A stretch of 63,205 bases of DNA, filler included, from Olpidium bornovanus S191 (taxonomy: Eukaryota; Fungi; Olpidiomycota), in NCBI GenBank assembly GCA_017911155.1. It is 28 parts of 28 records of this genome, joined end to end, with 100 filler letters (N's around TTAATTAATTAA, not from the genome) between each part and the next. Parts side by side here need not be neighbours in the genome. Positions count along the whole stretch, not along the records: positions 58,447 to 61,823 come from JAEFCI010004983.1; 27 more parts are not named here. The stretch is one strand, 5' to 3'. Numbering within the stretch: the first letter of the stretch is position 1; every line of letters begins with the position of its first letter. The translations under genes and the position numbers were made by a program. Shown here in pieces: positions 1-63,205 of the stretch. The notes under the pieces are model-generated. The model was not told where the DNA came from. It saw nothing but the letters and a program-made list of their open reading frames with translations, and did no database searches.

Positions 1-1858
1 CCCCCACCTTTCACATCGCCGGTCAATTTAAACGACCGGCTCGCCATCAACCTCTTCAGGTGGTCCACCGCCCGTCTGTTGGCCCACGCGGGGTTCGATG
101 GTGAGCCCTTTTGCGTCCGCAAGCCGCCCTTTCGCGGTCCGCAATCTTCCGTTCGCTTTACGGGGATTTTTCCCGTCTGACTTCGCCGTTGGAATATGCG
201 TTTCGCGTACCAGCTGCGGAAAGCGAAGCTCTCCAAGTCGCTACGGAAATTGGCGCCGAATTCTTAACCAACCTGGGCAGGACGGCGAACAAGTATTGTG
301 AGTCGTACAACCGGAAGATGTCTCCCTCGGTAGGCGCGGGGGTTGACTCGACTTTCCCCCCTTCATCGTTCCACAGTTTTGTTTTCTTCCGGCCGGCTGT
401 TTGTCGTCAAGGGCGAATTTGCTGACAACAGTCCTTAATAAGGAAATCCTGCTGCACACGCTGTCGGAAAACCAGATCGGCGGTGTGCAGGCGCTGGAAA
501 GCTACGTGAAGGGCGACATCGAGAGGTTTGGCGTCAAACTTTCCGACCTCAGCCGACGGCTCGACGCCGTCGGCGAGACGACGACGGTAAGGGAGCGTCG
601 GGGCTTCGGCACTTCGCTGCTTTTTCGTTTCGCCTGCAGTTTTAGCGGTTATCCGATGCAGGGCGATAATTTTTCTTCTCTAATGATTTTTATTATCGTC
701 GTTGCGGTCAACTAGGCGTCGAGTCGTGCCGGCGAGGCCGAACCGGCTCCACAAGCTCCGGACAGCGAGGAGGATGCTCTCATGTTGTACGTCTTGCGCT
801 CGGTTCTCCGGCAATTACGGACCTTCGCGCGCGTCGGCGGGAGGCACCCCTTCTGCTGTTCAGCACGGCGCGAGAAGGGGGGGTATTCATTTTTTTTTTC
901 TCCTCTGTACGAGCGAGGGGCTAAGTTCGATTTCATGCATTGCGGGCGTTTTTCCGTTTCTGGATTTTCAGCGGCGGCTTCACGGCAGAGCTCGGCGAGG
1001 ATTTCTTCGGCTTCAAGGAGCTGGGTTTGGACAAGGAATACAGCATGAACGAGCTGAGGGTATGGCGGGGGCCGGGTGTGGGGGGGGGGGGGGGGGGGGG
1101 CGGGGGGGGGGGGGGGGGGGTAGTGCCGCCTGCCTTGTTTGCTGGTCCCAGCGCGATAAAAACCGGAGCGCGGTTTTTAACGACTCCTCGACCGGTTGTA
1201 GATCCCAATGCGGCTTCTGAAAGGCACTCAAGGCCCGGCGGCAGAGGGCAAGGATGAGTCGGCAGGAAGTACGCGCTGCGGGAGTTGTTCGGAATTACAA
1301 TGCTCCGCGAAACGGGGTAATGGCATGCTTTAACTTTTTATGGTGTCCAGAACCCCCACAGTACCCACCACCGCCAAAATTTGCCCCGGTTGATCTTCGG
1401 GAGGAAATCGGCCTGCTGCGCGCTTTCTTGGAGCAAAAGCTGGTGGAAGGCGGCGGCAAAATTATTGAGGTGCGCGACCCCCCCGAACTCGGGATGGATC
1501 TATTTTTTTTTGTTTTGTTGTAGATTGTCCAACCCGCATGACCTGGCGTCAAAGAGGAGGGGATCTTGCTAACCCCCTGTCCCGCGTACCGTATGACCTC
1601 CAGGATGAGGACACCTTCACGCGGCAGCTGCCCTCCCTCCCGCCGACGGGAAAGCTCATCTCGAAAGCGGCTCTCCTGCGGAAGAAGGCGCCGTCCGAGG
1701 CTCTGCTCCTGCGGAGGAAAAAGCAGGAAGAGGAGAGGGCTCAGAAACGAAAGGAGAAGGACGAGGCCAAGGCCGCCCGCATGAGAGAGAAGTCGGAGAA
1801 AAAGCGGCAGCGGGAGGAAAAGAAACAACGGGAGAGGGAAGAGAAGAAGGCGAAGAAG
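1..1858 (+). CDS. SPT7: SAGA complex subunit Spt7, C-terminal histone-fold region (multi-exon, partial)
   Basis: Spliced exons 1-100, 214-329, 441-586 and later give ARLLAHAGFD-AAESEALQVATEIGAEFLTNLGRT, EILLHTLSEN..LESYVKGDIERFG, GEDFFGFKELGLDKE..IPMRLL, then a K/E-rich tail. These are Spt7 hallmark motifs. Confidence 0.85.
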
Positions 1859-2150
1859 GTCGGGTCGAAACCTTTTTGTCTTTCCCCATTTGGCGAAAAG
1901 CGCGACGGTCTTCTTCTTTTTGTTTTTTTTTTTTTTTTTTTTTGGCTCGTTGGTCGGGGTGTGGCAGGCGCGCGCACGGTTTTGTTTTTTTTCCTTTTTG
2001 GCAAAGGAGTCACGAAGCCCCGCACTGACCATGCTATTGCTGTGGGGGGGGGGGTTGTGGGGAGACGGAGAGAGGCGGGGATGCGACCGTCGGTGCGACG
2101 CCATCGGGCAGCGGCGTAACCGGGTCAAAGGCAGCGGACACGCGTACACG

Positions 2151-2250
2151 NNNNNNNNNNNNNNNNNNNNNNNNNNNNNNNNNNNNNNNNNNNNTTAATT
2201 AATTAANNNNNNNNNNNNNNNNNNNNNNNNNNNNNNNNNNNNNNNNNNNN
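2151..2250. other. Artificial contig spacer N44-TTAATTAATTAA-N44 (first of 27)
   Basis: Identical 100-bp spacers start at 2151, 3502, 5182, 7821, 9828, 11642, 14358, 16616, 20525, 21938, 23401, 24770, 26664, 28305, 30364, 31691, 34321, 36395, 38272, 43783, 50190, 51594, 53330, 54917, 57016, 58347 and 61824. TTAATTAATTAA gives stops in all six frames. Confidence 0.99.
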
Positions 2251-2322
2251 CCCCCCCCCCCTTTCCCCCCCTCTCCCGTCCCTTGCATCGAAACTCCAAC
2301 CCCTCGCGCGCATAAAGCAAAC

Positions 2323-2541
2323 CTTCGTCTTGCTGTTGACCATCCCAAAGTAGAACTCATTGGGGTTTCTAAAGTAAGCCTTGTCCCTGGCCGCTTTGAG
2401 CCGCTTCTGCTTCGAGTGGTAGTCTCTGGCGCGCAAAACATAGTCCTTTTTCTTCTCAAGCAATCCTAGGTTCTGCCGCGCTGCCGGTTGAGAACGCTCC
2501 TTATGGTTCCGCCGCTGTACGGCGTTCCGGAAGGACGACAT
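2323..2541 (-). CDS. UTP11: U3 snoRNP protein Utp11, first exon (rest lost at gap)
   Basis: [58 protein letters not shown], followed by a GT donor. Confidence 0.97.
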
Positions 2542-3023
2542 TTTGGCCGAAAGAACTTCGAGCCTCGTTCCAAATCTTCGGCAGCAGCTATTCCTCTAAC
2601 CTTCCCCCCAGCACAACCGGTGGGCAAGTCCTGGAGGTTCACTCTAACGGACGTATGCTGTGCCAAATCACGAAGAAGGGGGCGACCAGGAGAAGGTGCA
2701 GGCGGGAGCGAGCGGTTGCGGACGGGCCTGCCGGAGGGTCGTGTCTCGTGTTGGCGAGGTTTTGTTCCCCTTCGAGCTTTTGGGCACGGGAGGTAGGGGC
2801 GGAGAGAAAGCGGCCTTTCAGGCACGTGATGCGCTAAAGCATTCACGTGACTTTCCTGCAATTTATTTCCTCCGCACGCCGCCAGGGGTTGTTTTATTTG
2901 ATTTTTTTTTGTTTTTTCCTTTTGTTTATGGCTCAGCCCGCGCTCTCCGAACCGACACGCCGGAGCGCGATCGCCACGCGGGGGCAGACGCCCCCCTCTT
3001 AGACGCCGCCGCGCGCCCCTAAT

Positions 3024-3501
3024 ATGGCCGCGGACGAAGCGTCGCCGGTGGCCCACCCCAACATCAGCGGCGGGTGGTTCACCGAGACCGCCGCGCTGTG
3101 GCCAGGGCAAGGTGAGAACGCACGTCCTCTCGCCGAGCCCTCCCTTCGGGACTCTGGGCCGGGAGCCGCGCGGACCGCAGGGCGCGGTTTGGTGAACGCA
3201 TTGCCTCAGCCGGCCCGAAGTCGAAGAGAGCGGGGCTTGGCTGCTGCTCCAGAACGAAAAACATTTGGACGCGCCGGCCAAGTGCCAGCGCGCTCTGTGC
3301 GCCTGCCTTGAACGTCCGGCCGGCTGCTTCCCACCTCGTTCACTTTAAGTCGCTATATCGCCTTCCAATTTTGCCGCAGCCATGAAAATTAAAGTAGAGG
3401 AAATTCTCTATCACAAGCCTTCCAAGTACCAGGACGTGCTTGTCTTTCAGTCTAAAACCTATGGGACTGTGCTGGCCCTCGACGGCGTCATCCAGTGCAC
3501 C
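3024..3501 (+). CDS. SPE3: Spermidine synthase, N-terminal part (exons 3024-3111 and 3380-3501, truncated)
   Basis: [19 protein letters not shown]|[41 protein letters not shown]. Confidence 0.96.
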
Positions 3502-3601
3502 NNNNNNNNNNNNNNNNNNNNNNNNNNNNNNNNNNNNNNNNNNNNTTAATTAATTAANNNNNNNNNNNNNNNNNNNNNNNNNNNNNNNNNNNNNNNNNNN
3601 N

Positions 3602-4855
3602 ACATGATCCGACGGCAAAGCAAACTTACGTTTAAGGGCATTCAGGTACAAACCAACACCTTTCATTTTGAACTCGTACCGTCCGGCAGTGAAAAAGTAA
3701 AGTGTGTTCTCCAAGTCAAAATCTGAGTGCCCACAAAAATGTCCCTTGACGAATTCATGAATTTTATCTTTGTTGGTAGAATGGAGATTCTGCGATTCGT
3801 GCATCGCCATTAACTGTAAAATACGCGGCCAAAATCCAATGTTAGACACCTTTGGCCCTTTTTGGAACGGTAACATGGCCCAGGATCCCCCCCCCCTCCT
3901 CCCCGGACATGGGTCATTACATTGGCAATGTTAAGCCCGCTGGGGAGAATGCAATCAGGACTCCTCTTGAGGAGGTTTTCCGCCTCGTAACCCGTTATAT
4001 TTGAGACGGTGGTGAAGCAATCGGCGCACTGAGTAGCCAAGTATTCAATACGGTAGCGGCGATATATCCCGCCGTCGGTTGCTTCCTTCTCACAGTCAAA
4101 ATTCTGCAAGTTGCCGTACAGGTCGACGCCTGACGCGGACAGGTGTCGCCCAAGGACGGTGGCATGGGCGGTGAAAATCGTGGCCAGCTCCAAACGCCGC
4201 TTGGCGGCGAGAATCAAACCAGCAGCTGCGAGCCACTCGTGGAAATGTGCAATGACCGCATGAGAAGTGTCGTGCTTGAGGTACTAAAGGCGGCAAATGC
4301 AGGAACGCCGATTGAATTTTGCAAAAATCTTGGTTGGGCAAGCGGCACATAGCGGCAAAGCCTGCGCCGCCCTGGGACAGCCCCGGCGGCACACCTACCT
4401 CATCGAAAAACCATGCAACCACGTAACCAAACGAGACTGCGTTGTTGGCCTCGACGTCTTCGTCCGAAGCGGAGGCGTTCAACATGTTCCAAAAATATCT
4501 CTTCCACCGGCTGAGCCGCTCCCAGACCGACGCGAGGTCGAAGAGGAGGACATGGGGAGCTCCCTCGATCAGCCACCTCCCATAATGGTATTTGACACCG
4601 TACGACGACAGCGTGTTCAAGGCGGCCTTTAAATATGAGCTTGCCGGCTCCAGAGCCTCGACCTCGTGCGCGACAGTTTTTGGGTTTAGCGGGCCGATAA
4701 GGGTGTACCGGTCCCCGAACTCGCGGACAGTGACAGGTGCCTTGGACTGGAAGAGGCCCGGTTCTAAGTTTGAGCATTTCGTGTGCATGAGTTTGAAAAA
4801 AGGTCGACTTTCCCCAGCATGTGGCATACTTTCAACACGGTGTAGATTCCGCCGA
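3602..4855 (-). CDS. GSY: Glycogen synthase (GT3), divergent, internal exons only
   Basis: Exons give VGGIYTVLK|SKAPVTVREFGDRYTLIGP..GRWLIEGAP, AHFHEWLA..TAHATVLGR, FTTVSNIT, HESQNLH, DFDLENTLYFFTAGRYEFK. Confidence 0.95.
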
Positions 4856-5081
4856 CTGGATTAACAACAAAAAGAACGTAACGCGTAAGAATCGGCGCGA
4901 TACGTAACCCGGAAGTTGACCAAGGACAATGGAGAGGGAACGCCGCCCAGCATAAGCGACGGCGCAGCGAGGCAAAACCCGCGCCTTTGACAACCTTCTT
5001 TTTCCTTCCAAGCGTCATCCTCTTCCTCGGCGTACCGCCGCGATCTTCGCCAGTCGAAGCGGGGGTGGGTGGAGGAGGAGG

Positions 5082-5119
<38 letters not shown>

Positions 5120-6269
5120 GGCCATATCAGGGACCCCCACGCGCGAAAAGCCCCCCCCCCTCCCCCCCCCCGGCGCCCCCCNNNNNNNNNNNNNNNNNNN
5201 NNNNNNNNNNNNNNNNNNNNNNNNNTTAATTAATTAANNNNNNNNNNNNNNNNNNNNNNNNNNNNNNNNNNNNNNNNNNNNCATGCTAAAATCCAAGTTT
5301 GACAGGCGTCACATTGCCTGGAAATTGAGAATGCAGGCATAATTTATGCATCCTAAAAGTTAAGTTTGACCCTCTCCCCACATAATAGTTTTCCAACGTG
5401 GGGTTTGTCTCTGAAGTTTGTCACAGTTTGCGTCAGTGTTGGCAAACCTTTGGATCAAGCTGGCCAATGCACAACAAACACTACATTTCGCCACTGTGGA
5501 TTTTGGGGATGAGGCTCAGACCTTTTTGAGTACTCCAAAACCGTCTGCACAGGTCATTGCAACACGCCAAGCATACTGACCACGACAGATAGCGCTTAAC
5601 TGCTCCTGCCCACACATATAGCCGCAACATATGCCATAAATCAAAACCTAATCTTGTCTTGACGACAAATCAGATGCGAGACCCACTTAACCGCAGATAA
5701 AAAAAAAATTAGGAAAGTGCTTAAGCTGCAGAAGTCAATCCAAGTGTTGAAGACTCACAAACGAGAACGAACTGCAGCATTTACACGCTTGATGACCTCA
5801 TTGGCCGGCAGGTTGCGCCGCTTGCATTCTTTGGCAGCTTGATCTTGATATGTGACGGCTCAATTGATATTGAGCTCAGGCGGATCACCTCAACTTAAAT
5901 GTTAAGGACCTCTTACAACTGCAGGCTACAAAATTCTTTCTCCCGTCCTGTCCTTTCGCTCTCTCAGCAATGCCAGTTGCGTGTCCCCGGTAAGCCAAAC
6001 TTGACAGGCCGAAGTCCAGTCAGGTACGTGCGTATCAACGTTTTGCAGTCCTTTAATCGTTCGTTTCCCTTTGCCTGCTTGACCTTGCCGACATCTCCGT
6101 ACACCCGAGAGGTCCTTCGCCGAACCGCCGCAGGATTTTCCTTGTTTCTCTGCGTTCCGCTTCCTCCTGCGCACACGCAGCTTCGCCAGTTTCGGCCGGC
6201 TTGCGCCCGAATTCTCAGAGCGGGGCCACGGCCCGCTAATCCAACGACCCCACGACCCGGGCCATCCTC

Positions 6270-7820
6270 ATGGCAGACGGTGCCGCCGCCACAGCGGCGG
6301 CAGGCATGCCGCACCTGCCGCCGCCGGCGAACGACGTCGTGTCTCGGCCAAAGGCCCTTGCCGGTGCCGCGGATGCCGGCACATTCCGTGCCGTCAGCAG
6401 CTCCCCGTCCTCGCCCGCGATCGCGCTAACCCCGCAACAGCCGCCGCCGGCGTACACCAAGGGTGGCAGCTCCGCCCTGGCAGTGTCTTCCACGCTCGGG
6501 GCCCGCGCGTACGTCAGCAAATCGAGGTCCGCGCTGGATCTGCGCGCGTACCGCCACGACCTGTCCACTGCTCCAATAAGTCGCTCCCAGTCAGTGTCGT
6601 TTGGCTCCTTTTCCAACGTCGGCCAAGGAGTTACTGCCTCTTCGTTGGATATGATTGTAGGCGTGGCAGGTGAGCAGCCAGCAGGTGAGTCGACGCCGGC
6701 GTAACAGGGCTGAGGTTCATTCCCTCCGGCGACAAGCCCGACGAGATTGTGAAGTTGCGGTACTTCGCACCTAGCCTGGCGCGATACTTCCAACACAGAT
6801 GCCGTGGGACGGTTGAACCTGTGGGCGATTACTGCCGTTGTTCTCGGCCTCACTTCGTTTGCCGCACGGCGCTCTCCCGTCGTTCTCTACAGCCGAAGAC
6901 CCGTCGCCGCCGGATGTCACGATGCCCCAGCTCAACTTCCGCGGCCAGCCTTTCCGCGAAACAACATCCTTGCTCCGCGTACCGACGGCGACGAGCGATG
7001 CATCGACCATGGCGGAAAAATCGCGCGGCACCGCGCGGGAGATAAAGGAACCCCGCAAGACGGTCGCTTCCGGGGCGCATTGGCCAGACGAGAATGAGTC
7101 GTCTACTTCTGATAGCTCCCAGTCGGCCGCCAACGCTGCAATGGTCGGCGCGTCACTCGAGTTCACGAAGAAAAAAAAAAACACTGATTTTCACGCACTT
7201 TTTAGGAGCGTACCCGAAGAGGAAGTGCTTATTGACGGTGGGTTGTGGGAATTCGATACGTAGGCCTTGCTTGCGCGGTTCTGACTTAGTGTGACGTACT
7301 GATGACCTCTCCGTTTCACTTTTCCCCTCCCGCCGTACAGAATTTATTTGTGCGTTGCAACGCGAAATCTTGGTCCAAGGAAAACTCTATGTCACGCGGA
7401 GCCACATCTGCTTCTACGCGAACATCTTCGGTTGGGTCACGCAGCTGGTCATTGCGTTCACCGAGGTGGTAAACATTGAGAAGAAGATGGCTGCACTTCT
7501 CTTTCCGAGCGCGATACAAATTGCGACGCTGCACAGCAAGGTGATCGGTTCTTCCTGGTTCCTCGCACCCGCCTGCGCGAGAAGCGGGACTAACCCCTTT
7601 TTAAGCATTTCTTCGCATCGTTTCTATCGCGAGATGCTGCATACCATAGGCTGATGGAGTGTTGGAACGCCTCCCGCAATGTGTCCCAGTCGCCGCCCCC
7701 TGTGTTGAAGGCGGATGCGCTGGATGCTGTAGAGTCAGCCGCTTGTTCGGGTTCTTCCTTCGACTCCGTCTCGCGTTCTGAGAGCTCGCTCAATAGCGAG
7801 GACGGGGGGACTGCACATGA
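6270..7820 (+). CDS. GRAM-domain membrane-contact/sterol-transfer protein (LAM/Ysp2/GRAMD1 family), partial
   Basis: Disordered N-terminus, then NTDFHALFRSVPEEEVLID|..CALQREILVQGKLYVTRSHICFYANIFGWVTQLVIAFTEVVNIEKKMAALLFPSAIQIATLH, a typical LAM-type GRAM domain. The N-terminal exon structure is uncertain. Confidence 0.88.
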
Positions 7821-8363
7821 NNNNNNNNNNNNNNNNNNNNNNNNNNNNNNNNNNNNNNNNNNNNTTAATTAATTAANNNNNNNNNNNNNNNNNNNNNNNN
7901 NNNNNNNNNNNNNNNNNNNNAAACGCAGGGGGAAAAAAAAAAAAAATAAAATAAAAAACAGAGGAAATTTGCGAGCCTAAAAGGCAAACTCCACCCAACA
8001 ACAGCGCAGATCAAAAAAAAAAAAAAAAAAAAAAAACAAAAAAAAAAACAAAAAAAAAAACAAAAAAAAAAACAAAAAAAAAACCCCCATCCGCAGAAAA
8101 AGAGAGAGAGCTCACACACAGACACACAGGCACACACACACACACACACCTCACCTCCCCGCCGCCCGCCGGAAAGAGTTACCTCTGACGCTGTCTATCC
8201 GCGGAGCACATCGCCCGTCGGCCTGCTCGTCGCTCTCTCGTCTTCCCTCTCGTCCAAGTAGCGTCCTTGCAGACTGTTGACGCCGCCTGAAAAGTCGAAC
8301 GCCCCACCTCCACCCTCCCCTCCCCCACTCCCGCACTCTTCGGCCCGGAGATTTCCGGCCGAA

Positions 8364-9547
8364 ATGGCGCTGCTTCAGTCGACAATGGTTTCGCCGGCGG
8401 GAGACGGCGGCGGGCGGTGCTCGCCGGAGTGGCTCCCGCGCGGCTGCTTGCGGTCCCTGCGGTCGGAGTGGGAAACGAAGACGGCGTGGGAAGAGCCGGC
8501 GGCCGCCACCTTCTCCTTGGCGTCACCTTTGCCGGCGGCGCAGACGACCCCGGTGATCATCCACACGGTGACCAGGAGTGATACTCTCGAAGGCATAGCT
8601 CTTCAATACGGCATAGAGGTGAGGGAAGGTCGGTCCCGGAGAAGCGCCGGAGGTTGACGCTCTCTGGCAAAATCCAGCCGCAAAGCGGGGACTGCGGGTT
8701 CAACCCTCCCCGCCCCCACACCCAGCAGGGCAAAACTCTCTGACGGAGCGACGCCTGCCCTGCCCAGGTTTGCGCCGTACGATCCGCCAACCACCTCTGG
8801 GCGCATGAATCTCTGCAGTTCACAGACAAGAGGCTTATTTATATCCCTATTGAGAGGTGCACCGCGGTCAGCCGGGCCGCCGAGCGGTCGTTCGGAATCA
8901 AGCGGCCGTCAGCAACCCCGCACGCCGGCGGGAGGGACGGCGGCGCGATAAGCGTGTGGGAACAGCCGCCGGCGCCGAACGCCGCGCACGGGCCGCCCGC
9001 GTGCCGCCGGCGGCAGCGCCAGTACGGGTCCATTTCGCAGGCCGAGCGGGCTTTCTTCGAAGCCGCCGGCGCCCGAGGACGAACGGCGGCGGCGTCGGCC
9101 CGCGGCTCGAGCTCGCGCCGGCCGTCGCCGGCCCCGCCGCCGTCGGCGGGTTCGTCGTCGTCGCAGCGCTCGTCGGTGTCGTCGATGACGTACGTGGACG
9201 TGGACACGAGCGACTGGGAGCCGGCGAAGGCGACGGCCGCTCCGCCGTGGCGCCCGGAGGCCCCCCGCGCGGTGGTCGGGCGGATCGACACCCGGCGGTT
9301 GTCTTTCTTCCCCGGCCGCGGCGGCCCACGACCGCCGGCGCAGGCGCCCGTCCCGCCCCCCGCAGGGCCGCCGCCGGCGGCCGCGGCCGCGGCCCCCCCG
9401 TGCTTGCCGCGGGCGCAATCGAGCACGTCGCCGATGCAGTCGCTCGCCGGGTTTTCGAAATCCCTCCTGTCCGCATTGCACCGGAGACACATCCGGGCGG
9501 CGATGCGCGTGGCGGGAGTTGGCGCAGAGGAAGCGCAAGAGCAGTAG
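8364..9547 (+). CDS. Single-LysM-domain protein, about 344 aa (exons 8364-8618 and 8768-9547), no signal peptide
   Basis: The splice joins HTVTRSDTLEGIALQYGIE|VCAVRSANHLWAHESLQFTDKRLIYIP (LysM consensus). The C-terminus is P/A/S-rich. Confidence 0.85.
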
Positions 9548-10333
9548 AGAAAGTCACGCCACATTTTTTTTTTCTTTCGCTTTTTTGTGATCAACGCACG
9601 TAATCAATGTAATACTCCCCTCCGTCCCTCCCACCATCCATCCGTCCACCCGGGATAGGCACGGAATAGAATGAGCATCTCTTGGGAAACGCCAAGAAAC
9701 GCTGCGGTCGTGCCGCCCCCCACTGCGGGTAACGTTCCGTCTCTGTGTCCGATTAGCCGCACGCTCCGTTTGTTATGCACTCTTTGCCGAACGTCGAATC
9801 CCCCCCGCCCCCAAACAACGGCACATGNNNNNNNNNNNNNNNNNNNNNNNNNNNNNNNNNNNNNNNNNNNNTTAATTAATTAANNNNNNNNNNNNNNNNN
9901 NNNNNNNNNNNNNNNNNNNNNNNNNNNACACGTGGAAACCACACGCTGTCACAGCTGCGCCGCCAAAACCCATTCCTTCCAGCAGTCAAGTCCCTTCTTT
10001 TGGCAACGCGACGCCGTCAGAGGCGCACCATACATCATATGTGTCATGATTCGCCAGGTGCCAAGATAAGCGGCCCCGCCCAAGCGCGTCTGCTGCGCCT
10101 AAGCCATGCGACGTCATGGCGGCGCCAAGCCGTCCCGCCAAGCCGTCGCCTTTGCGCCAAAATGCGGCCCCACCAAGCGTGCCCACAGAGCCCCGTCACG
10201 TAGCGTCAAGATTCCGTGACTGCACCAAGGCAGGCAGCCACACCAAGTGTGCAACCTGCTCAGGTCACGTGGCGTCATCATGCCGGTATGCACTGTTGTC
10301 TAGCTGCGGCTGGCACGTGACCATGACCAAGAC

Positions 10334-10693
10334 TGTAACGTATCAAGATACCTCCCTAGTCTGCGCTACGCGCTATCGGGAGATTGTATTCAACAGTTCT
10401 AATGTGTCGAGATACCTGATCTGCACAAGGCGTTATCTGAAGACTGTATTCGACAGTCCTGGTTCGCCGGTCAATTCCCCGCGGCGGAACTCTTTGCCGA
10501 AATAAGCTCTCCTGGCTTGGCGTTTCGTTTGTCTTTTTGCACGTCGCCTGCTCTCCCTCAGCGGCTGCCGTTGTAGTCAAACCTTTCTGACGAAGCTTCG
10601 TGCTTCCACTTTTTTGCACCCGCAATCTCTCACATCCTCGTCTGTGTTTTTGTCACGATGCTGGCAGTGGTTAGCAAGAAAATGCCCTCAACA
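10334..10693 (+). mobile_element. Candidate LTR (TGT...ACA) followed by AC-TGG
   Basis: Starts TGTAACG and ends TCAACA, then 2 nt and TGGTTAAACAG. Contains an imperfect ~60-bp internal duplication (AGATACC...TGTATTC). No second copy in the window. Confidence 0.3.
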
Positions 10694-13600
10694 ACTGGTT
10701 AAACAGTATTCACGCAATCCGCCGCGCTTGGCGCTGGTTCTCAGTGCTTCACCGGGTTCACTCAAAAGAAACTAGTTGCAAAGAGACGGCGTATGGCTGA
10801 CTTCCTTATGTTTGCTTGGCGTCTTTAGGGTTCACTGGACCAAACTCATTCTATCTTAATCCTGCAGCGAATGCCTTTCCACGCCCGCAGTTAGGTGAGG
10901 TTCGCGTATTCAAACTGATTTTCTGAGAATTCACTCGTTTTTTCGTGTCCCTAGAGGACGGTCGCCGTGGCCTACGCGGCGCTTGCGGTGGCGGCAAACG
11001 GGTGGCGGGGAAACGGACGGAGAGCGGGGTCGGGAGCGGTCAGTTGACAAACGCGAAGCGGTCGACGAATACGATGACAACTTCGTGCGCTGGGGACTCC
11101 TGGACGGTGAGGAGGAGCACGACGGTTACGGTGAACGCGGGCGGCGATGGTGGATGGCAGGAGGGGCATGAACGCCTGCCTTGTGGCCCGGGGGGAAGCG
11201 GTCGACGGGGGTGGTGGTGGCAATTGGCTCATTGGTTGGAGCAGCCTGATGAACTCGTTCAGCAATGGTGAAGACGGTCCGGCGAAGGCGGGCAACCGAC
11301 CCTTGGACACGGCCCCAGGCGGCGGCGGCGTCAACAATTGTCGGCTCGAGGGCCTTCAAAGCGGTGTGAAAGTCAACAATTGAGATGGTCAGGTCAGCAA
11401 CGACGGCATCGACAGCAATGTTGAAGTTGCAAAAAATGACAGCGGGACAATCAATGACAAGAGCGGTCATAGCACTGTCGGACGACAAGGCGGCATGCCG
11501 GCGTTTCACGACACTGAGTGCATGGGCATCGACGTCAGCGGTTCGGAAGACGGGGGCCGGCAGTGCGTTTGATCCAACAAAAAACGGGAACAGTCGAGAG
11601 GGACGGTCAAGCGTGTCGAGCGCATCGACGGGAAGGGGGATNNNNNNNNNNNNNNNNNNNNNNNNNNNNNNNNNNNNNNNNNNNNTTAATTAATTAANNN
11701 NNNNNNNNNNNNNNNNNNNNNNNNNNNNNNNNNNNNNNNNNTGCGTGCGCTAAGTGCTTCGATCACGGGTTTTTCCCTGATGCGATCAGGTTTTACCGAG
11801 ATCACCAATGAAGTACGATCACGCTCACCTGGCTCGGTAGGCTGAGTGCCCGCTGAGCGAAGAGGAGTGTTGTGAACCGAAAGAGTACGCTCTACGGTCA
11901 CGTGATCAAAGATGCCCGGGAGGAGAGCTCCCCCTGGAGCTCCTCCTCCCGCCGTCAAACGCAAACGACGGAAGGGAAAAAGAGAGAGGAAGGAAGACGG
12001 AAGAGAGAGAACCTCTTTTACCGCAACACAGAGAAAACCCCGGGCGCGGGAAGGGTCCGGCAATTCCGTCGTCACGTGACACCCCCCCAGGCTTCTTTCT
12101 CCCTTGGCCCGCATTTCCCCCCAAGAAAAACCGCAGCCGCAGCCGTCACGTGCCGGTCGGAGGCGAGCCGGCAAGTGCTCCGTGCCCACGTGACTGCCGC
12201 TGGCGCGTCGCGGGACCGCCGGTTGGCACGCGGGCGAACACACACCAGCACGTGGGGGGGGATCATCGATTCCATCCGCACCCGGAGAGCACCTCGGAGC
12301 AGCTGCGCGAGCTGCTCCCCCGGCCAGGGCGCGGGCAACGGCGCAACGGAAACGTTACTGCAGCGACCCCCCCTGGTGTGGGGAGGAGGGTGGGGCGGCG
12401 GGCGAAGACTTTTGCTGTTCTTTCTCCCTTTTGCTTCCCCCGCCCCCACCCTCGACATAATCGCGTTGGCGCGGTCGCGCAATCCGCGCGCCGACCAGCC
12501 ACAACACACCTACCGCCGAGGTCTCCGGCCGAGGGGCAGCCCGCGACGGCGGTCCAAACAACGAAACACAAAAGCCGCACTTGCCGCACTTGCCGTTTCT
12601 CTATTCGCCGTTCGTCGCGTCGTCGCCGCAGGTGGGGCGGGGGGGGAAGGAAGGAAGGGGGCGCGAGGGGTTGAGGAAGGGGTGGGGTGGGGGCGACCTC
12701 GGTGGCATCCAGCACGTGGACCGCCACAGACGCCAGGTTGGGCCGCTCGCAAATCGCTCGCAAGGCCAACCCGCAGTTTACGTTCGCGGTGCAGTTGCGC
12801 GCCGCCTCTTGCTGCGACCGCGCGATTGCGGGGTGCCGGCGATCCTGGCGAGCTCCGCGCACGACAGGTTTCCCGTCGGAGAATTAGAACCCGGGGCGGG
12901 AAGTGCCCGGCCTTCCCGCAGAACCGGTAACGCCCCCCCCCCCCCCCCCGCCCCCCCCCCCCCCCCCCCCCCTGCGCTCCCCCTGTTCCGGGAGGAGATG
13001 GGGAGGAGAACGGGGGAGGGAGGGAGGAAAAGGAAAACACCGGGAAAGCGGAGGTGCGGACGCACAAACTGGGCCGCGCACCGAGCACCCCGTCTCCCCT
13101 CCCCGTCGCATCCCTGCAGAATCCTACGTTCTTCCGCCGTACGAAACAGGCCTCGAACTGACGACGACGTGCGGGCGCCACTACGCCCCCCGGCGCCCCC
13201 ACCCGGATGCGCTCTTCGTCCCTCCCGCCTTTCTTCTCACGGGCTTTGGGCTCGGCGCGCAGAATTCTCCCCGGCTCTCAACAGGAAACGGAAACAAGGG
13301 GGAAAAAAGAACAACAACAGAAAGAAAAAAAAAAAATCTCAGCAGCCGGACGGAACAAACCCCCCCCCCCCACACACACACACACCCCCGCAACGCCATC
13401 GAGACCCAAAAGAAATAAAACTTCCCATCAAAGACGCGTTCGGAAAACCGAGCACGACGGCGCCGGAAAACAACGGCCCCCCGCATCCCCGCGCATCATC
13501 CTCGCACCCTCCCCGCCCTAACGCACTCGCCCCTGCACCGCCCGCCGACTGCGGGAGCGGGAAACAAAGGAGGAGGGGCGCCGGCAGTTGCCAGCCCACC

Positions 13601-14066
13601 ACGCGAACTCCCCAAACAAAGGCCGGGGGCGAGGGTGCAAAACGTGCAAAAACGAGGGGTGGCGCGGGTTCCCCACCCGTTGTCGGTCAAGGATGAGGGC
13701 TGCTTCGCCGTATTCCCCGCCGGCCGCCAACGAGGAGACCGCCGTGCAGGAAGCAAAGGCGCGGGAAGTACCGGTACTCCGCCGTCGGGAGCTTGCATGT
13801 GCTGGCCGGCGGCCGAAGGAAGGAAGCGGATTCTCCCCGCGGGAACACCCGCCGCGAAAGCCCGGAAGGAAGCTCTTGGGAGGGCGGCGGGAGAACCAGT
13901 TCCATCAGCTACGTTGAACCTTGCGCCGACAATCCCGAACCTGGCGCTGTCCGACCTTCGACCGTCTCCCCGGACTTGCGGCTCCTCGTGACACAGAAAG
14001 TTTTATTTCGCAGAGCGCGAGCGGGCGAATAGAATAAAAAAAAAATAAAGGAAAGGAGGTAGCGCG

Positions 14067-14306
14067 ATGTTCTACACTCCCGAGGAACAGGACGCAATCC
14101 TGAACGGGGAAGTGCGATATGGTCCAGCGCAACTAGGACCTACCATCTTTCTCATATTGCCGCAGATCATAACGACGGTAGCGGGCATCATCATTTTAAT
14201 TGTGTACTTCAAGTCGAAAAGCTTGTGGAACACGTCCTTTGCAAGTGTCGTCCGTTGGATTGCGTCTGGCGTTGCGCGTCTAACGCTGGGAGAGTGGCAC
14301 ATCTGA
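14067..14306 (+). CDS. N-terminal exon of a putative membrane protein
   Basis: MFYTPEEQDAILNGEVRYGPAQLG followed by the hydrophobic helix IFLILPQIITTVAGIIILIVYF. The contig ends shortly after. Confidence 0.45.
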   Translation: MFYTPEEQDAILNGEVRYGPAQLGPTIFLILPQIITTVAGIIILIVYFKSKSLWNTSFASVVRWIASGVARLTLGEWHI

Positions 14307-14457
14307 TCTCCGCTCGTGCGACGCTTCGGCTCTTCCGACGCAGATTTGTCTCATGAANNNNNNNNNNNNNNNNNNNNNNNNNNNNNNNNNNNNNNNNNNN
14401 NTTAATTAATTAANNNNNNNNNNNNNNNNNNNNNNNNNNNNNNNNNNNNNNNNNNNN

Positions 14458-14770
14458 CATGCCGGTGGCATTCCCCGGAAAGGGGTACGTTTCCGGCGGC
14501 CTGCAAGCAGAGGAAAGCGCATCTCCGGACAGCAGCGCGTCTCGTCCGGCATCGCCGCGTGCCACCGTTTCACCGCCGTCACCGGACGGCAACACTGATG
14601 AAGGGCCGACGACTCTGTCGGCCAGCGCGTCCCGGGCCTCCACGCCTCACATCGAGAAGTTGGCTCTCGCCCACGCTTCGTCGCCAACCGCGCTGAAGGA
14701 CCTGACCGTCACCGTCACTGGCGGCGACCCGGAAGATAACATGGACTTGGAGATCGGCAAAGCGGGCTAA
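14458..14770 (+). CDS. C-terminal fragment of an unidentified protein (S/P-rich, ends DLEIGKAG*)
   Basis: Open frame runs from the contig edge to the stop at 14770 with protein-like composition. Confidence 0.45.
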
Positions 14771-14899
14771 AGGTAGCCCGATTCCAGGGAGCTTAATGAA
14801 AGACGCGTCTGGATATACAAGGGCAAGAATGGTTCTCGGTTTTATGCTTGCACCGGAGTCCGTCCGTTCGTAATGATTTTCGAAACAAAGAAAAAAAAA

Positions 14900-16275
14900 T
14901 GACGCGATGCCGCATCGTTTTCCCTCTTTTTTACTTTTTTCTTGGCACACGGTGTTCGAAGTCCTTTCTGGTTTCCATTTTTTTTCTTCTTTTTTTCCTG
15001 CCATTCGCATGCCACCTTCCTTCAGGAAGGTTTAAAAAAGTTTTGGACACACAGTCGTTCTCGAGCTTGAGCGCCCGCAAGAGTTGGAAGGGGTTTATGG
15101 AAAAAGAAATGGAGGAGGCGAGTCTACTGCGTTTGACGCGATGCCGCATCGTTTTCGCTCTTTTTTTCTTGTTTTTTCGGCGCACGGTGTTCGAGGTCCT
15201 TTCTGCTTTCCTTTTTTTTTCCTTCTTTTCTTTCCCGCCGTTCGCGTGCCACCTTCTTTCAGGAAGGTTTAAAAAAGTTTTGGACACACATTCGTTTTCG
15301 AGCTTGAGCGCCCGGAGTTGGAAGGGGTTTATGAGGAAGGGATGGAGGAGGAGGCGAGATCTATTGCGTTTGACGCGATGCGGCTGTCGGAGAATTTTCT
15401 ACCCCCCCATATATCAAATACCCCTTTGTTGCTTGAAAAGGCCCGGGAGAGCCCTCCCGTCTCCACCACCACCGCACACACAAAATAATAAACAGATCGG
15501 AACTCTAGTCTCCTCCCCGGACGCCTTGCGACCGCGGCAGACCACGACGGGCTGTCGGCGCGCTCCTTGGGACGAGAGGAAAGAACCGGCGTTTCGGGTT
15601 TTGGGACGAAACCCACAGTGCGCGTCACTGGGGTTATTAAGTGGCCGTCGAAGTCTCCTCGCCGGACGCCTTGTGACCGCGGCAGTCCACGACGGGCTGT
15701 CGGCGCGCTCCTTGGGACGAGAGGAAAGAACGGGCGTTTCGGGTTTTGGGACCAACCCACAGTGCGCTTTACTGGGGTTGTCGAAGGGACCGTTGAAGGT
15801 AAGTGCGGTATCGAGGCAAGCGCCGAACGTCCCACTCCAGCTCCCCGTCGCGACCCGTCCCGCCGCTCAAGCACCACCACGCAGCAAGGGCCCCCGCCAT
15901 CCTGTCTCTTCTGTCATCCCCTTTGAGAGGGGCTTGTTCTCTCGACAACGCATCGTTTTCGCTCTTTTTTCCTTTTTTTTTGCACACGGTGTTCGAAGTC
16001 CTTTCTGCTTTCCGTTTCTTTTCTTCTTTTTTTTCCTGCCGTTCGCATGCCACCTTCTTTCAGGAAAGGTTTAAAAAAAGAACACACATTCGTTCTCGAG
16101 AAAGTCCGTTCTGCTTCCATTTTTTTTCTTTTTTTTTCTGCCGTTCGCATTCCACCTTCTTTCAGGAAAGGTTTATAAAAAGTTTTTGGACACACATTCG
16201 TTCTCGATCTTGAGCGCTCGCAAGAATTGGAAGGGGTTTATGGAAAAAGGGGTGGAGGCGGAGGCAAGTCTACTG
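14900..16275. repeat. Compound repeat region: ~235-bp unit A (14900-15133, 15134-15372, third copy with internal duplication ~15950-16275) flanking unit B
   Basis: Recurring blocks TGACGCGATGCCGCATCGTTTT, CACGGTGTTCGA(A/G)GTCCTTTCTG, CAGGAA(A)GGTTTAAAAAA, GAGCTTGAGCGC and TTGGAAGGGGTTTATG. Confidence 0.9.
15517..15785. repeat. Tandem repeat B, ~145-bp period, 2 copies
   Basis: CCGGACGCCTTG(C/T)GACCGCGGCAG...GGGACGAGAGGAAAGAAC..CCCACAGTGCGC at 15517 and 15662. Confidence 0.92.
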
Positions 16276-16929
16276 CGTTTGCAGTCGAAATCTCGCGGAT
16301 GCAAACTGGAAAAGAGAAAATAAACTGTTGCTTGGACTCTGCAATCCGTCCGGAGGAAATGTGGTCGACTTCCATCCCGAGTTAAATAGGAACTGCGCGA
16401 CTTTTTGTATCGCCATTACGGGACGCGCCCTACGGTCGCGAGGAGTTCCCCCTGCTTTGCCGCCCGCAGCAGGCTTCATATATTTGCCTTAAGCTTTCGC
16501 CGGGTCACGACGCGCAGCGAGGCCTAGCATGATTCGGAGTGACTCCGATACAATAGCAAAAAAAAAAATTGATCGACGCGGCTTATTAAGATCTGGCTGG
16601 TCGTGCGCCGCCGCCNNNNNNNNNNNNNNNNNNNNNNNNNNNNNNNNNNNNNNNNNNNNTTAATTAATTAANNNNNNNNNNNNNNNNNNNNNNNNNNNNN
16701 NNNNNNNNNNNNNNNCATGGAGAGGGTCCCGCTAGGGAACAAGCTGAAGTGGTCGACAGTTGATGATGATTGTGCCAAATGAGGAGAGGACGCTGCCGAG
16801 TTGTTCGGAAAGGATGTGGGAACCAGGAGGATTGAGATTCACGGGACGTTGACAGGAAAGGAAAGGAGCCTCATCCCCGAAAATCCAGTCTTCCGGGTGG
16901 GGAGGCTGCCCCCGGGGGCGAGGACTACG

Positions 16930-17320
16930 GCGAGCAGAACATCTCGGGCAGTACATCTTGTCCTCCCACCATTCCTTGTTTCGGCGATGTACTGCCCGCA
17001 GTACATCTTGCGCCCCCTCCTTCCAAAATTGGTCGGTGCATTCCTTTTCTTCCGCCCTTACTGGGCTCGTATAGCTGTACACCGCGTGCTGCGCGCAGTA
17101 CATCACGGTGTGGGCCGCAGCCGGTTCGAAGGGAAAATCTTGTTTGCGTGCGCCCCTCGAAGATGTACTGAGCTGCAGTGCACGACGGAAGCAATGAGGG
17201 GTGGGGGGCCGCCCAGGGGGGCACCATGGCGCGTAGTGCATCTTGTGCAGTACGCCTTGTGCCCCGAACATTTCTTGCTTCCGAGATGTACTGCGCGCAG
17301 TACATTTTGTGCCCCCTCAC
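16930..17320. repeat. Cluster of GATGTACTGC/GCAGTACATC palindromic motifs inside a ~90-bp duplicated block
   Basis: Perfect 20-bp palindrome ATGTACTGCGCGCAGTACAT at 17286-17305 and a 10-bp-arm palindrome at 16986-17007. Half or degenerate sites at 16948, 17095, 17162 and 17247. Confidence 0.85.
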
Positions 17321-17817
17321 TCAGTCCGGATGTTTGGAATAACGCCGATTTCATATTTCGACTTCTCCTGTGGGATACAGGGCAAGCTCTCGTATGTTCG
17401 ATGGGAGCACAGGAAAAAAACAAGAGAGAACCTGTCTTGTCCTTGGAAGGCAGAGACAAAATGGTCACAATATGCCGAAGGCAGGGCGACAATAAATCCA
17501 GGTAGCAACGGAATCTTCGTGCCCAATTCGGGAACACAGAGAAAATGGGGCTCAAAATCTCCTGGAGCTCATGACATAATCAGACAAATGTCCTGGTGAC
17601 CAAAAGTAATCACTGGGAGTACACAAAATCCTTACCGAGCACCAAGATAAAAGTGAAACTGAAATCTCCTGGATCACAATGGACTTTTGCTGCAACCATA
17701 TTTACGTTAAGCACCCTGTACTCCCATGCGTTCCCTGAAGAGTGTCCATGATTAGTAAAGATTATCTGCCGGCCAAAAAAAAAAAAAAAAAATGCTGGTC
17801 GCGACGCTGATCGCGAT

Positions 17818-17880
17818 GCCTTCCTTCCTTCCTTCCTTCCTTCCTTCCGTCCTTCCTTCCTTCCTTCCTTCCTTCCTTCC
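17818..17880. repeat. (TTCC)n microsatellite
   Basis: About 15 near-perfect CCTT units. Confidence 0.95.
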
Positions 17881-18024
17881 TGCCTTACGCAGCTCCCCGC
17901 GGAGATCCCGGTAGGAGCCGGCAAGCCGCCAGTCCCCCACTGTCCCCCACACCAATTCATAGGCTGGAGCCGAGCAGACCCGGCACGACGCCACCTTCCG
18001 CCGGCGCGGCTTCCTTTCTGCCGG

Positions 18025-18055
<31 letters not shown>

Positions 18056-18984
18056 AAGATGGCGGGAAGGAAGGAAAGAAGTTCTTTTCCCTGAACGAAG
18101 GATTATTTTCCCCCCCTTTTTTTTTCTAACACCTCCACGTGGCACTCCCTGGGCAACGGTTTCTGTACGCAGAACCGGCTAAGGGTTGACATACCGCAAA
18201 ATGGGTACGCTCTCTGTTACATTTGAACCACGTACAATCCAATATTTATTTTTGAGAACCGTGCAGGGCCTGCCAACAAATATAAATATCCCTGTTTTGG
18301 CTTTATACTTTCCGTCATTGACCAAAAATGGAAGAATGTCCTTTATCCCTGCAGCCGAAACGACACGGCCCGTGGTACAGCGGAATGCTTCGTCGAGCAC
18401 GTGGTCTGGCCATTAATGTTAGATTCAGACTAATACTATTTAGTGCATTATCAAGGGGTTGCGAGCTCGATAGTGATGGATCAAGAAGCAAGTTCTGGAC
18501 GGCCCTTGCCTCGTGCATCAGCATCACAATGAAGGTGACAATAACGTTAGACCAAAGGCCTTGGTGAAAGCGGCGTTATTGTCGTCAAAATGCCGTGTAC
18601 GACGACGATGATGACGCCCGCGCCATAAACGGTGACAACGACGACGATGATGAGCATGACAGCGCCCACGACGGCGGCCACGACGGCGTCCCGACGGCAC
18701 GCTGCTGAAGGGAAGGAAGGAAGAAAGGAAGGAGGCGGCGGCCGCGTACAGCGTAGTGTTAGGCGACTACGTGCATGTTAATCGTGAATCCTCTCCTTCC
18801 CACAGGAGCACCGGATCCAGGCGGTTTTTGACCAGTTAGAAAGGCCTTTTCCAGGCCTACAAATCGGTCCAAGACTCACCAAGAACTCTGTTACTCCTTG
18901 AAGAGATGCTGGTGTCGTAAAAGAAAAAAAAATATAGGCCGGTAACATTGCAGCGTGGATCGCGCATTTGGCCGGTTTTTTGCT

Positions 18985-19295
18985 TTGTTTTCTCTCATTT
19001 TTTTGCTCGATCTTTTTTCAATTGTTTCTCCGCTCTTTTCTTTGCTCTGTTTTCCGATCTTTTTTCCGATCTTTTTTCCCGTTTTTTTGTCCCGCTCCTT
19101 CTTCCGTTCCTTTTTCCCGCTATTTTTTTCCGCTCTTTTTCCCAGCTCTTTTTTCCCGCTCTTTTTTCCCCGTTTTTTTTTTTCGCTCTTTTTACTGCTC
19201 TTCTTCCCGCTATTTTTTCCCGCTCCTTTTTCCCGCTCTTTTTTCCTCTCATCTTTTCTCTCTTTCTTTCCCTCCTTTTTCCTCACTTTTCTTCG
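18985..19295. repeat. Degenerate T/C-rich minisatellite (TTTTTTCCCGCTC-like)
   Basis: Repeated TTTT(T)CC(C)G units. They produce the spurious F/L/S and K/E/R ORFs in the track. Confidence 0.85.
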
Positions 19296-20929
19296 CTGTA
19301 TTCTTCGCTCAGGCTGCCTGCACCATACAAAATGTGTAATGCTAAATCCCATACAAAAACCGCAACGCTCGTTCGCATACAGGAAATCTGCCCCCCCCTT
19401 CTCCCGCTGCCCTCTACCCCTTTCGTTCGCCTGTAGACCTCGTTAGAACTAAAGTCGATAGCTTTGCTGTAACACTGGAGATCATTAACAGCCACGTCTC
19501 CGGCTTGCGCTCTACGTACTTCCCGCCCTCCATTGGCTTCAAACCGTCCCCAGTTCCGCGGTTCTGGTCTGCCAAGAAGTCGGCGTACTCCTTCATATTA
19601 AGTACCATCTCCTCAGAAGATGGAACCCCGCAGGCAACTTCGCGAAGCCTCTCGAGAAGCCAAAAAGTTTATGAAGTTTCGGAACACGGGCCGGTCCATG
19701 CGACCCGGGAACCCGCGGGAAGGCACGCGTTCCAGATTTGCAGCTGGAATCAAGGCGCAGCGGGAAGCGAGAAACCCCGGGCCGCGGCGAGTCCAAAAAG
19801 ACAAAACCGACGCGCATTCGGCAGATGCGGATCCGTGCAGTGTGAGGAGGGGGGCCGAAGCCGCGAGGAGCGCACGCATGGATGCACCACGAGAACCGCA
19901 GTGCGATCCGTTACGGCATCCTTAAGGCGCATGTTTTGAAGCTAGAGAATTGACGTGCGAACGGGAGGAAGACTCCACAGACGCGGCACGTGCTTGCTGG
20001 CGTTTCGTTGAATGCGGCGTCCTCGATAGTTCTCAACTCGGTCCTCCGGACTCGGGGCGCCGAGCCGGAAAGCGCCGCCGACACGCCTTCTACGCGGTAA
20101 TAAAGAAGCCGCGACGGGCGCGCCCGTGCGTCGCGGTCCTCGGCCGGCCCGGCGGCCCGTGCGTGGCGTACGGCAAAATAGCGAAGAAAGCCCTCCGAGA
20201 GAGCTCCGAACAAAAAGAAAACACTCGAAGCCGGGTTCAAAACGGCAGACGGACGGGATCTCTGACCCGTTCTCGCGGTCCGCGTCAAATGTCGAACAAA
20301 AAAAAAAAAAGAAAAAGAAAAAAAAAGCGGGAGGGTAAAGCGCAATACAGTCACAAAGGAGATGGGCGCATCGGCGCGTGAACGCGGCGGGAAACTGTAA
20401 ATATATTATTGGCGCGCTCGCCTGGCAAAACCGGCACAACGCCACCTTCCGCCACCCTTCCTTCCTTCCTTGCCGGCATCGCCCCCCCCCCCGCCGCTCC
20501 CCCCCGGTATGCCTAACCCACGGCNNNNNNNNNNNNNNNNNNNNNNNNNNNNNNNNNNNNNNNNNNNNTTAATTAATTAANNNNNNNNNNNNNNNNNNNN
20601 NNNNNNNNNNNNNNNNNNNNNNNNATCCCCGAGCGCGAGGGGTAGAGAGGCGAGGTGGAGGGGAGGGAAATGGGTTGTCGGCGAGGGAGAGAGAGAGTGC
20701 AGTCTTGTCAAAGTCTTGGGGAGAACGCGTTATAGCGCCGCGTTGGGGGGGGGGGGGGGGGGGGGGGGGGGGTGGGCGCGGTGAGCGGGGAGTAATGGGG
20801 AGGATGGCGCGATGAACAGAAAAGCGGGGGCGTTTTGGAAAACCGGGGGAGAGGGAGCGGGAGGAGGGGGAGGAAGAGTTGATTGGCAACCGTGGCGTAT
20901 GCAACCCCGCGAAAGCGGGCGACGACAAC

Positions 20930-20963
<34 letters not shown>

Positions 20964-20999
20964 CGCCGCGAAAATAAAAATGTGTCGCCTGTTCGCTCC

Positions 21000-21765
21000 A
21001 TTCACCTCCGCGGCGACACGACTCGGCCATCCACCGCTCCTCCTCCCAGTTCTCCGCCGACATCCTCTCCTCCAGCCGCCGCCGGGCGCGCGCGTCGCGG
21101 GCGATGATGCGGCGCTCCATTTCCACGGCCGCCGCGGCCATGCCGGCCAGCTCGTACTCGTTCGGAGAAGCGTACCTCACGACCCCCGCCGTGACGGCCG
21201 CCGGCGAAGCGGCGAAGATGCGCCGGCTCTTGGGCACGGACGTGGGCTCGAAGAAAACTTTTTTAAAAAAAAAATGACGTGGGCCGCGGCCGCGGAGGGG
21301 GCGCGAAAACGGCAAGCTCGAATGTTTCGTTTTCGAAAAAATGACCGCACCCAAACGCACACACGCACCCCTTCCGCTTCCCCTCCCCTCCTCGTTCACC
21401 GGAGCTGCAGTAAACACCGTACCTGGTATGCCGCGCGCCTGACACTCGCTCAGAAGTGAGCCCATTGCTCCGGGGCTGAGGTTCGCGTCCAAGACGACCA
21501 TGCACGGACTCGTCGAACGCACGGCAGCCCGTACCTAGCGTAAAGGATTCGTAATGTTCACTTCGCCCTGAAAGGATCGAGCTCCGACGTGGCGCAAAAC
21601 AAAACAAAAAAACAACGCGTCGGTTGAAAAACTCACCTCGGGGCCGCTCAAAGATTCCAGAACCCGCATGTCTGACACGGCTCCCATCAGCTCGCCTTTC
21701 GAGGAATGGATCGCGCTGTACACCGCAGTCCGGGCATCGGCGCGTTTGAGCACGCGATCTATCGG
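21000..21765 (-). CDS. PfkB-family carbohydrate kinase, pseudouridine-kinase-like (internal exons)
   Basis: ARTAVYSAIHSSKGELMGAVSDM, VVLDANLS, VFFEPTSVPKS and RYASPNEYEL match the fungal pseudouridine kinase/PsuK-type domain. Confidence 0.82.
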
Positions 21766-22308
21766 CTGCGCGCATCGCCAAAAAAAAAAATAAATAAATA
21801 AATAAAAATAAAAAAAGAAAGGAAAACGAAAAATTTCCGAGTTGGTTAGCCCATTTCGCGCGCACAAAGCCGTTTGCAGCATCCTATTTCCCCCCGCACA
21901 CATCCCGTTTCAAAGGATTACGTGGGAAACGCTTACGNNNNNNNNNNNNNNNNNNNNNNNNNNNNNNNNNNNNNNNNNNNNTTAATTAATTAANNNNNNN
22001 NNNNNNNNNNNNNNNNNNNNNNNNNNNNNNNNNNNNNCATGAGCAACGGTCAAAGCGGTAGCAATCGAAGCGGCAGACGAATGGGCAACCTGTTCAGGCG
22101 GGGACAGAACGAACAAGGGGACGTAAAGCAGCGGTAGGACTATCCGCACGTCGAGGGACGGCGACGGCGGGATGGTAACGGCGGGACGGGGACATTGGCA
22201 GGATCGACGGGCGCGGGGAATGACGCGGCCAGAGGGTTGATGGGCGTGGAGGACAACACAGCAGTAACCTCAACGGTACAAACAGTCGTCAGGGCGGTAT
22301 ACGACGAA

Positions 22309-22554
22309 GTTTAGGCGAGTCACAAAAAGGCTGTTTTTGGTTCGGCGAAACATTTGGTGAGAATCTCTCTTTCCTCTCTTGATCGGACCAAAAAGGGGCA
22401 TCCTGGGGAGTGTTTGACTCTCGTTTTGTGCGTCCTACGAGGTGCACGAGGCTTTGGACTTGGTCCCCCAGGAGAACCCCCTCAAGAGGCCGCAAGCAAA
22501 AGTTGCTCGCAGGAGGTGTTTGAAACATTAGCGCGCCTAATTTGGAGAACCACC
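22309..22554. repeat. Dispersed ~245-bp repeat, copy 1 (LTR/TE-end-like)
   Basis: Closely matches the reverse complement of 57358-57602, e.g. GAGTGTTTGACTCTCGTTTTGTGCGTCCTACGAGGTG and CCCCTCAAGAGGCCGCAAGCAAAAGT. Confidence 0.93.
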
Positions 22555-22770
22555 TTGTCGAGCTCTTCTCTCAGCACCTTTGCCACGCGGTAAACTTCAT
22601 CCGTGTCTCGGTAGTCCGGAGTGTAGACGATTTTCACCCCGTCCTTCGAATCCTTGTAGCACGCGCTTCCCCCTTCCGTGCTTCTCTTCACCATCCCGCA
22701 AAGTTTTGCTGTTTCTGTTCAATTCTACAATTTTGTTCCACTTGGATTTTTTTTTCCCCCAGGAAAACAG
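22555..22770 (-). pseudogene. DUF1917/Bles03 (eIF4E-like fold) gene fragment, frameshifted and truncated by the repeat
   Basis: One 1-nt frameshift joins SKWNKIVELNRNSK to LCGMVKRSTEGGSACYKDSKDGVKIVYTPDYRDTDEVYRVAKVLREEL. This resembles the family motif W..I...L..KxST..VI.VYTxD..D..DV.RV..LRE. Confidence 0.5.
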
Positions 22771-23353
22771 GATTGTTGGAAATCGCAGCGGGCGACGTTG
22801 GACTAGAGAGTGGCGTTTGCAAGTCGTTTGTCCGTTTGTCCGCAGCGTGCGGGCGGCAACATTCCGGTGCGCACGGCGAAGTGTCAATTCTCCTCGCGTC
22901 CGTTCCCGCGGCCCGAGTGAGAAAATGTCTCTTTGGTCGCAATAATCTCGCCCTCCACGTGTCTTTTGACACAGGCGTAGCCGCCGTGTGGGGCCAGCGA
23001 GTACATTGCGGCGGCAAGAAGGCATCTCTCGGCTATAAATGTTTGGCTACACAGGCTGCACGCACAACGGCCTGCGTCTCGTATATGGTGGATCTTGGAT
23101 CGACGCGCGGAACACACACGAAGGACGCCCAGCCGGAAGGCGTTCGACGCTGCCCCCCTCCGCTTGCACGCGCCAAAAAGGCAGGGCGGCAGCGACAGCG
23201 AAGGGCGGACGGCTCCGTTCCGCAGCCGACGATCGCTCGATGGCCGAGCTGACGGAGACTCAGGTTTGAGATAGTCGTGGGTGCCCTGGCCGCCCACCCT
23301 TGCCCTCTTCCTCTTACTCGTCCCACTTTTTTTTTCTCGTTTCTTTTTCTTTT

Positions 23354-23393
<40 letters not shown>

Positions 23394-23524
23394 CCGCACG
23401 NNNNNNNNNNNNNNNNNNNNNNNNNNNNNNNNNNNNNNNNNNNNTTAATTAATTAANNNNNNNNNNNNNNNNNNNNNNNNNNNNNNNNNNNNNNNNNNNN
23501 GAGATTTCCGACGCGGGAGATCTT

Positions 23525-24572
23525 ATGGAGCCGCACGAGGATCTGCAAGCGTGTGCCGTAGAAGACGATGCAAGCCAAGCTAGTTCGTGCGCGCCCCGCG
23601 CTGTTCAAGATAAACAACATGTGCACGACGCGCACGTTAAGTTCGAAGACGCACGCTCGGAATCTATGTTGGACGGGTTGAAAACATCCGCCGGCCAGCG
23701 CTCGCAAGCCGCAGACGCTTCACGGCAGCTTCAGGAATCAACGACTGTGTTCGGCCCGTCCCGCAATCCATCCGGGGAAGCGCGGGAGAATACCTCCTTC
23801 ACCGGTGCTGCTTCGATGGCGAGTTTGTCGGCTACTCACGCGCAACCTGAGAGCCCGACGTCATTTCGGAAACAGGGCAAGGCTGAACAGTGGGGTCGTC
23901 CGGCGTCCTCCATGGAAGCCATGCCGGTTTCGCGCGCAATCGGGCAAGCCAGGCCACGGTCCTCGTCCGCCCTGCACGCTGGGCGGCCGCCGCCGGCTGG
24001 ATTTCGCAGGCTAACCGCAAACTCGACCGCCAGAACGTCTCGACCAGCCACGGCCGGGACGTCAAGTTCCGCTTCGCGTTCTGCCCCGTTGGTCGCCGCC
24101 GGATTCTCGGCTTGCACAGTCCGAACGACGACTCCTGGTTCCCCCGGCTCTGTCTCGTCTACAAAACTGAGAGAAAGAACGTCCAGCTGGGTCATGGGAA
24201 CAGAGGTGCCAGACGGTAGGCATCGCCTCGTAATCGCTGTTTAGCAACGAGCGATTCTAAATGCCGTTGAGCACTTTTGGCTATGCGCTTACCGACTTTC
24301 GTTTGCTTGGCACTATCCAATACAGCTCTCCGCATTCAAGACGACTCCCGCGTCGTCGCTCGGAAAAGGCCGAACACTGCGCCGGTTCGACGTTGATGTA
24401 CCCCCTGCGTCACAGCCGGCCGCCGGTTCAGGTTATGCCAGGATTGGGGAGGCTGACCACTCTCCCACAAAGACTACGACCTGCCCCAGTGAGCGTGACG
24501 GTTATTCCGCCACAGGCTTACCACATGCAGACGCGAGAACGTAACGAATTGGCTGGGGAGGCTGTCAATTGA
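23525..24572 (+). CDS. Hypothetical S/A/R-rich disordered protein (probably 2 exons)
   Basis: 239-aa ORF plus a downstream 103-aa ORF with a plausible intron between them. No domain recognised. Confidence 0.4.
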
Positions 24573-24869
24573 ACTGTGCATTCGTCAAAAAATGGGTTTT
24601 TTTGCTTTCGCAGCTCGCTGTATCTTTGCACAGAAATGCTCGAAGCATGTCATGCCCTGCAACTTAGTGAATATGAGCCAACAGCTGGCTGTTCGTTCTG
24701 AACTCGCAATAAGAAAGAAAAAAAAATCCGAGGAATCTGTTGAATAAGCACGCGGGACACTCACTTTACNNNNNNNNNNNNNNNNNNNNNNNNNNNNNNN
24801 NNNNNNNNNNNNNTTAATTAATTAANNNNNNNNNNNNNNNNNNNNNNNNNNNNNNNNNNNNNNNNNNNN

Positions 24870-26400
24870 CATGTCAGTGACCACGTTAGCTTCGCCAGCA
24901 ATGTGCATCAACGACACGTCAAATTCGAGGATGAGGGCGATCCATTTCTGACAGCTCAGGTCTGTCGTCGAGCACTTCGCCAGCATTCCGACTAACGCGC
25001 TGCAGTCCGTTTCGACGACGACGTGCTGCCCCAAAACCGATCGGCGTTCTTCACTCAACGCTATTTTCACCGCAAGAAGCTCGCGCTTCGTCTGGCCATA
25101 ATTACCTCGCCGGCTTCCGCGCCCCTCCGACCTCCTGCCTCAGGACTCATCCGGCCGCCCTCGGGCTCGCGTCAACCGTCAGGAAAATCTGCCCCGCATC
25201 CCGTGCGTAGCTCAACGGTCGGAGCACAGGCGCTCGACCCAACCGTGCTTTCAGCTCCGCCAACGCCGCCTCGAATCTTTTGGTCTACTCCTAGGCCGCT
25301 TCATTTCGAAGCAGGCTGTAGAGCGGCTCGGCAACGTCGGCGTAGTGTGGGATGAATATGCGGTAGAACCCCACTGCACCCAGGAAGCGGCGCACCTCGC
25401 TCACCGTCCGGCACGACCCCATTCGGCCGATGGCCGCAATTTTCGAAGGTCCGGGGGCGCGCCCCGCCTCATTGCAAACAAAGCCAACTACCCCGATCTC
25501 CCGCAGCCCGAAACTCGACTTCTTGCTTGAAAAGGTGACGCCTACCTCGATCGCGCGCCGTAGGATCGCCGCAACATCCAGCGCATGGTCATGCACAAAT
25601 CGTCTCACGCCCCGGCTGACCTCGCTCTTGTCACGCGTGTCGTACCGCGCTCCCCGCATCGACAGATCATCGATAAATGGCAGGGTGACGCGCGGTATGA
25701 ACGCGCCAAAAATCTCGCTAAGCTCCGCCTGCACGTGGCCGACAGAGTTCGTCGCCCCCATACTGACAACGCTCAATCGAAGCAGGCCTAACGGCGTCTG
25801 CATCGCCGTGAGCTCACGCGGCGCCAGTTCCAGCTGGAATTGGTCGTAGCCGGAGAACAAGTCAGCCATCGAATAAATTGCCCGCGCCGCAAACAGCTCG
25901 ACGTAGTCATCCAATATCGGCGCCACGCCAGAGTTTCTAATGGTGACAACGTTGACCGGGCGTAGATCCTGGATGAATTGCAAGCTCCCGTCCTTCTTAG
26001 GCACGTTGAACCATCGATTCGCGTAGGGCCCTTGCGCGGGTTAGAGGACTCGTCAGGTAATTCGCGCTTGCAGTAACTCCAGCAACTTATCGTAATGCAC
26101 TCGCAGAATCGGCAGCGGCTTCAGTTTCCACGGAACATGGGCCGTCGTGAAGATAATCATCGGCGCAACCATCCGCGGGTCTACTGAACTGATTTCGTTG
26201 TCCGTAAAGGCGAACGCCTTCTCCAGGGGGCAAATCATCGAACGGAGCACGGCGACCTCGGCCTCGCTCAACAGCCCGTCGCCTCTGACCTGTAACCGTG
26301 CAAGCGTCTCTTTGGTAAAGTGGTGTCCAACCAATTCCGCCGGCCGCAGCCGGGGTTCCATTACGGCCCGCTCGATCCGTTCTCCCGCCCCCCCGCGGTA
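24870..26400 (-). mobile_element. Degenerate Ty3/gypsy pol (RT + RNase H) with stops, a deletion and a frameshift
   Basis: GPYANRWFNVPKKDG, QDLRPVN, DLFSGYDQ, MGATNSV, PFIDD, VRRFLGAVGFYRIFIPHYA; RNase H motifs LTVDAS, NYGQTKRELLAV, VVETDCSAL and GEANVVTD. Confidence 0.96.
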
Positions 26401-27905
26401 ACTCCTCTGCCATCGGCCATCCCTTCCGGCCGGCCGGCTTGTACACTGCGTAGACCCTCGCATCCCGCGATCCCGGCAGCTTCCTCAGCAGGCACGCCAG
26501 CAATTCGACTTTGATCAGGAACGTCAGACGACGCGCCCGCCGGCATCCACAGTGCGCAGTGCCGCTGCGAAGCATTCCTCCGACTCTCTGCGAAGACCTC
26601 CTCGTAGACCCCCCACTCTCTTTCCCCATAGCATCCAGGCGACTCGTCTTCCCGCGGCACATGNNNNNNNNNNNNNNNNNNNNNNNNNNNNNNNNNNNNN
26701 NNNNNNNTTAATTAATTAANNNNNNNNNNNNNNNNNNNNNNNNNNNNNNNNNNNNNNNNNNNNAAGGCGCGCGCCTTCTGTCGTTCCCGGCCTCGTCCGA
26801 CTTTGTTCTCGCAATTCGCCGCGTGTTGCGGAATGGTGTGAGATGCCGAGGGGCGCTGCGGCCGCCGGCGTTCCAAAACATGTTGGAATTCCATCTCCGG
26901 TATGCAGACATATGCTCTACCCACGCACCCATCCTGCTCTTCCGCCAGCGCAAAACAATCACGTCTTCTTCATAGCGGCTTGCAAACGCCTGTTTCCGTT
27001 TCATGTGCGCTTTTGCCATCGTGCATTCGTTAATGTGAAAAAAGTTCTTAACTGCCGCACCGTTGTCGTGCAATAATTTGTCCTGCCGTTGACATCCAAT
27101 AAAACCCCTTTTATAGGACAAGCCTATATACGCTGGCACATATTACCTCTCACACATCGGTTGCTCTGTCCTTTGCGTCCTTCACCGCTCCTAACCGCTT
27201 TTCAGACCACCCCCAGATTTATGTACGTATTGTCCCAAAACGAAAAACTTAACCGTCCGCGACTTCGTAGACAACTTTAACAAACAAAAGATGGTCGACG
27301 ATTAAGGGTTGACTGCCGAGCACCACATCAGAGGCGTTGCAACAACTCGTGCGCGTTTCCGCCTTAAAGAGGGGCGTGAAACACAACGGGCGGATGATCG
27401 CGTTGGTTTGCGCGCTTCTGCTGCCAGTGCGCGTTCGCGCTGAATTTAAGCGCTTTCGTGCGCTTTCGTGCTTTTGGCAAAGGGGACGGCGTACAAATGC
27501 CGTCAGAGTTCCCGGGCTAGTTTTCCAGCGCGACATTTCAACGTTATGGAAGATGGCGAAAACGGAGCTGCCAGCGGACACACGCAGTTGCTGCCCTCCC
27601 CGACGCCATCTGTGATCAGCAAATTGTGATCAACAAAGTTAAATAAAAAGGCGTCATCGCCGGCTGCGCATTTTTTTTTTTTCATTCACCTTACCATTTG
27701 CCATCGCCGTTGATTCTCGAGCCCGTCGCAGCGCAGCACGGTTCCTGGAAGCTCGGCCAGCGCCGCAAAGCGCGATTCTCGGTTTCTCGGGCGGGGCATA
27801 AAAGCCGGGTGATTGCCCGCAGTCACAGAGCCGGTCATCGTCTGGGTCTCACAGCGCCAACGCACCTCTCTTCTATCCGAAAAGACTTTCAACCCCGAAG
27901 CAAAA

Positions 27906-28304
27906 ATGAAGTTCTCCGCCGTTATTATGCTCGCGCTCGTCGGCACCGCTCTGACCGTGGCCGCGGCTCCCGCTCCCGGTTACGGAAAGAACCTCAAAAA
28001 CGTCGCCGCGAACAACAAAGCTCTGAAAAACGCCAACAACGCCGCTGTGAAAACCAACAAATACAGCAACAACGTGGCTGTTAACCAGGGGTAAAAAGCG
28101 TTTGACATTGGCAGGGGACTTGGGGGAGCTTTCGGTGCAGCCGCCGGTTAAATCTATTTGTTTTTTTTACCTGCAGATTCAAGTACAACCAGGCTAAGAA
28201 GAACACGAACAAGAATTCCAAGGCTTACAAGAAAAATTACAACAACGCCGCCAAGAAGAACAACAAGAAAAACGCGAATGTCAAGAATTACGGCAAGGGA
28301 AAGG
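27906..28304 (+). CDS. Small secreted Asn/Lys-rich protein (exons 27906-28090 and 28177-28304, 3' truncated)
   Basis: Signal peptide MKFSAVIMLALVGTALTVAA. A phase-2 GT..CAG intron keeps the frame into FKYNQAKKNTNKNSKAYKKN. Confidence 0.88.
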
Positions 28305-30463
28305 NNNNNNNNNNNNNNNNNNNNNNNNNNNNNNNNNNNNNNNNNNNNTTAATTAATTAANNNNNNNNNNNNNNNNNNNNNNNNNNNNNNNNNNNNNNNN
28401 NNNNCATGAGCCCGAGTGACAGCTCGCGTCCGCGCTTCACTCCCGCGTTTCTCTGAGCGAGAGAAACCCCGCTTTGCGTCGTGGCGGAGAAAGCTTTTTT
28501 CTCTTTCGGTAGAAGGCACCGACGCGATTCGCAGGCTTTATTCTTCCGAGATGCCGCGTTTCGGCCATCAGCTTCGCACTGCTTCGCGCCAGCTGCAAAG
28601 ACCTCCATTTCTTACGCCGAGATGCCAAAGGCTTCGCGCTCCGATGTGCCATCCTCGTTCCAAGCGAGGGCAAAAGCAAAACTCGGAGGTCGCGTATCCA
28701 ATGGCAAGCAACGACGCAAAAAAAGTCCCGCGACCGTTAATTAAAGTGACTTAACCATCGCGCGGGGCACCCGAATGCAGTAATGCCAGTCAGAGACGGG
28801 AGGGGCAGCCGCGGACCGGGTGGGCAAGCAAGGCGGAGAAAAGACCGATGGAAGGACGGGGTTGCCATAGATGGGCAAGCCAACGAAAAACGAAAATTCG
28901 ACATCATGCGGCCGGCAATGTTGCGGTTGGGGGGTTCATGCCCATCGGGGGCTCGCCTGTGCGGCGGCCAGAACTCGCAGAGGCGGGCGCTTTCGCGGCC
29001 CAAGTCGCCAGGGTGCGCCCGACGAGCGAAGCGGAGCGGTGACGCGGGCGGGATCGACGGGCCGGCGCCGACCTCATCGCACACATTGAAGAGGCGTCTT
29101 CAGGGAGAAGCTCGCAGAGGCAGGGGCGGATTTGGCAGCGACGACCCGGGCGATGCGCTCGTTGGCTCTTTTGCCCTGCCGCGTCTGAGCTTGCATATCG
29201 TCATAGTACCAACCAACGTTGAGCCGTTAAATGATTTCGTGTTGGCCACGTTTGGTCAAGCTCTCCCCGTAATAACAGGAATAGCCGGGCAACCTTCATA
29301 AGCAGCGGCGCAGCACCAATCGTTCGAGCGGCGCTTAACACAAGGTGCGGCGAAGGTCACGGCGACCAACAGTTAGTCGTCTCCAGCGATCACGAGGCGC
29401 GCTCGAAACAAGTGAACGCGTGGCAGGCGTCGTAATCAGCGGACGCGCCATCAGCCATCCAGAACGCAGCAGCGCACAGCGTTTCGGCAGCACTCCCCGA
29501 CGTGCATGCTGGCGGTCCCACCACTACCCACATCCAGCAATCCAACAGCTGACATGGTTGCACTCTCCGGGCATTTCGCAGGCAGAACCCACGCCTGTTT
29601 GTGCTTGCTGGTTGTGGTGTGAAAAGATGGTGCAGGCGCTGTGTTTTAACCGGGGACTTGAGTTAAAGCGGTTATGGTGCAGAGCACCGGGGACCCGACA
29701 AACGGCGGAAGCATTCGGCGCACGGTTTGACTCTGCGAGGTCGAGTTCCTAGACCCGTTGTCGCTGTTTGGTAACATATAAGACGACGCGGGAGACGCGA
29801 CAAGAACGGGGCCGCACCGCTGAGATATTCCAGGGCTGGCAACCACGGGTGCCCCCATCCGGCAGCCGGTTGTGCCGAGTGACAGCGCCAGGGCGTGCAG
29901 CACCGGAGCGTGCAATACCAAAAGGCAGAGCGCCGGAGGGGGAAATGGCACTGCCGGAACGCCCCAGCACGACCGCCGCGCGATTTTTGCGGATGCGACG
30001 GCGGGTTATTGAGGCGGCAGCGAGACTTTTGCCACCAACGGAAGAGTTCGCGCGGTTTTGACGGAGGGAACCGCTGCTTTTGCCACCAAAGGAACAGTTC
30101 ACGCGATTTTGACGGAGGGAAGCCGGTGTTTTCGCAGGAAGTCCATGCGACGCGCGCCCCCCAACATCAGCCGCTGCGCAGGGGGTACGGTGCGTTGCAG
30201 GCAGCACGGTGGCCCGTTCTGCAAGCGGGCGCGACAGCGAGAAAAGGGGAACCGGAAACACGCGACGCCGCTAAGAAATAGCCACGTGTCCTACCATCAT
30301 TGCACTACATGGACGTGTGCTCCCACTAGAGGTTCCGGGAAAGCGGATAGGCGGGCGCGCATGNNNNNNNNNNNNNNNNNNNNNNNNNNNNNNNNNNNNN
30401 NNNNNNNTTAATTAATTAANNNNNNNNNNNNNNNNNNNNNNNNNNNNNNNNNNNNNNNNNNNN

Positions 30464-31565
30464 CATGAAGACGAAAAAGCGATTGGTACGCGGCTTGCGC
30501 GGCGTGCGCGACGTGCGGCGGAGTGCGCGTGCTACGTAGAGGGGCAAAGTCTGCTGGAACTTCCGGCTAACGGCAAGGGCCCTCTCCTGAGGCGTGAGGC
30601 TTGCCCGCCAACTCGCAATTACGGACTCGTAATTTTCGCTGTTAGCCCGAGCCTTATCCGCGTAGGCCTGCATGCAAAATATAAAAAGCTACTATAAGGA
30701 CAAGCAGAACTGACGCGCACTTCGCAGTTTGCAGTCGTGCGCCTACCTGTTTCGTGGCCTGTGACGCGTTTCTCCACATTTCCGCAACGATCTTGGAGCC
30801 CTCAGAAAAAGAATCTTTGGGGTAGTTGTCGGCATTAAACAAGTGTATTGGGTTTGCGCTACGTTTGGGAAGCGACCGCCGAAGCGCTGGTCGGGAAGGC
30901 CAAAACGCGACATTCAAGTTAACGTCAACGAGCCGATTTCGACGAACGTCACAAGTTACGCTGCAGAGCTCTGCTGTCCGCTTGTTCAGTGCAACCAGGT
31001 TCACAAAAGATCGCGTTTCGTCAGGATGATATATCCGTACCCTACCTCTGGCGAGACGAGTCTCTGCAGCCTTGGCCTTCGCGGCAGCACGGGCTTTGTC
31101 TTTCTTGGCCCTGGTGATAGCGCGAGTTTTGTCCTGCTTGGCCTTCGCGGCAGCACGGGCTTTGGCACGCTTGACCTTGGCGACGGCTTTGGCTTGCTTG
31201 GCCTTGGCGACGGTCTCGGCTCTCTTGGCCTTGGCGACAGCACGGGGCGTGGCCTCCTTGGCCTTAGCGACAACGCCAGCCTTCGGCGCTCCGCCCCGGC
31301 TCTCGACCTCGGCGCCTTCGCCGGCGGGTGCCGGCCGGACGGCAGCCTCCGCGTGCTCCGCCGCCGGCTTCTGAACGTCCGACGAATGCGCGTCCCAGGA
31401 AAACGGCGCAGCGGCCAGGCGCGACGCCAAGACGACGGCAGCGCGCGGCGGCGCGCCCGACGGCGCCCTACCGGCCGAACCGAGGAATCCGCGCGGAGCC
31501 GCGGCGGCGGCGGCGGCGGCGGAGAGCTTCCTCCGCACAACAGCCGCGAGAAACGGCAAGGTCAT
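30464..31565 (-). CDS. Tandem HMG-box protein with mitochondrial-type presequence and AK-rich repeats (Abf2/TFAM-like), truncated
   Basis: R/A/S-rich N-terminus; AKAK repeats; HMG1 LPKRSANPIHLF..FSEGSKIVAEMWRNASQATKQ|AYADKARANSENYESVIASWRASLTPQE; start of HMG2 PRKPRTNRFFVFM. Confidence 0.8.
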
Positions 31566-32420
31566 TATCGAGGCGGGGGGCCGTGGGGATGGGGGAGACA
31601 AGTTTTTCTTTCGTTTTGCCGGAGCGGCTTCGTGTTTTTTTTTTTTTTTTTTTTTTTTGTTTTTTCCCCCGCGGGGGGGGGGTTTGCCGCNNNNNNNNNN
31701 NNNNNNNNNNNNNNNNNNNNNNNNNNNNNNNNNNTTAATTAATTAANNNNNNNNNNNNNNNNNNNNNNNNNNNNNNNNNNNNNNNNNNNNAAAAAAAAGA
31801 GAAACAAAAAAGAGAAAAAGAGAGAGAAAAAAAGAGAGAAAAAGAGGGAGAAAAAGAGGGGAAAAAAGAGGGGAAAAAAGAGGGAAAGAAAGACGGAAAA
31901 AAAGAGGGAAAAAAAAAGAGGGAGAGCAAAAAAGAGAGAAATTTCTTTTTGATCATGTCAAGCTGGTGGCGCTACACATTTTACCGGGCCTTCTTTCCAC
32001 GGCACCAAAAATGAGGGGAAAAAAAAAAAGAAGAACACCCAGGGGCGCCAGTGGAAGGAGACGCGGGATTGGAGTTGTTTGTTTGGACAGGTCAATTATT
32101 AACGGTGTGGGGGCTGGTCACGACTGATCAGTGCGAAAGACCCGTCGTCCGTTTTTCGCCGGGCGACGTTCCGACGCCCGACGCGCCTTCGAGTTATAAG
32201 GCCGGGTCCCGAATTGCCGCATGAGGCGCGGTCCGCAGGTTCAGGGGAAGTCCGGGGGGGGGGAACGGGAAGAAGGGCGAGAGAGAGAGAGAGAGAGGCG
32301 GGGGGAAACAGGTGAGAGAGAGAGTGAGGGTCCTGCTTTCTCCCCCGTTTCGCCGTTGTTTCTTTTTTTGCTCCGCGCGGGGCACCCCTCTCCCGCTCCC
32401 CGCCCGACTCCCCCCGGAGG

Positions 32421-32460
<40 letters not shown>

Positions 32461-33000
32461 AAACACTGCCCGGACCTCGCCGGCTTCTTCTTCTTCCCCA
32501 GCGGGGGCTCGCAGAATGGTGCGCAGCCCGACCGCCCGCGTACCCCGGCGAAGCTGTGGCTTCCGGGAACAGGCCGCGGGGCGCTTTCGCGAATGCCCGC
32601 CTCCGCTGCCTCTTTTGCTGATAGGTTTCCTTTCTGCTTCGCTCGTCGCCCGGAACTTGACAGCACTCGTTTAAGACGCCAGCAGCACGAGTGGTGCTCC
32701 CTGTCCTGCACCGGTGGTGAGCATGCCGGAACCCAGGGACACGCGCCCGGGGCTTTCACGCCGGCGTTGTCGGGATGCCGCACTTCCCCGTTCGGTGGAA
32801 GCGCGGCCGGGCTTTTGCGCCCTTCGGGACCTTGGTGCGGTCTTGGGACCGAAAAGGCGCGCAGTCTCCGTGTTGTGGATGTCGGCCCCTCGTCCCCCTT
32901 CCCCTTTCCCACCGGCCGGCCCTCTCTCTTCGGGGCAACCGCGGTTTTGCGTGTTCCGCGACTCTTCGTACCTTACGCGCGATCCGTCGCGACTCCCTAG

Positions 33001-33823
33001 CTGCGCACGGCCGCCAGCTGCGTCGTTTGCGCGGACTTACTCGGCTCAGAAGCCCTTGCCGGTGCCGAAAGTCGACAGCGCCGACACCGTCAGCCCAAGG
33101 GTTTTGTCCATCGTGGAGCAGATCTCCAAACTCACCCTTCTGGAGACGTCGATATTGGTGAAGGAGCTCAAGGTATTCTGGACCCGTCCGCGCAACGGAA
33201 ATTCTTGCGCCGGGAAACGGTTCGCAAATGTGGCAGGCGGGTAAATCTTTGGACACCGGCTGTTTTAACACGGCTGTTCCCGCGCGCGCAGTCCCAGCTC
33301 AACATCCAGGATGTCGCAGTGCAGGTCGCGGCCGCACCATCTGCGGCCGAAGCGGCTCCTGAAGAAGCGGTTGTAAGTACTCTCCTGCAGCTCCCCGCAT
33401 AGCGCGACAATCGGCGCCCGGAATGGAGTGAGACGGAAAAAAGAAATCGCACCCGACCGCGAAAAAACGAACCGTCTCGCGGAATTTCAGGTGGACAAGT
33501 CAATTGAGCAGACGGAGTTCAAGGTCAAGCTGGAGGCGTTCGACCCGGCCTCCAAGGCGAAGATCATCCGGGAGATCAAGAATATAATGCCTAATCTAAA
33601 CCTGGTCGAGGTGGGCGGCTTTTTTCCCAACGGGGCCTCGGAGTTTTGTTTTCGCTGCGCCGGGAGCCGCTCACGATTTCCGTCGCGCGTGTTCGTTTTT
33701 GACCAGGCGAAGAAGTTTGTTGAGAGCGCGCCGAAGATCGTCAAGGAGAAAATCACGAAAAACGAGGCGGAGGAGTTGAAGACGAAGTTGACCGCGCTTG
33801 GAGCAACCATTGTAGTCGAATAG
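33001..33823 (+). CDS. MRPL12: Mitochondrial ribosomal protein bL12m (L7/L12); 5' exon uncertain
   Basis: IVEQISKLTLLETSILVKELK|..QTEFKVKLEAFDPASKAKIIREIK..LNLVE|AKKFVESAPKIVKE..EAEELKTKLTALGATIVVE*. Confidence 0.96.
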
Positions 33824-34499
33824 ATCAATCGCGCCTTTATCGGTGCCTGTATACACATTCACAATACAGATTACTCGGCGATTCGCGAGAGCCTGGGCGG
33901 TCACTCGGAGTTGAATCGGGTGGAGCGGCTACATAGGCTCTGCGGCACACCACAAGAAAGTAAATGAAAAAGAAATTACTGTAGATGACGTCATTTCTCC
34001 GATGCAGATTGGCTGCACGGCACTGCGTCTGGATCTCAACCGTTTGGTTGTTTTGTGCAGCATCTCGTTTGCTCCAGAAAGCGTCGGAAGGTTTGAAGAC
34101 GGGCTGCGTACACCTCTTTCTCAGCCCCTCTTTTTGCCTTCGCTACCACCGGGTTTGGAGCGTGCGGAAAATCTTTCGCGGAGGGGGAATACGTACCGCG
34201 CAAGAAACGATTATTTCGGATGACACCAAGATGTAAATTCGGGACGTGGTCCCCGGGGGCAAAAAGTTACACGAGACATTACGGAAGTCGGCGGAATAAA
34301 AACCGAAAAAAAAAAAAAAANNNNNNNNNNNNNNNNNNNNNNNNNNNNNNNNNNNNNNNNNNNNTTAATTAATTAANNNNNNNNNNNNNNNNNNNNNNNN
34401 NNNNNNNNNNNNNNNNNNNNCCCCCTCTATTAAAAGAAGAAATAAAAAAAAAAAGCACCGGGACGCGCACAATAACGCAAGCAGAAGGCGTCGACGGAC

Positions 34500-35732
34500 A
34501 TGGAGGAGGAGGCCCGGAAGCGGAAGGAGAAGCTGGAGGAGCTCCGGAAGAGAAAGAACCGGCCGGCCACGGCGGCGGCGGACGACGAGAACGCGCGGTC
34601 GAACGGGGGGGGCGGCGGAGCCGACGCGGAATGTCCTCCGAGGTACGCCTGGTGCTCCACCCCCGCGCGGCGGCCGCTAGGGGTACTACGGATACCGCGG
34701 CGGGTAGCGCGCGGCTTGTTGTGTGGCTGGCGACGGCGGTTTTGCCCTCCGGTCCGGCCCTCCCTTCTCCGGTCCCAAGCTCGCCGGCACTGATGTGTAC
34801 CCGGCGTTTCCCACCGGCGGGCGCCGTTTTGCTAACGCGCTTTCTTCTCCGAACCTCCGCGCGACCGCCTCTCGCGCGCGCGTCACCTTGCCCCCGGGCC
34901 GCGGGTCGGCCTTCCGCCCCCTCCCCCCCCTCTTTCCCCCTTGCTCTCTCCTTTGCGCGGCAGTCCAGAAGGCCCGGTGCTCAAGTTCCGGAATTACACG
35001 CCGCGAAACCCGGACCTGTCCGCGCACGTGCGGCACCTGGATCCCTCCACCACCGGGGAAGACGCCGGCGCGGAGACGAACAACGGCACCCTGGGGCTGG
35101 GACCCACGGTGGAGACGCGAGTCAAGGACCTTGCCAAGACCGTTGTGGCCGAGGGGGAGGCCAATTGGAAGAGCGGCGACGTCGTACGTGTGTGAACCGC
35201 CGGGCGGATGTTCTTGGGGTCGAAGGGGAGAGGGCGGTTTTCCAGCAGCCGGCCAGATTCGCGGGGCGGGGCGAAGGGGGAAGGGGCCAGGGGTGGAGAG
35301 CTTGGCAAATTCATATGCGTGCGCCACGCCGGAAAACCTGAGAGCGCTCGCTGCCGTTTTCCGCGCTCTTCCTTTATCCTCCTTGCAGGACCTGCTCAGC
35401 CTGGTTCCAAAGAAGCCGAATTGGGACCTGAAACGAAACCTGGAGCCCAAGTTGGAAAAGCTGGAGCGGCAGACGAAGCGGGCCATAGCAGAGATGATAC
35501 GTGAGTTGCTTGCTGCCCCGCAATTCGGGTTGGTGGGAGGAGGAGGTGGTGATGGGGGGAGGGGGTTCGAAGGCGTTCGCCTCCGGCAAATATCTTATCT
35601 GATTGCTTGCGGGTTTGCACAGATCAACGGCTGCGAGTCGAGGGTGTGGCCGGGGGCAGCAATTTTCTAGACACGGCAGAACGCACGCGGAAGGAGGAGC
35701 AGAGGCTAGAAGAGGAGGAATTGGAGGCGTAG
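34500..35732 (+). CDS. cwf18: Pre-mRNA splicing factor Cwf18/CCDC12 (4 exons)
   Basis: MEEEARKRKEKLEELRKRK, VLKFRNYTP, DLLSLVPKKPNWDLKRNLEPKLEKLERQTKRAIAEMI|HQRL...EELEA*. Confidence 0.95.
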
Positions 35733-37983
35733 CCTGCGGACCGCGAATAGAAAAGCTTTCCCTTTCTGTTCTTTGCGGGCTCCGCTGCTGGAGAATTTGA
35801 GGTGGTTGGCCTGGTCGCCAGGCTTCTGACAACTCCAAGTCGGCGCTTGCTCCGGGCCGCCGTTCCAACACCCAAGAACCACTCTACGGGGCGAGCCGTG
35901 TGCCAGAATCCGGCGCTGTCTAAGCGCCGCGGTCCCCGGTCAATGCCGTCCCGCAAGCGATTCCGGCGTAGCCCGCCTCTGGACTGCTTTTGTTGTCTAC
36001 CGGACGCGGAGTGCTTAGGGCCGACGCCGCCGCCCGTGACCCAGAACGGCAACGGCGCTGGCGTCATCCGCAAGCAAACAATTTTGGTCAAAGAGCACGT
36101 GCTCTGGACACTGACGCGTCGAGCGGCGTAACCGGTGACTCCGGGGGAAGGAGAATGTCGAAGAGAGAAATGAGAGACGTGTCATTTGACGGCTTTGTGT
36201 TCCGACCGGACGCGTATTGCAAGGGTCCAGCACGTCCAACGAGGACGCGTAGAGCGGTTTAGGCAGCGGCGCACATGCTCCCGGTCATCCTCCAGGTTTT
36301 CCGACCGACAGAGGACATTTCGAGGCGCTTTGCCGGATACGTTTCTGCCGGCGTTACTTCAGACAGGCAGCCGACCGCACTACTCCAGCTAACGNNNNNN
36401 NNNNNNNNNNNNNNNNNNNNNNNNNNNNNNNNNNNNNNTTAATTAATTAANNNNNNNNNNNNNNNNNNNNNNNNNNNNNNNNNNNNNNNNNNNNACATGG
36501 ACACGAGCGCAGGCACAGCGCTGTGAGAATACAAGGCCTCCGACGTGGTGCAGGCGGGAGCGTATGCGGGCGGAGTCTAGAAGGTTTTCGGACCCTGGTA
36601 GAAAACGACGGTGCGAAAGGCGTGATGAGGAGCAGACTTCGCAAGCTCGGGGAACCGACCGGAAAACAGTTTTTTTTTTTGCGCACCAGACGTTTTAGCT
36701 GCGCGTTGAACTCCACGTCCTGCTGCGGCGGTTTGCGCGGCTGCGGAAGGCGCCAGAGGTCAGAGACGGCAGGTGACGGAGACAAGCAACCCGTGCGGCT
36801 CGACATAGCAATAGTTTACGAAGCGCGGCCGGCCGGACAGCGCCTACCTTATTTTGCATACAGAGCTGCAGCGCCGCGGCCGCGTCGCCGCACTGCCGGG
36901 TGGACGCGCGGTGGAACGGAAACCGTCAGGAAACAGCAAGCAAGGCCTAAGCCGTTTCCCCGCCGGATCTAGTCAAATCTGGCCCCCCAAGTCCACCGGC
37001 GTCCCCTCCCCTCCCCCACCTCCTTCGCGTCCGGCCCAAAGGTCGACCAGCAGTTCAGCACGACCGAGAACTGGGCGACGCACAACGCCGAGGAACCGCT
37101 GCCCTTCGGTTTGACCTGGACGGACGCGCAGCAAGGTATAGGAAGAAAAAAAAAAATCCCCCCGCCGGAAAGTTTGGTAAGTTGTCATACGCAAAAAAAA
37201 ACAAAGGAAAAAAGCCGCACGGTGCGCGGCAAGGCGCCCCGTTCCGCGTTCGTCCTCCCTCGCCAGAACGTCTCAACTTTTCTCTGGCCCCCTTCGCCTC
37301 CGCCGCGGGCTCTCCGTTAGCCAAACCGGAGCAATTTTTCTTTTTTTTCTCTTCCTCTCATTCTCTGTCCGGCCTACGTAGAAGGCCCCGCCACCTCCTG
37401 CCTCCCCCCGCCTGCCGGCCTCCACTTACCCTTAGCGGGAACCTCGCCGGCAAGGGCAAGGCTGCTACTTGTTTCGACTTCATGGTGGAAGAGTGTCACG
37501 CGGGAACCCTCTCCGAGGCAACGCGGTGGCGGTGCTTTTTTTTTGGTAGGGGGAAATTGGGGGCAGCACCCGCCGCAAAGGAAAAAAAAAATTCTTGGAA
37601 CAGTTATAGACCCACAACGCATAAAAGAATGTATGGGGACATTGACTCAACTTATGCACTAGACACGCACGCGCAAATTCAACCGCACGCGGTACAAGCA
37701 TCCCGCAAACAGAACGACGGCCGCAACGGTGGATGCATATCTTTTCCCGTGCCGTCAAAGCTGTCAAGTCGAATTTTTGTGCTAATCTTCAATATTCGAA
37801 AACATCTTCTCATCAGTCTCTGGTTCGGTTCCGGATCCAGTTTCTGTATCAGAGAGCTCAATGACCATCTCCGGAAGATTGTACGAAAGCGGGATCTTCC
37901 TGTTAAGCATCAGAAGCTCTCGTGATGAAGAGTGTGACGGACAACTTCGGCCAAGCAGATTTTACTTGACCAAATCCGTCCAC

Positions 37984-38079
37984 TCCGTCCGAGTGAGGAT
38001 AATGCTTCCAATTTGCGCGAAAACTGCATCTTTCTAAATCATCGTGGGAATGGTCATTTACGCGCTCAATACTGTATTC
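37984..38079 (-). mobile_element. Chromodomain remnant (chromovirus integrase-like)
   Basis: EYSIERVNDHSHDDLERCSFRANWKHYPHSDG resembles EYEVE.I.DH......YLVKWKGY. It sits in lower-GC, intronless, stop-rich DNA. Confidence 0.45.
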
Positions 38080-38487
38080 ATCACCTGTCTTTTTATTGGA
38101 ATCATCCGAGATGTTGTCAAGCGATAAATGTGGGTTGGTGATGGTTGTAAAACGCTGGCGCGGAGCTGACACCAAGATTCCCAACTGCTGGGATCATTCC
38201 TGTCGTACGACTCCGTGTGGTTCGCTTAAAAATTGCGGGCAGAGCCTTCGAGCTTGGCCTATGCATGCGCANNNNNNNNNNNNNNNNNNNNNNNNNNNNN
38301 NNNNNNNNNNNNNNNTTAATTAATTAANNNNNNNNNNNNNNNNNNNNNNNNNNNNNNNNNNNNNNNNNNNNGCGGCGGGGGCGCGGGGGGGGGGGGGGGG
38401 GGGGGGATCTGGCCCCTGCTCGGAGGAAGCGGGGGAGCACGCGCGAACCGGGGAGGGGGCGGGGGGAAGAGGCGGCCGGCCACTCAC

Positions 38488-38876
38488 CTCCTCAGAACCA
38501 GCCTCTTGCCCACGGTCTTCATCGTGTGCGCATAGAACCTCCCGAGGCCCAGCAGGGACCCGCCGCTTCCGCGCCCGGCGCCGCGCGCCTTCCGTTTTCG
38601 TCTCGGACTTGGCCCGGCATCGGCGGCGGCGCGGGTCTCGCGACCGGCGGCGGCGCCGCCGACAACCTCCGCGCCGAGGGGGGGACACCGGGCGGCGCCC
38701 GGCGCCGGCGCCCGCGCGACGCTCCCGGGCCCTCCCCGGCCGTGCTCTTCGTGCTCGCGGTCGTGGCGGGTGACCATGAGAAAGGCGGCCTGGTAGAGGA
38801 AGTTCATCCGCTGCAGGGCCTCCGCGTTCGCGACGTTCTGCGAGCCCTTCTGGTTCTTCTTTCTCTTCTTTCCCAT
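38488..38876 (-). CDS. RPR2: RNase P/MRP subunit Rpr2/Rpp21, first exon
   Basis: QRMNFLYQAAFL...LGRFYAHTMKTVGKRLVLR, followed by a GTGAGT donor. Confidence 0.92.
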
Positions 38877-41016
38877 GGTCGTTCGGGCCCCGGCGGGGCA
38901 GGCGGCGGCGGCGGGCGAGGGCGTCGGCTGGCGCGGCGAGCGGGCGGACGTCGGCGACCAGGAGCCGGCGCCTGGACGGGGAGACGGGGTTGCGAAGAGA
39001 AAAAGGTATGACACAAAAAAAAAACAACCTTAAACCCGAAACAGAAATTCCCTTCCCCCCCCCCCTCACCACGGCCTTCCTACCCCAGTAAAAGAACCAG
39101 AGGCGTGGCGAAATGGGAGGCGAAGGCGGCCGGCTGTGAAGGACCTCTTCAAACGGTCTCTCCTGAAAGGGAAGGAGGCTCGAGCAGGCCAAACGAGACG
39201 ATCAAGAATCGACCAACAACGATTCAGGCCGCACCTGTTTTTGCGCTTGTCAATGACCCCGAGGGGGGCGGGGAAGCCGCAAATGAGATGGAAACCTCAA
39301 AAAAGCGTATCATTCCGAAACCGTTTGATCGCGCGACTTTCGCGACTTTCGCGCGGCGGGTGACGGCGGGCGACGTCAAAAGTTTGCGCGGCCGCACTCC
39401 CGCGGTCGGCGGCTCAGACCCTGAACTTTCGAGTACGCGATCGCTGACGCCTTCAATCGTCGATTTTTGATCATTTCGTTCGGGCAAGTTACGCTGCGGC
39501 CGCCGTCGTTTGCCTTCCCCGAAGGTCTGCGCAGACTCGAGTTCTTGCTCTTGCCACCTGACGTTCAATGCTGCGGCGTAGACGGGCCGTCCGATCATGA
39601 TTACTATACGCGGCTGGATCCCGTCGACGACGACTCGTACATTCAATGCTGATTCCTGGTGGATTAAGCGGCCGCTCCGCCACACGACTGCGGAACTCTT
39701 AAGCGATTTCGTCCCGCCTGTGCCGGGCCGCAATTCGACCGACGCGGTTCCATGGTCCGCGCATGACAGCTGGAACATTCGGCTTGCTGGCAGACTGGGC
39801 GTTCCACCGCGAGATCTTTCCGGCGCTGACCTCTTGCACAACGGATGGACATGCGCGGACCCAAAGTTCTACTTTTTTGCAAACATCTGACAGTGTAACG
39901 TTTGCGGAAGGGAAACTTTGTCGGAACTAGGGAAGGCGGGGCAGGCGACGGCCATAATGGAAATGGAAACAGCGGCGGCAACGGAGACCGAGCGCCCCCA
40001 GCAAGACATCGTTGTCTTTGGAACGAGCCCCCCTTTGGCGCATAAGGGGCACATACCAGAACGAGGCACCCCCCTTCCCCCCCCCCTGCGAAGCACAACG
40101 GGAGCAAGCCGGAAAGGAAGCCCCCTTGAAAATCGACCAATGAAAAAATCAGAATAAAGCGTCAGAGAGCCTCTTTCCTTTCTTTATGCTTAGCCTAAAC
40201 CGGGTATGTTTTGCTCGGACGGGCCAACCCCGACTTCACTTTTTTTTTTTTTTTTTTTGTCGCGCAGCCCCGGGCGTCTCTCTCCCCTTCCTCCATCGGC
40301 GGCATTGTGTGCGCGCGCATATTTATTTATTTATTTTTTTTTTTTTTGGAAGGGGGAAGAAGAAAGTTGAGCACCGCCCGGTCGCAGAGCATCTGTGGAC
40401 GGCTGAGCAGTTGAGCGGAGAACGCAGACGGCAGAATGACGCGAGGGACGCGGACGGCGGCTGAAGTGAACACGACCGAACGCGGTCGGCAATGAACACG
40501 GCTGAAAGCAGTCAGCGGTTTTTTACAGCAGGCACGCGTACGCACGTCAACTCGGGCTTCAAGCTGCTTACAGTGGTAACCGTGCTCCTTCTTTCTTTCT
40601 GTCCTAGTATTATTATCGCCTTCCAGGTGCTAAATACAACAAAAGCTTTCCTTGGTCCCTTGATTTGGTTTCCTTGATCCGTTGTCGTATGCTACTGTGT
40701 GACTCTGCAAAAACCGCTCCAATCCTCTTCGCCGAAACGGACTTCCAAGTGTTCCTGACAGCAATGCTAATCATAGTTTTGAGCCCAGTGCCATTGGGGA
40801 AACCCCGCTCTGTTAAATGCACGTCTTCTGCTAAAACCTTGCTCTTTTCTTCCTCCGTTGCAGCGGTTCGGGTCCGCCGCGAAGTCTAAGCCTGCTCTTT
40901 CATAAATGGTAATTAAATTAAATGCTTCGCATCCAAACTCGGGGAGTGGAGTGTATGAGAGCGTATTCCCGTGAGAAAAAAAAAAACCCCACCACCCAGC
41001 CAACCCCCTTTTTTTC

Positions 41017-41105
<89 letters not shown>

Positions 41106-41148
41106 AAAAAACCGCGGAAAGAAACGTCTGCGAGAAGCGAAAAGTGCG

Positions 41149-43248
41149 ATGAGCATCGGCACGGCTCGCCCCTTCGCGCCCGCACGGGATTCGTGCCGCC
41201 GCGGTTCCGCTGCACCGCCAGCAGCCCAGCCGCACTGTGCGGCGGATGCGGGCCAACATGGGCAGCAGGCGCGCGCGGACCAAGAGGACACGCCGTCCGT
41301 GCCCGGCGAGGAAGAGGACCAGGAGGAGGAGGAGGAGGAGGAGGAAGACGAAGTGTACGTCGCCGACGCGGACGTGGCCGACTTCGTACCTCTTGCCAGC
41401 GACTCCGAACCAATGACCGACGACGACGACGCGGACGGCGACGAGGTGCGCGGCGAGGCCGCCGCGGCAGAGGCGGGAGAGGCTATGGAAGATGGCGGCG
41501 CGGCGGAAGAGAACGTGGTCGACACCTCGGTGCAGGGCTTCTTCGCGCACAAAGGTCTGCATTTCGGCCGGTAGGGATGCAAAATGTGTACACCCGGGCG
41601 GCACACCTATGTTCTGAACGGGGCGGCGGCTGCGGCGGCGGCGGCGCCCGGGGTCTGCTCTGTTTTGCGCCCTTTTTTTTCCACCCCTTGTTTGTCGAAA
41701 CGCAAACCGCAACGGCGGCGGCGCCCCGCGGGAGTCAAGACCCTGCACTAAACCCCCGCCGGGCGTCGCTTGTTCTTCTTCCTGTCCAAAATGCCAGAAC
41801 CCGTGTACGCAATGCACATCCACCCTCTCGACGAGCATCTGGTGGCCTCGGGCGGGGGAGACGATAAAATGTACCTCTGGCGGTCGGACACGGGCGACAC
41901 GGTCCGCGTGTTTGGAGGACACGCGGACTCGGTAGTCAGCGTCAAATTCAGCGCCAACGGCGAGTTCGTGGCGAGCGGCGGCATGGACGGAAAGGTTCTG
42001 GTGTATCGGTCCGCCACGGGCGAGCTCGCCGTCGAGCTGGAGGGTCCGGACGAGGTCGTGGTGAGTTGGGAGCGCTCGCTTGCGCACTTTGTTTTTTCTC
42101 CTGTTCGCGAACATTGGTCGTCGCCGAAGTCGTTTTTCTCGTCTCACGCGACACCTCTGGCAGTGGATCGACTGGCACCCGAAAGGGAACATCCTCCTCG
42201 CCGGCTCTTCCGACGGGACGATCTGGATGTGGTTAGGTACGACAGCTTGCTCCGTCGCACGTGGCGGGAGCCTGTGGGGACGGCTCGTGAAACTGACCTC
42301 GCCTCCGGCAGTGCCCTCTGCTACGTGCCCAAAAGTGTTTTCCGGGCACTCGGGCCCGGTTTCCGCCGGGCGGTTTACCCCTGACGGAAAGAAGATTGTC
42401 AGCGTTTCGGAGGATTCCTCCTTCGTTCTTTGGGATCCGAAGACCGCCTCGGCGCTGCTTCGCCTTTCCGGTGAGTGGAGCAGGTTTTCGACGAGCGTTG
42501 GAAGCGACGACGGCGCAAGCTGATTTTGGACGCTTTTTTGTTTCGAAGGCGAGGACGCCAGGTTCCACACCGGCTCAATAACGTGCGTCGCCGTGAACAG
42601 AGAGTCGACGCTGGCAATAACGGGTTCCGAAGACGGCACGGCCCGGCTTATCAACCTCCAATCCGGAGTAATCCTGGCGGCCCTTGACAACCACTCCGCG
42701 TCAATAGAAAGCGTGGGGTTCTGTGATACGTGCGTCTCGCTGGCGCAAGGGGTTTCGCTTAGCGCAGCAAATTGTGATTCAATGCCTTGTCTGACGTCAC
42801 ATTATTTGCTTCCGCTTTTTTTTGTCGGTGGTTTGAACGGTCCTTTTCGGGCTTCGCTTTCGGTTTTCTGCATTACGGTCGCACGTACGCAATCGCCGAC
42901 CGTCCCGCTTCTTTTTTTTTTTAAAAAAAAAGTATCCCGCTCGTCGCCACCGCCGGCGTGGACGGCCAGGTGTCGATTTGGGACGTGCAGACGTTCGCCC
43001 TCCGCATCGTGCTTACCGGACACGCGGACGCCGTGACTCAGCTTGCCTGGCACCGCCTCTCGCCGGTGCTGACAACATGCTCGGCCGACGGAACGGTGTT
43101 GACGTGGGACGCCCGCAGCGGCGAATGCGTCAGCAAGCAGGGGGGTCATTTCGGAGCCGTCCTGTCCCTAGGCGTCACCGCGGACGGGAGAAGGGCTATT
43201 TCCGGCGGCGACGACGGCGTTTGTCTCGTGTTTGATCTGCTACAATGA
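41149..43248 (+). CDS. SQT1: Sqt1/AAMP WD40 chaperone for ribosomal protein uL16
   Basis: Acidic N-terminus, DTSVQGFFAHK|EPVY..HP..LVASGGGDD, GHADSV..FSANGEFVASGGMDG, GPDEVV|WIDWHPKGNILLAGSSDG, ending SGGDDGVCLVFDLLQ*. Confidence 0.94.
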
Positions 43249-44385
43249 GAAACTGGGAATAGAGCAGCGCGTTCGTATAGATAGGTTCGCCTTCGTTCTC
43301 CCCGGTTTTTTTTTTATCTTCTTCTTCCTCGCTGCGCCTTTGCGGCCGTTCTTTCGGGTTCCTCATCCTGCCGCGCGCGCCAGGTGATCTGCATATCTGT
43401 TTTCCGGCGAAACGCAATGACGGGCACTTTGCGGGGGGTCAGCCAGGTCACCACCGCAGCCAAGTATTTCTCGTCACTTCGTCCACCTCGCCAGCCCCGC
43501 GGAGAACGACGTTGGAGCGCCGCGCCTGGCGCGGGTGGGCGGGCACGGAAACAAGGGGGGATTTGGAAAGGAGGGCACTGAGGAGGGATGGTTCCAAGCG
43601 CAGAGAGAACAAGCTACTGGTTTTTTTTTCTTTTTTTTTTTTTTTTTTTTTCCCTCTCCTTTGCGAAGGGAAACCGCACCAGGCGCGCGCCGCGGAGAGG
43701 CCAAACGAAAATCGCCCGCGTTTGGAATGTCAAGTGTCGGGAAGGGGAAGAGCGCGTGAGGCGGGGGGGGGGGGGGGGGGAANNNNNNNNNNNNNNNNNN
43801 NNNNNNNNNNNNNNNNNNNNNNNNNNTTAATTAATTAANNNNNNNNNNNNNNNNNNNNNNNNNNNNNNNNNNNNNNNNNNNNCCCCCCCCGGCGCCCGCC
43901 CGCCCCGCCTTTCCCCGGCCCCTTCTCCCGCCCTTTCCCTCTCGCTGAAGCGAACGGGGTTTTGCGCCGCCTCGCGCCTCCTTCCTCAGACTCCTCGCAG
44001 CTCCAGGGAAAAACCCCCCCCCCCTTCCTTGTCGGCTTCCCCCCCCCGCCCTCCGCTCCCCTCCCGCTCGTTCGCACTCTTTCAGGCCGGGGCCCGGTTT
44101 TCCCTGCCACGCTGTCGTCCCTGGTCCGCGGCCGCCGGGAGCGGCAGGTCATCTGCTCCGCGGGCGTCGTGAGCTCGCTCCGCGGCACAGCCGCCCGGCC
44201 TGCTCGTGCGAGCACGGTCGTCGAGGCCGCGGCCGCTGCAGACCGCCGCCGTTGATAAAAAAAAAAAAAAAAAGGCGGGCTGCGGCTTCAGTTTCCCCAC
44301 CCGCCCCCGGCAGCCGGCGCAGCTGCTCGCGGAGGAGTCAAAATCCAAGATAAAAAAAAAAAAAAAAAAAAGCGGCGGCGCGAGT

Positions 44386-47901
<3,516 letters not shown>

Positions 47902-49071
47902 ATTCACGTACAAAGCAGAGATTTTTTTCCATTGAGTCGCCGGTCGAGCAGGCGGCGCATCGCCCGGCCGAGTCTTGGAGATTGGCAGGCAGTCGGCCAA
48001 AGCCGCGCGGTCATAATATCCATCCGCATTTTGCGCGCACGCGCCGCGCGCCGCGCGTCCTGTGGTTAAGCAGTGCTTTATTTTGGCAAAGGAAAAAAAA
48101 AAAAAAACCGAGGTAAGCGTGCGTCGGCACACTGGCCGTTTTCCCTGAGACATTCGGCGAGGCAGGATGAAACTTCTCTCCCTTGCCCGCGACGCGGAAC
48201 CACGTTTGACGAGGCGTGTAACGAGGGCCGCTCATAGTTGGGTTTCTAATGGAAGGCTTGTTGCACATTGTACTGCGGAAGGTTTTCAAGTCCGTTGTAT
48301 CAAAAGTCGTGTTCACGAGTTTAGTTCTTTACAGAAGACGCATGGAAAACTTTGCTTTCCGTCTTGAGGGAGGTTTCGGGAGCCCGGGTCGCGCACGACT
48401 TGGGGTGGGGTCAACTCCGGGAAACGCGACCCCCTGAATTGGGGGTTCTCCCAAGACGGACCAAGGCGAGCATCAAAATCCCTGTGCTTTCCCAGCCGGC
48501 GCGCGTGGAATAGGCGAAGGCGTGCGGCAACCGCAGGTGCCGGACGGGGCGCCCCGCGACTTCATTGTGCTTTTTGTCGACGATGCAGCCAGTGGGCAGG
48601 GGGGAGGGGGGGACTCTGCGAAGGGGCGTCAACGAAGGCCGCATCGCCGTAGGGTATCCGCGGGCGCTGTGGTCGCCACCTGGGGTGAAGCAGAAAGGCG
48701 CGGGCCCGATCGACCCAACAACCGCCTTCCCCAAACCACAATGCCGTGCTCGCTTTCCTTTGTGTGCATGTAGGCTGTCTGCGGAAAATGGCCAGTCATC
48801 AATTGCGCTTCGAGCAAGCGTCCCTCGGGGCCAAATCCCCACGGCTTTTACGCGATCCCGGCCGGGTATCGTGTCATCCCTACGCTTCAGGCGCCCTTCG
48901 GCGGCGGCATCTGGGGCCGACCCGCCGGTTCGTTCCTTTTGTGTTCTGATTTTTTTTTTTGGTTTTTTTTTTTTTTTTTTTTTTTTCTGGCCCGAGGCCG
49001 GCTCACCTCTTCCCGGCACCGATTCTCCTCCTCCTCCTCCTCCCCCCGCCCCCCCTCCCCCCCGCCCCGCG

Positions 49072-49259
49072 TGTAGAGAATAAAGGGGCAAAATAAAGGG
49101 GGAAGCTTAGACACTGCGCGCACCAGCCCGCGTTGCCCCTTTCTAAAATCCCCTGCTCCCGTGGTATAAAATAGAGCTAGAGCAAACTAGTAAACAAACG
49201 CCCAGAATACAGAATAAAGTTCTCCTTCCTTCGTCTTCGTCTTCGGCCCGGCTCCAACA
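49072..49259 (+). mobile_element. 5' LTR (188 bp) of a retrotransposon
   Basis: TGTAG...CAACA ends, TATAAAA at 49165 and AATAAA at 49213. The PBS follows immediately, then gag. Confidence 0.8.
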
Positions 49260-49271
49260 GGTTATGAGCCC
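49260..49271 (+). promoter_or_regulatory. Primer-binding site for 5'-half tRNAiMet (GGTTATGAGCCC)
   Basis: Exact complement of the initiator tRNA anticodon arm GGGCTCATAACC, directly adjacent to the LTR CA end. Same type as the Ty5/copia PBS. Confidence 0.85.
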
Positions 49272-49346
49272 AAACCAACGACTCTCTGTCCAAAGCAAAG
49301 AAGAGGAAAAGGAAAGGCCGACCATGGAGAGCCGCCAACTCCCGAG

Positions 49347-50189
49347 ATGCAGCAGCCGACTGCGGCTGCGCGACGAGACCGCAAGTATGCCGGGAGCACT
49401 GGCGCGCCCCGAGAGCCACGACGGCGCCGCGTCGACGACCTCCCGCCTCTCCCACCTATCGGTAGCGGATTCCCTCCGGGCGCTCAACTGGAGGACGAAT
49501 GGAGACAGCGAGAAAGAGAAATGGAGTACCTCCGTCTGCGTCTTTCCCGAGCAGAGGAACGCTCCAGAATGCTGGAAGCGGTGCTCGAGGCGCAAGAGGA
49601 CGAAAGAGAAGGCGTCAAGCCAGAAGAAAAGGACGCGGATGCCGACCGCGACCGCGACGAGCAAGCCCGCCAAGAACGTGTCGAGAGATTCCTCCGGGTG
49701 GACTTGAGCACACGAAGGCTTCACGGCTACGCCGAAGACGAAGGCGACCCCAAAAAGACCAGAAACGGTCTACTGGCAAGAGCCATGCTGGGGGCGGTCC
49801 CCAACTACTCGGGCTCAGGAGGGGCTGCTGCACTCACGAATTTCGCCAGCAAACTTGAGGCTGCTGCGGAACAAGCAAACCTATCAAGCCAAGAGACGCT
49901 CGCTCCGGCAACTCACCGCCTGACAGGGCGGGCGGCGATACTGTGGCAAAGCCACGCAAACGAACACCGCCGGGGCTACCCTCACCGCTGGACGCGCTGG
50001 GAACAACTACGAGAAGAACTGGAGCGGCTTTTCTTTCCCTGCAAGCACCTCCAAGTCGTAATGAACGAACTTGTCACGGCGCGCCCGCTACGGTGGCGTC
50101 AAACCCCTCAGGCCGCGTCAAGCCCCTCTCGGGAACGCCTGCCGAGCTACGGTCACGTGATCCAGAAATCGCCGAGACCACTAGACACA
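49347..50189 (+). mobile_element. Retrotransposon gag-like ORF (truncated at gap)
   Basis: Coiled-coil, then VPNYSGS..LTNFASKLE..ATHRLTGRAAILWQ..WTRWEQLREELERLFFP, a capsid-type gag pattern. Confidence 0.78.
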
Positions 50190-50584
50190 NNNNNNNNNNN
50201 NNNNNNNNNNNNNNNNNNNNNNNNNNNNNNNNNTTAATTAATTAANNNNNNNNNNNNNNNNNNNNNNNNNNNNNNNNNNNNNNNNNNNNACGCGCGAGCG
50301 CGCGCGCGCGCAACGCGCAGAGGCAGGGCGGGGGGCGCGCGACACATATCCCCGCGCAGCGTGAAAGAGCGCAGAGGGCGAGAGCGCGCGCGATCTGCAT
50401 AAGAGGGCCCCCCCCCCCCCCCGCGGCCAACGCCCTTCCCCTCCTCCTTCTCGTCGCTCCGGCGCTCCTTTCCCTCCTCCGCCTCCTCCTTTCTTCTCCT
50501 CCTCCTCGTCGTCGTCGCCGTGGCTCTTGCAGCGGACCCCTCCCCTCCAACCCACTCACCTCCCCACTCCTCTCCCACCCCACC

Positions 50585-51593
50585 ATGCAAAAAGTCACAG
50601 TGTTCAGAACAGCCACCCTGAGGAACGCGACCCTGGCAGTGGCGCTTCTCTTCGGCCTCCACCTCCTGTACACCTTCGTGTACCCTAGGGTCCAAAGAGC
50701 TGGGAAGCCGAACCCTGACCGCTTGCCCGCGCCCGCTTATAAGCCGCTTGCAGCCGATGTGCGGTCGGTAGCGGCGGAAGATCAGGTGGAGAGCGTCCGC
50801 CCAACCGGTCCGCCTGTCTATCAAGGGAGCGCCGCCGAGGCCGGCGGCGCGGCGGACGGCAAGGACGAGCGGCCGCGCGCCGCGCTCGTTGTGCTCGCGA
50901 GGAACTCGGAACTGGCCAACATGAGGCAGACGATGAGGGAACTTGAAGACAGGGTAACGTGGCCGCTCCGCCGCCGGGATATAGCTCGGCGGCGGATTTT
51001 CCCGCGCTTGCAAAAAAAAAAACAAAAAAAACGAGCGACGCCGACGTTCGCGCGTTTTCTATGCTGATGAAGCCGCCTGCTCATCGCCTCCTGCCATAGT
51101 TCAACCGAAACCACCTGTATGATTGGGTTTTCCTTAACGACGAGGAATGGACAGGTGGGGTGATTGTGTGTGCCGCTGAGGGTTGGTGCCGCACCGTTTA
51201 ATTTCAAATTCGGTACCATATCGTCTTTCGTCGGCACGACCTTTCCAACTTCTAGACGAGTTCAAAGGTGCGGTTGCGCGGTGCCGCAAAATGTCGCCGT
51301 TGACGTCACCCGTGGGCGTTTACTGACGGCGCAAATCACGGGGGATGAAGAAATGACTTCATCGCTGACAAAAGCCACAACCAAGTACGGTGTAATTCCT
51401 CGGGAGCACTGGTCCTACCCTGACTGGATCAATGTAACAGAGGCCGACGCCGCCCGGGCCAAGATGGAGGCTGAAAAGGTCATTTACGGCGGATCGCTAT
51501 CGTACCGGCACATGTGCCGGTTCAATTCTGGTTTCTTCTTCCGCCACGAGCTTCTGAAGGACTACGAGTTTTACTGGCGCGTCGAGCCCGGGG
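50585..51593 (+). CDS. Alpha-1,2-mannosyltransferase, KRE2/MNT1 (GT15) family, 3' truncated
   Basis: Type II TM anchor, AALVVLARNSEL..MRELEDR|FNRNHLYDWVFLNDE, EHWSYPDWI, YGGSLSYRHMCRFNSGFFFRH..YYWRVEP-type motif (YEFYWRVEP). Confidence 0.96.
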
Positions 51594-52227
51594 NNNNNNN
51601 NNNNNNNNNNNNNNNNNNNNNNNNNNNNNNNNNNNNNTTAATTAATTAANNNNNNNNNNNNNNNNNNNNNNNNNNNNNNNNNNNNNNNNNNNNCATGACG
51701 ATGGAGCCGTGGCCGCGTTGGCGTGGTATAAAGTCCTCGAGACACAGAATCCTGCCGAACCTTTTTATCTTTTATTTATTTTTTATTTTCTTTTTTGTAA
51801 ATTTTTTTTTTTTTTTTTTTTTTTTTTTGCTCACAGAACCTGTGAAATCAAATATAATCTGGGCCAACGCGAGAGGGGTGGCCAGCACCTCACGTGCAGG
51901 GCCGAACGCCACACGAAGTTCTCGGCCTTCGAATTATCCGCCCTCTGTCTGCAACATCCGAAAAAAAAAAAATATAAGAAAAAAAAATAAAATCACATTC
52001 CGAAAACAGCGAACGCGCCCCGCGCGCGCCACGACCGCGGGCCCGCGTCGCTGGCAGCCACGCCACGCTCCCCGCGTGCAAACGGTCCGCCCGGTCGCGT
52101 TCTGTGAACGCGCGACCCCCCCCCCCCCCCCCCCACTCTTACTCTCTTCCCCCGGGTTTCTCTCGCGGCGCGTGCCCTCCCTCGCCGGTTTGTCGTCGTA
52201 GGGCCGGCCGCCGCGGCGGAGAGCGGC

Positions 52228-53329
52228 ATGTGGCCGTTCCGCAGGAAGAAAGCCGAGCGGGACCGGCGCTGGGGGCCGCTGCGGGCGCGTTCGGAGGAGC
52301 GACCGTCGCCCGAACCGGCCTTCAGCAGACCGCCGCAAAGCGCCACCCGACACCCGCAAAGCCCCACCCGTCCAGCGCGTTCGTCGTCGCTGCCCCTCCA
52401 GCAGCTGCCGCCCCTGCTTCCCCTCCCTCTCCCTGTGTCCGCGTCGGTCGGTTCGGGGACGACTTCGAAACACGAACGTCCGTCTTCGCTGCTGGACGAA
52501 ATAATACACGAGTGGATGCAGACGAGGGAAACGGAAACTTCGGAGGAGTCGACGAGAGATTCCGCTTTAGATTTATCGGGTGCGTCGCCGTAGTTTCCGT
52601 GCCAGACGTATGCGGCGCGCGACCGCGGCCGGCGCGGCAAATCCATCAAAGCTGACTTTTGAACACGGGCAGGTTCTCTGTTTTCGACCTTGGACATATC
52701 AGTCGATTACGATCGCAAGTTTGCTCTGTCGCCGGCAAATGTCACGATGTTGGCGACAACGGCGCGAAAAGTTGGGTGGAAGTCATCAGGGACAAAGCGT
52801 CAGACGGCGATTAGTGAGAGGAGGAACTCGGCGCCGGGGCCTGCAGAACAGCATACGCGCAAGGTTCCGTGTTTCAATGTGTTGCAAATATTTTCTCGAA
52901 AAAAGACGGCGGACGAGGCATCTAAAACGACGGAGAATTCGCCGGAGCGGCCAAGGAGGCCTCACTCGCTATCAATGGGGCCCGAAGGGGCCGCCTTGTC
53001 GACAACTCCGGAAAGCTCTGCCCATCGCTCGGTGGCCTCGCGCCCAAACAGTGGTGGTCGTCTTCCGGCCCGTTATTCGAATATCCACGATCTGCCATTT
53101 GACGGTGAACCAAGACCCCACCTGGACCAATGGTGGCGAACCGTCATCGACGGTCCGGCTCACACAGACGACAACACAGAACTTAGCGGAGGTCGATCAA
53201 CGCGTTCGCAGGATGTATCGGCGCCTACCGTCCCGGAGACGGGACACGGCATCCAATCCGCTCAATCGGGAAAGGAATGGTCCATTAAGGATGACGCGGC
53301 AATACCTGACGGTCACGCTTTTCCACATG
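52228..53329 (+). CDS. Hypothetical S/P/R-rich protein (2 exons, truncated)
   Basis: MWPFRRKK... ORF joined by a GTGCGT..CAG intron to the 52690 ORF. No recognisable domain. Confidence 0.55.
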
Positions 53330-53576
53330 NNNNNNNNNNNNNNNNNNNNNNNNNNNNNNNNNNNNNNNNNNNNTTAATTAATTAANNNNNNNNNNNNNNN
53401 NNNNNNNNNNNNNNNNNNNNNNNNNNNNNCGCGTCCGGTCTCTTCCCTCGCGGTTCCCACGCGGGGCTCCGAGCTTGCGGGGGAGGTGGGGGGGGGGGGG
53501 GGGGGGCGGCCGGGGGGGGGGGGGGGCGGGGGGGTCCCGGTTTCTCCCCCCCCGGTGTAAATTTGCAAGCGGGAGG

Positions 53577-53609
<33 letters not shown>

Positions 53610-53641
53610 ACAAGTCGATCTGTAGCTGGGAAGTATCGCAC

Positions 53642-54798
53642 CTCGCCCTGGGCGACCATAACCAGGTGGACCTCCCCTCCGAGCTTGGACTGGCGCCTGT
53701 GGAGCGTATACCACTGGTCTACCTCGCGCGCGTTGAAGACCGCGTGCACCGGGATGACTGCGCTGCCTGGAAAATTCCATTGTAGGGGCAATTTTTTTTT
53801 ATTATTTTTGGCGGAGCAAAGAATCAACCCAAAATCGCCGAACTAAGGATGTGGTTCCAGCGCCGCATCCGCCTTTCAGCGGCTTGTTTCCCGTTTTATA
53901 AAAGCAGCGTCTGCGTTTTTTTTTTCGTTTATGCGGTAACGCGGGGCGCATTTATATAAGCAATAAAAAAAAACTTAACGACCCGAGTTGTGCAAACGTT
54001 TACCCAAGCGGTCGTCCTTTGTGAATTTATCTTTGTCATAGACGGAAACAAACAGCTGGAGAAAATTCGTGCGCCCGCGGGTCAAATGTCAAATCTTCCC
54101 GGGAAGAGGAAAAAAACCGAAACGACACCTGCGAGTTTTCCGGGTGTATGACGAGCTCGAAGGTCTCGTTCCAGTGCGGCGTGGATCCGGCTGGCGCATA
54201 ATAAATTCTTCGTTCGTTTTCGGCAACTGGGAACCGCTTTCCCCCCGCTCTCCCCACCTTAACGGGCACGCCATTTTGATCAATGGTGGACGGCACAAAG
54301 TTTCCGCCAACGCTTCGTACCATTCTTCTTGACGGAAGTCTTAAACTCCTGCCCCGGCTTGATCCAGACCTTTGCATACGGATCTGTCTTGGTGATCGCT
54401 GAGTGTGCGAACCGTAACCCACCGTCCCCCCCACTTTCGTCAACGACTGACGCACAAATAGAACAGGGGGGAAAAAAAGCTTGCGTCGCTGTCTCCGCCG
54501 TGATGTCTATCGCATGGCACACCCGTCCTCCCGCCCTGCTCACACAGTATGCTATCCCTCGAACGAAGCCCTCTTCGTGAACAACGTGTTCGGAAAGACG
54601 AGACGTGAACAACACCCACCCCCCCAAAAAAAAATTAAAAAAGGTTTCGGAAAGACGCGGTTTGTTCCTCAATTCAGCCACAAGCAGTCAAAGCTTGTTT
54701 TTACGATAAAAGATTACTTTTGGCCTCGCTCGAGCTGCACTCCGTTACCTCGCCTCCACCACCGTGACCCGGAGCACCCTCGGGTTGTTTGACGACAT
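53642..54798 (-). CDS. N-terminal C2-domain protein (multi-exon, truncated)
   Basis: MSSNNPRVLRVTVVEAR|..TDPYAKVWIKPGQEFKTSVKKN|..TPHWNETFELVIHPENSQ|..AVIPVHAVFNAREVDQWYTL..GGEVHLVM. Confidence 0.85.
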
Positions 54799-56059
54799 GG
54801 GCCCGGGCGGAATTGCTGCTTGACGACCCCAAAACACGACGCCTGCCCCGCTCCCCTCCCCCTCCTCCCGCGTCTGCGCGGCCGGAAAGGGCGTCTTCTT
54901 TCTGATGGGTGCGGGCNNNNNNNNNNNNNNNNNNNNNNNNNNNNNNNNNNNNNNNNNNNNTTAATTAATTAANNNNNNNNNNNNNNNNNNNNNNNNNNNN
55001 NNNNNNNNNNNNNNNNCACTGATGTGGGCGGAGAGGTGGACACGACTTCGGCGGGCCGCCACGCAGGCACAAGAGATGCAGCTTGCGTTTGTTCTCGGGC
55101 GGTTTGGCCTTGTGGCAGAAAGGCCGAATATTTCATGAAGGGGTCGATGTGGCTTTGGGGTTGTATCGGGAACGGTGTGCTTGTTAGGGGTGCCTGTGCG
55201 CACGTTGAGAGGCATGCGCGGGTGGGGGGAGGAGAAATCTTGGGAAGGTTCACTGCTCGGGTGGGCACCAGTTGAAGGCGGGACAGACAACATCGCTGGC
55301 AGAATCTCTGGCAGAAACGGAAGGAAAACGTGACGGGGATGTTGGAATTTTCCCACGTGACCCGACACCACCCAGGAACAACTGACGCAGGATGCAGCAA
55401 CAACACCGCAGCAGACAGAACCGCGCGGTGTGAATGCCCGATGGAAGCATGCGGATCAGAGAAATCGCATTCAAGCTGCGGAATCCTGGTTTCCGCAAAA
55501 GGGGTGGCGCAGCACACCCCTGAACCCCCCAAGCCCGTGCGCAAGAGGCACGGGGCACAGGGGGAAAATCTCCCCCTTCCCCAAAGGGGGGAAAGGGGGG
55601 CAGGGGGGAAAGGGGCAAGGCCCCGAGCGCACTCGGAAAGGGAGGAAGGTTTTAGAAGATTCTGACGGGTTCCGGCAGACGCGCTTTTCCATACAGACGG
55701 AGAGAAGTAAAGGGGAGGAGCTCACGGGTATAAATAAAGCGAGGAATCCAGGATTCCTTGCACCTCATCTCCTCCACCCCATCCCTTTACACCGATGTTC
55801 TGTTTACCTAGCATTTTTAATAAAAGTCGTGGAAGTGCTTTAAGCAGACGAGCGTTTCGGACTGAATAAGACCTTTAGATTGCACTTGTGCAATTGGAAG
55901 GGAACTGGATCTTCGATCGCACGTTAGCCGGAAGGCCCCGCGCGTCTAGAAGTGTGGCTGTCTTCTTGTGCATATACCTACCCACTGTCTGGGGTGACAA
56001 TACGGAATCCTCGATTCCATCACCCTAACACCTCAATTTCTAAGAGGGGAAATATGGGG

Positions 56060-56330
56060 GTGAAACCGGTGGGGAAATGCGGCGGGAAAACACGGTGGGG
56101 AAACGCGGCGGGGAAATGCGGCGGGGAAACGCGGCGGCAAAATGCGGCGGCAAAATGCGGCGGCAAAGCGCGGCGGGGAAACGCGGCGGGGAAATGCGGC
56201 GCGAAAACACGGTGGGGAAACGCGGCGGGTAAACACGGCGGGAAAATCCGGCGTTGAAACGTGGTGGGGGATCACGGCAGGAAAATGTGGCGACAAAACA
56301 CGGCGGAAAAATGCGGCGGCGAAACACGGC
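56060..56330. repeat. Minisatellite, ~12-14-bp unit AAA(T/C)GCGGCGGG(G), about 20 copies
   Basis: Directly visible tandem units. Confidence 0.93.
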
Positions 56331-56553
56331 GGGGGGAAGGGAAGGGGGGGGGTGTGACAGCGGGGATGAGGGTCTTTTATATCCCTGGCCCACAGCTTGT
56401 TTTAGTTTCAAAACGACGTCGCATGGCAACGGAGTAGCCATCATAAAGCTACAACACATCTTGGGCATGACAGACAAAGGATATTGTTACAACTATCAGC
56501 TTGATAAAGGCATGCTATTCCTCCTCTCCGGTTAAACCCAGGTCAAACCGCCA

Positions 56554-56745
56554 TTAGTTTACAAACCAATTACCCTCTGGTTTGTGGATCCAGCTGGATC
56601 GAGTGACCATGTGCGATGACCGTTCAGCAATGATCTCCTCTGTAGTTTTTGCCACTTCGCACTTTCCCATAACACAATTGTGATGGATAGGAATCGGCGA
56701 ATCCACTTCTGAAGACCGAATGTACTCCAAGTTTTCGCCTCTTCA
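56554..56745 (-). mobile_element. Possible C-terminal remnant of a fungal DNA-transposon ORF (HNC-x4-C...ER...H...N motif)
   Basis: PIPIHHNCVMGKCEVAKTTEEIIAERSSHMVTRSSWIHKPEGNWFVN* in low-GC intronless DNA. The resemblance is from memory only. Confidence 0.3.
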
Positions 56746-57357
56746 AAATAGAAATGAACCCAGAGGAGCAACACGAGTTTCTTCTCTTTGATAATCAAGT
56801 ATGAAATCAAACGGCCGTATAATTCATAGACATCGAAGCTTGGAACGATGCAGCTGACGCAAAAATATTGCATCGGATAAGTCTGGAGCAACGATATCTT
56901 CAAGGATGGCGTACAACAGCCTGGTTTGGCCTTTCTGGATGGTTATTGCGATGCTTGTCCCAATCCGGCACGATGCTCTGTTTGGGAGTTGACACACCGA
57001 AACCTGGTGATCATGNNNNNNNNNNNNNNNNNNNNNNNNNNNNNNNNNNNNNNNNNNNNTTAATTAATTAANNNNNNNNNNNNNNNNNNNNNNNNNNNNN
57101 NNNNNNNNNNNNNNNCATGAAGCCAAAAAATCGGAACCTGATTAGTGACACCAAGAAACGGAGGTAAGAGGATTAGGAAACCCCGTTTATGAGGGGAAGA
57201 ACTGATGAACAGCAGTGGAACAGCAAGTTTCAGAAAGAAAGCAGGCCTTTGCACTGAGGCTCGTTATTATACTGGCGGGGCTTGACTCAGGTTTGGTCTG
57301 AAACCTGAACCACGCCTAGTGACCTTAGGAAGAAAACCAGACTCCCCAAGGGTCAGG

Positions 57358-57602
57358 GGTGGCTCCCAAACTACGCGCGCTAATGTTTCCAAACACTTCC
57401 TGCGAGCCACTTTTGCTTGCGGCCTCTTGAGGGGGTGCTCCTGGGGGACCAAGTCCAAAGCTATGTACACCTCGTAGGACGCACAAAACGAGAGTCAAAC
57501 ACTCCTCAGGATGCCCTTTTTGGTCCGATCCAAAAAGGCCAGAGAGATTCTCACCAAATGTTTTGCCGGACCAAAAACAGCCTGTTTGCAACTCGCCTAA
57601 AC
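57358..57602. repeat. Dispersed ~245-bp repeat, copy 2 (inverted relative to copy 1)
   Basis: The reverse complement reads TGTTTAGGCGAGT...GGGAGCCA and aligns with 22309-22554. Confidence 0.93.
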
Positions 57603-58110
57603 AACCCATGAGGATCTTCTCGATACAGAGAGTCTCGGCTTTGGAAGGTGGCGAAAGACATGTCTGGGCCAGATTTGAAGAGGTGCGCTCGCTTTGACTG
57701 GAACAGCAGATTGTGTGATGCTGGAGCTTCACACTGCTAACAGTAAGTTGGCTACCTCAGCTCCCAGCCAAGCTGTTAACTGACCACTGTATGTTGCAGG
57801 CAGCTGGCAATGGTATAGTTTATACATAAATATAATATTAATCTATCCATGCCTCCCTGCCTGCTTTCCGCTTCTGTCCATGGAGCTGGTGTGCCTCGAT
57901 GGCGACGGGGAAGGCAGGGGAAGCCGGTTTGTTAAATTGTGTTTTGGTGAGGGTGAAGCGCGAATTCACTGTGGACGCACCCCTGGGGAGAGGGGTTTTC
58001 CCCACCCCTCCTCGGGGGAGCCGCCCAGCCCACCGGTGAGTACGCCCGGAGAGCACGATCGGCGCCCGCATCTGCATCTGCCTCTGCATCGGCAGCCGGC
58101 CTATGCCGGG

Positions 58111-58317
58111 GACGCGTTGGAGCGCTCCCCGGGAGGCGGCACCGGCTTCCGCGAAAGCGCCCCTGCGCGGCGCGATTCGACGCGTTGGAGCGCTCTCCGG
58201 GAGGCGGCACCGGCTTCGGCGAAATCGCCCCTGCGCAGTACGATTCGACCCGTTGGAGCGTTCCCCGGGAGGCGGCACCGGCTTCGGCGAAAGCGCCCCC
58301 TACGCCAGTAACGATTC
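58111..58317. repeat. 68-bp GC-rich tandem repeat, 3 copies
   Basis: GAC(G/C)CGTTGGAGCG..CCGGGAGGCGGCACCGGCTTC.GCGAAA.CGCCCC at 58111, 58179 and 58247. Confidence 0.95.
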
Positions 58318-58754
58318 AGAGGAATAATCCGTTCACGTGCGCCATGNNNNNNNNNNNNNNNNNNNNNNNNNNNNNNNNNNNNNNNNNNNNTTAATTAATT
58401 AANNNNNNNNNNNNNNNNNNNNNNNNNNNNNNNNNNNNNNNNNNNNCATGGTAACCCCACGTCTAAACAACAATTATCGGCGGAACCGTCCGTGCAGACC
58501 TGCCCGATAGGAAGAACCGCAGCTGCGGCGCCCCAGACCGCCGTAAGCACATCCGAAAAAGAAGAGCCAACGGGAAAACTCTTCACGCGGCTATTACATT
58601 TGCGGGCGAGGTGCCCATTAGGGCAGTTCTGGTTTACGTACGACCTTTTCTATCTAGTCTAACCCGCCACCCTCTCTGGTTCAGAAACTGGTGGGAGTGG
58701 GGGGGTGTGAGGGGAGAGGAGCTGCGGTTTTATTTTAAAAAAGAAGATTTAAAA

Positions 58755-59690
58755 TTAAGGCCGCGAAGTGCACTCAATGTTATCGCCAGCAAAGTCCAGA
58801 TCAAAATGCATGCGTTGCTGCGTGATTTCTGGATCGGTAGTCAGCATGAAGCCAAGACCGTTAGGCTGCTCGCCGGCCGGCGTAAATGCTTGCATCAACT
58901 GCGTCCGCATAGCCTCGCCGATCACGCGGGGTACTGTGTTGCGGACGAGGGGAGACAATGCGGTCTTGGAAACGAGCTTGGCGGCGGCTTGGGAAAGATT
59001 CCACTTGCGGTCGTCTGTGTATACTTTGACCTCCCCGATATCGCCGACGGCGCTGGTGACCGTCGCAACTAGGTTGCCTTTATCGTTACTGAAAAACACT
59101 CGGCAGTCGACTGCGGCATTCTGTGGTCCTCGACCGAGCCGAAAACATTGTAAACATCGGGGTACGCAAGCAGACCTCCCCCTTTCCGCACGCGACCCCC
59201 CCCCCCTCCCCACCCCCCCGAAATGCTGTGCCGCTTTCCGCACCTGGATCCGGGCAGCCATCGTCCCCGTCATCGATCCGGGCGCAATCGAGGTGTAAAA
59301 CGGGATAACCTCGTAGTTTGCCGAGAGGGTCCCGGAGAAAAAGACGTTCCCATCGGCGTAGCCGTCCTGGAGGGTAACCTTGGTCCGGCTCTCGTCGAAC
59401 TCGAAGTCTCTGAGCATAATGTTGAACAGCCGGTAGTTCCAGAAACCGGCTAGCGAACCTTCGATGTTCTTGAACTTTACGGCGTTGGCGAATTTTTTCA
59501 TCACGGGGAGGAAGCGCTTGGATTCGAAAAACCGCTTGGTTAGAGTAACGCTGAACGCGAGCTCATTGTCGGCGTCGCGGTCTGCGGGGTCCGTCGGCGG
59601 GGAGGCGACCGGTGCTGGCGTCCCCGCGGCCCCGAGGACGGTCAAGACGAAGACGAAGACGACGGCGAGTCCGACGGAGAGGAGCTTCAT
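58755..59690 (-). CDS. Secreted single-domain BPI/LBP (TULIP)-like lipid-binding protein, about 270 aa (exons 59690-59244 and 59120-58755)
   Basis: Signal peptide MKLLSVGLAVVFVFVLTVLGAA. Body follows the BPI N-terminal domain pattern: KNIEGSLAGFWNYRLFNIMLRDFEF..TKVTL, NDKGNLVATVTSAVGDIGEVKV..W, amphipathic helix, FMLTTDPEIT..MHFDL. Confidence 0.7.
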   Translation of the reverse strand: MKLLSVGLAVVFVFVLTVLGAAGTPAPVASPPTDPADRDADNELAFSVTLTKRFFESKRFLPVMKKFANAVKFKNIEGSLAGFWNYRLFNIMLRDFEFDESRTKVTLQDGYADGNVFFSGTLSANYEVIPFYTSIAPGSMTGTMAARIQVRKAAQHFGGVGRGGGSRAERGRSACVPRCLQCFRLGRGPQNAAVDCRVFFSNDKGNLVATVTSAVGDIGEVKVYTDDRKWNLSQAAAKLVSKTALSPLVRNTVPRVIGEAMRTQLMQAFTPAGEQPNGLGFMLTTDPEITQQRMHFDLDFAGDNIECTSRP

Positions 59691-60551
59691 GGCTGCGTTC
59701 GGGCGTCCGGAGCTGCGGAGGGGAAGGAAGAGGGTGGAAGACGAGGGCCGCGTTTCCGCGGCCGGAAGGGCGCGGAAAATGAAAACAGAGCGGAGTGACC
59801 GCGTGTGTTTTGTTGCACTCCCCCCATTTCCCCTTTCCCCCTTTCCCCCTTTTCCCCTTTCCCCCACAACAACAACAACAACACCATCACCACCACCACC
59901 AAACTAACAAGACAGCCCCGTGCAAAATGTGCAGAGGGATTAGAGCCGCCGCGCTCTTCACAGGCTTTGCTGGAAAGCTTGCCGATGAGGATGGAAGTGG
60001 AAAGCGAGCCGCACGAGCGGGCGGACAGTGTGCGCGGCAGCAAACGGGTCCGCGGTAGTTGGGTCGCGGGAAATACCCGGCGCGAAAGTAGTCTGCAAGC
60101 GCGCACTGTGCCCGGTGACATATTCCACGTGGCCGGCTACTTCTGTGGGGATTGGGGAGACCGAAAAAAATTGGAAGCCGAGCCGAGGCCTGAACGCACT
60201 ACGCGCTCCGGCCCCGTCCACACTCGCTGAAAGAACATTTCTCGCAGAACAAGCTGTCATTTTCCGTCGAAAACTATGGTGCGTATCTTGTGGGGGCGCG
60301 TGCACTGTAGCAAGAATTTCCCTCACACGGCTGCGACCGAAGTAGGTTTCGAAAGCACCGTTTTGGACCTCGGACGTGACGTTGGTCCAGAACGCTTGGC
60401 CTCAAAAAATTTTCCTTGACTCCCGCCCAAACATAACGAAAGTATGCCGCCTTAACAATGACAGGCTAGACTAGGATTTTTCGTTGGTCCTATACGTCCG
60501 TTGCACAAATTCCGTACTTTACCTACGCCAACTAAAGCGACGTAATTCACG

Positions 60552-61823
60552 TCACGTGGCACGTCCTTCGTCTTTTTGCCATTGTTCACCGAAGCCGCCA
60601 CCTCCGTCCTCCTCCGTCCACTCCTGCTCGCACGTCTCTTTCGCCGCCTGACGCTTGCGGCCAATAAGTGGAGACTTTGCCTGGGTGAGAGCCTTCCCCG
60701 ACTGGTGGATATGCACCCGCGCGAAGTTGCGAACAGGCTGGGCGTGGTGCACGAGGTCCTTGCGGAAGCGGCGCAGTTCCTCACGGGCGCGTTTCTGGAG
60801 GGCAAGCGGAGGACAACGTTCCTGTTAATACGATAGCGGTGTTTTCCCGCACGTGGGCCGGCCGGGAGGAGAACGCCCAAGCACCTCACCTCATCAGCGA
60901 CTCTCGCCTCCTCCCGAGTCCTCTCTTCCTCCCTCTCCTTCTCCCGTTGCTGCTCGGCAAGCCGCCGCCGCTCCTCTGCCCGGATGTCCGTTTGCAGTGT
61001 CACGTCCTCCGTGGTCGTAAGCTTCTTCGACGACCTCTTAGGCACGAACGGCACATTGGTGGCGAGAGGGGCGACCTGCGCGCTGAACTTGTTTTCCTTC
61101 TCGCGGAGTGCTCGGTCATCCTCCAGCTGCTTCCGCAGTCGCGCCTGATACGCCTCGCCGCGCAAGTCTGTGCGGAAGTGAAATGGCGCCGGCGCCGGCC
61201 TGTCCCGAGCTTTCTTCTTCTCCGGCTTCTTCGTCGCCAGTGCCTGAGCAGCGTGGACAGGGAACGGAAGCCGCCGCGTCAACCCTTCGAGCACCACTTC
61301 AGCAGCGTTCTCCTGTTCCTCAAATATCGGGCGGGGCGAATTCTCACCCCTCCCGATTATTCCCCACCTCCGAAAAGTCCGGCAGCGGGTTCGCCTTGAA
61401 CCTGCGCGCACTCTCCTCCTGCTCCCGTAACCGTCTCAGAAGCTCCTGTTTCTCTTTTAAGCGCGCAGCTCGAACAGACTCCCCCAGCAACGTAAAAGGC
61501 GCAGGCTTGATCGTGCGGTGGGAAATTACGGGCCGGAACGGATTGTCCAAGACCTCGTGCGGCACGGGATTGGCGCGCACAGTGGTGGAGGCCGGGGCAA
61601 TGTCTGATTCGACAAAGTGACGCGGGTCAGGACGCTTGCTGAAGCGCGGGGAAATCGGAGCCGTGAGCTGTGGTTTCGCGATCTTCGGCACGCCGAGATC
61701 TCCATGGCTTTCAAAGATCTGCCGGATAGCGAATGCGCGGGGTGTCCTCACGAACATTAAAAAAATGCTCTGCATACTTTCTCTTGGTTCCTACCAAACT
61801 TCTCGCTGATGCCAAGAGCAAAG
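60552..61823 (-). CDS. TPX2: TPX2-domain microtubule-associated protein, C-terminal part
   Basis: RRFKANPLP, PFHFRTDLRG, FSAQVAP..VPFVPKRSSKKLTTTEDVTLQTDIRAEERR..EKERE, ELRRFRKDLVHHAQPV..QSGKALTQAKSP, matching the TPX2 C-terminal domain. Confidence 0.85.
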
Positions 61824-63205
61824 NNNNNNNNNNNNNNNNNNNNNNNNNNNNNNNNNNNNNNNNNNNNTTAATTAATTAANNNNNNNNNNNNNNNNNNNNN
61901 NNNNNNNNNNNNNNNNNNNNNNNCCCGGCCGCGGGGGGGGGGGGGGGGGGGGGGCGGCCGAAGCACCGGATGGGAGAACAGAGAGTGGCTCTTAGGTTTG
62001 CGCGGCGCTCCCCGCCCGCCGCCGCCCGTTCTCGGACCGTTTCCGAAAACGGGCCCCGCTCGTAGGGTTCCGCAAGGCACGCGATCCTAAGACGACCTCG
62101 CCGCGATGCAAAAAAAAAAAAAAAAAAAACGAGACGCGGGGGAGACGAACAGGTTTTTTTTATAAAACCGTCCTTCCTTTCTGCGTTTCCCCGCGTGAGT
62201 GAAATAATGTTGAAGGGATAGAGGGGGAAACGCCGACGGCGATAAGGGGAAAAATCGATGCAACGCCAGGATGCATTCTAACGCACGCGAGAGGCGCGCG
62301 GCGGCAGGCGTGCGTGCGTCGTATGCAGGTGACGGGTGGATGTTGTGCGCGCCTGGACTCTGCCTTCATCAAAGTGAACACCGCCCCTGTACTTTACAGT
62401 ATACTACAGGGCAAGACACTGGACTGCATTGGCGTGCGAGGAATGAGCCCAGAGCCCAGAGCCACAGGGCCTGTCAAAAACCGTTTATCAATTTGATGCA
62501 TGGCGTTGAAGTCCACCACCATCGGCATTCCCCTCGGGCCGGAAACATCCGAGGGTGCGAGCAAGGGGGAAGCGGGGGGCGGGGGGCCGCCTGTCAAAAG
62601 TGTCGCGACCTGTGCAACCCGAAGAGGGCACGGTGGGGCGAGACGAGGAGCAGAGGAGGCCTTCGGCCTTCGTGCCTGCTGGAGGTAGCGCTGCTATCTG
62701 GCTACGTGGCCCACTTTATGTGGTCAGTCCGGAGTACGGCGCTGAGGAAAAGGCCCTCCGTTTCGCGCTGGCGCTGCGCTCCCAATCCCCCCCTTATCCC
62801 CCCCTCTTCCCTTTTCCCCTCGGCGGGGGCTCAGCGCCACCGGAAGGTCACGTGACCCGTTCTGTTTGGGTTGCCCCTCCAGGCCTTTGCTTCCCTTGCC
62901 CCTTCCCGCCCCTCCCCGTGACGCAAGAGACAGAAAAAAAAAACAAGCTACCTTGGCTGGCTGTTTCTGTCGCGCGCGCGCAAACGACCCCCGAGCCCCA
63001 CAAGGAGCAGCTATATTGCCACCACGATGGTTACTCCCGCGTACGTGCTGTGCCGGTTTCCAAAGCCGGAGCGCGCCGGAGGAGGGGGACACGGCTCCTA
63101 AGGGGACGCGGCCCCAGGGGGACGCGCCAACGCGGAGCCAGATGCCGGAGGCCCTCGTGCTGCCCGCTTGCCCGTCCCCCCTTGTTTGCCCCCCCGGGAG
63201 GAGGG

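Follow-up and report, generated by a model that had tools for sequence, protein, structure and literature searches.

The locus at positions 58755-59690 of the window (the whole stretch of 63,205 nucleotides of Olpidium bornovanus S191 DNA that was analysed) raises the question of whether this genome encodes a secreted, single-domain protein of the BPI-like, TULIP type. The original prediction had proposed a complete two-exon gene at this position, and these coordinates match its coding span exactly. The gene lies on the minus strand, with a coding span of 59690..58755 that starts from an ATG at 59690 and ends with a stop codon at 58757-58755. Coding exon 1 (59244..59690; 149 codons) is separated from coding exon 2 (58755..59120; 121 codons plus the stop codon) by a phase 0, GT..AG intron of 123 nt at 59121..59243. 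In assembled contigs of the RNA runs X1 and X3, which stem from two studies, position 59120 is joined directly to position 59244, and the omitted segment has the ends CT..AC on the plus strand. The gene for the secreted protein is thus real, spliced and transcribed, since contigs from two studies omit exactly the 123 bases of the intron. Together, the X1 and X3 contig pieces span 58604-59811. On the 5′ side they reach 59718 and 59811, which assigns 59691..59811 to the 5′ UTR; position 59811 is a contig end and no mapped transcription start, and the resulting length of ~121 nt is a minimum. No upstream ATG was read in this leader, and the start codon, which has the good context GCAGCCATGAAG, is the first ATG of the transcript. 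On the 3′ side, contig 4 of X3 spans 58604-58936, giving a 3′ UTR of at least ~150 nt (58604..58754) with an AATAAA located ~20 nt past the stop codon. The GC3 in the coding frame amounted to 0.81 for exon 1 and 0.65 for exon 2, while the other frames displayed values of 0.43-0.60.

The X1 and X3 RNA contigs differ from the window by single bases at positions 58673, 58717, 59405, 59763 and 60977, which indicates that this RNA derives from another strain or allele. The difference at 59405, leading to the conservative exchange F96V, was the only coding one in the 810 coding nucleotides of the secreted-protein gene, as opposed to three differences in ~270 nt of UTR. Two large RNA-seq runs from 2026 with the same species label, X21 and X24, yielded 1 and 0 reads, respectively, on the whole 3.4-kb piece, counts that are uninformative about expression with ~6% of each run being read. 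This near-blank outcome, which includes the better-expressed TPX2-like neighbour, suggests either that the strain, despite its shared name, is divergent, or that other RNA made up most of these samples. A small share of the stretch also occurs in runs with a second species label. Contig totals of the DNA runs amount to 47-49 Mb, which, together with the run labels and the intron style of the piece, fits a free-living soil eukaryote, such as an early-diverging fungus or an amoebozoan.

The intron at 59121-59243 is in frame and free of stop codons, and it contains long runs of G on the coding strand. In particular, the run of C at 59196-59219 on the plus strand corresponds to a coding-strand run of ~24 G that is interrupted twice. 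As the intron is both in frame and stop-free, a retained-intron mRNA would encode a protein of 311 aa. In such a product, a Gly/Arg-rich insert of 41 aa would fall midway into the putative sheet. The assembled contigs represent the spliced form only, and rare variants get dropped from contigs.

The piece of the window to which the gene belongs (58447-61823) is GC-rich throughout (~0.49-0.65), and the introns on it are short (95-124 nt), GC-rich and of the GT..AG type. The adjacent gene, also on the minus strand, encodes a TPX2-like microtubule-associated protein; it occupies 60404-61719 and extends upstream past the piece. Three of its coding exons lie on the piece, at 61718-61368, 61243-60890 and 60794-60555, followed by a stop codon at 60554-60552, and its two introns, at 61244-61367 (124 nt) and 60795-60889 (95 nt), are in phase 0. 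The Pfam matches of this neighbour were weak, with E-values of 7e-4 for TPX2_importin and of 0.034 and 0.095 for two TPX2 matches flanking the last intron. Positions 2-34 and 54-76 of the TPX2 model are covered by the latter, which suggests, at the level of the predicted protein, a single TPX2 domain split by that intron. A PAPF...RL+E..R.LRE+E repeat is common to the first two TPX2-like exons, and the transcript contig of at least 2.8 kb implies a protein of ~850 aa. Three microsatellites, (CCCCCTTT)x5.6, (ACA)x6 and (CAC)x6.7, occupy 59821..59901, immediately upstream of where the contigs for the secreted-protein gene end on the 5′ side. Reads seem to be cut at 59820-59907, and the microsatellites could either be promoter-proximal elements or merely mark a site at which assemblies break. 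On the other side, a short minus-strand ORF at 58447-58586, which begins with MKSFPVGSSFSDVLTAVWGAAAAVL, is cut by the left edge of the piece, and no RNA contig covers it.

The spliced gene specifies a product of 270 aa. As proposed originally, it starts with a signal peptide, which hydropathy analysis places at residues 1 to ~23 (59622..59690, minus strand). This peptide consists of MK, a hydrophobic core of 17-18 residues (LLSVGLAVVFVFVLTVLG) and AAG, the predicted cleavage site following from the -3/-1 small-residue rule. The core is the sole segment in the whole protein that exceeds a hydropathy of 1.6 over a window of nine residues. It is followed by a Pro/Asp-rich linker of ~19 aa, read from the sequence as residues 24-42 (TPAPVASPPTDPADRDADN; 59565..59621, minus strand). 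Subtraction of this linker from the mature part of 247 aa leaves a body of ~228 aa, in agreement with the ~230 aa of the original prediction. The mature part contains 7.7% Phe and is nearly charge-neutral, with 26 Lys plus Arg and 28 Asp plus Glu residues; both properties would suit a soluble protein whose interior is large and hydrophobic. There are exactly two Cys residues, both encoded by exon 2, one at residue 6 of this exon and the other five residues from the C-terminus. Exon 2 furthermore carries one N-glycosylation sequon (NLS), a long amphipathic helical stretch, and an LTTDPEIT segment that corresponds to the L..DPEIT stretch previously read as the closing strand of a barrel. Neither a membrane anchor nor a C-terminal hydrophobic tail nor a KDEL/HDEL motif was detected in the protein by sequence inspection and hydropathy. 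In addition, a second TULIP domain (PF02886) is absent, as had been anticipated, since the total length is 270 aa and the stop codon at 58755-58757 runs into the 3′ UTR in the transcript contigs. With a signal peptide and no further hydrophobic segment, anchor or retention motif, the product is predicted to enter the secretory pathway as a soluble protein, destined for the extracellular space or for the endosomal or phagosomal lumen.

Sequence relatives were sought with the single exons or with the stop-free read-through ORF (window 58755-59690, minus strand; 311 aa, including 41 intron-coded residues) as queries. The original prediction had pointed to PF01273 as the profile to be searched with HMMER, and no match to it, nor to PF06585 or PF16984, was obtained with hmmscan at E≤10 for the read-through ORF or for either exon. 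At the same threshold, Pfam-A and NCBIfam returned only noise, such as PSF1_C and GP3_package, for the whole ORF and for each exon. A word-index search of 5.8 billion clusters gave nothing at E≤0.01 with the whole ORF, or at E≤10 with residues 40-149. Likewise, the phmmer search of PDB sequences yielded only an irrelevant RPB7 at an E-value of 1.6, two scans of JGI metagenome contigs, made with different peptide patterns, and a search of viral contigs confirmed no relative, and an exact-product look-up of read-through ORFs of 311 and 370 aa found none on record. Rfam gave no match, and a plasmid megablast of the piece 58447-61823 gave none either. The libraries that were searched also lack the source organism's own copy, and a blank therefore means that they hold no relative above ~50 bits; it does not show the absence of a relative in sister species or of paralogues.

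An exhaustive phmmer search of 1.84 billion cluster representatives returned two matches, P0001 with an E-value of 6.5e-5 and P0002 with an E-value of 8e-4. Both were rejected as relatives. They are bacterial-type repeat proteins of 1530 and 1263 aa, containing 10 cadherin domains and DUF5018 plus an ice-binding domain, respectively, and they are artefacts, because the score was added up over 6-8 cadherin or Ig-like repeats of one match of ~60 residues. This match displayed 27-34% identity and extended partly over the intron-coded residues 185-190. As a methodological caution, the sole matches at E<0.001 in this exhaustive search were thus long repeat proteins in which weak copies accumulate.

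Support for a TULIP-type fold came from the ESM-Atlas. With the read-through ORF as the query, the named sets shown among the 100 nearest clusters were JHBP, Grp7_allergen, LBP_BPI_CETP and Fibroin_P25, and no other named family reached 0.84 among these 100. A 'latherin-like' PF01273 cluster set accounted for 12 of the 100 nearest matches, at 0.91. Exon 2 alone, which includes neither the signal peptide nor the intron-coded residues, again retrieved clusters of Grp7_allergen, JHBP, LBP_BPI_CETP and fragments of LBP_BPI_CETP_C, one clan making up eight of the ten best named matches. The top scores, 0.92 for the ORF and 0.91 for exon 2, both belong to the class of 'chance hits or distant relatives' by the method's own calibration, shuffled proteins get to 0.9 in 4-10% of trials, and the two queries overlap in sequence and are dependent on each other. 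The recognition values of 1989 for the ORF and 1979 for exon 2 compare with 2300 as usual for known families, and 159 and 133 shared features, respectively, compare with at least 170 in nine of ten true family members.

Structure prediction with single-sequence AF2 gave no confident fold, with a pLDDT of 36.4 for the read-through ORF and of 34.9 when residues 1-39 were left out. The linker was without regular structure in both models. The two low-confidence models agree in their element order: each starts with a short N-terminal strand, continues with helices and a series of long strands, and then has a long helix (22-37 residues). Only the first model adds a terminal hairpin after this helix. 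A Foldseek comparison of this first, poor model (pLDDT 36.4) with the PDB had its best match at an E-value of 0.024 and a TM-score of 0.13 and was disregarded. A TULIP barrel consists of a short helix, a five-stranded, highly twisted sheet and a long helix around an apolar pocket, and the order of helix, sheet and long helix in BPI barrels was reportedly described by Beamer and colleagues in 1997. The element order in the AF2 models is compatible with a BPI-type barrel, to the extent that models with a pLDDT of ~35 can be read in this way. By eye, the N-terminal part of the protein seems similar to the start of BPI. The BPI family has a conserved intradomain disulfide, Cys135-Cys175 in BPI, and the two Cys residues of the protein are presumably, again judged by eye, not at the corresponding positions. 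The TULIP fold is hence a lead, drawn from language-model features and a rough order of secondary-structure elements. Of the proposal that the locus encodes a TULIP/BPI-like secreted protein, three parts stood firm, namely the predicted gene structure, the signal for secretion and the size of a single domain, and the fold received soft support from the ESM-Atlas neighbours. In our estimation, the chances that the product is a very divergent secreted single-domain TULIP are about even.

Conceivably, the gene could encode a lineage-restricted secreted alpha/beta protein of another fold, for instance a cell-surface or wall-associated protein, a factor of the adhesion or effector-like type, or a wrap that binds ligands, be it Bet v 1/START-like or other. 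We regard this as a serious alternative whose probability falls somewhat short of one half. The TULIP-like neighbours would then mirror gross features only, i.e. a secreted, Phe-rich protein with long strands and amphipathic helices. The negative outcome of every sequence-based family test, the position of the ESM-Atlas scores in the range of chance hits or distant relatives, and the AF2 models without any fold are all in line with this explanation. It is countered by the finding that the named neighbours among the 100 nearest clusters were uniformly TULIP proteins, with none other at or above 0.84, and that these neighbours persisted when the C-terminal half encoded by exon 2 was used alone.

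The remaining explanations concern the origin and the coding nature of the gene. Horizontal acquisition, raised in the original prediction, and a contaminant contig are both very unlikely in our judgement. The blank library searches provide no positive tie to the host lineage, and small parts of the stretch also turn up in soil metagenome runs. Against this, the spliceosomal GT..AG intron of the gene, with 123 nt, falls into the size class of the neighbour's introns (95 and 124 nt), and its GC level and strand match those of the TPX2-like gene next to it on the contig, a cytoskeletal gene of eukaryotes. Moreover, the stretch is present in at least 15 runs of the same organism label from at least five studies, and none of the searches turned up a relative of bacterial, viral or other donor-like kind. 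The idea of horizontal acquisition thus found no support, given the spliceosomal intron, the neighbour-like GC content and intron style, and the lack of bacterial or other relatives in the searches. Even less probable, we believe, is that the transcript, although spliced, is non-coding or open by chance, with an ORF that is not translated. Such a transcript would agree with the lack of a homologue that could show conservation of the ORF, and with the low contig depth of ~5, as compared with 31-68 for the TPX2-like neighbour. However, the spliced frame is open over 270 codons from the first ATG, which has a good context, GC3 is strongly raised in that frame only, and the signal peptide is of the textbook kind. 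The strain differences, one conservative coding change versus three changes in the UTRs, likewise speak for a translated ORF.

If the product is a TULIP, the body of ~228 aa would constitute a single, very divergent domain of this type, with a long helix around which an antiparallel sheet of strong curvature would be folded, the two surrounding a hydrophobic tube. This is the fold class of the N-terminal domain of BPI, the short PLUNCs and latherin, Takeout/JHBP and Der p 7. The long amphipathic helix would be contributed by exon 2 and the curved sheet by both exons, so that an apolar tube is enclosed. The tube would hold one lipid or another hydrophobic ligand, putatively enabling the protein to solubilise, sequester or deliver this ligand in the medium or in a digestive compartment. 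As pure inference, the ligand could be a phospholipid, a sterol or lipid A, and the role, equally speculative, could be lipid scavenging, binding of bacterial envelope lipids as a help in antibacterial action, or a surfactant-like action.

SMP domains reside in the cytoplasm at membrane contact sites, usually in proteins that also carry C2/PH domains or a TM anchor. With the SMP-domain and SPAC32A11.02c-type TULIPs of fungi, the protein perhaps has the superfamily in common. Unlike these proteins, which are cytoplasmic, membrane-anchored or embedded in proteins of 500-1200 aa (PMC5507252), it has a signal peptide that is predicted to be cleaved, and it lacks additional domains. Extracellular TULIPs include the two-domain CETP/BPI/LBP/PLTP proteins and the single-domain short PLUNCs, latherin, Takeout, JHBP and Der p 7, and single-domain variants exist within the CETP/BPI family itself (PMC5507252). 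With ~25 kDa and a secretion signal, the candidate resembles the known single-domain members in size and topology (PMC5507252). The short PLUNCs (BPIFA) and latherin resemble the candidate in having a signal peptide and a single domain of ~200-230 aa without a TULIP-C domain, and latherin-like PF01273 clusters were among its nearest ESM-Atlas neighbours (0.91). They differ in being mammalian and in matching PF01273, whereas the protein described here comes from a microbial eukaryote found in soil and has no match at E≤10; moreover, the conserved disulfide position of the family is not evident in it. Takeout, JHBP, Der p 7 and fibroin p25, the last a homologue of JHBP (PMC5507252), are secreted single TULIP domains of ~220-250 aa, as the candidate would be, and they too have diverged so far from BPI that simple sequence searches fail. 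In both ESM-Atlas searches, they were the most frequent named neighbours. Members of the Takeout/JHBP/Der p 7 group bind small hydrophobic ligands (PMC5507252). In contrast to the candidate, this group is known from arthropods only, and PF06585 and PF16984 are without a match in the protein; nothing suggests a closer kinship than a shared superfamily.

The best comparison as regards the type of organism is with the CETP/BPI homologues of fungi and amoebae, which are secreted or lumenal TULIPs of microbial eukaryotes, as the candidate would be. Full-length secreted homologues have been reported from ascomycetes and across protists (PMC5507252), and the view in the original prediction that such proteins are not a familiar part of mould proteomes was therefore overstated. 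Acanthamoeba has six BPI/LBP genes (PMC4053784), and Dictyostelium needs its BpiC protein to kill Gram-negative bacteria rapidly in the phagosome (PMC8545105). These homologues have two domains, a length of 350-500 aa and a recognisable sequence, whereas the protein studied here has a single domain, a length of 270 aa and no match among the profiles tried. As fungal and amoebal proteins of this kind are documented, and a role has been shown for BpiC, a secreted BPI-like protein is not new in kind. If the candidate is a TULIP, its novelty would be the single-domain form outside animals, together with such divergence.

Should the fold not be confirmed, the gene would represent one more lineage-restricted secreted orphan. 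Tentatively, and with slightly less than an even chance of being right, we propose a new family of secreted single-domain TULIPs from a soil microbial eukaryote, with no detectable relative among 1.84 billion representatives. If this is true, the short-PLUNC/Takeout architecture, so far known from animals, would be extended to a protist or early fungus, and the new family might serve in the handling of prey lipids or environmental lipids. Confirmation of the fold would mean that single-domain extracellular TULIPs are no speciality of animals, and that the TULIP diversity of microbial eukaryotes includes proteins far too divergent for sequence profiles to detect, which would be useful for the cataloguing of lipid-transfer proteins. 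In a phagotroph or a soil fungus, a protein with this fold would furthermore be a candidate for the handling of bacterial envelope lipids.
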